Source of the DNA: Squalus acanthias
Taxonomy: Eukaryota
Direction: 5' to 3'
Assembly: GCA_030390025.1 (NCBI GenBank)
Contig: CM059432.1
Location: forward strand, 96,164,001 to 96,228,000
Length of the DNA: 64,000 nucleotides
In this document: piece by piece, positions 1 through 64,000 of the stretch
Layout of the letters: each line of letters starts with the position of its first letter
Numbering within the stretch: the first letter of the stretch is position 1
Position numbers and translations under genes: made by a program
Notes under the pieces: model-generated
Told to the model about the DNA's origin: nothing
What the model saw: only the letters and a program-made list of their open reading frames with translations
Databases searched by the model: none

Positions 1-831
1 ACATAGCTAACATCTCCCAGTTTGCTGTCCATCGCTGCATCCAGGAGGTTACAGTGCCTCTCTACTCCAGGAGAAGGGACTATATCATCTACTCTCTGAA
101 CAGAGAGAAGCAGGATGAGCATGCATGTGGCTTTGCCAGGATAGCAGGCTTCCCCATGGTGCAGGGCGCCATCGGCTGCACACACGTGGCTTTGCGGGTA
201 CTGCATGTCATTCCTGAGATGTTCCGTAACCCCAAAGGGCACCACTCACTTAATCTGCAGTTGTTGTGCTACCATGCCCATGATGGCGAGTGCCCAGTAT
301 CCTGGCAGTAGTCATAATGCCTTCATCCTGCACCAGTCCAGCGTGCCAGCAATCTTCCAGCTACCATGTCAAACCCGAGGGTGGCTGCTCGGAGACGAGG
401 GTTATCCGCTCTAAATTGGCTGATGACTCCCCTCTGCAACCCACCACTCGTGGCCAGCACTCATATAATGACAGCCATGCTGCCACGAGGAATGTCATCG
501 AGCAGACCATTGGGGTGCTCAAGCAACGGTTCCGCTGACTTGATCGCTCAGGAGGAACCTCCAGTACACGCCGGAGTGGGTGACCCATTTCATGGTGGTC
601 TGCTGCATCCTCCACAACTTGACCATCATGAATGCGCAGCCCTTGGTACCAAAGGTTGTGGGACCACCTCAGGAGGAGAACGAGGAAGAAGAGGAAGAGG
701 AAGAGGAAGAGGAGGAGGAGGAAGAGGAGAAGGAGGAAAAGGAGGAGGAGTGAAAAGGGAGGAGGCAGGCAGCAGATCCCCATTCTGGACGGGCTGTCCG
801 TGAGTGCCTCATCAGACTCCAGTTCCAGTGA
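1..831 (+). pseudogene. Harbinger DDE transposase, C-terminal two-thirds, frameshifted
   Basis: GFARIAGFPMVQGAIGCTHV, KGHHSLNLQ, WLLGDEGYPL, HAATRNVIEQTIGVLKQRFR spread over several frames; acidic GAG/GAA tract at the C terminus. Confidence 0.9.
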
Positions 832-1019
832 ATGAATCCCAGATCCCCGCTGCTCACCAGTTCGCCATCTTACCGTTCCTCTGTCAAGGAACATCACAGC
901 GTCTTCTTGGGCACAAAGCTGAAATGAGAGTTACCTCAAAACAAACATTCCAAACATAATTTGTAAATTTCTCTAGTGCAAATCAGAATAACAATGTCAA
1001 CTAATCACACTTGTGCATT

Positions 1020-2892
1020 GCCTTAGTGTCCGTCTTTAGTGTGGCTTTTCCTACTCTAGTGCTCCTACAAAGAACTCCCCCAGTGGCTGCAGCATGGCTG
1101 GTGGAAGGCTGCTGACTTTCAGTGGGGGAAACTGCAGATGGCCTCGAGCAGCTCTGGCCCTAGAAGGCCCAGCTGTAGACTGCACCACCTGGGCGGCAGC
1201 AGTTTGGGCTGGCTGATAACATTCAGCATCAAGGGCACTGGCAGAGGGGCAATGGTGGAAATATGAATGCTGTCATCCTGATAGAGGACAGTAGGTTCTT
1301 GATCCACAGAGCCACTGCCACTCTCCTGGAGTGGCGCCTCAGCATTCCTAGCCATCTGTTGGAGGACAGATTGCCGGACTGCTGCGAGACCCTGCAAGCT
1401 CCTTTCCACACTCGTAAACCCAGCCACGATGGCAGCAGTCTAAGCTTGCGTGGCAACAAGCTGAGACTGCAGGAGAGCAGTCTGAGCTTCCACTGCAGCA
1501 CTGAGATGTCGGATCACTTCCGCCTGTGCTGCAATGGAAGCTCTGAGATCGCCCATCACACCCAGCATTGTGTTTGAGTCCACAAATTCTCTAATGGAGT
1601 TGCCCATCATTTCCATCCTGGAAATCATGGGCTCCAAGCTCTGCAGTGTTGGAGCCGGACTCCTCCATGTTCCTTGACACTGACAAGAGGCTCTCTGGCA
1701 GGCTAGCATTTTTGTGTGCATGCCCATCACCCTTCTTCTGAAGGCTGCCCCATCGAAGTCATCATCTGAGGCCTGTGCAGCAGAATTCGTGCGTGAACTT
1801 GCCGTCCGGGGAGCTGGCACCCGAGCTACCCTTTCTCCCTGGCCTGGCTGCAGCCCACGCATGCCCACCTCTATATAACCCTCTAAAGTACGTGCAGTGC
1901 CATTTTCTGAGCTGGTGTCTGTGAGTGTCAGATGCAATGCCGGCATGTCTTCTTCTTCTCCTCCATCACTCCTCCTCCAGAACTTAAGGAACAGGCTAGG
2001 CTGCTGGCAGTTCTTGGGTATCTGAAAGGAGAAATGCACAAGGGTGGGTTGTGGTGAGTGGAGGGGGAAATGCAAGATATCCATTATTACACCATCAGCA
2101 GCTTGTTAGTGAGAAGAGATTGTGGGATAAGGGAGAAGTAGGATGCGAGAAGCAGGGTTAGGTATGAACATACCGTTATCATCAGCAATGCTTTCCATTT
2201 ATCGCTCGCCATGGACTCTGTGACTGCCTTTCCAATTATTTCGATCACTTCTTCCTCCAAGTCCATTAAGCTCTCAATTCTGGCTTGCCTTCCACCCATC
2301 TGCTGGTACTCCCAGCGGTTGTGTGCCACCTTGGCCGGCAAGAGAAATGGAAGTGTGTCAGTGAGTGTGGTGCAATATGTTTGAGTGATGTGCCTGCCAT
2401 AGTTGAATAGCTGGCAGTGTGTGCAAGGTGTGAGATGTGGGTGTGAGTCTTGCAGCAATGGTAAGTGTGTAAGGGTGAAGTGAAACATTGTGATGTATGA
2501 GTGGTGATAGCTAGAGATTATTGGTAGGTGAGTGATGGGGTGTGGTGCATTGAGCGGTGTGTGAGGCTAGTGGTGCAGATGGTGGGATATGGCAATTGAA
2601 GATGCATTCACTCACCGTTACCACTCGTGTGAGGTCATTAAACTTTTTGCCACACTGGATCCAGGTCCTGGGGACAACACTCGTTGCAGTGATGGCTTGA
2701 GCAATCTCCTCCCAGAGCCTTCTGGTGTTCTGCCTTGAAGGTCTCCTGCCCCACCGTGGGTAGAGGACCTCACAGCGTCTTTGGACCCCCAGGACCAAGG
2801 CCTCCAGTGCTGCATCATAAAATCTTCTTGCCCTTGCCCTTGCCCTTGCCCTTGCCCTTGCCCTTGCCCTTGCCCTCGGATGCTTGGACCAT
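1020..2892 (-). pseudogene. Harbinger Myb/SANT-like DNA-binding protein gene, multi-exon, disrupted
   Basis: LWEEIAQ...RTWIQCGKKFNDL (2511-2798); second exon KVAHNRWEYQQMGG; C-terminal VMGMH/coiled-coil segment homologous to 27085-28046. Confidence 0.8.
2828..2876. repeat. (TTGCCC)n hexamer microsatellite
   Basis: About 8 direct copies visible. Confidence 0.95.
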
Positions 2893-3382
2893 GGCGATGT
2901 TCAGACTGACAATGAGGTGCTTCTGCAACAAAGCACCTCCCCTTTAAGTAGTGCAGAGAGCAGAGGCCAAACTTTATTGGCCAGTAGACTGCACCCGATA
3001 TTGGCTCCCCTGTTGAGCGCTAAGCCAATCAGCAGTGCGTTTACCGCTGAGATCAGTGCTGCAATCATGTAAATAAGTAGGCAGCACAAATTTTGTGTAC
3101 TGCCTGCACCACTTTGAACAGGCACAGGCACATACAGCTGTGTGATGCTCCCGACTGTTTTTGGGCCTTGTCCAATTTCTAGGCCATAGAGATTAAAATG
3201 AAACAAAAAAGGGAGGCTTATGACAAATGTAAGGTTCATAATACTGTAGAGAATCAAGCTGAATGCAACTAGAAATGGGGGTGGTGCCAGAGGACTGGAG
3301 AATTGCAAATGTTACACACTTGTGCAAAAAAGTGTGTAAAGATAAACCCAGCAACTACAGGCCAGTCAGTTTAACCTCGGTA

Positions 3383-3538
3383 CGATAGCAAAATACTGCG
3401 GATGCTGGAAAATTGAAACAACAACAGAAAACGCTGGAAAAACTCAGCAGGTCAGGCAACATCCGTGGAGAGAGAAACAGAGTTAATGTTTCAGGTCGAA
3501 ACCCTTCGTCAGAACTGAGAAAAAAGCAGGAAATGAAA
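3383..3538 (-). mobile_element. Short Penelope (family 1) 3' fragment carrying a hammerhead motif
   Basis: 16-bp TSD CAGTTTAACCTCGGTA (3367-3382 and 3539-3554); homologous to 10074-10170. Confidence 0.8.
3481..3516 (-). ncRNA. Minimal hammerhead ribozyme
   Basis: Minus strand AGTT-CTGACGA-AGGGTttcgACCT-GAAA-CATT-AACT. Confidence 0.7.
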
Positions 3539-6224
3539 CAGTTTAACCTCGGTAGTAGGGAAACTTTTAGAAACAAGAATCACGGACAAAATTAACAGTC
3601 ACTTGGACAAGTGTGGATTAATTAAGGAAAGCCAGCACGGATTTGTTAAAGGCAAATCATGTTTAACCAAATTGATTGAGATTTTTGATGAGGTAACAGA
3701 GAGGGTTGATGAGGGCAATGCGGTTGATGTGGTGTACATGGATTTATGGGCACTGCAATTTAGGAAGGATGTGAAGGCTTTAGAGAGGGTGTAGAAAAGA
3801 TTTATGAGCATGATTCCAGGGATGAGAGACTTCAGTTATGTGGATAGACTGGAGAATCTGGGGTTGTTCTCCTTAGAGCAGAGCAGAGAAGAGTGAGAGG
3901 AGATTTGATAGAGGTGTTCAAAATCATGAGGGGTTTGGACAGAGTACATAGAGAGAAACTGTTCCCATTGGCAGAAGGGTCGAGAACCAGAAGACACAGA
4001 TTTAAGGTGATTGGCAAAAGATCAAAGGCGACATAAGAAAAAACTTTTTTACGCAGTGAGTGATTAGGATCTGGAATGCACTGGCTGAAAGGGGGGTGGA
4101 GGCAGATTCAATCACGGCTTTCAAAAGGGAGTTGGATAAGTATCTGAAGGAAAAAAATTGCAGGGCTACGGGGAATGGGCGGGGGAGTGGGACTAGCTGA
4201 AGTGCTCTTGCAGAGAGCTGGTATGGGCTTGACGGGCCGAATGGCCTTCTTCCATGCTGTAACCATTCTATGATTCTATGAATGCAGAAAATATAGAGGA
4301 GATCTAAAAAAGGGAATTAGAGGAGCAGAGAGAGAGAATATGAGAATAGATTAGTGGGAAACATAAAAGAAAGAAATGGAAGCCAAAAGTCTTTTATAAA
4401 CATGTAAATTTTAAAAGGGTAATCAAAGGAAGGGTGGGGCCGATTAGGGACCTAAAAGGAGATTTTCTTGTGGTGTCAGAGGGCTAGGCTGAGGGAATAA
4501 TTGAGTACTTTGCATCTGTCTTCACTAGCGAAGAGGATGCTGCCAATGCAGCAGTAAAGGAGGAGGCAGTAGCGATATTGAATAGATTAAAAATAGATAA
4601 AGAGGAGGTAATTAAAGGTTGGCAGCTCTCAAAGTAGAAAAGTGATCCGGTCTGGATGCGTGTATCGTAGGTTACCGAGGAAAGTAAGGGTGGAAATTGC
4701 GGAGGCTCTGGCCACAATCTTCCAATCCTCCTTAGTTATGGGAGAGGTGCAAGAGAACTGAAGGATTGCAAATGTTACACCCCTGTTCAAAAAAGGGGAG
4801 AGGGATAAACCTGGCAATTACAGGCCAGTCAGCCTAACGTTGGTGGTGGGGAAACTTTTGGATACAATAATCCAGGACTAGATTAATTGGCACTTGGAAA
4901 AGTATGGGCTAATAAATGAAAGTCAGCAAATCGTGTTTGACTAACTTGATTGAGTATTTTGATGAAGTAACGGAGAGGGTTGATGAGGTTAGTGCGTTTG
5001 ATGTTGTGTAAATGGACTTTCAAAAGACGTTTGATAAAGTACTACATAACATCATTGTTATCAAAAATAAAGCCCTTGGGGATTAAAGGGGCAGTGGCAG
5101 CATGGATACAAAATTGGCTAAGAGACAGAAAACAGAGATTAGTGGTGAACAGTTGTTTTTCAGATTGGAGGGAAGTATACAGTGGTATTCCCCAGGGGCC
5201 ATTATTAGGACCACTGCTCTTTTTGGTATATATTAATGACCTGGACTTGGGTATACAGGGCATAATTTCAAAGTTTTTAGAATGACAAGAAACTCAGAAA
5301 TGTAGTAAACAATGAGGAGGATAATAACAGACTTCAGGAGCACATAGACAGATTGGTAAAATGGGCAGACACATGGCAGATTAAATTTAATGCATAGAAG
5401 TGTGACGTGATACATTTTGGTAGGAAGAATGAGGAGCGGAAATATAAGCTAAATGGTACAATTTTAAAGGGGGATGGGCAGGAACAGAGTGACCTAGGGT
5501 GTATGTACACAATTCTTTGAAGCTGGCAGGACAAGTTGAGAAAGCTGTTAAAAAAGTATATGGGATCCTCAGCTTTATTAATAGCGGCATAGAGTACAAA
5601 AGCAAGGAAGATATGCCGATTCTTTATAAAACACTGGTTAGGCCTCAGCTGGAGTATTGTGCCCAATTCTGGGCACCACACTTTAGGAACGATGTCAAGG
5701 CCTTAGAGAGGGTGCAGAAGAGATTTACTAGAATGGTACCAGGGATGAGGGACTTCAGTTATGTGGAGAGATTAGAGAAGCTGGGGTTGTTCTCCTTGGA
5801 GCAAAGAAGGTTAAGAGGAGATTTGATAAAGATGTTCAAAATCATGAGGGGTTTTGATAGAGTAAATAAGGAGAAATTGTTTCCAGTGGCAGAATAGTTG
5901 GTAACCAGAGGACACAGATTTAAGTTGATTGGCGAAAGAACCAAAGGTAACATGAGAAAAAAAATCATAAAGTGATTCGAGCAGTTTGTGTCTCAAGTTC
6001 AGTGAGCTGAGGAATATAAAGATAGGGATTTACACTTTACACTGCAGTCTTTATATAAATAATTAGCACTGTCTTCTTACTTAGAGTGGTTGATTTATCA
6101 ATCAGAACTAACAGCTTTGATGAGGATGTAACAAGGTTGTGAGTGATTTTCCTCCTTGTTTTAGCTGCAGTGTGGTTCACAATAGAGGTTGCATTGTCAT
6201 GTGTGCAAGATGATTCCGAGATTA

Positions 6225-6580
6225 ACAACAACAACAACAACTTGTATTTATAGAGCGCCTTTAACACAGTAAAATGTCCCAAGGTGCTTCACAGGAGCAT
6301 CATCAAACAAAAGCTTGGTGAAAGATGTAGGTTTTAAGGAGCGCCTTAGAGGTAGAGGGGTTGAGAGGTTTAGGGATGGAATCCCAGAGCTTAGGGCATA
6401 AGCAACTGTAGGCATGGGCACCAATGGTCTGCGAAGAAATTCAGGGATGTACAAGAAGCCAGAATTGGAGGATCGCAGTAATCTCGGAGGGTTGTAAGGC
6501 TGGAGGAGGTTACAGAGATAGGGAGGGGTAAGGCCAAGGAGAGATTTGAAAACAAGGATGAGAATTTTTAAATCGAGGCC
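6225..6580 (-). mobile_element. L2-type LINE 3' end
   Basis: LKILILVFKSLLGLTPPYLCNLLQPYNPPRLLRSS; tail GGCGCTCTATAAATACAAG(TTG)n. Confidence 0.8.
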
Positions 6581-7029
6581 AATGGTCGGGAAATTTCTGC
6601 TCATTGCGAAGTTGTAAACTATCCTGAAGACCCCATCTCAGATTACAGTGATGGGTTCATTTGCAAGACCAGGGTGGGTGCATTGTACCTATAAGGATGC
6701 TTCAGTGGCATCCAACCCAAATTGCTGGCTGGCGGTGCCTCATGGTGCTGCTGCAATGGTGGAGAGGAGGACTAGCGAGGCCCTGAAGCAAATCCTCATG
6801 TTCACATCTTTTGCTCTGAAAGGAGCAAGTAAACCTCGTGGGGAAGGGAATCGATACACTCCAGGATCAATCACGTTTCCCCAGAAAGGGTTTGGGGCCT
6901 TTTAATGTCCTCAGCAAGAATCACGCCAGTTCTCAGCTGGCATGAGTTTCTCTGAGTCCTACAGTCGGCATAAACGGCAGAACTCATGGCTCCTTCTGTG
7001 CTGTATACTTACTTCCACTAGCAAAAGAG

Positions 7030-7665
7030 TCGGTAACCAAAGGTGGAAACAATTTCTCCCTATCGACTCTGTCAAAACCCCTCATAATTTTGAACACCTC
7101 TATTGAATCTCTCCTTAACCTTAATACAATATCAAAATACTGTGGATGTTGGACATCTGAAATAACAACAGAAAATGCTGGAAACACTCAGCAGGCCAGG
7201 CAACGTTAACTCTGTTTCTCTCTCCTTAACCTTCTTTGCTCTAAGAATAACAATCCTAGCTTTTACAGTTTCTCCACATAACTAAATTCCCTCATCCCTG
7301 GTACTATTCTGGTAAATCTCCTCTGCACCCTCTCCAAGGCCTTGACATCCTTTTTAAAGTGTGGTGCCCAGAATTGGACACAATACTCTAACTGAGGTCT
7401 AACCAGTGATTTATAATGGTTTACCATAACTTACTTGCTTTTGTACTCTATGCCTCTATTAATAAAGCCAAGGATCTCGTATGCTTTTTTAACAGCTTTA
7501 CCAACTTGTCCTGCCACCTTCAAAGATTTGTGTATTTGAACGCTCAGATCTGTCTATTCCTGCACCCCCTTTAAATTTGTACAATTTAGTTTATACTGTC
7601 TCTTCTCATTTTTCCTCCCAAAATGCATCACTTCAGCATTTCTCTGCGTTAAGTTTCATTTGCGA
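7030..7665 (-). mobile_element. CR1 fragment with a short Penelope-tail insert (7123-7218)
   Basis: RDSIEVFKIMRGFDRVDREKLFP; insert flanked by TCTCTCCTTAACCTT duplication. Confidence 0.8.
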
Positions 7666-9584
7666 TTTCAACATGAACACTTGTACTTGTTATCATAGGT
7701 GAAAATGTTCTGCTAATTTTATAGAGTGGTTTCACTTCTGCTAGGAAGTGTGGATAACAGCTGTGTCCATTTCAATTTACACAGCAAAATTGATCAACAG
7801 CTAAGACAGAATGGAACTGGTGTTAAATAAAATGTAACTATGTAGTAGTCAATCTAAATTGGCTATCAACCCTTAATTACAGAACATTGTGCTATGCAGT
7901 ACTAATCTATTTTGACTGAATCAGCTTTTTGCACGTTCTACATATTCCCATAGCGAGCAGAATCTGCAGTGGAATGTGTGAAAGAGGCTGTTATTTATGA
8001 AAGGAAGAATGCTGCTCCTGCAATGTGTGATCGGTGTAAATCATCCCTTGAACACAGTTGGATTCCTATATTAGATTGGTAGATAGAATAATAGAAAAAA
8101 AGCAAATCAATAAAATAGAAGTGACTAAATAAGTTTTATGGACTAAGCCGTATCCTGGAAATAATAAAATGCAACAAAATAAGGTCTCTTGCATTTAAAA
8201 TTTTTAATAAAAATGTCCTTAATTGGCTTCACAGAGATATTCATTTTTCCCGTTCCACAGAGACGTGATAGCAGAAGCTGGCATTCTAACTCCTAGTCCT
8301 CATATTGCAGTACAGAGCCATATACTTCCAGTCCTGCCCAATGCTCAGCAGTAGCATTTCAAATGCAGTGTCTCTGACACTGAAAGATGTGAAGAAACCT
8401 TTCGAGAGATTTCCAGGTAAGGTAGTGGAGGATACCTGAAGACCTAGGCTGGGAGTTTCTTCGGAGCTGTTCCCACTCTGCCACCCTCCCAGCGAAGTTA
8501 CTGCAGTGAAGTGGGAGCAGCTCCAAGGAAATTCCCGACCTTGGAATCCTTTAAAATGGGAACGTCCAACATGTGGCCTATAGGCCAAATCTGGCCTAAA
8601 AATCCCGCGCAGAAGTTGAAAGTTAACCCACCCCCCACCCCCAAGTTTTTAAGCAACTTTGGTCTCAAGAACTGGAAAAGACTCCTTGTTGATTGGTGGA
8701 TTTAGACCAATTAGGGAGCAGGCCTTTGGCATCAATCAGGAATTAGTCTTTACCAGCCTCCAGGCCTGGATAGTCTAATAAGCTGGGAGTGAAGCTACCA
8801 AGTATTTTGTTTGAAATCTGGTTGAAGCTAAGGAAATGAAACCAATGGAAATGAAAATCGGGAGAGATCTATATAGGTGGCTGATCTGATATCACTCGTT
8901 TTATACTATCGCCCAAAGTCAAAATGACCCCCATTGAGTCTAGAGGTGCCAAAGATATCAATAAGGATTTTGGCAGCAGTGAGGCTGAAGTAGAGGTGGA
9001 GGCAGCTGATGTTGCAATGATGGAAGTGAGGAACTGAGGGATGGATAGAATAATGGCATGGATGGAATAATGAGTTTGAATCTCAATTCTGAATCGAACA
9101 GGATGGCAAGTTTTTGTGTAGCATGATTCAGCCTGAGCGAATGGTCAGAATGGTGGATGGAATCAGTGGCAAGGGACTGAAGTTATGTTGGGGCTGAAAA
9201 TGATACCTTCAGTCTTCCCAATGTTGAGAAGGAGTAAATGCTCATTCATTCATGACTGAATGTCAGTCGGGCAGTCTGACAAAACAGACTGTGGAGTTGA
9301 GAAAAGCTATGGAAATATAAGGGTCTGGTGGGAAGCCAGTGAGAGTGGGCAGCAATCTGGCACGAGTGTGTGAGTCGGAGGCGCAGTCGATTTTAACTGC
9401 TGAGCCTCATTTGAATCCCGCTGGTCAGTTGCTTGGCAGTTTTCTAGTGGGAATGAGACAGACGGGTGGTTAAAATGGCAGTCAGGTTCTGCCCACTGCA
9501 TTCCTGCCACCGTTTTAACTGCTGGATTTCTGGCCCATCAGCGTCGCCCGCCAAATGCAGGGGTCTAATAAATATTTATATATC

Positions 9585-10170
9585 GGATGATCGCTTTGCT
9601 GAACACCTCCGTTCAGTCTGCAAGCATAACCATGAGCTTCCGGTCGCTTGCCATTTTAATTCTCCATCTCATTCCCACTCTGACCTCTCTGCCTTCGGCC
9701 TCCTACACTGTTCCAATGAAGCTCAAAGTAAGCTCGAGGAACAGCATCTCATCTTTCGATTAGGCACTTTACAGCCTTCTGGACTCAACATTGAGTTCAA
9801 CAATTTCAGACTATAACCACCGCTCCCATTTTTTCGGACAGGAGGTGCTACGAATGATTCTGCTGTTTGCATTTACACCTCCTCTGGACCCATCCTTTGT
9901 TCCTTTACTTGTCCCATTACCACCCCTTTTGCCTTGCACCATCATCCCTTTTGTCATTTAATCTCTGCTGCCTTCCACCCTTTCACAGACCTTTTCTTTT
10001 GTTCTTTCCTCCCCTCCCCCCTTTCCCCTGCCTCTGTACTTGCTTAAAACCTGTTACATCTCTAACCTTTTCCAGTTCTGATGAAAGGTAATCGACCTGA
10101 AACGTTAACTCTGTTTCTCTCTCCACAGATGCTGCCCGACCTGCTGAGTATTTCCAGCATCTTTTCTTAT
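9585..10170 (+). mobile_element. Penelope-like element family 1, 5'-truncated (GIY-YIG C terminus, 3' UTR, hammerhead)
   Basis: DRFAEHLRSV...PVACHFNSPSHS...KLEEQHLIFRLGTLQPSGLNIEF. Confidence 0.85.
10074..10110 (+). ncRNA. Minimal hammerhead ribozyme, intact core
   Basis: AGTT-CTGATGA-AAGGTaatcgACCT-GAAA-CGTT-AACT; helix I AGTT/AACT, helix II AGGT/ACCT, palindromic AACGTT. Confidence 0.8.
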
Positions 10171-11310
10171 TTAAACTTCGGGGTCTGATGATGTCACTCG
10201 GACCCTGATGAGATCTTAACCACTGATCGCATCAGTGCCGCTCAGTAGCTGACCCGCTAGTGAAAGCTGGCAGCAGGCAGCATCGTGGCTTTTGCCAACC
10301 AAAATCCTTCTCTCGTTCACTGGCCAGGTAACGATTTCTGCCGGGTTTGTGCGGCAGTCTGATTTCAATCAAAATGAATGGATGGTTTGCTGCCCACCTT
10401 AGCCCCTGCATGGTGCACTTACACCCTGAGTTAAAATTGTGGCTGTAGGAGTGGAAACAATAAAAGGCAGTCTCGCCAAGTTGGACAACAGAGGTAATGG
10501 ATGAAGATGGTGTGTCTGACGGTGTTGAATGCTGCAAAGAAGTCATAGAGGACAAGATTGCAGACAAAGATGATTTGATTTGTGACTGGCCGAGGTGGTC
10601 TCAGTGCTGTGAATAGAATGTAAGCCAAACTGGAGGGGTTCAAATAGAAAGGTTTGGTAGCGATGGTATGGAGCTAGGAGGTGTCATCAGCTTTAAGGAC
10701 CTTGGAGAGAAAAGGAGGTTAGAGATGGAACAGTAGTCAGAGAAGATAAACAGATCAAGGGTGTTGCTGATGAATGTGGCTTTGAAAGAAAGAGGAATGG
10801 TATTTAAGCAAAGGGAGGCACTAGCAATGCCGACAAGTATGAGCGCCAGAAAAGTTAATTGAGTAGTTAGGCATTGGGTGAGCATTGACGGAGCAGGAAG
10901 TGGATCTCATGAGAAGGATAAGTTTGGAGAGGGCAGGGGGAAATGTTGCAAAGTGCAGATGGTTGCCAGTATCCATGGAGCCATATCCCAGCATGAGTGA
11001 CCATCTTCAGAATGTGAAGTGGAAAGTTAAGTTTATAATGCCAAACAGGATGTGAGATACTAAAGAATTAAATCATATCAACTGAATCCTTTCAGGTCAG
11101 TGGATGATGGAATTATTTTAATGGCCCTGCTTTGCTCAAGGGTATAAAATTGAAATATTCACTTGAGATGCAGTGACCTAGATATTGCATTCACGGTTTG
11201 GTGCCTTTTAACTACACTACTTTCTGATAATTATGTTACGCTCTGAATTCATTTGTTTAAATTACCCTTTCATAATGTTATGTGGATGTATTTTTTCCAG
11301 TAGAATATAG

Positions 11311-11963
11311 ACGGGGCGCTAACGCCTTACCGCCTGGTCGCAGTGATGTTACCGCCACCCATGAAATTCACCTGGCAGTTTGCGGCGGCGGTAACCCCTA
11401 GCACCACGATCTCCTGCGCCCGGAGATTGTGACATCATCTGGCTGTGCAGCACCCCGGTAGCGCCCCGGACCCGAACTTTGGTTCCACCCCCTGCAGCAT
11501 CGCCGGGCCAAAACACCGGCAGCTGCAGGAGGCGTTGTTCGGGAGGCTGGGTGCTTCGGGAGCAGAAGTTAAAGGCGAGGTGGCCGAGCAAAGTAAAAAA
11601 AATTCTGAAATGCTCTTTCACTTTTTTTTTCCTTTGTCTTCGCCAGCGATCGATCAGCCCGGCACTGAGCATCGGGCTGATTGGGCCGGATCGCGGCTGC
11701 CGTCAGGAAGCAGGTAAGTTTTTTCCTTGCAGAGCCTGGAGCGATGGCCCTTCCCTTTAAGGGAGGGAAGGAGCCTTCCAACGCGGCAGCGCTGCACACA
11801 TACCGCCCCGCCTGCTGCCTGTGTTCTCCAGGAAGGAAGTGGAGCGCTTGATTTAGCTCCACTTCCTTCCTGGAGCGCTAAAAGGTGGGAATCATTAGCG
11901 CCTAACTTTACCAGCTTTCAAAAGTTACCGCCCCCAAACAGGGCGATACCGAATTTCTAGCCC
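11311..11963. mobile_element. GC-rich non-autonomous Harbinger-type element (right end clear)
   Basis: CpG-rich block ending GAATTTCTAGCCC|TTA, matching the Harbinger TIR; left end not resolved. Confidence 0.6.
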
Positions 11964-13256
11964 TTATTGTAATAGAATTTTCAAAAGCCATTAACTTTTA
12001 ATCAAATATTGGTACTAAATTTCTTGGGGGTCTGAATGAAATAGTCATATTCATAGAATCATACCTATCAGTCAATGTCCCAGACTTTTAAGACTCCTGG
12101 GTCTGTCCAGTCCCACCAGCAGGACAGACCCTCCAGAGGTGGGGCACAGTGGTATACAGTTTGGGGGGGGGGGGGCGGTGGGAAGGGTGAAGTGGCCCTG
12201 GGAGTTTCCAACATTGACTCTGTTCCCTATTAAGTCTCAAGGCTTTAGGTCAAACATGAGCAAGGAAATTTCCTGCGGATTATCACCTACCGCCCTCATT
12301 CAACTGATGAATCAGTAATTCTCCATATTAAACATCATTTGGAGGAAGCACTGAGGGTAGCAAGGACTCTGGGTGGGGGAATTCAATATCTATCACCAAG
12401 AGTGGATCAGTAGTAGCATCACTGACCAAGCTGGCCGAGTTCTGAAGGGCACAGCTGCCAGACTGTGCTTACGGCTGGTGGTGAAACAACATGTGGGAAT
12501 AACTTACTTGACCTAGTCCTCACCAATTTACCTGTCGCAGATGCATCTGTCCAGGACAGTATTGCTACCACCACACAATCCTTGTGGAAACCAAGTTCAG
12601 CCTTCACACTGAAGACCAAGCAGCCCCAGTAAAACTAAAGTCAATGAGGATCAGGAAGAAAACTCTCCTGGTTGGTGTCATACCTAGCACAAAGGAAGAT
12701 GGCTGTGGCTGTTGGAGGCCAATCATCTCAGCTCTAATAGCAAGTAACATTTGCGTCATGCAATTACCAGGCAATGACCATCTTCAAGAAGAGAAAACCT
12801 AACCCTCTCCCCTTGATATTCAATGATATTACCATTGTCATGTCCCCCACCATCAACATCCCGGGGGTCACCATTGACCAGAAACTTAACTGGACCAGCC
12901 ACATAAGTGCCTGCATTATTAGAGCAGGCCAGAGACTGGCCATTCTGCAGTGAGTGATTCACCTTTTGACTGCCCAAAGCCTCTCCATCACCTACAAGGC
13001 ACAAGTCAGGAATGTGATGGAATATTCATCCCTTGCCTGGGTGCGTGCAGCTGCAACAATACTCAAGAAGCTCGACTTCATCCACTAGCATAAATATCCA
13101 CCTCTTCTACCACGAGTATACCATGGCTGCAGTGTACAGCATCTACAGGATACACTGCAGCAATTCTCTAAGACTTCACTAAGGCTTCTTCGGCAGCACC
13201 TCACAAACCCACAACCTCTACCACCTGGAAGGACAAGGGCAGCCGATGGATGGAAA

Positions 13257-13418
13257 CACTATCCCTTTAATTTTTTTTTGGATGCGCGACCCCTTTAAGG
13301 AGCTGCGCGGCTCATTCAAATTCCATGCATGTGCGGTTTTTCCTATTTAAAAGCCGGTGAGCTGGCTGTGCAGGAGCTGCAGAGCGCTGCGTGGCTGCGC
13401 AGCTTAAAGGGAACGTTG
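13257..13418. mobile_element. ~160-bp MITE, hAT-like ends
   Basis: Imperfect TIRs (CACTATCCCTTTAA / TTAAAGGGAACGTTG); diverged inverted copy at ~47870-48031. Confidence 0.55.
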
Positions 13419-13456
13419 AACACCATCAACCCAAGTTCCCCTCCAAGTCACACATT

Positions 13457-26619: not shown

Positions 26620-28030
26620 CCCAAGCTGGCACATAATTGCCAGGAGCAGCAGCAGACAGGCGGGGGCCAGGCAAACACGCAGGACTTCAGCCAGCTGAAG
26701 GATAAAGTACTCCAGATAATTAGGCGGCACTTGGTAGAGGCCGTGGCAACAGGCGAGGTTCAACCCCTTGAAGACAACAACGGTATGTTCATTCCTAATC
26801 CTTCTTCTCACATCCCACTTCCCCCTCAGCCCACAATCCTTTCTCACATTCAAGCTACTCTTGCGTATGCATGCATTTCTGGTGTCTGCCCTCCCCCCTC
26901 ACCATAACCCGACTCTTGTGCCTTTCTGCTTTCAGATAATCAACAAGCACCCGAGTAGCCTGTCCCCAATGTCTTCCAAAAGAGCGAGGGGGGAGAAGAG
27001 GAGGAAGAAGACACAGCGTCACTGCATCTCTCACTTGCAGATACCAGCTCAGAAACTGGCACTATGTGAACTTTAGAGGCTAGCGTGGAAGCTGGATCTG
27101 CGCAGGGTGAGGCACTGGACATGAGTGAGCTGCAGCAAGGCCAGGGGGAAAGGGTAGCTCGGGGGCCAGTCTCCCGGAGGGCAAGTTCGGGCGTGCGTTT
27201 TGTTGCACAGGACTCCGATGAGGACCTTGATGGGGAGACAGTCAGAAGAAGTGTGATGGGCATGCACACCGAATTGATGGGTGCAATGGCAAGCCTGCCA
27301 GGGAGCATCTCGGCAATGTCAAGGACCATGGAGGAGTCCACCTCCAACATTGCACAGGGCTCTACGCAGAGCATGGAGCCCAGGATTTCCAGCCTGGAAA
27401 TGATGGTACACTCTCAGAGAGACCATGGCGACCCAGACGTGATGGTGCGTGGATGGGCAATGTTGCAACTTCCATTGCACCACAGGTGGAAGCAACCCAA
27501 TGTCTGAGTGCTGCAGCAGAAACACAGACTGCTCTCATGGAGTCTCTGCTTGAAGCCACCCAAGCTCAGACTGCTGCCACCGTGGCTGGGTTTACCACTG
27601 TTGACTGAGGCTTGCAGGGTGTCACAGCAGCACAGCCATCTTTGCTTTAACAGATTGCTAGGAATGCTGAGGCGCCGCCCCGGGGAAGTGGCAGTGGATC
27701 AGTGGAGCAGGAACCTGCTGTTCTTTGTCAAGACGACAATATTCCTGTTCCCACCTCTGCCACTCCGCCATTGCCCTTGCCGCTGTCTGTCAGCCAGCCA
27801 GCCCAAACTGCTGTCGCCCATGCCGAGGTGGTGCAGTCTACAGCCGGGCCTTCCAGGCCCAGAGCTGCTCGAGGTCATCCTGCAAGGCCATCTGAAGTCT
27901 CCCCCATGGAAACTCAGCAGCCTTCCACCAGCGATGCTGCAGCCAATGGGGGAACACTTCGTAGGAGCACTAGAGTAGGTAAAGCCACACGAAAGGAAGA
28001 CACTAAGGGATTGCACAAGGGTGATTATTC
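26620..28030 (+). pseudogene. Harbinger Myb/SANT gene exons 2-3, disrupted
   Basis: cag|PKLAHNCQEQQQTGGG; VMGMHTELM; ends LRRSTRVGK; homologous to 1020-2340. Confidence 0.75.
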
Positions 28031-28055
28031 AATATTTTTCATGTAAATATGTGTG

Positions 28056-28670
28056 CATAGAAGCATAGAAGATAGGAGCAGGAGTAGGCCATTCGGCCCC
28101 TCGAGCCTGCTCCGCCATTTAATGAGATCATGGCTGATCATCCAAATTCAGTACTCTGTCCCTGCTTTCTCCCCATATCCCTTGACCCCTTTAGCCTTAA
28201 GAAATATATCTAACTCCTTGAATATATTAAATGAATTGGCCTCAACTGCCTTCTGTGGTAGAGAATTCCACAGGTTCACCACTCTCTGGGTGAAGAAATT
28301 CCTCCTCATCTCAGTCCTAAACGGCTTACCCTGTATCCTTAGACTGTGACCTCTGGTTCTGGACTCCCCCACCATCGGGAACATCCTTCTTGCATCTAGT
28401 CTGTCTAGTCCTGTTAGAATTTTATAAGTTTCAATGAGATCCCCTCTCATTCTTCTAAACTCTAGCGAATATAAGCCTAATCGACCCAATCTCTCTTCAT
28501 ACATCATTCCTGCCATCCCAGGTATCAGTCTGGTAAATCTTTGCTGCACTCCCTCCATGGCAAGAACATCCTTCCTCAGGTAAGGCGACCAAAACTGCAC
28601 ACAATACTCAAGGTGTGGTCTCACCAAGGCCCTGTACAACTGCAGCAAGACATCCTTGCTCCTGTACTCC
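28056..28670 (-). mobile_element. CR1 3' fragment, same subfamily as 16030-20591
   Basis: Translation nearly identical to the end of 18488-20500; TGTGTG duplication at both ends. Confidence 0.95.
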
Positions 28671-28826
28671 TGTGTGAATTGATTTGTGATAAATTTATTA
28701 ATTTTGTTTGGAATCTTTTGTGGTGCCTCTCATTACAGCTTTGTGCCCAGGAGGACACTGTGATATTCCGTGAGACAGGGATGGTATGATGGGGATATGG
28801 TGCGCAACGGGGATCTGGGTTTTCAG

Positions 28827-30012
28827 TCATTGGAATCAGAGTCTGATGACCCATTCATGGACAGCCCATCTGGAAGGGAAATTGTCTGCCTGCCTCCTCC
28901 CTCCCTCCTCTTCCTCTTCCTCTTGCACCTCGTTCTCTTCCTCATCCTCCTCCTCCTCTTCCTCATCCTCCTCCTCTTCTCCCTCCTCTCCCTTGTCCTC
29001 CTCCTGAGGTGGTCCCACAATCCCTGGTGGCAAGGGCGGCGCCCTCATGATGGCCAAGTTGTGAATCATGCAGCAGACCAGCACAAAATGGGAAACCCGC
29101 ACCGCCGAGTACTGGAGGGCTCCACTCGGGCGGTCAAGGCAGCGGAACCCTTGCTTTAGTAGCCCAATGGTCTGCTCGATGATGTTCCTGGTGGAAGCAT
29201 GGCTCTCATTATATGAGTGCTGGGCACAAGTGTTGGAGATGCGGAGGGGAGTCATGAGCCAGGTGGAGAGCAGATACCCCTTGTCTCTGAGCAGACACTC
29301 TCGAGTTTGCTGTGGCGACTGGAAGATTGCTGGCACACCGGACTGACGCAGGATGAAGAAATCATGGCTGCTGCCAGGATAGCAGCCATTGACATTGAGG
29401 AATCGCTGTGTGTGGTCGCACACCACCTGCACATTAAGTGAGTAGTAGCCTTTGCGGTTACGGAAGATCTCATGATTGTTATGCGGCGCCTGCAAAGCCA
29501 CGTGTGTGCAGTCAATGGCACACTGCACCATGGGAAAGCCCGCTATCCTGGCAAAGCCACATGCACACCCCACCTGCTTCTCTCTCCTCAGAGAGAAGGC
29601 AACGTAGTCCCTTCTCCTGGTGTAGAGAGCCTCTAGGATGCAGCGATGGACAGCGAACTGTGAGATGTTAGCTATGTCTCCTACTGGTGAAGAAACTGAG
29701 GGCTATGGTGACCTTGACTGCCACTGGGAGAGCCGTGTTTGCCCTGCTCTCAGGCCACAGGTCTGGTTGCAGGAGGTGGCAGATTTCTGTGACCACCTCC
29801 TTGGTGAAGCATAGCCTCCTAATACACTGCTCCTCACTTCAGTGGAGGTAGAAGTGCTGTTGGAAGACCCTAGGTGGGTAAACCCTCCTGTTGAGAGCCC
29901 TCATGGCCCTCCTCCTCCTCCCTCTGTGTGCATGCACCCGTCATCCTTACTGCCTCCGCTTCCTCTGCTGAAGATCCTGGAGCATGAGGTCGACTGCCAG
30001 TATAGTCCCCAT
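28827..30012 (-). pseudogene. Harbinger DDE transposase, full span but frameshifted
   Basis: ATG at 30012; AIDCTHV, RKGYYSLNVQVVCD, YPGSSHD, DKGY, RNIIEQTIGLLKQGFRCL, CCMIHN. Confidence 0.9.
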
Positions 30013-30061
30013 GACTGTGAGCAAGTGTTGTGAGCAGAAGTCTTTAAAAAATAATGAAGGT

Positions 30062-31737
30062 TGTAAGGGGTTCTGTGTCGTGCTTGTATCGCAGACGGTG
30101 CTGGTGCGGGGTTAGGCCTTCATTGCCTAATACTACTGCTTGCTCTGGTCTCCGGCCAGCCTTGTTGCAATAAGCACCTGTGAGTGGTTCGACCCACTCG
30201 CCCTTACGGTTCTAACACTGGACTTAGGTGCGAGAGCAGTAATGCAGAGAAAAACTCAAATAGACTCGGTTGAATAGTACGAAATGGAAATCTTTATTGC
30301 ATAGCGTCTAAAATCATGAAGTACATATCATAGGCACAAATTAACGATAGTACAAGTATACATACATTCATAAAGCTTGGTCTATGGTAATGAAGAACGC
30401 ACGGCACATCGTAAAAAGGGGAACACATTATACTTTATCCTTAATAAAACCACCCTCCCCTATCAATACCTACACTACATCTAGATTTGTAGGATCGGGA
30501 AACATGCTCACCACTCGTGATACTTCGAAGAATTTTAAAGTGAGGCGCTCGGCTCGTTTCGCTGCAGCGCCTGACTGTCACGTGTTTTGAGGGGTCTCTG
30601 TACCCCACTTGTTTACTTTTGCTGCTGCTGCAAGCAGGCTGGGCTCCCCGTTGTCATGAAGAACTCGACAGTGCTCAGGCCCGGTTCGAAGAAGAGTCTT
30701 CCTGTGTCTGACACCGGTTGCCGGTAGAATTCAAAGAAGAGTCTTTGACCAGTTCGTGCAGTAACCTGTAGAGTTCAAAAATGGTCTATATATTTTCGGG
30801 CGCGGTCGGGGTTTACTGACCGCGGCGGCACGTGCATTCTTCTTCTTCTCTTCTCATCTCGTCTCGTCTCGTCTCTTCGGGCCTTCGGGTCCAGAACACC
30901 GTTTACCGACGCTCGGGATGGTGCACCCGGTTACCGGCCTTCGTCGAGGCGGCTCGTTCCGTTCGAGCTCCACCCAACATTCGAATAACCGTCCAGTGCG
31001 GCTAAAAGTCCAGAGTCAACAGTCCAGAGAAACAAGAGCACGAATCAAGCGAATAAGAATCGAATCAAGGGAATAAGAGAATAAGAGCCGAATCAAGCGC
31101 GCGATGGACATTTGTTGTCTATAGTTATAGTGTTGTGTTCCCTTATCTCCCGCTCAAATCTTAATGTTTGTCCTTTGTGAAATATTGGCGCTCAAAACTC
31201 CCAGCATGGGGTGATTCTTGTCTTTAACGGGTTTCGGTAGCACCTGAGACTGGTCAACTACCCGTTAATGTTTTCCCCATTGTTGAACCGGCTCGGAGCC
31301 TCCCTGGCTGGGTTTTGGGGGCCCCCGAATACTTGTTTAATCACCCGAGAATGGCTCTCTCATTGTAGAGCCGTTGGGGTATTTGCGTATTGATGTGTCT
31401 GGATGGGCCTTCGATTGCCCAGTACAATGGTCCTTACTTGTGCATGGAAAACGATTCCAGCACTCATATCTTATGCTATTGTTTCGAATGCAAACATGTT
31501 GCATCCTGTCTTTATCAATGTCTGCTGAGTATTATCCAATCTTATACTGAAATGTTTATTCGAACGCCATCTTGTCTGCCCACTGAAAATTCTGGAAGCT
31601 TCTGTCACGATGCGTGGTGGCCATTTTACAGGCTTCTGTGTCCTTTTTAATCATGACAGCATTTCGTTTAAATAAACTGATTAAACGAATCTGTTTCTCT
31701 CTCGTTATTTTGAATCGCGATAATTGCGAATTTTACA
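30062..31737 (-). repeat. 3' LTR (1676 bp)
   Basis: Direct repeat of 37642-39317; about 15 substitutions counted by eye, no indels. Confidence 0.97.
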
Positions 31738-31746
31738 GTCCCTCCT
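31738..31746 (-). promoter_or_regulatory. Polypurine tract
   Basis: Minus strand AGGAGGGAC immediately before the 3' LTR TGTAA. Confidence 0.75.
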
Positions 31747-32131
31747 GTTGATGCGAATAACTCTGCTTATCGTATCAATTAAAAGTGGTGGTGAGCAAAA
31801 TTATCCCGATTCTCCACATCCAAACACTCCCTTAACTTAAACTATCTATGGTCTCCATGCCGTCCTCATTTCCCGGGGAAATTACATTGTTTAAAACTTG
31901 GATAAACCGTAGGCAGTATTGCCTTTAAACTTACATTTCGCATACGCCTTCCAGGTGCAACAGGCCGATGCCTCTCGCACCACCTGTATATGCATTTTTA
32001 TTATACAAGGAAAAATAATCAAACAACCATTTTAAAAAATACAAAGTTCCAAACTTAGTTACATATCTTCATAACTAACAATCAATTGCAAAAACACACA
32101 TGGTAAAATGGAGCGGCGTCATCCTGGCCGT

Positions 32132-33619
32132 TCACGTGGAACTTTCCTCGTTCACGCGCACGTAACGTTCTCTCCACTCTCCTGTGTTCTCCTGCTTTGT
32201 GAGGCGTCTGCCTCTCTTGCAGTGCACGACCAATAGGTACACTACTATTATGACTTGGCACACAACTAAAATGTGGGAGGCTATCCTGATCCATGAAGGA
32301 ACTTCAATATTGGTGAACAGGTCCCACCACGGTGGGATCACTATGTCCAAAATTTCTGTCCCTATCTCGACAGACTTTTGTTCCAGGGTGTAAAAATGTT
32401 TTTGTGATACCGCAACGGCTTTCAAAAGCTTGGTGAGGTGCTCAGGGAGAGGGGGAATGATGTATCCGAAATGCGTGACGAATCGCTGCAAGTCGGTGAA
32501 ATTCTCTTTTACTGTGAGATGAACAGTGGATGGTTCAGGGATCGGGACAATTCGCTGTTGTGCCACTTGAACTTCAACCCTGGGTTTAAAACAGAAACTG
32601 CTGTCACTCACCGGACACCGGCTGCGGTTTCCATGCTGGTAGTGTTGCGCTGCCGTGGTAACGCAATATGTTCCACCCCCAATGTATGCCACCTGCGGAT
32701 GCACATGATCTTGTGTTATTGCTTCCATGGTGCAATTCATGGGCTTGGCGCCAGCCGTTCTGAACCCGCATTGTGGTGTTAAAAAGGCATTCAAGTGCTT
32801 GGGACACAGTATTATGTGTGCTCCCCGGCCATGACAACCCGATAGGTCGGTACCTGTCATCGTTTGCTCCCAGCGGATGACGTAAGGTGGGACTGCTGCG
32901 TAGCGAATGTGGGCTCCCCCCTGAATGACACCAATGTTCTCTACCCGATACACCGGGGCGGGCTTTGCTGTGTCGCCCAAGACCGGCATACGTAGTACTA
33001 TACCCATGATGGTATGGTTTGACCGTCCGCAGTCCACGGGGACTGGGTATGCCTCTGAGGCTAGCCTGAGCTGGCACGGGCTTAATGCGTTCTGAAAAGG
33101 GTGGAGCGCCTGCAGGTGTTTGTTACTTATCCAGGACGGGACCAAACCTTGTTTTAAATCCTCCAAATTACTGCAGCCCTCGCCCAGTAACCACGCCCCG
33201 TATAGTACGCACACCTCGTTCTGCGCAGCTTGATCGGATGCATTCCGATCTTCCCTAATCAGGGCATTTACCGTTCTCGCATACTTCTCCAGCTCTGCTA
33301 TAATCTCGTTTAAGTGTAGTGTCATGGCCTGGTCCTCATGTAACTCAGACCCTACTACCTTGTTTTCGCTTGTGAGGATGCTTTTTAATTGTGTTTTTAA
33401 ACCATTGATCTGGGTCTGCAGCTCCACGTTGTCTAGAGCGTTGACCACAGATGTTCCTGTATTAAAGGCGGTGAACATATCGTTCACAATACCCCTTCTT
33501 TGTCTCCCCACCTGACCCAAAACTTCGTGTGGTGTGGTGTACAAGCTTGTTTTGTCAATCTCTGCAAAATCAAACTCGTAGAATTGTCTGAACATGTTTG
33601 TCAACAGGACCTGGTACAA
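32132..33619 (-). CDS. env: Env C-terminal part: F-like class I fusion glycoprotein
   Basis: RQRR furin site (33494-33505), putative fusion peptide GIVNDMFTAF, heptad repeat, Cys-rich region, second heptad, W-rich segment, TM IASHILVVCQVIIVVYLLVV, tail with YVRV. Confidence 0.85.
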   Translation of the reverse strand: MYQVLLTNMFRQFYEFDFAEIDKTSLYTTPHEVLGQVGRQRRGIVNDMFTAFNTGTSVVNALDNVELQTQINGLKTQLKSILTSENKVVGSELHEDQAMTLHLNEIIAELEKYARTVNALIREDRNASDQAAQNEVCVLYGAWLLGEGCSNLEDLKQGLVPSWISNKHLQALHPFQNALSPCQLRLASEAYPVPVDCGRSNHTIMGIVLRMPVLGDTAKPAPVYRVENIGVIQGGAHIRYAAVPPYVIRWEQTMTGTDLSGCHGRGAHIILCPKHLNAFLTPQCGFRTAGAKPMNCTMEAITQDHVHPQVAYIGGGTYCVTTAAQHYQHGNRSRCPVSDSSFCFKPRVEVQVAQQRIVPIPEPSTVHLTVKENFTDLQRFVTHFGYIIPPLPEHLTKLLKAVAVSQKHFYTLEQKSVEIGTEILDIVIPPWWDLFTNIEVPSWIRIASHILVVCQVIIVVYLLVVHCKRGRRLTKQENTGEWRERYVRVNEESST

Positions 33620-34483
33620 TTATTCCGTCTCTTTGGGGCACCACTCTGGTAACCGCACCTTGGTGAGATTTAGAATCACCGAAGCCACCGCGTAATGTAC
33701 CCCTTGAAATAGTATCTGGTCCGTTGGGACCAGTACCAAACCATTCCCGGGCCCCTTAGTGGCTTTAGGGCACCCTTCCTCCTGAGCCAAAACCACCGGA
33801 ATCGTGGGCGGAGCCTTGCGTGGGCGCGTGATGAGTTCAGTGGCGTTTACCGGGATCGGGGAGAATGGGGCTCCGCACCCCTTTGTGCTGACATCCCACC
33901 TCATCCCTTTCCCGTTATCCTGCCACTGGTGTACGAAAAATATGGATATACCCTTGGGGCAAACGTACTTCGATCCCCACATACAAACATATATTCCCTC
34001 ATCCGGTTCCCACCATTTGTCCCAACAGACTTTCAATTGTCCGTTAGTCCCCGTAATTGTCCGATGGGTATTGTTACCCAATCGCTCCCACTCAACCGAG
34101 GAATTTCTCATAGTCTTGCTTAACTTCCATAACCAGCACCCTCGGCTCAATGGGACCTTCCCATTGCATGTCAAACAATTCCTTTTGCCGACGGTGACGC
34201 TGATTCTGGGTGCAATGATCCTCACTCTGGGGCACAGTAAAGAAGTCTCTTTGTAGGCAAATCCGGATGCGCTGAAGTATTCCGTTGAATTCGTTCCCAG
34301 CCATCCTGGCCACCTTCCCTTGTGGAAATAAGTGGCGGTCTCCTCAGCCTTTCGCTCCCCGGTCCCATCCGTCGCGATGGGGGCCGTGTCCCCGGAGCAA
34401 CCAAACACAACGACATCCTTAGTGAGGCCCCGATAGGCCAATCCATATCCGATCGTTGCGAGCACTATCAGAATCCTTTCCAT
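33620..34483 (-). CDS. env: Env N-terminal part: signal peptide plus Ig-like domain; in frame with 32132-33619 across one TAA
   Basis: MERILIVLATIGYGLA signal; CLTC...WLWK...DEGIYVC; several N-x-S/T sites. Confidence 0.8.
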   Translation of the reverse strand: MERILIVLATIGYGLAYRGLTKDVVVFGCSGDTAPIATDGTGERKAEETATYFHKGRWPGWLGTNSTEYFSASGFAYKETSLLCPRVRIIAPRISVTVGKRNCLTCNGKVPLSRGCWLWKLSKTMRNSSVEWERLGNNTHRTITGTNGQLKVCWDKWWEPDEGIYVCMWGSKYVCPKGISIFFVHQWQDNGKGMRWDVSTKGCGAPFSPIPVNATELITRPRKAPPTIPVVLAQEEGCPKATKGPGNGLVLVPTDQILFQGVHYAVASVILNLTKVRLPEWCPKETE

Positions 34484-34757
34484 CTTTCCTGGTTCCTGTG
34501 ATCAGATAAAATGATGTAGCCAGCCTCCCAAGAGTCTCTGGCTTTTGTGAAGGGTGAGCTGGTCCATGACCTCGTCTCACGTATAACGACATGTATGCTG
34601 GATAGACTTTAACTATTCCTATCACTAAAACTCCCATCACTTTACCATTTACCTTTAAAATTAAACTACAAACTTACCAAACTTACAAACTTAAACTTAA
34701 ACTTATAAACTTATAAACTTATACTGTACAGCGCCGCCCGTTCCCAGGGCGGCCTAC

Positions 34758-35837
34758 CTAAATTCTGTGAAGGCTGCCACGAGCTTTTCCCAGTGGTGGG
34801 AGGGCACTGACCCCTTCCTTTGATCTGCCACAGCCTGTCGCCGCTGCGCTGGGACTGGGATCTCCCTGGGCTGCCTTGAACTTGAACTTACGCCTGGGGG
34901 CGTACGGGGGACTTGACCACGACTTCCTGGGCTGGGGTGTCCGACCTGACCTACGGAGGGCTACTTTGGGCAAGATTTCCAGGGCCGACGGACCAGGAAC
35001 CAAGACTTCCACCGTCACGGCCTGTGGTCCTACCACAGCCGCTGGCTCCATCTCCCCTGGCTCCGCCCCCCTGAACTCGGGATTTGCAGCTTTTGGTTCC
35101 ACCCTACTTGGCCCAGTATGTGGTCCTCCACTCGCAATCCCTACCTCCCCCAAGGGCAAGACTTCCAGGGCCGACGGATCGGGTATCGAGACTTCCACCG
35201 TCACGACCTGTGGTCCTACCACAGCCGCTGGCTCCGTCTCCCCTGGCCCCGCCCCCCTGGGCTCGGGATCTGCAGTTTCTGATTCCACCCTGTGTGGATC
35301 TCCACTCGCAGCCCCTATCTCCCCTGAGCTTGAGTCGAGGACGAAACTTTCGTCCTCCGACCCCAGCACCTCTCCGATCGGGTCACTACCTTGGTCGAGC
35401 TCCTCGAGCTCTTCCTCATCTGAATCCCAACCCCAAGAAAAGATCCTACACTTTTCTAGAATGTCCTCTCCCCTCAAGCAGGCTGCTTTACCGGTCTGTG
35501 TGCCTTGCGGTCCTACCCGGGGCTGCGAGTCCCCACTCGCAGGTTTGGCCCCTCCCCTGAGACAGGCCACCGCCCCTGCTTGTGCCTTCTGTGAAATCTC
35601 GCCTGCTGGAGGCTGCAGATTTCTATTCTGTTTTAAATCCTCATACTCCCTGCTCCTGGCTACCCTGTAGGCTGCTTTTATGTCTCTAAGCTGCCCTTCC
35701 AGCCCGTCTACCTTCCCCATTAAACGGGCGTTCTCCTCCCGCAAGGTCTGCTCTTTTAACCTGGCCTCCTTACAGGAGACCACCTCCTGTGCGCGTCTTT
35801 CAAGGGGACACAGGCAGGCAGGCTGCACCGGTTCCAG
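34758..35837 (-). CDS. ORF2: Gag-like coiled coil, acidic/Pro-rich tandem repeat, basic tail; in frame with gag, no ATG at its start
   Basis: Open from the codon after the gag TGA for 359 codons; no protease, RT, RNase H or integrase motifs seen. Confidence 0.7.
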   Translation of the reverse strand: MEPVQPACLCPLERRAQEVVSCKEARLKEQTLREENARLMGKVDGLEGQLRDIKAAYRVARSREYEDLKQNRNLQPPAGEISQKAQAGAVACLRGGAKPASGDSQPRVGPQGTQTGKAACLRGEDILEKCRIFSWGWDSDEEELEELDQGSDPIGEVLGSEDESFVLDSSSGEIGAASGDPHRVESETADPEPRGAGPGETEPAAVVGPQVVTVEVSIPDPSALEVLPLGEVGIASGGPHTGPSRVEPKAANPEFRGAEPGEMEPAAVVGPQAVTVEVLVPGPSALEILPKVALRRSGRTPQPRKSWSSPPYAPRRKFKFKAAQGDPSPSAAATGCGRSKEGVSALPPLGKARGSLHRI

Positions 35838-37637
35838 TCAGAAGCCTGGGTTGTATGGGGCTGTTGCTACCTCCCCGTGCGAAATCATAAGAGACCGCAT
35901 GGCTCCTAACATTGATTCTATCGCATCGGGATGGATAGGCACACCAGCTCCTTTCTCAGAGACAGGCGCTTGGGTTCGGACTGCGGGAGCTCTGTCCCTG
36001 GGGTCCTTCCAGGGATTCCTGCAGTTTTTACGCCAGTGACCTGTCTTCCCGCACCCGTAACAAACACCACTGGTTTGGGGGGCGCGATTTCCCTCCTGAT
36101 GCCACTCTTTCTGAGCCGGAGCTGCGGGCTTTGCCTCATGCACCTTTCCCTTAAGGGGACGCGCTCCCATGCTCCTAGTGTTCCGATACCCTATGGTGAG
36201 TCGATTTAGGACAGACTCCTCTGTTGTGGCGGGGTTAGTGGGATCAAACCACGCTCTGGCCTGCTCCCTGACGGCTGGCAAGCTGTTGGCTACTAAACAC
36301 CTGAGCCAATGAGCTTTCCCGGCGCCGTTCAGAAAGTTGCGCGCTGGCGCACCTGGGCAGCTACGCTGGTATACTGGCCACAGCCTGTGGGCGAAAACCT
36401 TCGGGGGTTCCCCCTCCATCTGTATGGTTTGACTCAATCTGACGAACTTACCTTCGTCATCCGCCCCTAACACTTCTAGGACCTCGTCCCTTAACTCCTC
36501 ATAGGTTTTATTTCCCCTCTTGCTCTCGTCTGAGAGACACTGAAGGATCAAGCTATCTAATGAGAACAGCAACATTTTGGTCTTTTCCACATCGTCGCAG
36601 CCATTAATTGCTGCGGTCTGTTCTACCTCCCTAAAGTGTACGGAAGGGTCGTCTGATTCGGACAGCTTCCGTACATGGCTAATCATTGCTCTCAGCTGGT
36701 GTGAGCTGTGAGGCAATACAAGCTGGTCCAGGACATCCCCGTCCTCCCCATTTTCCCCATTCGGGCCTCTCTTGTGACCTCGGAGCGGACACATCGGTCC
36801 CGGGCTCGACTCTACCTCCAGGGATTGTCCTACCTCGGGGACCTCCTTTTCTATTTCCACCACTTCCTCCCTTTCCCAGGTTGCCGAATAGCTGGGTGAT
36901 GCGGAGGGCACAGTGGCAAATACCTCCTCTGCTTTGTCTGGTAGGGATTTTGGGAATTCCCTACCCACCTGTGGCTGGTTTGCTGACGGGCTGATGAGGC
37001 ACACCATGCCGTTTGCCGTATTCATGGCCTCTCTTAGGTTCCCTAACTCCTTCTGGCAAACACTGTCATCGGCTCCCTCATGCCTATCCTCGAGGGCCAT
37101 CTTATATGCCGCCCTAACTCCCTTCAAGCTTTCTTCCAGGGCTTTTATCTGGGTAGCTAGGCGGGCACACCGTTCTCTAATCCTACCCTCGTTTAATTTC
37201 GCTTCCGTGACCTGACACTCTAGGTAATCAATTTTAGCCTCGTGGTGGTTGGCTACTATCTGGCGTTCCTGATGTAACGCATTCAAGGATGCAATGAGTT
37301 TCTGTCCCCCCGTGACCTTTAGCTCCATCTCAACTTCCAATTCCCTGATCTGAGCTGCCTGTGCTACAATGACCTGGTCCGAAAGTTGGACTTGCTTCTT
37401 GTAGCACATCAGCCAGACCACTTTCTCCACCGACTTCTTATGCTCTTTACTGCCTGTCCATTTGATGGCTGCGTCTAGCGGACGCTTATCCATCAGTAGG
37501 TCACTTATCCACCTTTTGGTTAAGTTAACCTTCCCAATCACATAGTCGGCTACCCTCTCATCCATCACATTTCGCCGATTCACACCAGGGTCTAAAACAT
37601 TACTCTCTCGCTGCCAGTGTCCTGCCGCGGTCGCCAT
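35838..37637 (-). CDS. gag: Gag polyprotein (coiled coil, capsid-like region, one CCHC knuckle); probable start at 37565
   Basis: 599 open codons; CYGCGKTGHWRKNC at 36021-36062; LSQTIQMEGEPPKVFAHRL is an MHR-like motif. Confidence 0.9.
   Translation of the reverse strand: MATAAGHWQRESNVLDPGVNRRNVMDERVADYVIGKVNLTKRWISDLLMDKRPLDAAIKWTGSKEHKKSVEKVVWLMCYKKQVQLSDQVIVAQAAQIRELEVEMELKVTGGQKLIASLNALHQERQIVANHHEAKIDYLECQVTEAKLNEGRIRERCARLATQIKALEESLKGVRAAYKMALEDRHEGADDSVCQKELGNLREAMNTANGMVCLISPSANQPQVGREFPKSLPDKAEEVFATVPSASPSYSATWEREEVVEIEKEVPEVGQSLEVESSPGPMCPLRGHKRGPNGENGEDGDVLDQLVLPHSSHQLRAMISHVRKLSESDDPSVHFREVEQTAAINGCDDVEKTKMLLFSLDSLILQCLSDESKRGNKTYEELRDEVLEVLGADDEGKFVRLSQTIQMEGEPPKVFAHRLWPVYQRSCPGAPARNFLNGAGKAHWLRCLVANSLPAVREQARAWFDPTNPATTEESVLNRLTIGYRNTRSMGARPLKGKVHEAKPAAPAQKEWHQEGNRAPQTSGVCYGCGKTGHWRKNCRNPWKDPRDRAPAVRTQAPVSEKGAGVPIHPDAIESMLGAMRSLMISHGEVATAPYNPGF
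37619..37636 (-). promoter_or_regulatory. Primer-binding site complementary to tRNA-Arg
   Basis: TGGCGACCGCGGCAGGAC matches the 3' 18 nt (GTCCTGCCGCGGTCG+CCA) of vertebrate tRNA-Arg(TCG) as I recall it; 5 nt from the LTR. Confidence 0.85.
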
Positions 37638-37641
37638 TATC

Positions 37642-39317
37642 TGTAAGGTGTTCTGTGTCGTGCTTGTATCGCAGACGGTGCTGGTGCGGGGTTAGGCCTT
37701 CGTTGCCTAATACTATTGCTTGCTCTGGTCTCCGGCCAGCCTTGTTGCAATAAGCACCTGTGAGTGGTTCGACCCACTCGCCCTTACGGTTCTAACACTG
37801 GACTTAGGTGCGAGAGCAGTAATGCAGAGAAAAACTCAAATAGACCCAGTTGAATAGTACGAAATGGAAATCTTTATTGCATAGCATCTAAAATCATGAA
37901 GTACATGTCATAGGCACAAATTAACGATAGTACAAGTATACATACATTCATAAAGCTTGGTCTATGGTAATGAAGAACGCACGGCACATCGTAAAAAGGG
38001 GAACACATTATACTTTATCCTTAATAAAACCACCCTCCCCTATCAATACCTACACTACATCTAGATTTGTAGGATCGGGAAACATGCTCACCACTTGTGA
38101 TACTTCGAAGAATTTTAAAGTGAGGCGCTCGGCTCGTTTCGCTGCAGCGCCTGACTGTCACGTGTTTTGAGGGGTCTCTGTACCCCACTTGTTTACTTTT
38201 GCTGCTGCTGCAAGCAGGCTGGGCTCCCCATTGCCATGAAGAACTCGACAGTGCTCAGGCCCGGTTCGAAGAAGAGTCTTCCTGTGTCCGACACCGGTTG
38301 CCGGTAGAATTCAAAGAAGAGTCTTTGACCAGTTCGTGCAGTAACCTGTAGAGTTCAAAAATGGTCTATATATTTTCGGGCGCGGTCGGGGTTTACTGAC
38401 CGCGGCGGCACGTGCATTCTTCTTCTTCTCTTCTCATCTCGTCTCGTCTCGTCTCTTCGGGCCTTCGGGTCCAGAACACCGTTTACCGACGCTCGGGATG
38501 GTGCACCCGGTTACCGGCCTTTGTCGAGGCGGCTCGTTCCGTTCGAGCTCCACCCAACATTCGAATAACCGTCCAGTGCGGCTAAAAGTCCAGAGTCAAC
38601 AGTCCAGAGAAACAAGAGCACGAATCAAGCGAATAAGAATCGAATCAAGGGAATAAGAGAATAAGAGCCGAATCAAGCGCGCGATGGACATTTGTTGTCT
38701 ATAGTTATAGTGCTGTGTTCCCTTATCTCCCGCTCAAATCTTAATGTTTGTCCTTTGTGAAATATTGGCGCTCAAAACTCCCAGCATGGGGTGATTCTTG
38801 TCTTTAACGGGTTTCGGTAGCACCTGAGACTGGTCAACTACCCGTTAATGTTTTCCCCATTGTTGAACCGGCTCGGAGCCTCCCTGGCTGGGTTTTGGGG
38901 GCCCCCGAATACTTGTTTAATCACCCGAGAATGGCTCTCTCATTGTAGAGCCGTTGGGGTATTTGCGTATTGATGTGTCTGGATGGGCCTTCGATTGCCC
39001 AGTACAATGGTCCTTACTTGTGCATGGAAAACGATTCCAGCACTCATATCTTATGCTATTGTTTCGAATGCAAACATGTTGCATCCTATCTTTATCAATG
39101 TCTGCTGAGTATTATCCAATCTTATACTGAAATGTTTATTCGAACGCCATCTTGTCTGCCCACTGAAAATTCTGGAAGCTTCTGTCACGATGCGTGGCGG
39201 CCATTTTACAGGCTTCTGTGTCCTTTTTAATCATGACAGCATTTCGTTTAAATAAACTGATTAAACGAATCTGTTTCTCTCTCGTTATTTTGAATCGCGA
39301 TAATTGCGAATTTTACA
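37642..39317 (-). repeat. 5' LTR (1676 bp)
   Basis: Direct repeat of 30062-31737, adjacent to the PBS. Confidence 0.97.
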
Positions 39318-39903
39318 AGGTGTTCTCCACTTGCAACAACACTCTCTGTTACCTTATAACCTTAAAAGAAGTTAATAAAACTGGTGGAGTTGCAGAAAGT
39401 AGCAGAGCCAGTCAAACTGCATAACCATCTCAGGTGCAACTGATTGCTGATGATCCCTTTAAATTTCACTGCTGAAGCCTCCTTCCTGCTGTTGAACGCT
39501 TGCTCTGCCCATTGTTGTTTAGGCATGCTGGTAAGTTGAACGGTGAAAACCAATGGTGCAGATTGGGCATCAAGTGAGCGTATCACACTCACTGATGTTA
39601 CAATCTGGTTAACTTCAATTCCTCCAGCGATCGCGTTTATCGGCAGCGCAACTGGCCCTCGCAAAATGGCGGCCGCCGCGGGACCTGCTGGCGGAAGAGC
39701 ACCGGCTGCTGTTTAACGCCATTTCATGCAGGTAATGGGTGGCGTTAAACATCCAAATTTTTTGCCCAGAATCTATTTGGGTAGAGTTAAGGAGCAGAAG
39801 AGGAGCTGTTACGCTCCTGGGTGTGTACTATAGACCATCAAATAGTGGGAAGGAGATGGAGGAGTAAATTTGCAAGCAAATTTCACAGAGATGTAAAAAC
39901 AAT

Positions 39904-40663
39904 GGCCCAGAAATTGGAGTTCGATGGTTGCCGCGGGGGTAAGGATCCCCCGTGATATCGCACTCCGCGTCTACCTTTATGGTTTTGGCCCACACGAACT
40001 TCTGGTCCTGGGCCTCTCCCTGGTGCCGGCGCGCAGTGTGTGCGTGTCCCAGAGGCGCAGTTAATTCGATGCGACCTCTGGGATCACGTGGGCCAGTTAG
40101 AGCCAATGGCAGCACATGTTCATTCATAGTTTTGACAGCAAGTGCTGTCAAAACTATGAATACAACAAGCCCCCAAAAGAACAGCTAAACATCAATTAAA
40201 TTTTTTAAAAAGCCATCACATTAATAAAATAAGTATAGTTAAATAAATTAACCACTTTAAACAAAAATTTTAATTTTTGAAAAAATTTAAATTCTTTTTA
40301 AAAGTTATAAAAATAAACTTACCTTTCTTTAAAGTCTCTAAAAAAGATAAACCTGTTGAAAAAAATTAAAATAATACTTAATTAACTACTTACCTTGTTA
40401 AAAGGGGGTCTTACGCCTGCTTTCTTTATGTGTAAAATCTTAAACACTTACCTGCGCGTTCAAACCTGAAAATAAAACTAAGTGCGCTGCGTGCGCACAA
40501 CCTGTAGCGCGCACGCGGTTCACTTAGGAACCGCCCCCTTCGCAATACCCGAAGTGCCGGTTTCCCGCGCATGCGCAGTGCATGCAGGAAACCGGCACTT
40601 CGGGATCTAATACGCGAGAGTACACAGTGCGTACTCTCCCGCATTAGGTCTAATTTTCGGGCC
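39904..40663. mobile_element. Harbinger-type MITE, copy 2 (inverted relative to 13457-14217)
   Basis: GGCCCAGAAATT start, AATTTTCGGGCC end; body is the reverse complement of copy 1. Confidence 0.9.
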
Positions 40664-40759
40664 TATAGAGTAGTGATAATGGGGGACTTCAATTACCTAA
40701 TACAGACTGGGACAAATACAGTGTAAGCGGCAAGGATGGGAAGAAATTGAAGTAAATGG

Positions 40760-41858
40760 GAATCAGGGGGAAAACTCTCTACTGGCTGGAGCCATACCTA
40801 GCCCAAAGGAAGATGGTTGTGGTTGTTGCAGGACAACAGCATACCAGCACGAAGTGGGACACCCTCTCCGCCGAGTACTGGAGGGCTCCTCTCATGTCAT
40901 CTCAGCCCGAGGACGTCGCTGCAGGAATTCCTTAGGGCAGTGTCCTCAGCTCAAACATCTTCAGCTGCTTCATCAATGACCTTCCCTCCATCATAAGGTC
41001 AGAAGTGGGGCTGTTCGCTGATGATTGCACAGTGTTCAGTTCCATTCGCAACTCCTCAGATAATGAAGTGGTCCGTGCCTGCATGCAGCAAGACTTGGAC
41101 AACATTCAGACAATGACTATCTCCAATAAGAGAGAGTCTAACCATGGCCCCTTGACATTCAACGGCATTACTATCGACGAATCCCTCAACATCAACACAC
41201 TGGGGGTCACCATTGGCCAAAAACTTAACTGGACCAGCCACATAAATACTGTAGCTACAAGAGCAGGTCAGAGGCTGGGTATTCTGCAATGAGCGTCTCA
41301 CCTTCTGACTCCCCAAAGCCTTTTCACCATCTACAAGGCACAAGTCAGGAGTGTGATGGAATACTCTCCACTTGCATGGATGAGTGCAGCTCCAACATCA
41401 CTCAAGAAACTCAACACCATCCAGGACAAAGCAGCCTACTTGATTAGCACCCCATCCACCACCTTAAACATTCACTCCCTCCGTGGCTGCAGTGTGTACC
41501 ATCTACAAGATGCACTGCAACAACTCTCCAAGGCTTCTTCGACAGCACCTCCCAAATCTGCAACCTCTTCCACCTAGAAGGACAAGGGCAGCAGGCTCAT
41601 GGGAACACCATCACCTCAAGTTCCCCTCCAAGTAACACACCATCCTAACTTGGAAATATATCGCCGCTCCTTTGTCGTCGCTGAGTCAAAATCCTGGAAG
41701 TCCTTCCCAAACAGCATTGTGGGAGTACCTTCACCACACGGACTGCAGCAGTTCAAGAAGGCGGCTCACCACCACCTCCTCAAGGGCAATTAGGGATGGG
41801 CAATAAATGCTGGCCTTGCCAGCGACCCCCACATCCCAGGATCCAATAAAAAAAAAGA
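40760..41858 (+). mobile_element. LINE family B, 5'-truncated
   Basis: GLFADDCTVF, MEYSPLAWMSAA; same 3' tail and A run as 25616-26587. Confidence 0.85.
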
Positions 41859-43173
41859 GATTGTTCAGGTACAAACTAGGCAGAATTCTATGAGGGGGAA
41901 AGGAAGGGCATCCAAAGCTGGAGCTCCCTAAAGACATTGAGATTAAAATGAAACAGAAAAAGGAGGTTTATGATAAATAAAATGATAGAAAACCAAACTG
42001 AATATAGAAAGTGTAGAGGAGAACTGAAAAAAGAAATTAGAGCGGCAAAGAGAATATATGGGAATATATTAGTGGGTAACATAAAAGGGAAACCTGAAAT
42101 ATTTTATCAACATATAAAGAGTAAAAGGATAGTCAAAGGAAAGGTGGGACTGATTAAGGAACCTAAAAGGAAATCTTCTTGTGCAGGCAGAGGGCACGGC
42201 TGAGGTACTTAATGAATTCTTTGCATCTGTCTTTACTAAAGAAAAGGATGCTGCCAATGTTACAGTAAAGGAGGAGAGATGTGGAGAAAATAGACAGGAT
42301 AAAAATAGGTAAAGAGGATGTACTAAAATAGTTGGCAGTGCTCGAAGTAGTAACGTCACCCGGTTGGGTTGGAATGCATCCCAGGTTGCTGAGGGAAGTA
42401 AGGGTAGAAATAGCAGAAGTTTTGGCCACAATCTTTCAATCCTCCTTGGATACGGGAGTGATGCCAGAGGACTGGAGCATTGCAAATATGACACCCTTGT
42501 TCAAAAAAATGGAGAGAGATAAACCAGGTAATTACCATCCAGTCAGCCTAATGTCAGTGGTTGGGAAACTTCTAGAGACCATAATCAGGGGCAAAATTAA
42601 TTGTCACTTGGAAGAACATGGGTTAATAAATGACAACCAACACGGATTTGTTCAATGAAATCATGTCTGACTAATTTTATTGAGTTCTTCGATGAAATAA
42701 CAAAGAGGGTTGATGAAGGTAGTGCTGTTAATATTGTGTATATGGACTTTCAAAAGATGTTTGATACTGTGCATAGTAGAAGTGTTAGCAAAATTGAGCC
42801 CATGGGATTAAAGGGGCACTGGCACCATGGATACGAAATTGGCTAAGCAACAGAAAGCAGAGAGTGATGGTGAACGATTGTTTTTCGGACTGGAGAGAAG
42901 TATACAGTGGTGTCCCCCAGGGGTCAGTATTAGGAGCACTGCTCTTTTTGATATATGTTAATGACCTGTAGTTGGCTATAGGGGGCATAATTTCAAAGTT
43001 TGCAGATGACACAAAGCTTGGAAATGCAGTAAACAGTGAAGAGGATAGTAGCAGACTCCAGGAGTATATAGACTGGTGAAATGGACAGACACACGGCAGA
43101 CTAAATTTAATGCGAGAAGTGTGGAGTGATGTAATTTGGACGGAACAATGAGGCGAGGCAATATAAACTAAAT

Positions 43174-43825
43174 GGGCTGGATTTTCATTGACCCATGGAG
43201 GTGGGTTTGGAGGCGTGTGGGGGGTTAAAATTGCGAAAACTGGCGGGCGGGCACAAGCCCGCTTCCATCCTGCCTCCATGCAATTTTCATTAAGTCGTGT
43301 CCGCTGGTCCCGACTCCGTCCCGCCTCTAAGAGGCGGGATAGGCTGTTAAGGCCCTTAACAAGCACTAAATTGCCTCTATAATGCCATTTTGATTTTAAC
43401 CCTTTTTCTACGTGAAGCACGCCTGTTCTGAACCACGAATGTGAAACCTGGCGGGAGCACATTTGGATAGCTGACGCTGGCTGGCTGGCTGTGGGGATGC
43501 ATATATGAATGTCTATGTGGATGGATGCATGTATGGGAGTGGTGGTGTAAAAATATCTGGGAGCAGACTTAGGGCTGCTGCTGCTCATTTTGCATTCAGG
43601 TCCTCTCACAGCAAAGGCCAGGCAGTCTCTGAAGACCTTCAATGCAGCAGCAATGATGACATCATCAGAGGCGACTTTCAGACTGAAAACACTAATTGGT
43701 TCATGGGTTCCCACATGCTGGAACTCAATTGCCCAATTAGGTGAAAATTGCATCAATCTCCCACATCCAATTGCAGTCGAGTGGATAACACGACCCCAAT
43801 CCGCCCCAGTATCAAAATCCAGCCC
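43174..43825. mobile_element. Non-autonomous Harbinger (short relative of 53559-56785)
   Basis: TIR GGGCTGGATTTT / AAAATCCAGCCC, TSD AAT. Confidence 0.85.
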
Positions 43826-44900
43826 AATGGTACAATTTTAAAGGGGGTGCAGGACAGAGGGACCTATGGGCTTCACATACACAAATCCTTTAATCATTTT
43901 TAACATCTCAATTAGATCGCTGCTTAATCTTCTATACTCAAGGGAATACAAGCCTAGTCTATGCAACCTGTTCTCATAATTTAATCCATTTAGCCTCGGT
44001 ATCATTCTGGTGAATCTGCGCTGCACCCCCTCCAAGACCAATATATTCTTCCTGAGGTGTGGTGCCCAGAACTGAACGTAGTACTCCAGATGGGGTCTAA
44101 CCAGAGCTCTGTACAGCTGTAACATAACTTTCACCCCTTTGTATTCCAGCCCTCTTGAGGTAAAGGCCGATATTCTATTTGCCTTTTAAATTATTTTTTG
44201 TACCTGTCCACTAGCTTTTAGTGATTTCTGTACTTGGACCCTTAAATCTCTCTGCTCCTCCACCAATTCCTAGTTTCTCACCATTTAGAAAATACTCTGA
44301 CCTATGTTTCTTAAGTTCAAGGTAGATGATCTCACATTTTCCCATATTAAACTCCTTCTGCCACAGTTTTGTCCACTCACCTAATCGATCAATGCCATTT
44401 TGCAACTTTCTCCTCCCATCTACATGATTTACTCTTTCACTTAAAAAGCATATAGGATCCTTGGCTTTATAAATAGAGGCATAGAGTAGAAAAGCAAGAA
44501 GGTTATGCTAAACTGTGTACAGTTTTGGTCTCCTTACCTAAGGAAGGATATACTTGCCTTAGAGGGAGTGCAACGAAGGTTCACTAGATTGATTTCTGGG
44601 ATAAGGGGATTGTCCTATGAGGACAGATTGAGTAGACTAAGCCTATATTCCCTAGAGTTTAGAAGAATGAGAGGTAATCTCATTGAAACATATAAAATTC
44701 TTAAGGGGATTTACAGGGTAGATGCTAGGAGGATGTTTCCCTGGCTGGGGAGTCTAGAGCTAGGGGTCACAGTCTCAGAATAAGGGGTTGGCCATTTAGG
44801 ACAGAGATGAGGAGAAATTTCTTCATTCAAAGCTTTGTGAATCTTTGGAATTCTCTACCCCAGAGGGCTGTGGATGCTCAGTTGTTGAGTATATTCAAGA

Positions 44901-45870
44901 TGCGGAGATGCCGGTGTTGGACTGGGGTGGACAAAAATGAGAAGTCACACAACACCAGGTTATAGTTCAACAGATTTATTTAAAATTACAAGCTTTCGGA
45001 GCTGTCGCCCCTTCGTCAGGTAAAGGTGCAATGAAGGAATCTACAATATTACACAATATATAAACACAGAAACTGCAGAGATACAATCTTTCAGGGAAGC
45101 ATTACTTCAAAGACACACCAGAGCACAGCCAAGACAATGAGATGGATCACAGGGGGTCCAACGTGTCAAATCCTGCTGTCTGCAGTTGAGCTTTTAACTT
45201 TTTTTTTTAAACTGGAAAGACAGACAACGATGTCGAGTCACGTTCTGTAGCGTGACATGAACCCGATATCCCTATTGAGGCTGTCCTCATGGGTGCGGAA
45301 CTTGGCTATCAGTTTCTGCTCGATGATTTTGCGTTGTCGTGTGTCTCAAAGGCCGCCTTGGAGAACGCTAACCTGCAGATCCGAGGCTGAATGTCCTTGA
45401 CTGCTGAAGTGTTCCCCGACTGGGAGGTAACAATCCTGCCTGGCGATTGTTGCGCGGTGTCCGTTCATGCATTGTCTCAGTGTCTGCATGGTCTCGCCGA
45501 TATACCATGCTCTGGGGCATCCTTTCCTGCAACGTATCAGGTAGACAACGTTGGCCGAGTCACATGAGTATGTACCATGTACCTGGTGGGTAGTGTCCTC
45601 ACGTGTGATGACGGTATCTGTGTTGATGATCTGGCATGTCTTGCAGAGGTTGCCGTGGCAGGGTTGTGTGGTGTCGTGGTCGCTGTTCTCCTGACAGCTA
45701 GGTAATTTGCTGCGACCGATGGTACTTTTGAGGTTAGGCGGCTGCGTGAAGGCGAGTAGTGGAGGCGTGGGGATGGCCTTAGCAAGGTGTTCGTCGTCAT
45801 CGATGACATGTTGAAGGCTGCGAAGAACATGGCGTAGTTTCTCCGTTCCGGGGAAGTACTGGAAGTACTG
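44901..45870 (-). mobile_element. Penelope family 2, 5'-truncated (GIY-YIG region)
   Basis: 14-bp TSD GAGTATATTCAAGA; NVVYLIRC...WYIGET; homologous to 59420-60020. Confidence 0.9.
44987..45022 (-). ncRNA. Minimal hammerhead ribozyme, intact core
   Basis: Minus strand TAC-CTGACGA-AGGGGCgacaGCTCC-GAAA-GCTT-GTA. Confidence 0.8.
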
Positions 45871-46217
45871 GAGTATATTCAAGACAGAGATCGATAGATT
45901 TTTGGATACTAAGGGAATCAAGGGATATGGGGATAGTGCAGGGAAGGTGGAGTTGAGGTAGAAGATCAGCCATGATCTTATTGAATGGCGGAGCAGGCTC
46001 GGAGGGCCGAATGGCCTACTCCTGCTTCTATTTCTGACGTTCTTATGTTAAATCTTTATAAATCACTGGTTAGAATTCAGCTAGAGTATTGTGTCCAATT
46101 CTGGGCATGACACTTTAGAAAGGATGTCAAGGCCTTGGTGAGGGTCCAGAGGAGATTTGCTCGACTGGTACCAGGGATGAGGGGTTTCAGTTCTCCGGAG
46201 TGACTAGAGAAGCTGGG

Positions 46218-47160
46218 ATAAAAACAGAAAATGCTGGAAATACTCAGCAGGTCAGGCAGCATCTATGGAGAGAGAAACAGAGTTAACGTTTCAGGTCAAT
46301 AACCTTTCATCAGAACTGAATAAAGTTAGATATGTAACAGTTTTTAAGCAAGTACAGAGGCAGGGAAAGTGGGGAGGGAAGGAGAAAATGAAAGGGAAAG
46401 TCTTTGAGAAGGTGGGAAGCAGAGTGATTAAATGACAAAATCATTACCAGTACCTGTTGTCCAGAAAATGGGAGCAACGGTTATTGTCTGAAATTGTTGA
46501 ACTCAATGTTGATTCCGGAAGGCTGTAAAGTGTCTCATCAAAAGATGAGGTGCTGCTCGTCGAGCTTCTGTTGAGCTTCATTAGAACAGTGTAGGAGGCC
46601 GAGGACAGAGAAGTCAGAGTGGGAGCAGGACGGCTAATTAAAATAGCAAGCGACCGGAAGCTCACGGTCACACATGTGGACTGAACGGAGGTGTTCAGCA
46701 AAGAGATCACCCAATCTACATTTGGTCTCTCTAATGTAGAGGAGACTGCATCGTGAGCAGCGATTATAGTGTACCAATTTGAAAGAAGTACAAGTAAATC
46801 GCTGTATCACCTGGGAGGAGTGTTTGGGGCTCTTGACAGTGGGAAGGAAGGAGATGAAAGGGCAGGTGTTGCATCTGCTGCGTTTGCATGGGAAGGTGCT
46901 GTGGGAAGGGAGCGGGGATGACTGAAGAGTGGACCAGGGTGTCGTGGAGGGAACAGTCCCTTCGGAATGCTGAAAGTGGGGGGGGAGGGGAAGATGTGTT
47001 TGGTGGTGGTATTGCGCTGGAGGTAGCGGAAATGAAGGAGGATGTTCCATTGAATGTGATGGCTGGTGTGGTGGAAGGTGAGGACAAGGGGAATGCTATT
47101 GTGGTTCGGGGAGGGAGTGGAAGGGGCGAGGGCAGAAGTGTGGGAAATGGGACAGACTCT
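46218..47160 (-). mobile_element. Penelope family 1, 5'-truncated, degenerate
   Basis: CSRCSLLYIRETKCRLGDLFAEHLRSV; 3' UTR homologous to 9820-10170. Confidence 0.85.
46281..46317 (-). ncRNA. Minimal hammerhead ribozyme, intact core
   Basis: Minus strand AGTT-CTGATGA-AAGGTtattgACCT-GAAA-CGTT-AACT. Confidence 0.8.
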
Positions 47161-47339
47161 GCTAGTTGTTATGGTCTGGAAAGCAATGCCTGAAAGGGTG
47201 GCGGAAGCAGATTTAATAATAACTTTCAAAAGGGAATTGGATCTCTACTTAAAAAAGAAAAATTTACAGGGCTTTGGAGAAAAAGCAGAGATGTGGAATT
47301 AATTGGTAGCTCTTTCAGAGAGCTGGCACAGACACCATG

Positions 47340-47632
47340 TGCTTCTTCAATTCTGGTCACTTGCGCATCTCCGATGTTAATCGCTCCACTATTGGTGGCC
47401 GTGCCTTCTGCTGTCCAGGCCCTAAGCTCTGGAATTCCTTCCCTAAACCTCTACCTGTCTCGCCTCCTTTAAGAAGCTCCATAAAACCTACCTCTTTGAC
47501 CAAGCTTTTGGTCACCTGTCCTAATACCTTTTTATGTGGCTCAGTGTCAAATTTTGTTTGATAACGCTCCTGTGAAGTGCCTTGGAACGTTTACTATGTT
47601 AAAAGTGCTGTATAAATGCAAGTTGTTATTGT
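47340..47632 (+). mobile_element. L2-type LINE 3' end
   Basis: STIGGRAFCCPGPKLWNSFP; tail as at 6225. Confidence 0.8.
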
Positions 47633-48944
47633 ATGATTCTATAAGTCTATGAAATCAGTGGCAGTGCTCATGGTGAGCCATGGGATACACTGTTTTAAAG
47701 AGGTGTTAAAATATGTAATGCACAATAGGGTAGATTTTATGAATATATTTTCCCAGTGCAAAGCTTAGTGAACAAAAAATCCTGTGAAGCCCTCACTGAC
47801 TACCATGCCCAAATTCCTGATTTTCATAAGATCTGATATCTGATATAAGATTGTTATATAGTACTAGCATGTGTTCACTTTAAGCTTCGTGGCCGTGCAG
47901 CACTACAGGGGTCGCGCACAGCCGGGTTGCCGGGTTTTAAATAGAAAAACCGTGCATGCGCAGTATTTTGAAATGGCCGTGCAGCCTGTTAAAGGGGTCG
48001 CGTGGCCCCCCAAAAAATTATAGGGAACATTCACTTGTATATCTCCCATATTGATGCTTATGTGAGGAAAGAATAATTGAGAAACTTATGGAAACTAAGC
48101 TTATAAAATTGTACCATTTTTCCTGTAGCGCTTTGCCTGCTGCATCCTTTGTGTTGTGCTTTTCTTTACTTTTTTATTCCACAGCGTATGCTGCTGACTC
48201 CAATGAAGCTGCCACACGCTCCATTGATGTCAGCAATGAGGAAAACACTTCCCTCCTGTTACCACAAATGAGGGTTGTAGACTCCAGAGTCACACCTGCT
48301 GCACATCCTTGAAGACTGACCATGTTTGTGTGATGTTTTTCTTCATGTGAATACCCATGAGATTTGAGTCCAACGACTCCAAGATCAAGAGCAACCTTTT
48401 CCACAGCCTCAGATGAGAAGTTGGCCCGTCCACACCCAATCCCCACTTTTCTGGCTTCCTTGTGCTCTGTAAATCAGCAGGTGTCATGTTTTTACTTACA
48501 CAATTTGTTTCCTGTCAGGTGAAAGTATCTGAGCTGGTGCATGGAAATGAAACAGCAAATAATGCAGGGCATGATATCAAGGGATTTGGGAAAGAGGAAC
48601 ATGGGGCCATGTCTTCATCATGATCATCATCATCATCAATGCCAAGTCCATTAGAAATAATTTTTTTTCTTCCACCTCCTCATCAACATGTTCCTCTTCA
48701 ACATCCTCTGTCCACTTTTGTTGTAATGGATCTGCAGAAAAGTAGGGCATAAGTATAGGTGCAAAGTATAGTACAAAGAATAGGTGAGCATTACCCCTTG
48801 AGATTGAAGAGAAAGTGAAGGGTGAGTAAGGTACTGGTTGCCTACTGCTTCACAGGGATGTCATGGCGATTGTCTGGGTTTACACCCACTACCCAGCCTG
48901 CATTGACGCCTAATCTCACCATTTCCCACTCCTAAAGTATTTAC

Positions 48945-49335
48945 ATTTATGTAGAGCCTTTTTCATAGTAAAATGTCCCAAGGTGCTTTACAATGTTTCA
49001 GGAACATTATCAAACAAAAATTTGACACTGAGCCACATAAGGAGATATTAGGACAGGTGACCAAAAGCTTGGTCAAAGAGGTAGGTTTTAAGGACCGTCT
49101 TAAAGAGGAGAGAGAGGTGGAAAGGAGGAAAGCATTAGGGAGAGAATTCCAGAACTGAGGGTCTAGGCAGCTGAAAGGATGGCCACCAATGGCAGGGCAA
49201 TGGAAATCGGGGATGTGCAAAATGCCAGAATTGGACGAGTGCAGAGATCCTGAGGGGTTGTAGAGCTGGAGGAGGTTACAGAGATAGGGATGGACGAGGC
49301 CATGAAAGGATGAGAATTTTAAATTCGAGGCATTG
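48945..49335 (-). mobile_element. L2-type LINE 3' end
   Basis: AIGGHPFSCLDPQFWNSLP; homologous to 6225-6580. Confidence 0.8.
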
Positions 49336-49419
49336 CCTCGAATGTAAAGTTCCTCCCTGCTAGCTCTTTGGCTTGCACCTCATAGGGCGTCAGCTCTCTG
49401 ACGTCGTATGTCTAATTTC

Positions 49420-49866
49420 AGTGGCTCAGTTGGTAGCACACTTGCTTCCGAGTCAGAAGGTTGTGGGTTCAAGTCTCACTCCAGGGACTTGAGCACCAAA
49501 ATCTAGGCTGACACTCCAGTGCAGTGCTGAGGGAGTACTGCACTGTCGGAGGTGCCGTGTTTCGGATGAGACGTTACACTGAGGCCCCGTCTGCTCTCTC
49601 AAGTGGACATAAAAGATCCTATGGCACTATTTTGAAGAAGAGCAGGGGAGTTATCCCCGGTGTCCTGGCCAATATTTATCCCTCAACCAACATAACCAAA
49701 AAAGATTATCTGGTCATTATCACATTGCTGTTTGTGGGACCTTTATGTGCGCAAATTTGCTGCCGCGTTTCCCACATTAGAACAGTGACTCCACTTCATT
49801 GGCTGTAAAGTGCTTTGAGATGTCCGGTGGTCGTGAAAAGTGCTATATAAATGCAAGTCTTTCTTT
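49420..49866 (+). mobile_element. tRNA-derived Deu-domain SINE, copy 2
   Basis: Collinear with 21953-22415. Confidence 0.85.
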
Positions 49867-52009
49867 ACCCCTCCACAAGGATTGTGTGCAAGTTTCTCCG
49901 GTAACAAGATTGAGTGAAGGTGGCTAAGGCCCAGGTGGCTTCGGATAGCTGATGTAATAAAGTTGCTGGTAGTGCCCTGTTACAGTGGAAGAAGGGGTTT
50001 TAAGGTTCTGCAGGCTAATAAATCCTGTTAGGGAAGTTGACAACACATATTATAAGATACAGAATTAGTGGTCTCCTTAATAACATTTTTATTGTTAAGG
50101 GTAACTTGTGTAGCTCGTCCTTTTACAGGTTGATCAGTGTGTTGGTGTCCATGGTGCCCAAGAAAGAAATGGGAGATTAGCCGGTCTGATACCTTGCCGG
50201 TCCTTGCCAGGTCACTGAATTTTTCTCGCACTGGTATGTTGTCCTGAGGGTGAGTGAGGTGGCACCTACTACCATCTTCCTCCATTTGCCATGCAAGCAC
50301 TTTTTCTGAGGCTTTCTCCCATGGGCATCCAGCAGTCTTTCTTTCCTTTGCTGCATTTCATGGCGTAGGAAAAGTTTCTGTATCGATCTTTCAGGGTAAA
50401 CTATTTCCCATGAAGGAAAGTCAGGATCAATTTGTGTCCCTGTAATCCTCAGTATATTGGCTAAATTATTTATCTGTTATCCATCTGAACAAATAAATAG
50501 AATGAACTGGAATATGTCTGGTGATTGAATTGGGCTTCCACAAGTGAAGGCATGTTGCTGTCTCTCAGATACATGCAAATGCTTCTTAATTGCTAATCTA
50601 TACAAAAATTAAAATGCCAGAATTGAGTCTTTATTAAAGAGCAGCATCATTTTGTTCAATTTTTGATGCCACTCTTTCACCTTTATTTCCCTCCCAATCT
50701 TTTTATTTTAAATCTAATGTGGAATGATACACTATAATGAATTTGATAATCACCATGTCAGATGTGTAGAGGGCAGTAGAGGATTGCAAAAGCTATGTGT
50801 GTTCTTAATGATACAGCAGTGCACTCTAGTGTTTCTCTCTGATATACGGATCTAATTTCAGTACCCTGGTGTATATAACATTGTAGGTTGGAGTTTTGGT
50901 ATTCTATTCTACAAAACTAAAAATGTTATCATTAAATAATTTAAAACCCTAAGTAATTTTGATTTGATTTTAGAACTATCTATATTTGTTCTCGGTTTTA
51001 GTAGGTCAGCTGTAGTTTGTTCTATTGAAATGACTGGAAAGTGATAATTAACGACATAAAGATGTACTTCTGTAATGTACTATACTCGTTGGTATCTCAG
51101 TGTTTCAGATGTTACATAGATTAAAATAAGGACAATTACGGATAAATTTTTCTTCCACGTCCAATTTCACACCAAACCTAATTTGTTGGGCCAGAATTTG
51201 CTGTAGCAGGGCATCTAATGGCATCTGCCATTAGTTAGACTTGCCCCTCACTCTTCAGCACAAAAATATTTTGCCCACAAAATTGCTGAAAGTGCGAGCT
51301 GATAATGATGCAGCGAGGGAAACAGGGCATCTGGGACCTGAGTGAACAGGGCAATCAACATGATATCTCCTTAATCAATGAGATTTAGGATTGGGCAATA
51401 AACACAGGAAGGACTGAGAATGAGGGTTAATTAAAGGTAGTGAATTCAATGTCAAATCAGGTACAGAAAGATAAATAGAGAGGGAAAGAAAGATTGAATT
51501 AAGAGAAAGCAAAAAATGAGGCAGAAAGGAAAAATAAGAAATTACATTTTTTTTTACATGTTTTAAATCTCCCTGAAGAATTCAAAACCTGAAGGAATGT
51601 GATCCACACTTGTAATAATTAATTTTCAGTGCCAGAGAAGTTGACTGGCAGTCATTAACATTTATCACGTCATTAAAAGGGTACTTACAATTGTAATGAC
51701 AAGACTTAACTTTCTGTGGCAAGTTTAATGTGTCTCTCTTTCATTTATAAATTATGTAATTCATCTCACTATGAAACAAAAAGTCAAATATTTTATTTGG
51801 GGCTTGGTGATACTGGGACACTCAACTAAGATAAATGCAATTAGATTTGCAAACAGTGGGCAAATGTCACATCATCAAATGTCATGTAATTAAGCATTAC
51901 ATGATCTGTGTCATCTGATCAAATGCCATGTGATCAACTGTCACATGATCAAATCTCCAGGAATACGTCAAACCCGAGTTACCAACCCTAGTAAAACTAG
52001 ATTTCAAGT

Positions 52010-52983
52010 AGTGCATTCCAGATCATAATAACTCACTGCGTAAAAAGATTTCTCCTCATCCCACCTCTGGCTGTTTTGGCAATTACCTTAAATCTGTGTC
52101 CTCTGGTTACTGACTCTTCTGCTAGTGGAAACAGTTTCTCCTTATTTACTCTGTCAAAACCTTTCATGATTTTTACTGCCTCTGTTAAATCTCCCCTTAA
52201 CCTACTCTGCTCTAAGGTAAACAATTCCAGCTTCTCTAGTCTCTCTATGTAACTGAAGTCCCTCATCCCTGGTGTAATTCGAGTCAATCTCCTCTGCACC
52301 TTTCTAAAGTGTGGTGCTCAGAACTGGACACAATACTCCAGCTGAGGCCTACCTAGTGATTTATAAAGGTTTAGCATAACTTCCTTGCTTTTGTATTCTA
52401 TGCCTTTAATTATAAAGCCAAGGATCCTGTATGCCTTTTAAACCCCCAGGTCTCTCTGTTCCTGCACCCCGTTAAAATTGCACCATTTAGTTTATATTGC
52501 CTCGCCTCATTCCTCCTTCCAAATTACATCACTTCACACTGCTCTGCAATAAATGTAATCTGCCATGTGTCTGCCCATTTCATCAGTCTGTCTATGTCTT
52601 CCTGAAGTCTGCTACTATCCTCCTCACTGTTTACAACTTTTCCAAGTTTCATGCCATCTGCAAATTTTGAAATGATGCCCTGTATACCCAAGTACAGGTC
52701 ATTAATATATCTCAAAAAGAGCAGTGGTCTTAATACTGACCCCTGGGGAACACCACTATATATTGCCCTCCAGTTTGAAAACCAACCATTCACCATTACT
52801 CTCTGCTTTCTGTCCCTTGGCCAATATTGTATCAACGATACCACTGCTCCTTTAATCCCATGGGAATCAATTTTACTAACAAGTGTATCATATGGTACTT
52901 TATCAAACGCCTTTTAAAACTTCATATACACAACAACAATCACACTACCTTCATCAATCCTCTCGTTACTTCATCAAAGAACT
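52010..52983 (-). mobile_element. CR1 3' part; the same copy resumes at 56788-57215 and 60452-60799
   Basis: SGVPQGSVLRPLLF, KFADGMKLG; breakpoint AAGAACT...CTCAATCAAG rejoins CR1 ORF2. Confidence 0.85.
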
Positions 52984-53558
52984 TTATAAAGCACTGGTTA
53001 GGCCACAACTGAAGTATTGCATCCAGTTCTGGTCACCACACTTTAGGAAGGATGTGAAGGCCCTTGAGAGGGTGCAGAGGAGATTTACCAGAATGGTTCC
53101 GGGGATGGGGGATCTTAGCTACAAGGACAGTTTGGAGAAGCTGGATATGTTTTCATTAGAGCAAAGGAGGTTGAGGGGTGATTTGATAGAGGTGTACAAG
53201 ATTATGACGGGTTTGGATAGGCTAGATGGGGAAAGGCTGTTCCCACTAGTTGATGGTATAAGGACTAGGGGAAACAGATTTAAGGTTTTGGGCAAGAGAT
53301 ACAGGGGGGATGTGGAGAAAAACTTTTTTACGCAGTGAATGGTGATGACCTGGAATTCGCTGCTGACGGAAGTGGTGGAAGCGGAGACACTCAATGTTTT
53401 CAAGGGGAGACTGGATAGGCACATGAGGGAAATAAACTTGCAGGGCTACAGGGATAGAGCGGGGGAATGGGACTGACTGGATTGCTCTACAGACAGCAGG
53501 CACGGACTCGATGGGACAAATGGCCTCCTTCTGTGTTGTTATGACTCTATGACCCTAT
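52984..53558 (+). mobile_element. CR1 3' fragment inserted antisense into another CR1
   Basis: LYKALVRPQLKYCIQFWSP; ATGACTCT tail. Confidence 0.85.
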
Positions 53559-56500
53559 GGGCTGGATTTTGCCAGTGTGGGGGGGCTGGGGCGTGTCAGG
53601 TGGGAATCATGTCAGTACCCCAACTCCGAAGTGAAGTGTTGAAAAATTGGGATTTTCCCCTAATTAGGCAATTGATTTCCAGCGTGTGGGAACACCTAGC
53701 CCAATGAGTCTTTTCATACAGAAAGTCGCCTCCGATGACGTCATCAATGATGCTAGATTTAAGACCTGCAAGCAGCCTTGCTTCTTCTGGAGACTGGAAA
53801 CGTTTTGGAAATTGTATGAAGGACTTCATTTACCGACCATGTCCAGCAGCAAGCAAAAGTGTGCACCTCACTTTGATGAGCCCTCCCTCCAAGCTCTGGT
53901 GCAGGGAGCAAGATCTAATAAGGAGGTGCTCTTCCCTTCCTCAGGGAGAAAAAAGCCACCCCAGCAGACTAAAGTTGTGTGGCTACAAGTGGCCGAGGAG
54001 GTCAACTCCATATTAATGAGCCGCAGAACCTGGCTGCAATGCAGGAAGAGTTTCATGAGCTTCTCCGCACAGGAAAAGTTAGTATGACTTTCTCATCACC
54101 CTCAATCTGATCCCCATCGCCTCTCCTCACCAGCACTCTGCTTTGCCAACCTCTTCCTCCACATCCCACTTGACACTTACATCCCTGCACCCTTACCCAT
54201 TGCCTGTCTCTCTATGGTCACATTCACTTAACTATTCGACCATGTAGCCCTCACACTCCCTATCACTGTGATGCAACAACAACAACAACTTACAACACAC
54301 AGGGAGGGCCCTTTGTCTCCTTCTAAGCATCTATGCTATGCATTCTCTACACTCACTCCTTCATTCTCACTCAAACTCCACTTGTGTCCCTCATTGCAGG
54401 AAAAGAGAGCCCATAATAAGAGGGAAAGAGCCATGACAGGAGGAGGGCCACCCTCAGTAGCCCAGCTCACCGCCTGGGAGGAGGTGGACCTGGAAATCGC
54501 CAGGATCGAGGAGGATTCCCAAGTGGGGGACAGACAGATGGGCGCATCACAGCAAGCTGATGACAGAATAGTTTGGCATCTCTCTCATTGACATTGCATG
54601 AGTCACTGATAATGAATCTGATGCTCTAACAGATTGACTTATGATCATCTGCACTATTCAATGTTCATGTAACCTTGACCTCACATCTCTAACTCTTTCC
54701 TTTACTCCCCCACAGGACCATCGAAAGCCCCTGTCCCCACTGTCCAGGAGGAAGAGCCTGAGCTTCCAGACTTCTCAGAGGAAGCTGCAACCTCTGAGGG
54801 CGCAGCGTCAGCAGAATTCAGTGCACCCAGTACCAGCGCAGACACTCACACCTCGGTGGGACCTTCGCGAGATAGAGTAGTGTTGGCACCTGGTGTATCA
54901 CAGCTGACAAGTGAGCATCAGCAGATGGTGGAGACAGGGACAGCAGTGGAGAGTCCTCGTCGGAGGACGCAGGACTCTGCCAGCTCGGCTCAGCTGCTTG
55001 TCGACCCTGTGCCTCCAAGTCCACCCAGAAGGAGAGCGGTGCTGGAACTCCTGGGGTGCAGGAGTCTCTGGCAGGTTTTGTCTCCAGGGTCGCTGCGAGT
55101 GTGGAGCGAATGGAGGAGTCCATCGTGAACGTGAGCAGAGCCTTTGTGGAGGCATTGGCGCATGAACGCATCACCATGGAAAGGATGGCAACCTCTGTGG
55201 AAAGGATGGCTATAGTAGAGGAGAGGATGGCTACGGCCATGGAGGAGCTAAGTTATCAGAGTGTTGAAAACATGGTCATTGTTCAGAATAGACAGGCATC
55301 TCTTGAGGAGCGATGGTCAGCTATTGAGCATAGAAACCAGACCTTCATGGAAGTCCTCTGGAGTAGGACTTCCAGTGCAGAAACGGGTCCTCATGGCCCC
55401 CTTGAAGTGCAGCAAGGTGCTGTCAAGCCACTTGCTAGCTCTGAAGTGGGGCTGACCCATGAGAGGGATGTTGGTGGCAGACAACAAGGAAGTGGGGCTC
55501 CTCTCCAAGCACTCACACGACCATGCCACTGCAAAGCCCTCGGTCAGAGCCCCACCAGAGTCCTCACCCAACTGAGATGGGCGCTTTAACCCCTGCACAG
55601 CCACAGGAGCAGCAGACTGTTGCCGAGCCCTCACAGGTTCGCAACCCCAGAGGACGGCCGCCAAAGGTGTCGAGACAGGAGCAGCAAGAAAGTGAGCAAG
55701 GGGCCTCTACATCTGCTGAAGCCACAGGGGAAGCACCACGTAGGAGCACGCGTAAGAGGAAGATAATGCACAAGTAGTCACAAGGGCACTCACTTGGGTG
55801 TTATGTTGTGTTTATTTTTGAAATGCCATCACTTGCTTGTTGTGATAAAAATTTCTGATGGCAAACTGCTGAAGTTGTGGCCTGTGTCTTTTCGCAAATG
55901 GGATTTCCACATTGAGGGCTTAGAGCAACTTGCAATTGTCAGTATGGTGGTCAGAGTGATAGGAATCCGCAGGTTCTTGTCTATTGTCGATGCTCTGGTA
56001 AGAAGGTGCGAGGCAAAAGTGTTTGATTGTGCAGGCTATGCAAATCTGGCCAACATGAGTGCGTCCCTTGCATCCCGGGCAGCAATGTAGTCGCACTCTG
56101 GCGCCTTCTGGCCTGTGCAGTTTCAGGTGGGTGAGCAGCAGCTTTGTGCTCCTGTTGTTGCTGCTGCTGGCTGTTGTTGGTGCTGCTGTTGTTCAGGGTT
56201 CTGCTGCTACCACGGCTGGTCTGAATCTGAATCTGATGTCCAGGAGGAAAGGAAATAAATGGTTCCCATGCTTCTGCTATATGCCTCAGTTGAGGAAGCG
56301 CTCAGTCAAGGTGGGGAGAGGGGTTTCCCAGGAGGTCACACTGGAGATGGGTCTCAGCTTCCAAACATCCAGAACAATGAGTAGGCCTGCTAAAAGTTCC
56401 CCCAGACCTGAGACAACAAAGTTCTGCCACCTGCAAATGATGATTGCTGAAAACTCCTTTTTAATGGTGGAGCTGCAGCTGTTAGTAAGCAATCCACTTG

Positions 56501-56785
56501 TGAGGCCACCAGGATTACCTGGTGTGTTCCAGAGGAGACGTGCAGGATGGGGGAAATGTGTAAAAATCAGAAAGGCCTCTCAAAATTGGATTATAGAGGC
56601 AATTAAGTGGTTGTTAAGGGCCTTAAGGGCCTATACCGCCTCTTGGAGGCGGGATGGAAATGGGGTCTGAAATCCCGATTCTGGGAAAATTGCTCGGAGG
56701 CGGGATGGAGGCGGGATCGGGCCCGCACGCCATTTTTTTTTCGATTTTAACACCCCGCCTCCTCGGCCTTGGCAAAATCGAGCCC
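53559..56785. mobile_element. Non-autonomous Harbinger retaining the Myb/SANT gene but no recognisable transposase core
   Basis: TIR GGGCTGGATTTTGCCA / TGGCAAAATCGAGCCC, TSD TAT. Confidence 0.9.
53839..55777 (+). pseudogene. Three-exon Myb/SANT gene (~53839-54077, 54400-~54559, 54716-55777), frameshifted
   Basis: APHFDEPSLQALV...WLQVAEEVN...RRTWLQCRKSF; EKRAHNKRERAMTGGG; ERMA heptads; ends PRRSTRKRK. Confidence 0.85.
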
Positions 56786-57638
56786 TATATCTCAATCAAG
56801 TTAGCCAAACACAATTTGCCTTTAACAAATTCATGCTGGCTGTCATTGATTAACTCACTTTGTTTCAAGTTACAATTAATCTTGTCCCAAATTATAGTTT
56901 CTAAAAGTTTTCCCACCACTGATGTTAGGTTGACTGGCCTGCAGTTACCTGGTTTATCCCTGTCCTCTGTTTTGAACAGGAGTGCAATATTTGCAATTCT
57001 CCTGTCCTCTGGCACCAGTCCCATGTCTAAGGAGGATTGGAAGATTGTGACCAGAGCCTCTGCTATTTCCACCCTTACTTCCCTCAGCAACCGAGGATAC
57101 ATCCCATCCGGACTTGGTGACTTTTCTACTTTGAGTGCTGCAAACCTTTTAAATACCACCTCCTTATCTTTTTTTATCCTATCCAATTTCTCTACTTCCT
57201 CCTCCTTTACTGTGAGAAGTCGCACAACACCAGGTTATAGTCCAACAGCTTTATTTGAAATCACAAGCTTTCGGAGCGCTGCTCCTTCGTCAAGTGAAGT
57301 GAAGAGATGCATATAGGCACAGCATATATAGTCAGAGAACACTGCCAGATGATTACAGTTAATCTTTCTAACTGCCCTTTATCACACCTCGGCAGAGAGA
57401 TAATCACGGCAATCAAAGGTGTGGATGGTGTCCAAACAGGTCAGTCAGGAAAACATTACATCAAAGACAATGAGGTGGGGTCACAAGGGGTCAAATGTGG
57501 CAGATGCTGGAGTCTGTATGGAAAACAAAAAACTTTTTTTGCTGGAAATCACAGCAGGTCCGGCCGCATCTGTGTAGAGAGAACAAGCCAATGACGACTC
57601 GAGTCTGGATGACTCTATGATACTCCAAGATAGAGTCC

Positions 57639-60029
57639 ATGTTCTCAGCCTGTGCTCAGGACACAGCAGACCAGCTACGAGACACCTCCAAACAGATGAG
57701 GCAACGGAACTACGCTGCCTACATGCACACCAAGAACAGGAAGCTTGAGAAACTCGGCATCAGGACCAGCAGCAATGAAGCCTCCCCCGGTACCACGGTT
57801 GCAACCACAGGGAAGTCCATCGTCAACTTGTCCGACCACACCCTTCAACCAGACGAAATCGAAGATCTCAGCCGAGGGCTCAATTTCTGCTCCACCACCA
57901 AAATGGACCCCATCGGTCTCGCGGCAGACACAGAGGAATTCATCAGGAGAATGAGGCTCTGGGAATTCTTCCACGAATCCCAAGATGTCAGCAGCGAACC
58001 CAATGAGACAATCAATGATCCGGAACAGCAGACAGAGGGACCCGCAGTGCAGCAACTGAAGAAGAAAGAGTCAAATTGGACCCCTCCGGAGGGTCGCTGC
58101 CCTAAGCTAGACATATATGCTCAAGCTGTCAGCAGATGCATCAACGCCAGATTCATCAGCCGCACTCACAAGACAGTCCAGAATGTCACCCGAGCACAAC
58201 GCAACGCTATCCACGCTCTCAAGACCAACCGCAACATCGTCATCAAACCAGCGGACAAAGGAGGAGCCATCGTCATACCGAACAGAATGGACTATTGCAA
58301 AGAAGCATACCGACAACTGGACAACCAGGAACACTACAGACAGTTATCCGCAGATCCGACCAAAGAACACACCCGCCAACTCAATAGACTGATCAAGACC
58401 TTCGATCCAGACCTTCAAAGCATCCTACGCGCTCTCATCCCACGTACTCCCCGCGTGGGAGACTTCTACTGCCTCCCAAAGATACACAAAGGCAACACAC
58501 CCGGACGTCCTATCGTATCAGGCAACGGAACCCTGTGTGAGAACCTCTCTGGATACGTCGAGGGCATCCTGAAACCCATCGTACAGGGAACCCCCAGCTT
58601 CTGTCGCGACACTACAGACTTCTTACAGAAACTCAGCACCCACGGACCAGTTGAACCAGGAACACTCCTCACCACGATGGACGTCTCGGCACTCTACACC
58701 AGTATCCCCCACGATGATGGCATCGCTGCGACAGCCTCAGTACTCAACACCAACAACAGCCAATCTCCAGACGCCATCCTACAACTCATCCGCTTCATCC
58801 TTGATCACAAAGTCTTCACCTTCGACAACCAGTTTTTTACCCAAACACATGGAACAGCCATGGGGACCAAATTCGCACCCCAATACGCCAACATCTTCAT
58901 GCACAAGTTCGAGGAAGACTTCTTCGCTGCACAGGACCTCCAACCAACGCTATACACCAGATACATCGACGACATTTTCTTCCTATGGACCCACGGCGAA
59001 GAATCACTGAAAAGACTACACGATAACATCAACAAGTTCCATCCCACCATCAAACTCACCATGGACTACTCCTCAGAATCGGTTTCATTCTTGGACACAC
59101 GAATCTCCATCAAAGACAGACACCTCAGCACTTCACTCTACCGCAAGCCCACGGACAACCTCACGATGCTCCACTTCTCCAGCTTCCACCCTAACCACGT
59201 TAAAGAAGCCATCCCCTATGGACAAGCCCTGCGAATACACAGGATCTGCTCAGACAAGGAGGAATGCGATGGACACCTACAGACGCTGAAAGACGCCCTC
59301 GTAAGAACGGGATATGACGCTCGACTCGTCGATCGATAGTTCCGACGGGCCACAGTGAAAAATCGCATAGACCTCCTCAGAAGACAAACATGGGACACAA
59401 CCAACAGAGTACCCTACGTCGTCCAGTACTTCCCCGGAGCGGAGAAACTACGCCATGTTCTTCGCAGCCTTCAACATGTCATCGATGACGATGAACACCT
59501 CGCTAAGGCCATCCCCACGCCTCCACTATTCGTCTTCAAACAGCCGCCTAACCTCAAACAGACCATCGTTCGCAGCAAATTACCCAGCAACCATGACACC
59601 ATACAGCCCTGCCACGGCAACCTCTGCAAGACATGCCAGATCATCAACACAGATACCATCATCACACGTGAGGATACCACCCACCAGGTACATGGTACAT
59701 ACTCATGTGACTCGGCCAACGTTGTCTACCTCATACATTGCTGGAAAGGATGCCCCGGAGCATGGTACATCGGCGAGACCATGCAGACACTGCGACAACG
59801 TATGAATGGACACCGCGCAACAATCACCAGGCATGAGTGTTCCCTCCCAGTCGGGGAACACTTCAGCAGTCAAGGACATTCAGCCTCCGATCTTCGGGTA
59901 AGGGTTCTCCAAGGCGGCCTTTGAGACACACGACAACGCAAAATCGTCGAGCAGAAACTGATAGCCAAGTTCCGCACCCATGAGGACGGCCTCAACCGGG
60001 ATCTTGGGTTCATGTCACGCTACATGTAA
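57639..60029 (+). pseudogene. Penelope RT plus GIY-YIG endonuclease, single frame with two nonsense codons (59337 TAG, 59922 TGA)
   Basis: IKPADKGG, LPKIHK, DVSALYTSIP, GTAMG, RYIDD; VVYLI...YIGET; GLN at the C terminus. Confidence 0.95.
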
Positions 60030-60360
60030 CCCCACCTGACGTAGAGTCATCCAGACTCGAGTCGTCGTTGGCTTGTTCTCTCTACACAGATGCGGCCGGA
60101 CCTGCTGTGATTTCCAGCAAAAAAAGTTTTTGTTTTCCATACAGATCCCAGCATCCACCACATTTGACCCCTTGTGACCCCACCTCATTGTCTTTGATGT
60201 AATGTTTTCCTGACTGACCTGTTTGGACACCATCCACACCTTTGATTGCCGTGATTATCTCTCTGCCGAGGTGTGATAAAGGGCAGTTAGAAAGATTAAC
60301 TGTAATCATCTGGCTGTGTTCTCTGACCATATATGCTGTGCCTATATGCATCTCTTCACT

Positions 60361-60397
60361 TCACCTGACGGAGGAGCAGCGCTCCGAAAGCTTGTGA
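60361..60397 (+). ncRNA. Minimal hammerhead ribozyme, one core mismatch; inverted twin at 57261-57297
   Basis: TCAC-CTGACGG-AGGAGCagcGCTCC-GAAA-GCTT-GTGA. Confidence 0.7.
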
Positions 60398-60799
60398 TTT
60401 CAAATAAAGCTTTTGGACTATAACCTGGTGTTGTGCGACTCCACATCATGGCTCCTTTACTGTGACATTGGCAGCATCCACTTCTTTTGTGAAAACAGAT
60501 GCAAAATATTCATTCAGTACTATAGCCATGCCCTCTAACTCCACAAGAAGATCTCCTTTTTGGTCCCTAATTGGATCCATCCTTCGTTTGTCTATCCTTT
60601 CACTGTTTATATGTTTATAAAAGACTTTAGTGATCCCTTATATGTTAGCTGCCAATCTATCCTCATATACGTTCTTTGCCCCTCTTCTTTCTTTTTTCAG
60701 TTCTCCTCTGTACTTTCTGTAGTCAGCTTGGTTCTCTGCTGTATTATGAGCCTTAGATTTATCATAAGCCTACTTTTTCTGTTTCATTTTATTCTCTAT

Positions 60800-62067
60800 G
60801 GGGGAGAAATTCAGTTGTTAGTGGCTGGCGGGGGTAGTAATGGAGTGCTAATGAAATAGCGAGGCGAATCCAGCGCCGCACACCAAATCCAGTCATTCCT
60901 TAGTGCCGCCGCTAACAGTTAGCGCCTGGGGCTTTAGCGGCAGGCAGATCGTGACGTCAGTGAGTGTGCAATGCTCATTGAGCGCCCGATCTGCCAAATT
61001 GATTATCGCTCCCTGCCTTAGCGCCTCGCTCCGACAACAACAGGAAGAGGAGGCGTGAAGCAGGCGTATGGCGGCTCCAGGGGTGATATTTAAAGGGATG
61101 AGTGACAGCTGTCAGGATAGTGCTGTTTCACTGCTTCCTTGTCAGTTTGTGATTGTGCACGAGTTTAATTCAGTCATTTAAAGGTTCTTTAGTATCAGGA
61201 ATGTTGTGGCTACTAAAAATTTGTTACATTTATTCTGACAAAATTTCAAAGTGCTACACATCGTTACATTGATGGGGGCTGTACTGGCAGTCGACCTCAC
61301 CCTCCAGGATCTACTGCGGAGGCAGCACAAAAGATTGCAAGATGTGGCCAGAGGGAGGAGGAGGGCCGTCAGGAGACCTTACCCTCCGAGGGTATTCCGA
61401 GAGCACTTCTCCTACCTCCAATTAAGCGAGGAGCAGTGTATTAGAAGGCTCCGCTTCAGCAAGGATGTGGTCACCGAACTCTGCCACCTCCTGCAACCAA
61501 ACCTTGAGCCTTAGATCAGATCGACCATGGGTCTCTCAGTGGCAGTCAAGGTCACCGTCGCCCTGAATTTCTTTGCCAGCGGATCCTTCCAGTCTGCAGC
61601 AGGAGACACAGCGAACATCTCGCAGTTCGTCATCCATCGTTTCATCCGGGAGGTCACAGAGGCTCTCTACAGTAGGAGAAGGGACTACATTTCCTTCCCC
61701 ATCACCAGAGAGAAGCAGGACGAACGTGCATCTGGCTTTGCCAGGTTAGCGGGCTTCCCCATGGTGCAGGGTGCCATTAACCGCACCCACGTGGCTTTGC
61801 AAGCACTGCATAACAATCCTGAGATCTTCCGTAACCGCAGAGGTTACCACTCACTTAATGTGCAGTTGGTGTGCGACCACAGACAGTGAATCCTCAATGT
61901 GAATGCCCGCTATCTTGGCAGAAGCCAGGGTACCTTCATCGTGCATCAAACCGGTGTGCCAGCACTCTTCCAGTCACCACATCAAGCTCGCAGCTGGCTG
62001 GTCGGAGACAAGGGCTATCTACTCTCCACCTGGCTTATGACTCCCCTCCGCAACCCCAACACTCTGA
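60800..62067 (+). mobile_element. Harbinger left end and disrupted transposase (from ~61272), interrupted by LINE B
   Basis: TAT|GGGGGAGAAATTC; RRLRFSK, ALNFFASGSFQ, GFPMVQGAINRTHV, SLNVQLVCD, GDKGY. Confidence 0.85.
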
Positions 62068-64000
62068 TAGCGTAGTGGTAATGTCACTGGGCCAGTAATC
62101 CAGTGGCCTGAACTAATGATGCAGAGACGTGAGTTCAAATACCACCACGGCAGCTGGGGAATTTAAATTCAGTTAATTCAATAAATCTGGAATAAAAAGT
62201 TAGTATCAGTAATGGTAACCATGAAACTATCGGATTGTCGTAAAAACCCATCTGGTTCATTAATATCCTTTAGGGAAGGAAATCTGGCCTATATGTGACT
62301 CCAGACCCACAGCAATGTGGTTGACTCTTAACTGCCCTCTTAAATGGCCTAACAAGCCACTCAGGTTGTAACAAACTGCTACCAAACAATATAATAAGAA
62401 AGAAACCGGACGGACCACCAGGCACCGGTTACAGACACGGCACCGGCACACCCAGCCCAGTCAACCCTGCAAAGTCCTCCTCACCAAGATCTGGGCACTT
62501 GTGCCAAAATTGGGAGAGCTGTCCCACAGACTAGTCACGCAGCAGCCTGCACAGTCATACTCACAGAATCATACCTTTCAGCCAATGTCCCAAACTCCTC
62601 CATCACCATCCCTGGGTATGTCCTGTCCCACCAGCAGGACAGACCCACCAGGGGTGGTGGCACAGTGGTGTACAGTTGGGAAGGAGTGGCCCTGGGAGTC
62701 CACAACATTGACTCCGGACCCCATGAAGTCTCACGGCTTCAGGTCAAGCATGGGCAAGGAAACCTCCTGCTGATTACTGCCCTCCATCAGCTGATGATTC
62801 AGTATTCCGCCATGTTGAACACCACTTGGAAGAAACACTGAGAGTAGCAAGGGCACAGAATGTACTCTGGGTGGGGGACTTCAATGTCCATCACCAAGAA
62901 TGGCTCGGTAGCGCCGAGTCCTGAAGGACATAACTGCCAGTCTGGGCCTGCGACAGGTGGTGAGAGAACCAACACGAGGGAAAAACCTATTTGCCCTCAC
63001 CAATCTACCTGTCACAGATGCATCTTTCCATGACAGTATTGATAGCAGTGACCACTGCACAGTCATTGTGGAGACAAAGTCCCATTTTCACACTGAGAAC
63101 ACCCTCCATCGTGTTGTGTGGCAGTACCACCGTGCTAAATGGGATAGATTCAGAACAGATCTAGCAGCTCAAAACTGGGCATCCATGAGGTGCTGTGGGG
63201 CAGCAGCAGAATTGTATTCCACCACAATCTGTAACCTCATGGGCCGGCATATCCCTCACTCTACCATTACCATCAAGCCAGGGGACCAACTCTGGTTCAA
63301 TAAGGAGTGTAGAAGAGCATGCCAGGAGCAGCATCAGGCGTACCTAAAAATGAGGTGCCAACCTGGGGAAACTGCAACACAGGACTACCTGAATGCTAAA
63401 AAGCGGAAGCAGCATGCTATAGACAGGGTTAACGGATCAGATCAAAGCACTGCAGTCGAGAATGGTGGTGGACCATTAAACAACTAACGGGAGGAGGAGG
63501 CTCCATGAATATCCCCATCCTCAAAGATGGTGGAGCCCAGCACGTGAGTGCAAAAGAAAAGGCTGAAGCGTTTGCAACCATCTTCAGCCAGAAGTGCCGA
63601 GTGGATGATCCATATCGGCCTCCTCCTGAGGTCCCCACCATCACAGTAGCCAGTCTTCAGCCAATTCGATTCACTCCACGTGATATCAAGATACAGCTCA
63701 GCGCACTGGATGCAGCAAAGGCTATGGGCCCTGAAACATCCCGGCTATCGTGCTGAAGACTTGTGCTCCAGAAGTAGCCGCGCCTCTAGCAAAGCTGTTC
63801 CAGTACAGCTACAACACTGGCATCTATCTGAAAATGTGGAAAACTGCCCAGGTATGTCCTGTTCACAAAAAGCAGGACAAATGCAATCTGGCCAATTACC
63901 GCCCCATCAGTCAACTCTCAATCATCAGCAAAGTAATGGAAGGTATCGTTGACAGTGCTATCAAGCAGCACTTACTCACCAATAACCTGCTCACCGATGC
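62068..64000 (+). mobile_element. LINE family B 5' half: tRNA-like head then degenerate AP endonuclease/RT ORF (runs off window)
   Basis: TAGCGTAGTGGTA and GTTCAAATACC boxes; WVGDFNVHH, VREPTRGKN, SSDHCTV, ANYRPIS. Confidence 0.8.

Follow-up and report, generated by a model that had tools for sequence, protein, structure and literature searches.

The endogenous retrovirus-like element described here probably belongs to a helper-dependent lineage, satellite- or defective-interfering-like in character, of an endogenous retrovirus (ERV) resembling snakehead retrovirus (SnRV). It lies in a window of 64,000 nucleotides of Squalus acanthias DNA, the whole stretch that was analysed, and its features are collected in Table 1. 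The internal region spans 5,904 bp. In it, gag codes for 599 aa and ends in a TGA, past which ORF2 (359 aa) continues in the same frame, and env follows with 783 codons. The two LTRs differ at 15 positions, with no gap over 1,676 bp (99.1% identity); 14 of the 15 mismatches are transitions and 8 are located at CpG. A 4-bp target site duplication (TSD), AGGT, is present at both ends. The plan LTR-PBS-gag-ORF2-env-PPT-LTR with a 4-bp TSD, as proposed in an initial annotation, is thereby borne out, and so is the claim that motifs for protease, RT, RNase H and integrase are absent. A six-frame scan of the internal region found no YxDD, protease D[ST]G, integrase HHCC or GPY/F motif and one single CCHC knuckle, and Pfam searches at E<=1 with the four ORFs of the window element returned no pol domain. 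The 299-codon antisense frame overlapping ORF2 had no Pfam match either. Other parts of the annotation stand in part. The element is young in a relative sense, as its LTR divergence of 0.9% translates to ~2 Myr with a rate of 2.2e-9 per site and year and to ~20 Myr with the shark rate of 2.2e-10 assumed in PMC4422223. It bears an env sequence, but one in-frame stop means that an open env is absent from this copy. ORF2 exists as a frame but not as a separate gene, representing the remains of the pol frame, in frame past the gag TGA.

Table 1. Features of the element, with positions in the window
Feature	Position	Strand	Remarks
Left TSD copy	30058..30061	.	4 bp
Whole element	30062-39317	-	
3' LTR	30062..31737	-	1,676 bp, TG..CA
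AATAAA		-	LTR position 1440 (3' LTR)
Polypurine tract	31739..31746	-	short, adjoining the 3' LTR on its upstream side
env	32132..34483	-	783 codons, in-frame stop at 33620-33622
Env layout			signal-like N-terminus, Ig-like head, Pro-rich linker, F-type fusion core, transmembrane segment, short tail
Env transmembrane segment	32207..32302	-	from hydropathy
RQRR furin-type site	33494..33505	-	followed by fusion-peptide-like stretch and heptad repeat
Ig V-like domain	33974..34216	-	Env residues ~90-170; weak but consistent hits, from sibling copies
ORF2 tail	34758..35553	-	equals sibling integrase C-terminal extension; acidic, Pro-rich, RRSxRTPQP motif
Cassette	35554..35837	-	~12 codons like pol start, then coiled-coil fragment of diverged Gag
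In-frame TGA, gag/ORF2 boundary	35838..35840	-	TGA-CTG-G
gag	35838..37637	-	599 aa; long coiled coil at the N-terminus, capsid of retroviral fold, a single CCHC knuckle
Primer-binding site (PBS)	37619..37636	-	18 nt, complementary to host tRNA with anticodon TCG (Arg)
5' LTR	37642..39317	-	1,676 bp, TG..CA
Right TSD copy	39318..39321	.	

The PBS starts five bases past the 5' LTR and shares its first bases with the start codon of gag. A pattern combining the PBS complement with a T-loop had 431 matches in the genome. One fetched match of the PBS-complement pattern was recognized as tRNA by Rfam (E 1.2e-9), and its anticodon, read by eye, is TCG; ARAGORN made no call on this piece, which lacks its 5' end and has an insert 3' of the anticodon.

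A search of the 3.7-Gb assembly with the internal region yielded 8,493 candidates, of which 29 were scored, and returned 30 loci, chosen by similarity to the window copy and thus not a random sample. Among these, 17 are pol-less, two of them (L024 and L030) being probably one place counted twice, and 13 carry RNase H and/or integrase ahead of the tail and env that the pol-less loci have as well. Upstream pieces from three pol-bearing loci revealed gag (partial in one), TGA, protease, RT, tether and RNase H, so that the complete sibling reads gag-TGA-PR-RT-tether-RH-IN-tail-env; Pfam recognizes PR, RT, two RNase-H-like domains and IN in it. Genome-wide counts were obtained with markers of 22-24 nt at <=1 mismatch, for which the reversed-pattern control gave 0 matches. 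The cassette marker matched 1,503 times and the pol-bearing junction marker 1,744 times, together 3,247, which is close to the 3,394 matches of the env marker; the junction variant nearest to the window copy matched 255 times. On contig C1, where spacing was determined over up to 190 Mb from exact matches only, 21 cassette sites out of 46 had the env marker <=12 kb downstream, in 18 cases at a distance of 2.6-2.8 kb, and so had 27 of 34 pol junctions, mostly at ~6.1 kb. Distinct 4-bp TSD pairs flank 6 of the 10 pol-less copies tested, the ends of the other 4 not being resolved, and in 11 copies the paired LTRs have an identity of 97.0-99.7% in the stretches compared, one pair over 95 bases only. 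The pol-less junction thus recurs at independent loci, and the 1,503 cassette matches rule out a private deletion after insertion, with the window copy as the sole pol-less one. Contigs of four sequencing runs, the type of which was guessed, covered all 30 bins and are uninformative on expression and splicing.

Pol-less and pol-bearing forms have a common LTR type, PBS, gag, tail and env. The idea that the element is non-autonomous and needs Pol in trans is accordingly supported by the lack of any pol motif or domain, by the many pol-less insertions and by a pol-bearing sibling with shared cis signals. The further suggestion of one half of a complementing two-component system fails, as the sibling possesses a gag and an env of its own; because the helper has all its genes, dependence is one-way, and the element is a satellite rather than a bipartite half. 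The two forms also exchange sequence. In a tree of env from 30 copies the pol label changes 10 times, as compared to a mean of 10.0 after shuffling, and in the gag tree the two pol-bearing sequences fall within the 16 pol-less ones. The tail tree displays partial clustering by class (4 changes versus 8.4 when shuffled), with bootstrap values that leave it unsettled. The intermixing of both classes in env would be expected from co-packaging and recombination.

The cassette turned out to be a Gag-homologous fragment, and therefore pol was replaced and not merely deleted. Its coiled coil is 40% identical to the element's own Gag over 43 aa, and a longer version of the cassette, which retains a short piece of the capsid start, has 36-46% identity to Gag relatives (E to 5e-15). 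The first 12 residues of ORF2, which resemble the pol start, and the tip of gag derive from a diverged source, whereas the final ~260 residues correspond to the post-integrase extension of the sibling and contain one internal duplication of 183 bp. The distance from stop to tail is a multiple of 3 in 12 of 13 pol-less loci selected by DNA, with junctions of five lengths (237, 264, 267, 300 and 438 nt); in the control, comprising the env-to-LTR stretch and the LTR, only 6 of 46 common indels are multiples of 3. When scored indel by indel, 5 of 12 common ORF2 gaps are in frame, a count in which the aligner had split compound junctions. A second tail is joined in frame to the same cassette in 8 of 20 loci selected by protein. 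It has no DNA similarity to the first tail and 34% protein identity around RRSxRTPQP. All 15 upstream pieces fetched for the second tail (15/15) proved to be cassette, with no pol-bearing partner among them, and for the tail of a pol-less subfamily that is 10-13% diverged and follows the same plan, the search for a pol-bearing partner gave 0 exact matches.

Amino-acid constraint on ORF2 itself is weak. Measured against controls that behaved as expected of coding sequence (integrase, pN/pS 0.13, the positive control) and of non-coding sequence (0.89 and 1.27), the first 68 cassette codons gave 0.38 (p=0.01, one of 10 regions tested), the whole cassette 0.62 (p=0.09), the tail 0.80 (p=0.31) and the second tail 1.00. 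The stop context is TGA-CTA-G in the pol-bearing sibling, from which UGA-CUA type the pol-less copies depart, and folding past the stop gave no consistent signal of a downstream RNA structure (z of -1.3, +0.8 and -2.1). The RRSxRTPQP motif of the tail is reminiscent of arginine anchors that bind nucleosomes, the CENP-C motif among them; a paper search found no literature support for such a role of RRSxRTPQP.

The predicted Gag model (pLDDT 74) consists of a long N-terminal helix and a capsid-like core. It best matches epsilonretroviral Gags (E to 6e-8) and, weakly, the capsid of MLV (E 1.5e-3), and 5 of 6 named Gag relatives are from catshark and hornshark. PSAP and PPxY are budding motifs, and both overlap in the stretch PSAPPSY, which occurs in 11 of 17 gags and from which the window copy deviates. 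Among common variants, pol-less gag has a pN/pS of 0.29.

Env resembles fusogens of the Loki/F type in features and motifs, its F-type fold being putative, and appears to carry an Ig-like head. The C-terminal two-thirds comprise furin site, fusion-peptide-like stretch, heptads and transmembrane segment, and CX6CC is absent. Several motifs match the Env of Loki-Xtr in an alignment by eye. Language-model (Atlas) features of Env reach 0.93-0.96 to the Gypsy env, Baculo_F and Fusion_gly clusters, with recognition below threshold. Sequence searches with Env against Pfam and PDB returned no F-protein match; the sole match of a profile search, Niban, was caused by host sequence in one row, and an AlphaFold model from a 6-row alignment (pLDDT 29) was too poor for a fold search. 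The head matches Pfam Ig_3 at E ~0.01 in 3 of 3 sibling segments, the corresponding segment of the window copy having no Pfam match, and all 25 of 25 weak PDB matches are Ig domains. In a frog relative, the protein terminates in a SLAM/CEACAM-like domain. Searches for Env homologues gave 3 and 1 matches, all from cartilaginous fishes (the four named are from skate and sawshark), and no relatives were found in viral contigs. For common variants, env has a pN/pS of 0.10 in both the pol-less and the pol-bearing class, and it is open over >=775 aa in 11 of 18 pol-less as compared to 6 of 13 pol-bearing loci, a small difference. A gamma-type Env with an N-terminal Ig-like domain followed by a Pro-rich linker has been described as RBD-C (bioRxiv 10.1101/2024.03.17.585361). 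Env here is similar in this layout, and its Atlas features resemble TLV_coat; the head differs in being placed on an F-type core without CX6CC.

To judge by the RT of the sibling, the family is SnRV-like and lies inside Retroviridae proper, and is very unlikely to belong to the lokiretroviruses, a clade sister to Retroviridae. This assignment follows from an RT with LPQG instead of PFG[YL] that is nearest to snakehead retrovirus. The sibling motif reads LPQGF; in the supplement of PMC7947760, LPQ is found in 25 of 25 retrovirus rows compared, whereas PFG[YL] is found in 24 of 24 Loki rows and LPQGF in 0 of 24. By hand count against published rows, RT identity is ~112/251 to SnRV (~45%), 89/251 to feline foamy virus (~35%) and 82/251 to Loki-Lch (~33%). 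A quick RT tree of 76 rows, drawn without SnRV and the published Loki rows and after discarding 6 of the 81 hits that covered too little of the alignment, places the family with retroviral RTs (SH-aLRT 100), apart from 58 Gypsy-type rows, and groups it with amphibian and coelacanth elements (89). The initial annotation had set classical ERV clades against a Loki-like origin, and this came partly true in that the RT falls into Retroviridae proper, within an SnRV-like group; of its lokiretrovirus-like label, the likeness of Env to Loki and F-type proteins stands and membership does not. Further traits of the SnRV type are also present, namely a coiled-coil Gag with one zinc knuckle and a pol that continues the gag frame past a stop, which would be suppressed (PMC2717909, PMC13517186), and SnRV-like ERVs (clade Huo; CmiERV lineage I) are reported from a cartilaginous fish, the elephant shark (PMC4422223). 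There are differences to SnRV as well: its stop reads UAG-GGC as compared to UGA-CUA-G here, its Env tail has 136 residues (PMC12193657) whereas that of the family is short, and the family shows no 3' accessory ORF, has the post-integrase extension of ~260 aa and comprises thousands of recent copies together with a pol-less partner.

Among database Pols, those of amphibians and coelacanth come closest (~50%), besides one further protein (90%), and the nearest relatives are annotated NYNRIN-like, NYNRIN being another name for CGIN1. That the element is nevertheless a lokiretrovirus in a cartilaginous fish, a reading to which we give hardly any credence, could draw on this annotation, since the integrase of lokiretroviruses is reported to be closest to CGIN1 (PMC7947760), as well as on the Env motifs shared with Loki-Xtr, the N-terminal coiled coil of Gag and the dual RNase H (tether and RH). 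The latter is common to all retroviruses and does not discriminate. A shark element is not a lokiretrovirus on the strength of an F-like Env alone. The Env of foamy viruses is described as F-like (PMC11468914). Against this reading stand the RT motif, the RT identities and the combination of a one-knuckle coiled-coil Gag with gag-pol stop suppression, both SnRV traits (PMC2717909). Likeness to lokiretroviruses, one mark of which is an Env related to paramyxo/pneumovirus F, is at the level of motifs, in an F-type layout of signal, RxRR, fusion peptide, coiled coil and transmembrane segment as given in PMC7947760, from which Env here departs by an extra head of ~230 aa with the Ig-like domain. 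The Loki screen in that source took in 3 cartilaginous fishes, with 0 positive. Troyka was considered and rejected, its reported hallmarks being CG..CG ends and a 3-bp TSD (PMC12440569).

How could such a satellite operate? The pol-less RNA would make its own Gag and Env and be packaged with helper Gag-Pol, often beside helper RNA. Reverse transcription would be primed by tRNA-Arg, helper integrase would insert the copy with a 4-bp TSD, and template switching would carry the cassette to new gag, env and tail backgrounds. The strong constraint on env suggests that spread may occur largely by reinfection via enveloped particles, although this constraint may come wholly from the helper pool, as env is shared by recombination. 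The least certain step is UGA readthrough, which would generate a Gag-ORF2 protein from which the tail peptide might be cut; a readthrough product in use would explain the keeping of frame. Co-packaging, readthrough, splicing and reinfection are steps we infer rather than observe. In its full form the proposal is possible, though less likely than not: a frame-keeping, mobile pol-replacement cassette constitutes a long-lived satellite that moved between helpers, with tails now 34% alike; readthrough brings a Gag-like coiled coil and a chromatin-binding tail peptide into particles; and an SnRV-like Pol lineage carries an Env of the Loki/paramyxovirus-F type with a captured Ig head. If this is true, foamy viruses would not be the only Retroviridae with F-type envelopes, whether through common descent or through an exchange with lokiretroviruses.

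It is conceivable, though unlikely in our estimation, that the element is a pure cis parasite, for which LTRs, PBS, PPT and packaging signal are all that matters and whose ORFs stay open through youth and recombination with the helper. Env and gag pools are indeed common to the helper, the tail is without amino-acid constraint, and 7 of 18 pol-less loci, the window copy included, are without an open env of >=775 aa. However, five junction lengths that are all in frame speak against it, as do 82 silent versus 53 changing codons between env of the 10-13% diverged pol-less subfamily and that of the window copy; moreover, a cis parasite would be expected to shorten, yet ~1,500 copies retain the cassette. 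A mutual two-component system, in which structural proteins from the pol-less form are required by the pol-bearing form or are of benefit to it, is more doubtful still. Copy numbers near 1:1 and the slightly more frequent open env of pol-less loci would agree with it, but the pol-bearing form has both genes itself and its env is constrained to the same degree. We therefore retain the one-way dependence of a satellite on its complete sibling as the preferred reading.

Complementation in trans is a recognized route of ERV spread (PMC10435555). Pol-less elements are also known already, with gag and env under selection in Athila (PMC2410132) and with gag only in BHIKHARI (bioRxiv 10.1101/2024.03.25.586437). 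The closest working analogue is Athila of Arabidopsis, for which the former describes purifying selection, mobilization in trans and recombination linking non-autonomous and autonomous families. In this plant Ty3/Gypsy group, pol-less and pol-bearing elements are separate families, whereas the present family contains both as forms that recombine with each other, with pol replaced by an in-frame cassette. Zebrafish BHIKHARI Bik-1 and Bik-2 are likewise young, pol-less and thought to depend on a partner, but Bik-2 is reported to be without env, and Bik-1 consists of one gag ORF, no partner being named for it in the text consulted. A literature search outside subscription journals and Repbase turned up no account of the present family or of a cassette in place of pol, nor of any SnRV-like element equipped with an F-type Env. 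As far as searched, the scale of the pol-less form, the in-frame Gag-derived cassette on different tails, the near parity of the pol-less form with its helper and the pairing of an SnRV-like Pol with an F-like, Ig-headed Env thus appear to be new.

With ~1,500 pol-less and ~1,700 complete copies in one recombining family, the dogfish genome offers an extensive natural archive of how helper and satellite behave in the germ line of a vertebrate. Screens based on RT overlook nearly half of this family. As to how retroviral Env originated, PMC7947760 leaves four scenarios open, for which the combination of SnRV-like Pol and F-type Env is of relevance. Finally, a family of this size permits a test of whether defective ERVs supply proteins or are parasites only, as has been asked for Athila.

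The bases with which the provirus would be primed also open its gag gene (see table): because the gag start codon overlaps the primer-binding site (PBS), the Gag N-terminus MATAAG is encoded by the PBS itself, so that primer annealing and translation initiation would contest the same bases. The MATAAG start is also found in the distant Gag relatives P0097, P0102 and P0108, one of which is named from catshark. A pattern combining the PBS complement with a T-loop has 431 exact matches in the whole genome. Locus L091 (G000:C26, about 39.0-42.2 Mb) holds a tRNA gene whose anticodon, TCG, is followed by an intron-like insert; the gene is repeated there in long tandem arrays with a period of 1,623 bp. 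Judged by sequence, the TCG-anticodon tRNA is the predicted primer of this ERV family.

Pol-less copies also occur in head-to-tail arrays, namely at G000:C3:64.28-64.32 Mb (six junction matches, 6.4-kb period) and at G000:C1:143.65-143.67 Mb (three cassette matches, 7.7-kb period), and these arrays slightly raise the genome-wide copy counts. In two loci, L055 and L074, the gag-cassette stop is gone and the frames are fused; L074 has another tail, a repetitive one. Many sibling loci carry antisense frames of 250-380 codons comparable to the one opposite ORF2, which has no Pfam match and lacks an early ATG.

Features within the window
Feature	Position	Strand	Remark
LINE, GDSL-esterase ORF1 and endonuclease-RT ORF2	16712-20500	+	presumably CR1/L2-type; ORF2 with one stop
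Harbinger-type DDE nuclease frame	28836-29702	-	a short way left of provirus
Stop-free antisense frame	34771-35670	+	299 codons, opposite ORF2
PBS and overlapping gag start codon	37619-37637	-	
RT frame, Penelope-like in look	57621-59339	+	farther right of provirus

Among the Env relatives, the sawshark gene models P0093, P0094 and P0126 combine parts of the provirus family's Env with Niban, zinc-finger and cadherin-like host genes and are probably annotation chimeras. In the frog Pol relative P0003, a signal-like stretch followed by a SLAM/CEACAM-like Ig domain occupies residues about 1200-1290, and this C-terminal portion is probably the beginning of the frog element's Env. Ig heads may be general across the lineage to which the provirus and the frog Pol relative belong.

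What the first reader, a model, noticed from the sequence alone, without database searches (positions are those of the whole stretch)
32132..33619. Env is an F-type fusion protein, not a classical retroviral SU/TM
Seen: RQRR is followed by about 450 aa containing the putative fusion peptide, a long heptad, a Cys-rich block (DLSGC...IILCP...QCG...MNC...YCVTT...CPVSDSSFCF), a second heptad and the TM. There is no immunosuppressive-domain or CX6CC motif. Known: classical retroviral TM ectodomains are far shorter, whereas this layout is that of paramyxo/pneumovirus F1 and baculovirus/errantivirus F. Inference: shared ancestry with those fusogens.
Basis: partly seen in the sequence, partly recalled or inferred. 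Interest (0 to 1): 0.85.

Follow-up and report, generated by a model that had tools for sequence, protein, structure and literature searches.

The report
F-type envelope of shark-like retrovirus
The envelope gene of a young, many-copy endogenous retrovirus, probably of a shark or ray, encodes a fusion protein built like the F protein of parainfluenza virus and RSV rather than like a usual retroviral envelope; this type is already known from foamy and loki retroviruses, and it also appears in two fish retroviruses, which hints that it is the older form of retroviral envelope.

Summary
Confirmed. The ORF is the 3' part of a 783-codon env (32132-34483, minus strand; one private stop) in a pol-less provirus with 99.1% identical LTRs. 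The predicted Env matches paramyxo-/pneumovirus F from residue 245 on (Foldseek E 2.5e-11; VIA Z 12-13) and has no ISD or CX6CC. F-type Env is published for lokiretroviruses and foamy viruses, so the kind is known. This lineage is probably not loki. RT trees place it among canonical retroviruses (99/97 and 100/97; AU tests p 0.17 and 0.08, not decisive). It resembles snakehead retrovirus (SnRV): best RT identity among the virus references, tRNA-Arg primer, one zinc knuckle. A family profile also detects SnRV-type, walleye (epsilon), foamy and loki Envs, but not gamma or delta Envs. About 225 extra N-terminal residues probably include an Ig-like domain (weak support). Sibling env copies are under purifying selection (dN/dS 0.11), consistent with spread by reinfection. 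The scan had noted the F-like Env and the Ig-like head before, on other copies in this genome. Verdict: new variant of a known kind.

The parts
37642..39317 (-). 5' LTR, 1676 nt, TG...CA
   Evidence: 1661/1676 identical to the 3' LTR, no gaps; K2P 0.009
30062..31737 (-). 3' LTR, 1676 nt
30058..30061 (.). 4-bp target-site duplication AGGT (partner at 39318-39321)
37619..37636 (-). primer-binding site, 18 nt complementary to the 3' end of host tRNA-Arg(TCG) plus CCA
35838..37637 (-). gag, 599 aa: coiled coil and one CCHC knuckle; TGA stop in frame with the pol remnant
   Evidence: (zf-CCHC E 0.0026, below cut-off)
34758..35837 (-). pol remnant: first codons of the protease region, a 258-nt insert resembling a Gag coiled coil (35553-35810), then the integrase C-terminal tail; RT, RNase H and IN core are absent
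32132..34483 (-). env, 783 codons, one in-frame stop at codon 288
34430..34483 (-). probable signal peptide (aa 1-18)
   Evidence: hydropathy; N-terminal helix; no signal-peptide predictor was run
33752..34429 (-). N-terminal module not present in paramyxovirus F or loki Env (aa 19-244); probable Ig-like beta-sandwich at aa ~83-174 (33962-34237)
33494..33751 (-). F2-equivalent (aa 245-330), ending in the furin-type site RQRR (33494-33505)
33620..33622 (-). premature stop, private to this copy
   Evidence: 0 of 29 other copies have a stop at this codon
32135..33493 (-). F1-equivalent (aa 331-783): fusion peptide (33428-33493), HR1 (33209-33436), Cys-rich beta domains (32588-32842), HR2 (32336-32443), TM (~32213-32296), cytoplasmic tail
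31738..31750 (-). purine-rich tract abutting the 3' LTR (probable PPT)

Best explanation
This is the env gene of a recently integrated, non-autonomous (gag + env, pol replaced) copy of a high-copy endogenous retrovirus of a cartilaginous fish. The lineage branches deep among canonical retroviruses (class III grade, SnRV-like). Its Env is a class I fusogen of the F type (subclass Ib). Shown by computation: F-like fold from aa 245 to the TM, a furin-type site, and selection for function in the family. Inferred from F-protein biology: the precursor enters the ER via its signal peptide, is glycosylated (10 sequons) and trimerises; furin cuts at RQRR, giving an N-terminal subunit (extra module + F2-equivalent) probably held to F1 by a conserved C282-C425 disulfide; on triggering, HR1 extends, the fusion peptide inserts, and HR2 folds back into a six-helix bundle. 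Paramyxovirus F relies on a separate attachment protein and this provirus encodes none, so the ~225-aa N-terminal module with its probable Ig-like domain is the likeliest receptor-binding part (inferred, ~50%). This particular copy cannot make a membrane-anchored Env because of the stop at codon 288; at most it would give a secreted N-terminal fragment. The family most likely spread by reinfection, with pol-less copies complemented in trans.
For: Fold: Foldseek PDB 1ztm E 2.5e-11 and 3rki E 2.5e-10, 245 matches at E<=0.001, all 37 listed rows F proteins. VIA Z 12.9, 344 aligned, model 245-668 on hPIV3 F 26-445. Profile of 36 sequences hits foamy Env chains in the PDB at E 0.001-0.004. Among 145 ORFs of 36 virus genomes it ranks walleye-type Env (E 5.6e-8), 13 foamy Envs (1.6e-7 to 0.18) and SnRV-type Env (4.6e-5; best of 500 shuffles 5.7 bits against 14.9) above gamma/delta Envs (E>=0.24, mostly on the TM helix). 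Loki-type Env scores E 1e-23. hhalign gives 98.7% for loki-type and 95.6% for SnRV-type Env, and the SnRV-type shares C238, C282 and C425. Lineage: sibling pol is PR-RT-tether-RNase H-IN. RT identity is 42.5% to SnRV-type L081, 32-38% to gamma/epsilon/foamy and 34% to loki-motif RTs. RT and RT+tether trees group it with canonical retroviruses to the exclusion of loki, 99/97 and 100/97. Both this element and L081 use tRNA-Arg primers. Family: at least 86 env copies at 95-100% aa identity, 48 of 86 with a stop-free frame of >=783 codons; dN/dS 0.11 overall, 0.07 in the F core, 0.18 in the N-terminal module, over 120 pairs of 16 gap-free copies.
Against: Model confidence is moderate (mean pLDDT 60.4, pTM 0.45; aa 14-232 unfolded), and TM-scores are 0.3-0.5 with high rmsd in many rows. 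The fusion peptide is weakly hydrophobic. AU tests do not reject a clade with loki (p 0.171 and 0.077). Integrase and Env score best against loki-type sequences (IN 234 against <=157 bits), though the IN tree is unresolved. The link to SnRV is an open fork in both careful trees and only 84 SH-aLRT in the quick tree. A profile of only the 15 closest Envs detects loki-type Env (16 bits) but not SnRV-type or walleye Env, so those two links rest on the more distant members. The Ig call is weak: model pLDDT 37.8, best Foldseek E 0.04, VIA Z <=5.6, no Pfam hit for the window copy itself. The dN/dS sample is the best-scoring copies and its pairs are not independent. Fusion activity, cleavage and receptor binding were not tested.
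Confidence: 0.82

Rival explanations
1. The element is a lokiretrovirus, or a recombinant with a canonical-type RT/RNase H and loki-derived integrase and env. Its F-like Env would then be the published loki Env plus an added N-terminal module, extending loki to cartilaginous fish.
For: Loki-type Env is the best-scoring outside Env (76 bits against 15-25) and loki IN the best-scoring reference IN. Dual RNase H is present. AU tests do not exclude a loki clade.
Against: RT motifs are LPQG/QYVDD, not loki's RCPFG/IYVDD. Two trees exclude loki at >=99/97. The IN tree gives no supported clade with loki. Cys and 'CP...GP' features are shared with SnRV-type Env but not with loki Env L119. The loki paper found 0 of 3 chondrichthyan genomes positive, and one exact loki RT pattern found no match in this genome.
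Confidence: 0.2
2. The N-terminal module is a gamma-type receptor-binding domain (modified IgV) captured from an orthoretroviral SU, making this Env a chimera of a gamma RBD and an F-type fusion core.
For: ESM Atlas features of aa 70-225 rank TLV_coat and Avian_gp85 clusters first (0.92-0.95). The gamma RBD-C is itself IgV-like and has moved between Env lineages (10.1101/2024.03.17.585361, passages).
Against: Only 139-166 of 256 features are shared, below the tool's 170 guide. The N-terminal profile scored no gamma Env above 0 bits (2 tested) and found nothing in PDB sequences. Fold searches returned host-type Ig domains, not MLV/FeLV RBDs. Weak Pfam Ig_3 or V-set hits favour an ordinary Ig.
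Confidence: 0.2
3. The env was captured fairly recently and directly from a paramyxo-/pneumovirus, baculovirus or errantivirus.
For: Best structural hits are those proteins.
Against: Identity is only 6-15% in those matches. By sequence only retroviral Envs are detected in the PDB. A Xenopus protein links a related Pol to the start of a related Env (P0045), which suggests an old pol-env association.
Confidence: 0.04
4. It is a classical gamma- or beta-type SU/TM Env with degenerate motifs.
For: Position in a provirus, a furin site and two heptads are common to all class I Envs.
Against: About 400-aa ectodomain after the cleavage site; no CX6CC or ISD; gamma/delta Envs score E>=0.24; F fold.
Confidence: 0.01

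Closest known systems
Lokiretrovirus Env (Wang & Han, PMC7947760)
   Same: Signal peptide, RxxR site, fusion peptide, coiled coil and TM; similarity to F (PF00523); collinear homology over aa 241-615 (hhalign 98.7%); dual RNase H in pol.
   Different: Loki Env begins at the F core right after the signal peptide, whereas this one has ~225 extra residues. The RT has canonical retroviral motifs and falls outside loki. Loki was not found in 3 chondrichthyan genomes.
Snakehead retrovirus (L081, whose RT matches the SnRV RT printed in the PMC7947760 supplement) and SnRV-related CmiERV lineage I of elephant shark (PMC4422223)
   Same: Best RT and RNase H scores among the virus references; tRNA-Arg primer; coiled-coil Gag with one CCHC; in-frame gag stop before pol; Env homologous from aa 225 to 563 with three shared Cys and a long N-terminal extension.
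   Different: Different Arg isoacceptor (TCG against ACG); TGA against TAG gag stop; Env 783 against ~1100 aa; no sequence similarity between the N-terminal extensions; sister relationship unresolved.
Foamy virus Env (PMC11468914; PDB 8ozh, 8rm0, 8rm1)
   Same: Subclass Ib F-like core; profile hit over the Cys-rich region.
   Different: Foamy Env has its RBD inserted within the F core and (recalled) an N-terminal leader peptide; here there is a probable signal peptide with the extra module N-terminal to the core; Gag has a zinc knuckle; the RT lies outside the foamy clade.
Paramyxovirus/pneumovirus F (PF00523), baculovirus F (PF12259), errantivirus F-type Env (10.1101/2023.10.26.564294)
   Same: Fold and domain order F2-furin-FP-HR1-beta domains-HR2-TM.
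   Different: 6-15% identity; encoded by a vertebrate retrovirus; carries its own N-terminal module instead of relying on a separate attachment protein.
Walleye epsilonretrovirus Env (WDSV, WEHV1)
   Same: Detected both by fold (BFVD E 1.3e-9 and 6.9e-8) and by profile (E 5.6e-8).
   Different: About 1200-1300 aa; epsilon-type pol, tRNA primer of another type; described only as neither gamma- nor beta-type in the passages read.

Membership tests
F-type (subclass Ib) class I fusion proteins | F-like fold of the ectodomain core | tested here: met
   Foldseek E 2.5e-11; VIA Z 12-12.9 over ~290-360 residues; predicted monomer
F-type (subclass Ib) class I fusion proteins | Basic cleavage site followed by fusion peptide, HR1, Cys-rich domains, HR2 and TM, with a ~400-aa ectodomain | tested here: met
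   fusion peptide only mildly hydrophobic
F-type (subclass Ib) class I fusion proteins | Trimerisation, cleavage and membrane fusion activity | not testable with these tools
   no experiment; trimer prediction not run
Gamma-type orthoretroviral Env | ISD and CX6CC in a short TM ectodomain | tested here: not met
   gamma Envs E>=0.24 with the family profile
Lokiretroviruses | Env similar to Mononegavirales F | tested here: met
Lokiretroviruses | Dual RNase H (tether + RH) | tested here: met
   sibling L033; shared with all retroviruses, so not diagnostic
Lokiretroviruses | RT falls in the loki clade, sister to canonical retroviruses | tested here: not met
   trees 99/97 and 100/97 place it with canonical retroviruses; AU p 0.17 and 0.08, so not formally rejected; only 2 loki-motif RTs, labelled by motif
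Lokiretroviruses | Integrase in the loki/CGIN1 group | tested here: inconclusive
   best score to loki IN; tree unresolved, no CGIN1 included
SnRV-like (class III) retroviruses | RT monophyletic with SnRV | tested here: inconclusive
   84 SH-aLRT in the quick tree; open fork; highest identity among virus references, 42.5%
SnRV-like (class III) retroviruses | tRNA-Arg primer-binding site (recalled as an SnRV hallmark; L081 checked here) | tested here: met
SnRV-like (class III) retroviruses | Coiled-coil Gag with one zinc finger; gag and pol in frame | tested here: met
   Gag sequence similarity to L081 not detected among the top 8
Foamy viruses | RT in the spumavirus clade; Gag without zinc knuckle | tested here: not met
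Immunoglobulin superfamily (N-terminal module) | Ig beta-sandwich with Cys-Trp-Cys core | tested here: inconclusive
   Pfam Ig_3 in 19 of 22 aligned members at E<=1, best 6e-4, all below cut-off, none for the window copy; 49 of 50 VIA rows are antibody or Ig-superfamily entries but Z 4.8-5.6; model pLDDT ~55-60 over the strands

The most novel reading that the evidence does not exclude
The F-type fusogen is the ancestral retroviral envelope. It is present in loki, foamy, SnRV-like (this family and SnRV) and walleye epsilon retroviruses, each with a different receptor-binding module bolted onto one shared core (here an Ig-like domain at the N-terminus), while gamma- and beta-type SU/TM is a later replacement. 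This shark family bridges these Envs at the sequence level, which makes an Env phylogeny across Retroviridae and Mononegavirales feasible.
Probability: 0.4. Interest if true: 0.8.

Novelty: new variant of a known kind. Interest (0 to 1): 0.55.

Why it matters
The origin of retroviral env is an open question: Wang & Han list four scenarios and later prefer independent acquisition by loki and canonical retroviruses (PMC7947760, PMC9040795). An F-type Env that is detectably homologous to loki Env, but sits in a lineage whose RT groups with canonical retroviruses, weighs towards a shared origin or an early exchange. Its detectable links to SnRV, walleye and foamy Envs widen that. The family is young, numerous and under purifying selection, so it offers many natural variants of a minimal F core plus one N-terminal module for structural work. 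ERV surveys keyed to gamma/beta TM motifs would miss such Envs.

Tried and rejected
Single-sequence Pfam and PDB searches with the ORF gave no F hit; one distant own-genome relative gave Fusion_gly at E 0.035. My first guess, lokiretrovirus, was lowered after the RT comparisons. A loki+family clade was not rejected by AU, and a family+SnRV clade on integrase was not rejected either (p 0.37), so neither recombination nor congruence is shown. Programmed readthrough of the env stop was rejected: 0 of 29 other copies have it. A domesticated single-copy host gene was rejected: paired young LTRs, a TSD and >=86 copies. The search for related loci in viral contigs found nothing with the RT and could not run with the Env alignment. 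An exact loki RT pattern had no match in the own genome (no proof of absence). The N-terminal profile gave no PDB sequence hit and did not match the N-terminal parts of distant Envs or SnRV-type Env; Pfam found no Ig in SnRV-type Env, although a C-W-(Y)xC spacing is visible by eye. No MLV/FeLV RBD appeared in the listed rows of the N-terminal fold searches. Expression: no RNA holder listed; contigs of four runs only guessed to be RNA (2 organisms, 2 studies) cover the whole provirus, which shows related sequence but not transcription. No trimer job was run: the unbroken ORF lacks the F2 strand, and a pass would mostly reflect likeness to solved F trimers. Literature searches for F-like SnRV or walleye Env and for loki in sharks gave no paper stating it; Calcraft 2024 (Cell) and Nino Barreat & Katzourakis 2024 were seen only as citations and may cover it.

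Full report
OBSERVATION. The finding's coordinates are a 495-codon ORF on the minus strand. It is the 3' part of an env that starts at 34483 and has one in-frame stop at codon 288; read through with X it is 783 residues. RQRR lies at 327-330, 453 residues follow, the quoted cysteines are present, and there is no CX6CC or ISD-like motif. The seven cysteines of the block are conserved in 19-23 of the 21-26 homologues covering each column. The fusion peptide is only mildly hydrophobic.

CONTEXT. env lies in a 9.3-kb provirus: LTRs 30062-31737 and 37642-39317 (1676 nt, 15 differences, K2P 0.009), a 4-bp target duplication and a purine tract, and an 18-nt primer site complementary to host tRNA-Arg(TCG). 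gag (599 aa, coiled coil, one CCHC) is followed in frame by a pol remnant in which RT, RNase H and the IN core are replaced by a 258-nt Gag-like insert, shared with both other short copies examined. Three siblings carry PR-RT-tether-RNase H, two of them also IN, each interrupted or cut short in the stretch fetched. The genome (3.7 Gb) has at least 86 env copies at 95-100% aa identity (a floor), and 48 of 86 have a stop-free frame of >=783 codons. None of 29 fetched copies shares this stop. Among the 16 gap-free copies of those 29, dN/dS is 0.11 (F core 0.07, N-terminal module 0.18; 120 non-independent pairs of best-scoring copies), which points to spread through functional Env. All 3 of 4 named hits of one protein search were from a sawshark and 1 from a skate, so the host is inferred to be a cartilaginous fish.

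FOLD. Single-sequence searches gave no F match. An AlphaFold2 model from a 36-sequence alignment (mean pLDDT 60.4; mostly 80-95 over aa 241-310 and 421-650; aa 14-232 unfolded) matched hPIV3 F at E 2.5e-11 and RSV F at 2.5e-10, and all 37 listed rows are F proteins. VIA-align gave Z 12.9 (344 aligned, rmsd 17.7), 12.5 (331, rmsd 6.7) and 12.0 (288, rmsd 5.5), with model residue ~245 aligned to the start of F2. In BFVD the hits were lispivirus glycoproteins, baculovirus F, paramyxovirus F0, WEHV1 Env (rank 18), WDSV Env (rank 30) and feline foamy Env (rank 47). ESM Atlas features gave Gypsy/Baculo_F/Fusion_gly, with recognition below the tool's guide value.

RELATIVES BY SEQUENCE. The family profile hits foamy Env chains in the PDB (E 0.001-0.004). 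Against 145 ORFs from 36 virus genomes it ranks walleye-type Env (L112, E 5.6e-8), 13 foamy Envs (1.6e-7 to 0.18) and the Env of L081 (4.6e-5; 14.9 bits against at most 5.7 in 500 shuffles) above all gamma and delta Envs (>=0.24). L081 and L112 carry the SnRV and WDSV RT text printed in the supplement of PMC7947760. Two loki-motif elements (L117, L119) have the best-scoring Envs (E 1e-21 and 1e-23). hhalign confirms collinearity with both loki-type (98.7%) and SnRV-type Env (95.6%); the latter also shares C238, C282 and C425 and has a long N-terminal extension, while loki Env starts directly at the core. A profile of only the 15 closest members keeps the loki link but loses SnRV and walleye.

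LINEAGE. Sibling RT has LPQG/QYVDD and is 42.5% identical to L081, 32-38% to foamy, epsilon and gamma, and 34% to loki-motif RTs (82 of 243 candidate ORFs had a full RT). Careful trees on 39 RT rows and 37 RT+tether rows (near-duplicates and most gypsy rows left out) place it, with Xenopus and Latimeria elements, among canonical retroviruses to the exclusion of loki (99/97 and 100/97). AU tests do not reject a loki clade (p 0.171, 0.077), and SnRV is an open fork. RNase H scores best to L081 and integrase best to loki; the IN tree (31 of 46 rows) is unresolved. L081 also uses a tRNA-Arg primer, the ACG isoacceptor. I call the element SnRV-like/class III grade (~0.75), not a member of loki. SnRV-related ERVs are known from elephant shark (PMC4422223, first part read); loki was found in 0 of 3 chondrichthyan genomes.

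N-TERMINAL MODULE. aa 19-244 has no counterpart in paramyxovirus F or loki Env. Pfam Ig_3 is hit weakly by 19 of 22 aligned members (best E 6e-4, all below cut-off, not by the window copy). A low-confidence model (pLDDT 37.8; seven strands over aa ~83-174) returns almost only Ig-type entries, but at E>=0.04 and Z<=5.6. ESM features instead point to gamma/alpha SU, whose RBD is itself IgV-like (10.1101/2024.03.17.585361, passages). An Ig-like fold is probable (~0.65); receptor binding is inference (~0.5), by analogy with subclass Ib fusogens that add binding modules to the minimal F scaffold (PMC11468914, passages).

MECHANISM. Shown: architecture, fold homology, selection in the family, and loss of function in this copy. 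Inferred from established F-protein biology: secretion, trimerisation, furin priming, an F2-F1 disulfide, receptor engagement through the N-terminal module, HR1 extension, fusion-peptide insertion and six-helix-bundle collapse. Pol-less copies would be mobilised in trans.

NOVELTY. F-type Env in retroelements is in print: loki (PMC7947760, parts 1-3 of 4 and supplement searches), foamy viruses (PMC11468914, passages), errantiviruses (10.1101/2023.10.26.564294, abstract and first part of section 6) and a Viro3D survey (PMC12583693, passages). Also seen as passages: PMC9040795, PMC12440569, PMC13709493, PMC10435555, PMC2717909, PMC5210030, 10.1101/2021.11.05.467493, 10.1101/2024.03.25.586437; 10.1101/2021.11.23.469661 as abstract and one results part; PMC6001957 as a listing only. 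I did not find an F-type Env described for SnRV-like or walleye retroviruses or for shark ERVs, but Calcraft 2024 and Nino Barreat & Katzourakis 2024 were not read, bioRxiv supplements are closed, and most subscription journals are not searched. This scan had already noted the F-like Env and the Ig-like head on other copies in this genome; these are not independent evidence, and a second look-up found no note naming snakehead retrovirus. Verdict: real; new variant of a known kind; interest 0.55, rising to ~0.8 if F-type Env proves ancestral for retroviruses (probability ~0.4).

Noticed in passing
window 35553-35810 (-); L034, L035: In place of pol there is a 258-nt insert whose product resembles the element's own Gag coiled coil (40% over 43 aa, E 6e-7). 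The same insert is in both other short copies examined (92-97% nt), so one event founded a non-autonomous subfamily. Reading by eye, 9 of 11 other copies with both gag and env listed have the short ~2.2-kb spacing.
   Followed up: partly
L081:6131-9535: SnRV-type Env is homologous to this Env over the F core (hhalign 95.6%, E 1e-8) and has a long N-terminal extension; I found no paper describing SnRV Env as F-type.
   Followed up: partly
L112 env ORF; BFVD Q9WHI8, A4GTG3: Walleye epsilonretrovirus Envs score as F-like by fold and by profile.
   Followed up: partly
L036-L050 and L051-L080: The genome holds at least two further families with related Env: one ~57% identical in the N-terminal module (123 matches) and more distant ones related to P0009 (83 matches).
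   Followed up: partly
P0045, P0018, P0036: A Xenopus tropicalis protein joins a related Pol to the start of an Env resembling P0018, with a weak Ig_3 hit (E 0.062); P0036 has a weak V-set hit (E 0.045). Ig-headed F-type Envs may extend beyond cartilaginous fish.
   Followed up: partly
BFVD A0A2P1GML9, A0A145VUZ2: A fish filovirus glycoprotein (Wenling thamnaconus) and an abalone herpesvirus protein rank among the top structural matches to this Env.
   Followed up: no
window 37619-37641 (-): The gag ATG overlaps the primer-binding site, which lies 5 nt from the LTR end.
   Followed up: no
window 34484-34720 (-): A T/A-rich repetitive spacer between the pol remnant and env, with a possible splice acceptor about 12 nt before the env ATG (by eye).
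   Followed up: no
window 34968-35291: A 138-nt direct repeat (89% identical, spacing 186) in the integrase-tail region; copy number differs among siblings.
   Followed up: no
G000:C26, ~39-42 Mb: Long tandem arrays (~1.62-kb period) of tRNA-Arg(TCG) genes; 426 pattern matches genome-wide. This is the primer the element uses.
   Followed up: partly
window 18467-20500, 25600-26600, 28148-29702, 40900-41900: Flanks contain RT-bearing LINE-like ORFs (CR1-like, recalled) and a Harbinger-like nuclease fragment (recalled); ordinary repeats.
   Followed up: no

Follow-up and report, generated by a model that had tools for sequence, protein, structure and literature searches.

The gag stop and its in-frame continuation

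Analysis of a 64-kb window of the Squalus acanthias genome (the whole stretch of DNA considered here) revealed on its minus strand a young two-LTR provirus, lokiretrovirus-like, with a probably F-type env and without pol enzymes, in which gag ends in UGA-CUG and is followed in the same frame by a second long open reading frame, ORF2. Judging from sequence comparison, this UGA-CUG is very probably an inherited gag-pol readthrough stop, alphavirus-like (type II) and not of the gamma/epsilonretroviral UAG type. The complete explanation, in which a leaky stop inherited from a lokiretrovirus-like ancestor now yields a minor Gag-ORF2 product instead of Gag-Pol, we consider probable, though by no means assured.

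The gag frame runs from the ATG at 37637 to the TGA at 35840-35838 (599 codons), with GGC TTC before the stop and CTG GAA CCG GTG after it. ORF2 (35837-34758, 359 codons) is in the same frame and contains Met at codons 40 and 263 only. These data confirm, for the minus strand, the sequence TTC TGA CTG GAA CCG GTG described in the earlier note, the in-frame position of ORF2 and the absence of an ATG at its start, the first Met being codon 40. That note also proposed a Gag-ORF2 fusion of about 950 amino acids; an open frame of this size is indeed present, since translation through the TGA (as X) gives 959 residues, and the readthrough product itself is a prediction.

UGA-CUG shares five of six letters with the canonical UGA-CUA hexamer. 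Of the 76 TGA trinucleotides that the internal region holds on its sense strand, only one is followed by CT, and this is the gag stop itself, which argues for inheritance of the stop; in the whole window, both strands counted, TGA-CT accounts for 130 of 2370 TGA and TGA-CTR for 71 of 2370.

The same letters could be read as part of a splice site, with UUCUGAC as branch point, a C/U-rich polypyrimidine tract and an acceptor AG at 35797 or 35787, which would yield either a Gag-N/ORF2 protein or a messenger translated from Met40. The required anatomy is visible in the sequence, gag contains donor-like sites of compatible phase (36969, phase 0; 37513 and 36301, phase 2), and the element evidently splices to env. 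However, a branch-point look is nearly automatic given UGA-C, and a crude score devised by hand, which puts the env acceptor AG first among 531 AG sites, ranks the AGs at the junction only 23, 39 and 62. No such joint occurs among the 15 of 44 joints listed for sibling contigs from four runs, which is weak evidence as these are contigs of related copies. Splicing to ORF2 therefore appears improbable.

Structure of the provirus

The features of the element are listed in Table 1. The two LTRs differ at 15 positions per 1676 bp (99.1% identity), and the 4-bp target-site duplication ACCT is present on both sides of the element. The primer-binding site is presumably that for tRNA-Arg(UCG). Only the post-integrase tail of pol is left; the PR, RT, tether, RH and IN set of lokiretrovirus pol is missing, an absence expected for a deletion derivative. 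The enzyme-less provirus carries an in-frame pair of Gag and Pol-remnant reading frames, but with a stop codon between the parts.

Table 1. Features of the provirus (positions in the window)
Feature	Position	Strand	Description
5' LTR	37642..39317	-	1676 bp, TG...CA ends
Primer-binding site	37619..37636	-	overlaps first in-frame ATG of gag; position read directly
gag	35838..37637	-	599 aa; coiled coil (N-terminal), capsid and a single CCHC knuckle
gag stop and context UGA-CUG-GAA	35832..35840	-	candidate type II readthrough site
ORF2 codons 1-19, stump	35781..35837	-	without match to Gag profile or P0010
Predicted stem, 5' arm	35804..35825	-	pyrimidine-rich; +13 to +34 after stop
Predicted stem, 3' arm	35700..35718	-	+120 to +138; ORF2 codons 40-46, within Gag-derived piece
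ORF2 codons 20-68	35634..35780	-	diverged copy of Gag coiled coil; profile and own-Gag matches
ORF2 codons 70-95	35553..35630	-	partial duplicate of Pol-tail start; alignment to P0010 63-86 and ORF2 104-123
ORF2 codons 96-359	34758..35552	-	acidic, Pro/Gly-rich C-terminal Pol tail; alignment to P0010
Probable env splice acceptor	34484..34521	-	AG ends at 34496
env with probable F-type fusion half	32132..34483	-	disrupted here by in-frame stop at 33622-33620
3' LTR	30062..31737	-	polypurine tract just before it

Gag and the position of its stop

Gag is 58% identical to a RefSeq protein of Rhinoraja (P0001). Its predicted model (pLDDT 71.5, helix at 68-183) gave MLV, dArc, HTLV-1 and PNMA2 capsids as top Foldseek rows, the best being MLV capsid (E 1.8e-3), and no fold match at E<=0.001. 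A MuLV/Ty3-like capsid of this kind does not set lokiretroviruses apart from other retroelements. A zinc knuckle was recognized as zf-CCHC (E 0.0025). A search for gag among proteins of 1050-2995 aa gave no match, a result of little weight.

The knuckle is separated from the stop by 60 residues, compared with 58-68 in seven related Gags, which supports an inherited stop. Past the last conserved motif the tail has 8 residues in this element and 16-17 in the seven relatives; compared without gaps, the gag stop is thus displaced from its homologous position, which counts against inheritance. Another reading is a TGA mutation private to this copy, the family having a continuous gag-ORF2 of 959 codons. 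This copy does have an in-frame stop in env. When the sequences are compared without gaps starting at the conserved Gag motif, the TGA aligns with an Arg of P0001, the stop of the relatives lying 8-9 codons later, close to a TGC that likewise has CTG behind it. A random change would, however, have had to fall no more than 9 codons away from the homologous end of gag, a stretch that makes up about 2% of the frame, and to do so in front of CT, and the knuckle distance fits that of the relatives. We regard a private mutation as quite improbable.

Composition of ORF2

On the alignments obtained, ORF2 is a three-part chimera: a stump of about 19 codons, a diverged Gag coiled coil and a Pol tail from past the integrase. 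The coiled coil matches residues 145-187 of the element's own Gag (E 3e-6) and scores 26.8 bits against a Gag profile, where 300 shuffles reach at most 1.7; the profile alignment begins at codon 20. Identities are 17/43 with its own Gag and 22/42 with whale-shark P0032. In DNA the piece is about 48% identical to its own gag (0.53, 0.58 and 0.33 by codon position, the change being mostly at third positions) and lacks a stop codon. Codons 96-358 match the C-terminal tail of the integrase-bearing protein P0010 (37% identity, 264 columns, E 1e-29), and the two proteins end at the same place. The first part of P0010 is an SH3-like piece of the kind found at the C terminus of integrase (SH3_Tf2-1, E 0.0022, below cut-off). 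It follows from this match that ORF2 sits in the pol frame. Its Pol tail holds a 186-nt in-frame tandem duplication.

The earlier note suggested that the first ~14 codons of ORF2 may be a stump of pro/pol joined in frame by the pol deletion. The stump borders on the diverged Gag coiled coil and not on the pol remnant itself; codons 1-19, from their position, are probably the start of the lost pro/pol. None of 20000 base shuffles of ORF2 stayed open, and its other two frames contain 16 and 13 stops. The openness is largely explained by descent from old coding frames.

A search with ORF2 1-170 among proteins of 197-629 aa gave no match, and in a phmmer search with the read-through protein none of the 28 matches listed had its best stretch spanning the stop. 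The coiled coil was also considered as the lokiretrovirus 'smc' gene and rejected: smc entries precede gag, and the piece matches Gag of its own family.

Alternatively, ribosomes might start ORF2 independently at Met40 once gag has been terminated, either reinitiating or entering internally, which would do without readthrough. Met40 is 117 nt away from the gag stop and its +4 position is G, but it has U at -3, falls in the middle of the coiled-coil homology, where the aligned Gag segments have no Met, and gives codons 1-39 no reason for being open. Such a start is very improbable.

The proposed history is as follows. A pol-bearing, lokiretrovirus-like ancestor would have had a gag-pol readthrough stop. 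Rearrangements would have removed pol but kept about 19 codons past the stop, a Gag coiled-coil piece would have been inserted and the Pol tail rejoined, all in the original frame. Most ribosomes would terminate, giving the 599-residue Gag; a minority (of the order of 1% to a few %) would insert an amino acid at the UGA and make the 959-residue Gag-ORF2 (935 residues if gag starts at Met25), which would take the place of Gag-Pol. The sequence, the frame, the composition of ORF2 and the motif in published relatives are observed, whereas the descent of this stop from that motif, the pro origin of the stump and the leak with its size are inferred.

Comparison with lokiretroviruses

The earlier note's suggestion of an ancestral gag-pol readthrough signal is backed by published relatives and by the location of ORF2 in the pol frame. 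In the lokiretrovirus consensus set UGA-CUA is seen directly at six of the seven readable gag/pol junctions, the seventh having an ambiguous base; five of the six stops are in frame with annotated pol, as counted by eye, and gag-pol is one ORF in 10 of 24 consensus sequences (available part of the PMC7947760 supplement). The in-frame layout is thus general in lokiretroviruses. By RT phylogeny these are the sister group of the sampled retroviruses (PMC7947760).

Lokiretroviruses resemble the element in their gag-pol-env layout, in an F-type env (for the element a probable assignment), in a Gag that combines a coiled coil with an MLV-like capsid, and in ending gag with UGA-CU in frame with the downstream sequence. 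Unlike them, the element has lost the pol enzymes and has a CCHC knuckle, CUG instead of CUA, and an extra domain before the probable F-type half of env. Its host is a cartilaginous fish; the abstract of PMC7947760 names none, and one Chondrichthyes row of its supplement gives three genomes with no positives. We call the element lokiretrovirus-like on the basis of layout, Gag and env, RT, on which the phylogeny of the group rests, being absent here.

Descent of the stop from the lokiretrovirus motif would account for the junctions, for the probable F-type env and coiled-coil MLV-like Gag common to the group, and for an ORF2 that ends in a Pol tail in the gag frame. CUG here versus CUA in all six lokiretrovirus cases counts against it.

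Term searches of PMC7947760, PMC9040795, PMC12440569, PMC13524379 and PMC13517186, in the text available of each, found no mention of lokiretrovirus readthrough, and neither 'readthrough' nor 'stop codon' occurred in the main text of PMC7947760 as available. We found no prior report of such a stop in a search that covered literature other than subscription journals and Repbase; a literature search for readthrough in shark endogenous retroviruses returned unrelated papers only.

Two non-autonomous elements offer a comparison. Mouse IAP I-delta-1 is likewise a deletion derivative keeping an in-frame Gag/Pol-tail ORF, and its fusion is reported to aid retrotransposition in cis (PMC6466679); there the fusion is the sole product, from one continuous ORF and without env, whereas here intact Gag would dominate and the fusion would be minor, controlled by recoding and furnished with an extra Gag coiled coil. 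Zebrafish BHIKHARI Bik-1/Bik-2 are also non-autonomous lokiretrovirus relatives with a coiled-coil Gag and no pol, but carry gag only, without env, and a second in-frame ORF is not reported in the part available (PMC12067270).

Type of the probable readthrough signal

The earlier note drew an analogy with gamma- and epsilonretroviruses. It holds for location: MoMLV and WDSV, like the element, have an in-frame stop between the zinc knuckle and the pro position (PMC13517186). It fails for type, as those viruses use UAG-G (type III), in MoMLV with an H-type pseudoknot, and the element has UGA-C, to which type II UGA-CUA is the better fit; for type III only the stop context was compared. According to the available text of the same review (PMC13517186), gamma/epsilonretrovirus readthrough sets a fixed ratio of Gag to long product, and UAG in gammaretroviruses is the only retroviral case in which readthrough has been measured; three retroviral UGA cases are listed (UGA-AGA, UGA-CGA, UGA-AGU), lokiretroviruses going unmentioned.

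The element shares its UGA-CU context with the alphavirus type II signal (UGA-CUA/CGG plus extended stem-loop), and UGACUG is a natural alphavirus variant found in Trocara virus (PMC13517186). Reporters in human cells gave 0.7% readthrough for UGA_C alone and about 1.5% for UGA-CUA (PMC5868278); no figure for UGA-CUG was found in the literature searched. A leaky stop is suggested by these values, by Trocara virus and by a predicted stem of alphavirus geometry. Alphavirus readthrough yields the polymerase (PMC13517186), whereas the predicted product here is not a polymerase.

The predicted extended stem has 18 bp, with a pair probability of at least 0.97 in four of four folding contexts. It starts 13 nt past the stop and spans 126 nt, compared with 126 nt in VEEV and 127-133 nt in CHIKV (PMC13517186). 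The alphavirus arms are phylogenetically conserved and tested (PMC13517186), whereas this stem is predicted and does not exceed composition-matched shuffles in strength, 327/1000 and 263/1000 of which pair equally well; this counts against a leaky stop. The whole 207-nt fold gave z -1.47 and a 51-nt hairpin z -0.99. Local folds over 60-150 nt downstream of the stop, a check raised earlier, gave z of only +0.40 to -1.39 with tools that predict no pseudoknots. Of the four sibling differences listed nearby, one lies within the stem and replaces a G-U by an A-U pair, a change consistent with pairing, and three fall on unpaired positions.

Constraint on ORF2 and sibling copies

Sibling data are contigs of related copies from four sequencing runs, taken from eight with 8-21% of words; that these runs are RNA is a guess. 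The rows listed comprise 40 of 1539 differences, 12 of 138 indels, 15 of 44 joints and 24 of 621 loose ends. Amino-acid constraint on ORF2 was not seen in two small samples: the listed sibling differences are 2 synonymous and 6 non-synonymous (env, 11 and 4; gag, 2 and 5), and the tandem units gave pS 0.054 versus pN 0.129. This, too, counts against a leaky stop. Two ORF2 length variants are found among the joints listed, 69 nt in runs X2 and X4 and net 186 nt in X4, and both are multiples of three.

These results bear on whether the stop is ancestral but dead, its switch to CUG, together with loss of the pro sequence that once lay downstream, having cut readthrough to background and ORF2 being open by origin, chance and youth. 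Such a leftover is consistent with the lack of constraint and with the stem not exceeding shuffles; the near-identical LTRs left little time for decay in this copy, and gag-only BHIKHARI lokiretroviruses spread without any ORF2 (PMC12067270). Yet two joins (one in nine by chance) and the internal motif duplication are all in frame, the length variants keep the frame, and the coiled-coil piece has stayed free of stops despite its divergence at third positions. We judge a dead stop unlikely, though far from negligible. As to an active, inherited leak, we lean towards its being a leftover rather than kept by selection.

No usable pol-bearing sibling DNA was found in scans of viral and metagenome contigs. 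Four metagenome loci were rejected as sibling DNA: their GC content is 64-69%, their matches are 32-37% over only 56-68 residues, and they resemble neither the gag-ORF2 of the window nor P0010. In run X1, sibling contigs seem to extend across the gag stop, and the 40 of 1539 differences listed include none at that place.

Possible role of the proposed readthrough

A more far-reaching proposal, which we find rather doubtful as a whole but offer tentatively, is that a helper-dependent retrovirus kept and rebuilt programmed readthrough after losing the enzymes it controlled. The former gag-pro junction would have supplied the stop and the first stem arm, the inserted Gag fragment would have been recruited to form the second arm of this stimulatory stem, and ORF2 would be held open by selection, via its product or via RNA stability. 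In the former case the second coiled coil and acidic tail might help to capture helper machinery in cis; in the latter, readthrough might shield the long RNA from nonsense-mediated decay.

If this were so, pol would be expressed through alphavirus-type UGA-CUA readthrough in lokiretrovirus-like elements generally. How pol is expressed in this sister group of retroviruses appears unreported in the literature searched, and UGA-CUA at its junctions would add a type II signal to the retroviral readthrough repertoire. Selection on the signal in a pol-less shark-type family would uncouple readthrough from its use in enzyme dosage and provide a natural case for asking whether product or RNA stability matters. 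A leftover would be an ordinary deletion scar in a non-autonomous provirus.

Env

A Pfam search with env gave no env family and a PDB sequence search was blank; the single-sequence model was unusable (pLDDT 36.9). Its language-model neighbours were Baculo_F and Fusion_gly (0.93-0.96), with a recognition value below the reliable level. An RQRR site and a C-terminal hydrophobic helix are visible. The in-frame env stop is absent from the 40 of 1539 sibling differences listed, and the depth of sibling contigs is higher over env than over gag/ORF2.

The gag stop codon and the frame behind it

The gag frame ends in TGA-CTG and is followed, in the same frame, by ORF2, as the earlier note had described; the coordinates, the frame and a translation of gag plus ORF2 of 959 residues (stop read as X) confirmed this. 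Methionine occurs in ORF2 only at codons 40 and 263, its two other frames contain 16 and 13 stops, and base shuffling, repeated 20000 times, never left it open. The internal region has 76 TGA trinucleotides in its sense strand, of which the gag stop alone precedes CT. We conclude that it is very probably the inherited type II (alphavirus-like) gag-pol readthrough stop of a lokiretrovirus-like element, and that it now opens into a chimeric, enzyme-less ORF. We lean towards the stop still being leaky; that the product or the leak has a function is possible but doubtful.

Features of the element and the surrounding window
Feature	Position	Strand	Remarks
LTRs	39317-37642 and 31737-30062	minus	1676 bp each, 15 sites differ
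Primer-binding site	37636-37619	minus	overlaps first gag ATG
gag	ATG 37637 to TGA 35840-35838	minus	stop followed by CTG GAA CCG GTG
ORF2	35837-34758	minus	359 codons, same frame as gag
T-rich tandem run	34740-34640	minus	short; between ORF2 and env, upstream of env acceptor
env, before F-type part	34483-33700	minus	about 250 residues
env in-frame stop	33622-33620	minus	breaks env in this copy
288-codon frame	28836-29702	minus	
Tandem units	16029-16254	plus	3 x 73 bp, T-run at end
LINE-type reverse-transcriptase ORFs	18467-20500, 57621-59339	plus	long, RVT_1

One observation speaks against a simple homology of the stop: eight residues follow the last conserved Gag motif in this copy versus 16-17 in seven relatives. 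The distance of the stop from the zinc knuckle, in contrast, is in keeping with the relatives (60 residues versus 58-68). Aligned without gaps, the TGA stands opposite an Arg of P0001, the Rhinoraja RefSeq relative, and the relatives' stop lies near a TGC-CTG eight codons further on. Either the low-complexity tail of Gag was shortened or the stop has moved. It is possible that the TGA is a nonsense change private to this copy, whose env also carries a nonsense stop; such a change, however, would have had to hit a stretch making up about 2% of the frame, at a position preceding CT.

The end of ORF2 (34760-34752, minus strand) reads UAG-GUA-G, a hexamer among the type III contexts of the readthrough review (PMC13517186), with 12 codons to the next stop. 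This is probably chance.

Gag/pol junctions of lokiretroviruses

The reading as an inherited readthrough stop was examined in the lokiretrovirus consensus set (accessible part of the PMC7947760 supplement), used as a stand-in for pol-bearing siblings. Here gag-pol forms one ORF in 10 of the 24 sequences and pol has a separate entry in 14. The junction is visible in seven of these (Bsp, Pyo, Ofa, Sau, Dcl, Lro and Tfu), the other seven having no gag entry before pol. UGA-CUA stands at six of the seven junctions; in Tfu the third base, just ahead of CUA, is ambiguous. For Pyo, Ofa, Sau, Dcl and Lro, a count of codons by eye puts the annotated pol start in frame with no intervening stop. In Bsp the frame after UGA-CUA reaches the motif opening other pols, and the pol annotation is shifted by one frame. 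The pol entries begin at arbitrary downstream CTG, TTG or ATG codons, and the accessible part makes no remark on UGA-CUA.

In alphaviruses UGA-CUA is the hexamer of type II readthrough, with UGACUG given for Trocara virus (accessible part of PMC13517186). In reporters UGA_C allowed 0.7% readthrough, UGA-CUA about 1.5% and UGA-CUAG contexts 1.3-17% (accessible part of PMC5868278). The presence of UGA-CUA at published junctions supports the ancestral gag-pol readthrough signal proposed in the earlier note; the model, however, is type II rather than the UAG readthrough of gamma/epsilonretroviruses. The junction is mentioned neither in the main text of PMC7947760 nor in the accessible part of the readthrough review, and literature searches returned no report of lokiretrovirus gag-pol readthrough. 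We consider it the most transferable result of the analysis.

Composition of ORF2

Codons 1-19 had no match among the sequences compared. Codons 20-68 encode a diverged Gag coiled coil. It matches the Gag of this element at E 3e-6 with 17/43 identities, and a whale-shark relative with 22/42 identities. Against a profile of 23 Gag sequences it scores 26.8 bits, and 300 shuffles reach at most 1.7; DNA identity to gag by codon position is 0.53, 0.58 and 0.33. Codons 96-358 align with residues 59-265 of P0010 (37%, E 1e-29, common end point), the first 49 residues of which resemble an SH3-like integrase C-terminal domain (SH3_Tf2-1, E 0.0022, below the family cut-off). Codons 70-95 duplicate the start of the Pol tail. 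ORF2 is thus composed of a stump, a Gag fragment and the tail of Pol, each of them in frame with gag.

Contigs of sibling copies (four runs, two organisms) span the whole element. Contig end distances imply that runs X1, X2 and X3 bridge the join of stump and coiled coil and that X1 bridges the stop; this architecture is therefore not private to our copy. The comparison comprises 40 listed of 1539 differences, and the codon at the gag stop is thus not readable from the list.

Selection on ORF2

Both joins and the motif duplication are in frame, and the ORF2 length variants listed in sibling contigs (69 nt; net 186 nt) are multiples of three, which are points for selection on ORF2. Points against it are the ratios of synonymous to non-synonymous sibling differences, 2:6 in ORF2, 11:4 in env and 2:5 in gag (listed, pre-filtered, a small n of 30), and the values for the ORF2 tandem units, pS 0.054 and pN 0.129. 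The data fit selection on the open frame and not on its sequence, or no selection. The open frame might be selected through a cis-acting Gag-ORF2 fusion, of the kind reported for mouse IAP I-delta-1 (accessible part of PMC6466679). It might also shield a long-3'-UTR RNA from nonsense-mediated decay, an effect observed with readthrough of 1-5% that depends on downstream ORF length (accessible part of PMC5360307).

RNA structure and splicing at the junction

Folding downstream of the stop, a check proposed in the earlier note, was unremarkable for short folds (z +0.40 to -1.39). In a 207-nt fold (z -1.47; 19/200 shuffles equally good) the minimum-energy and centroid structures contain an extended stem, +13..+34 paired with +120..+138, its geometry equal to that in VEEV and CHIKV. 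Its 18 pairs have a probability of 0.97 or more in all four contexts, and only 14 of 1902 element positions pair equally strongly in the same geometry. The stem energy is explained by an arm rich in pyrimidines on a strand rich in purines; 327/1000 target shuffles and 263/1000 arm shuffles pair equally well, as do 14 of 110 other stretches with the stem arm. The first 45 nt contain four listed sibling differences; three are unpaired and one changes G-U to A-U. The 3' arm lies inside the inserted Gag piece, so the stem, if real, would have been recruited after the rearrangement. We regard this predicted stem as a lead rather than a finding.

The junction can also be read as a splice site, with branch point, pyrimidine tract and AG. 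However, by a crude hand-made score its AGs rank 23, 39 and 62 of 531, the env acceptor being first, and the branch-point look is due to UGA-C itself. Splice-donor consensus sequences in gag, one perfect and one near-perfect, lie at 36452 and 36969 (minus strand). Joined to the env acceptor at 34496, with which it is in phase, the one at 36969 could give a Gag-N/Env fusion transcript.

The element and its surroundings

The element is flanked by a 4-bp target-site duplication, has a polypurine tract and carries gag, ORF2 and env between its LTRs; no protease, RT or integrase core was found in its internal region. Gag shares 58% identity with the RefSeq protein from the skate Rhinoraja; other relatives occur in Scyliorhinus and whale shark. 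The Gag model (pLDDT 71.5) combines a long helix at the N-terminus with a capsid, for which the capsids of MLV, dArc, HTLV-1 and PNMA2 are the best structural matches (lowest E 1.8e-3). As the first ATG overlaps the primer-binding site, the first residues are set by tRNA; Met25, conserved in seven of nine aligned Gags, may be the true start. Language-model neighbours, of low recognition value, are F-type fusion proteins for the C-terminal half of env (0.93-0.96) and retroviral surface proteins for the stretch before it (TLV_coat, 0.93-0.95). Lokiretroviruses share this combination of features (accessible part of PMC7947760); the element is called lokiretrovirus-like on this likeness.

By tblastn the LINE-type ORFs are unrelated to the element's missing pol. 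The insertion site of the provirus lies immediately upstream of the 288-codon frame, which presumably resembles a Harbinger-type transposase-derived nuclease.
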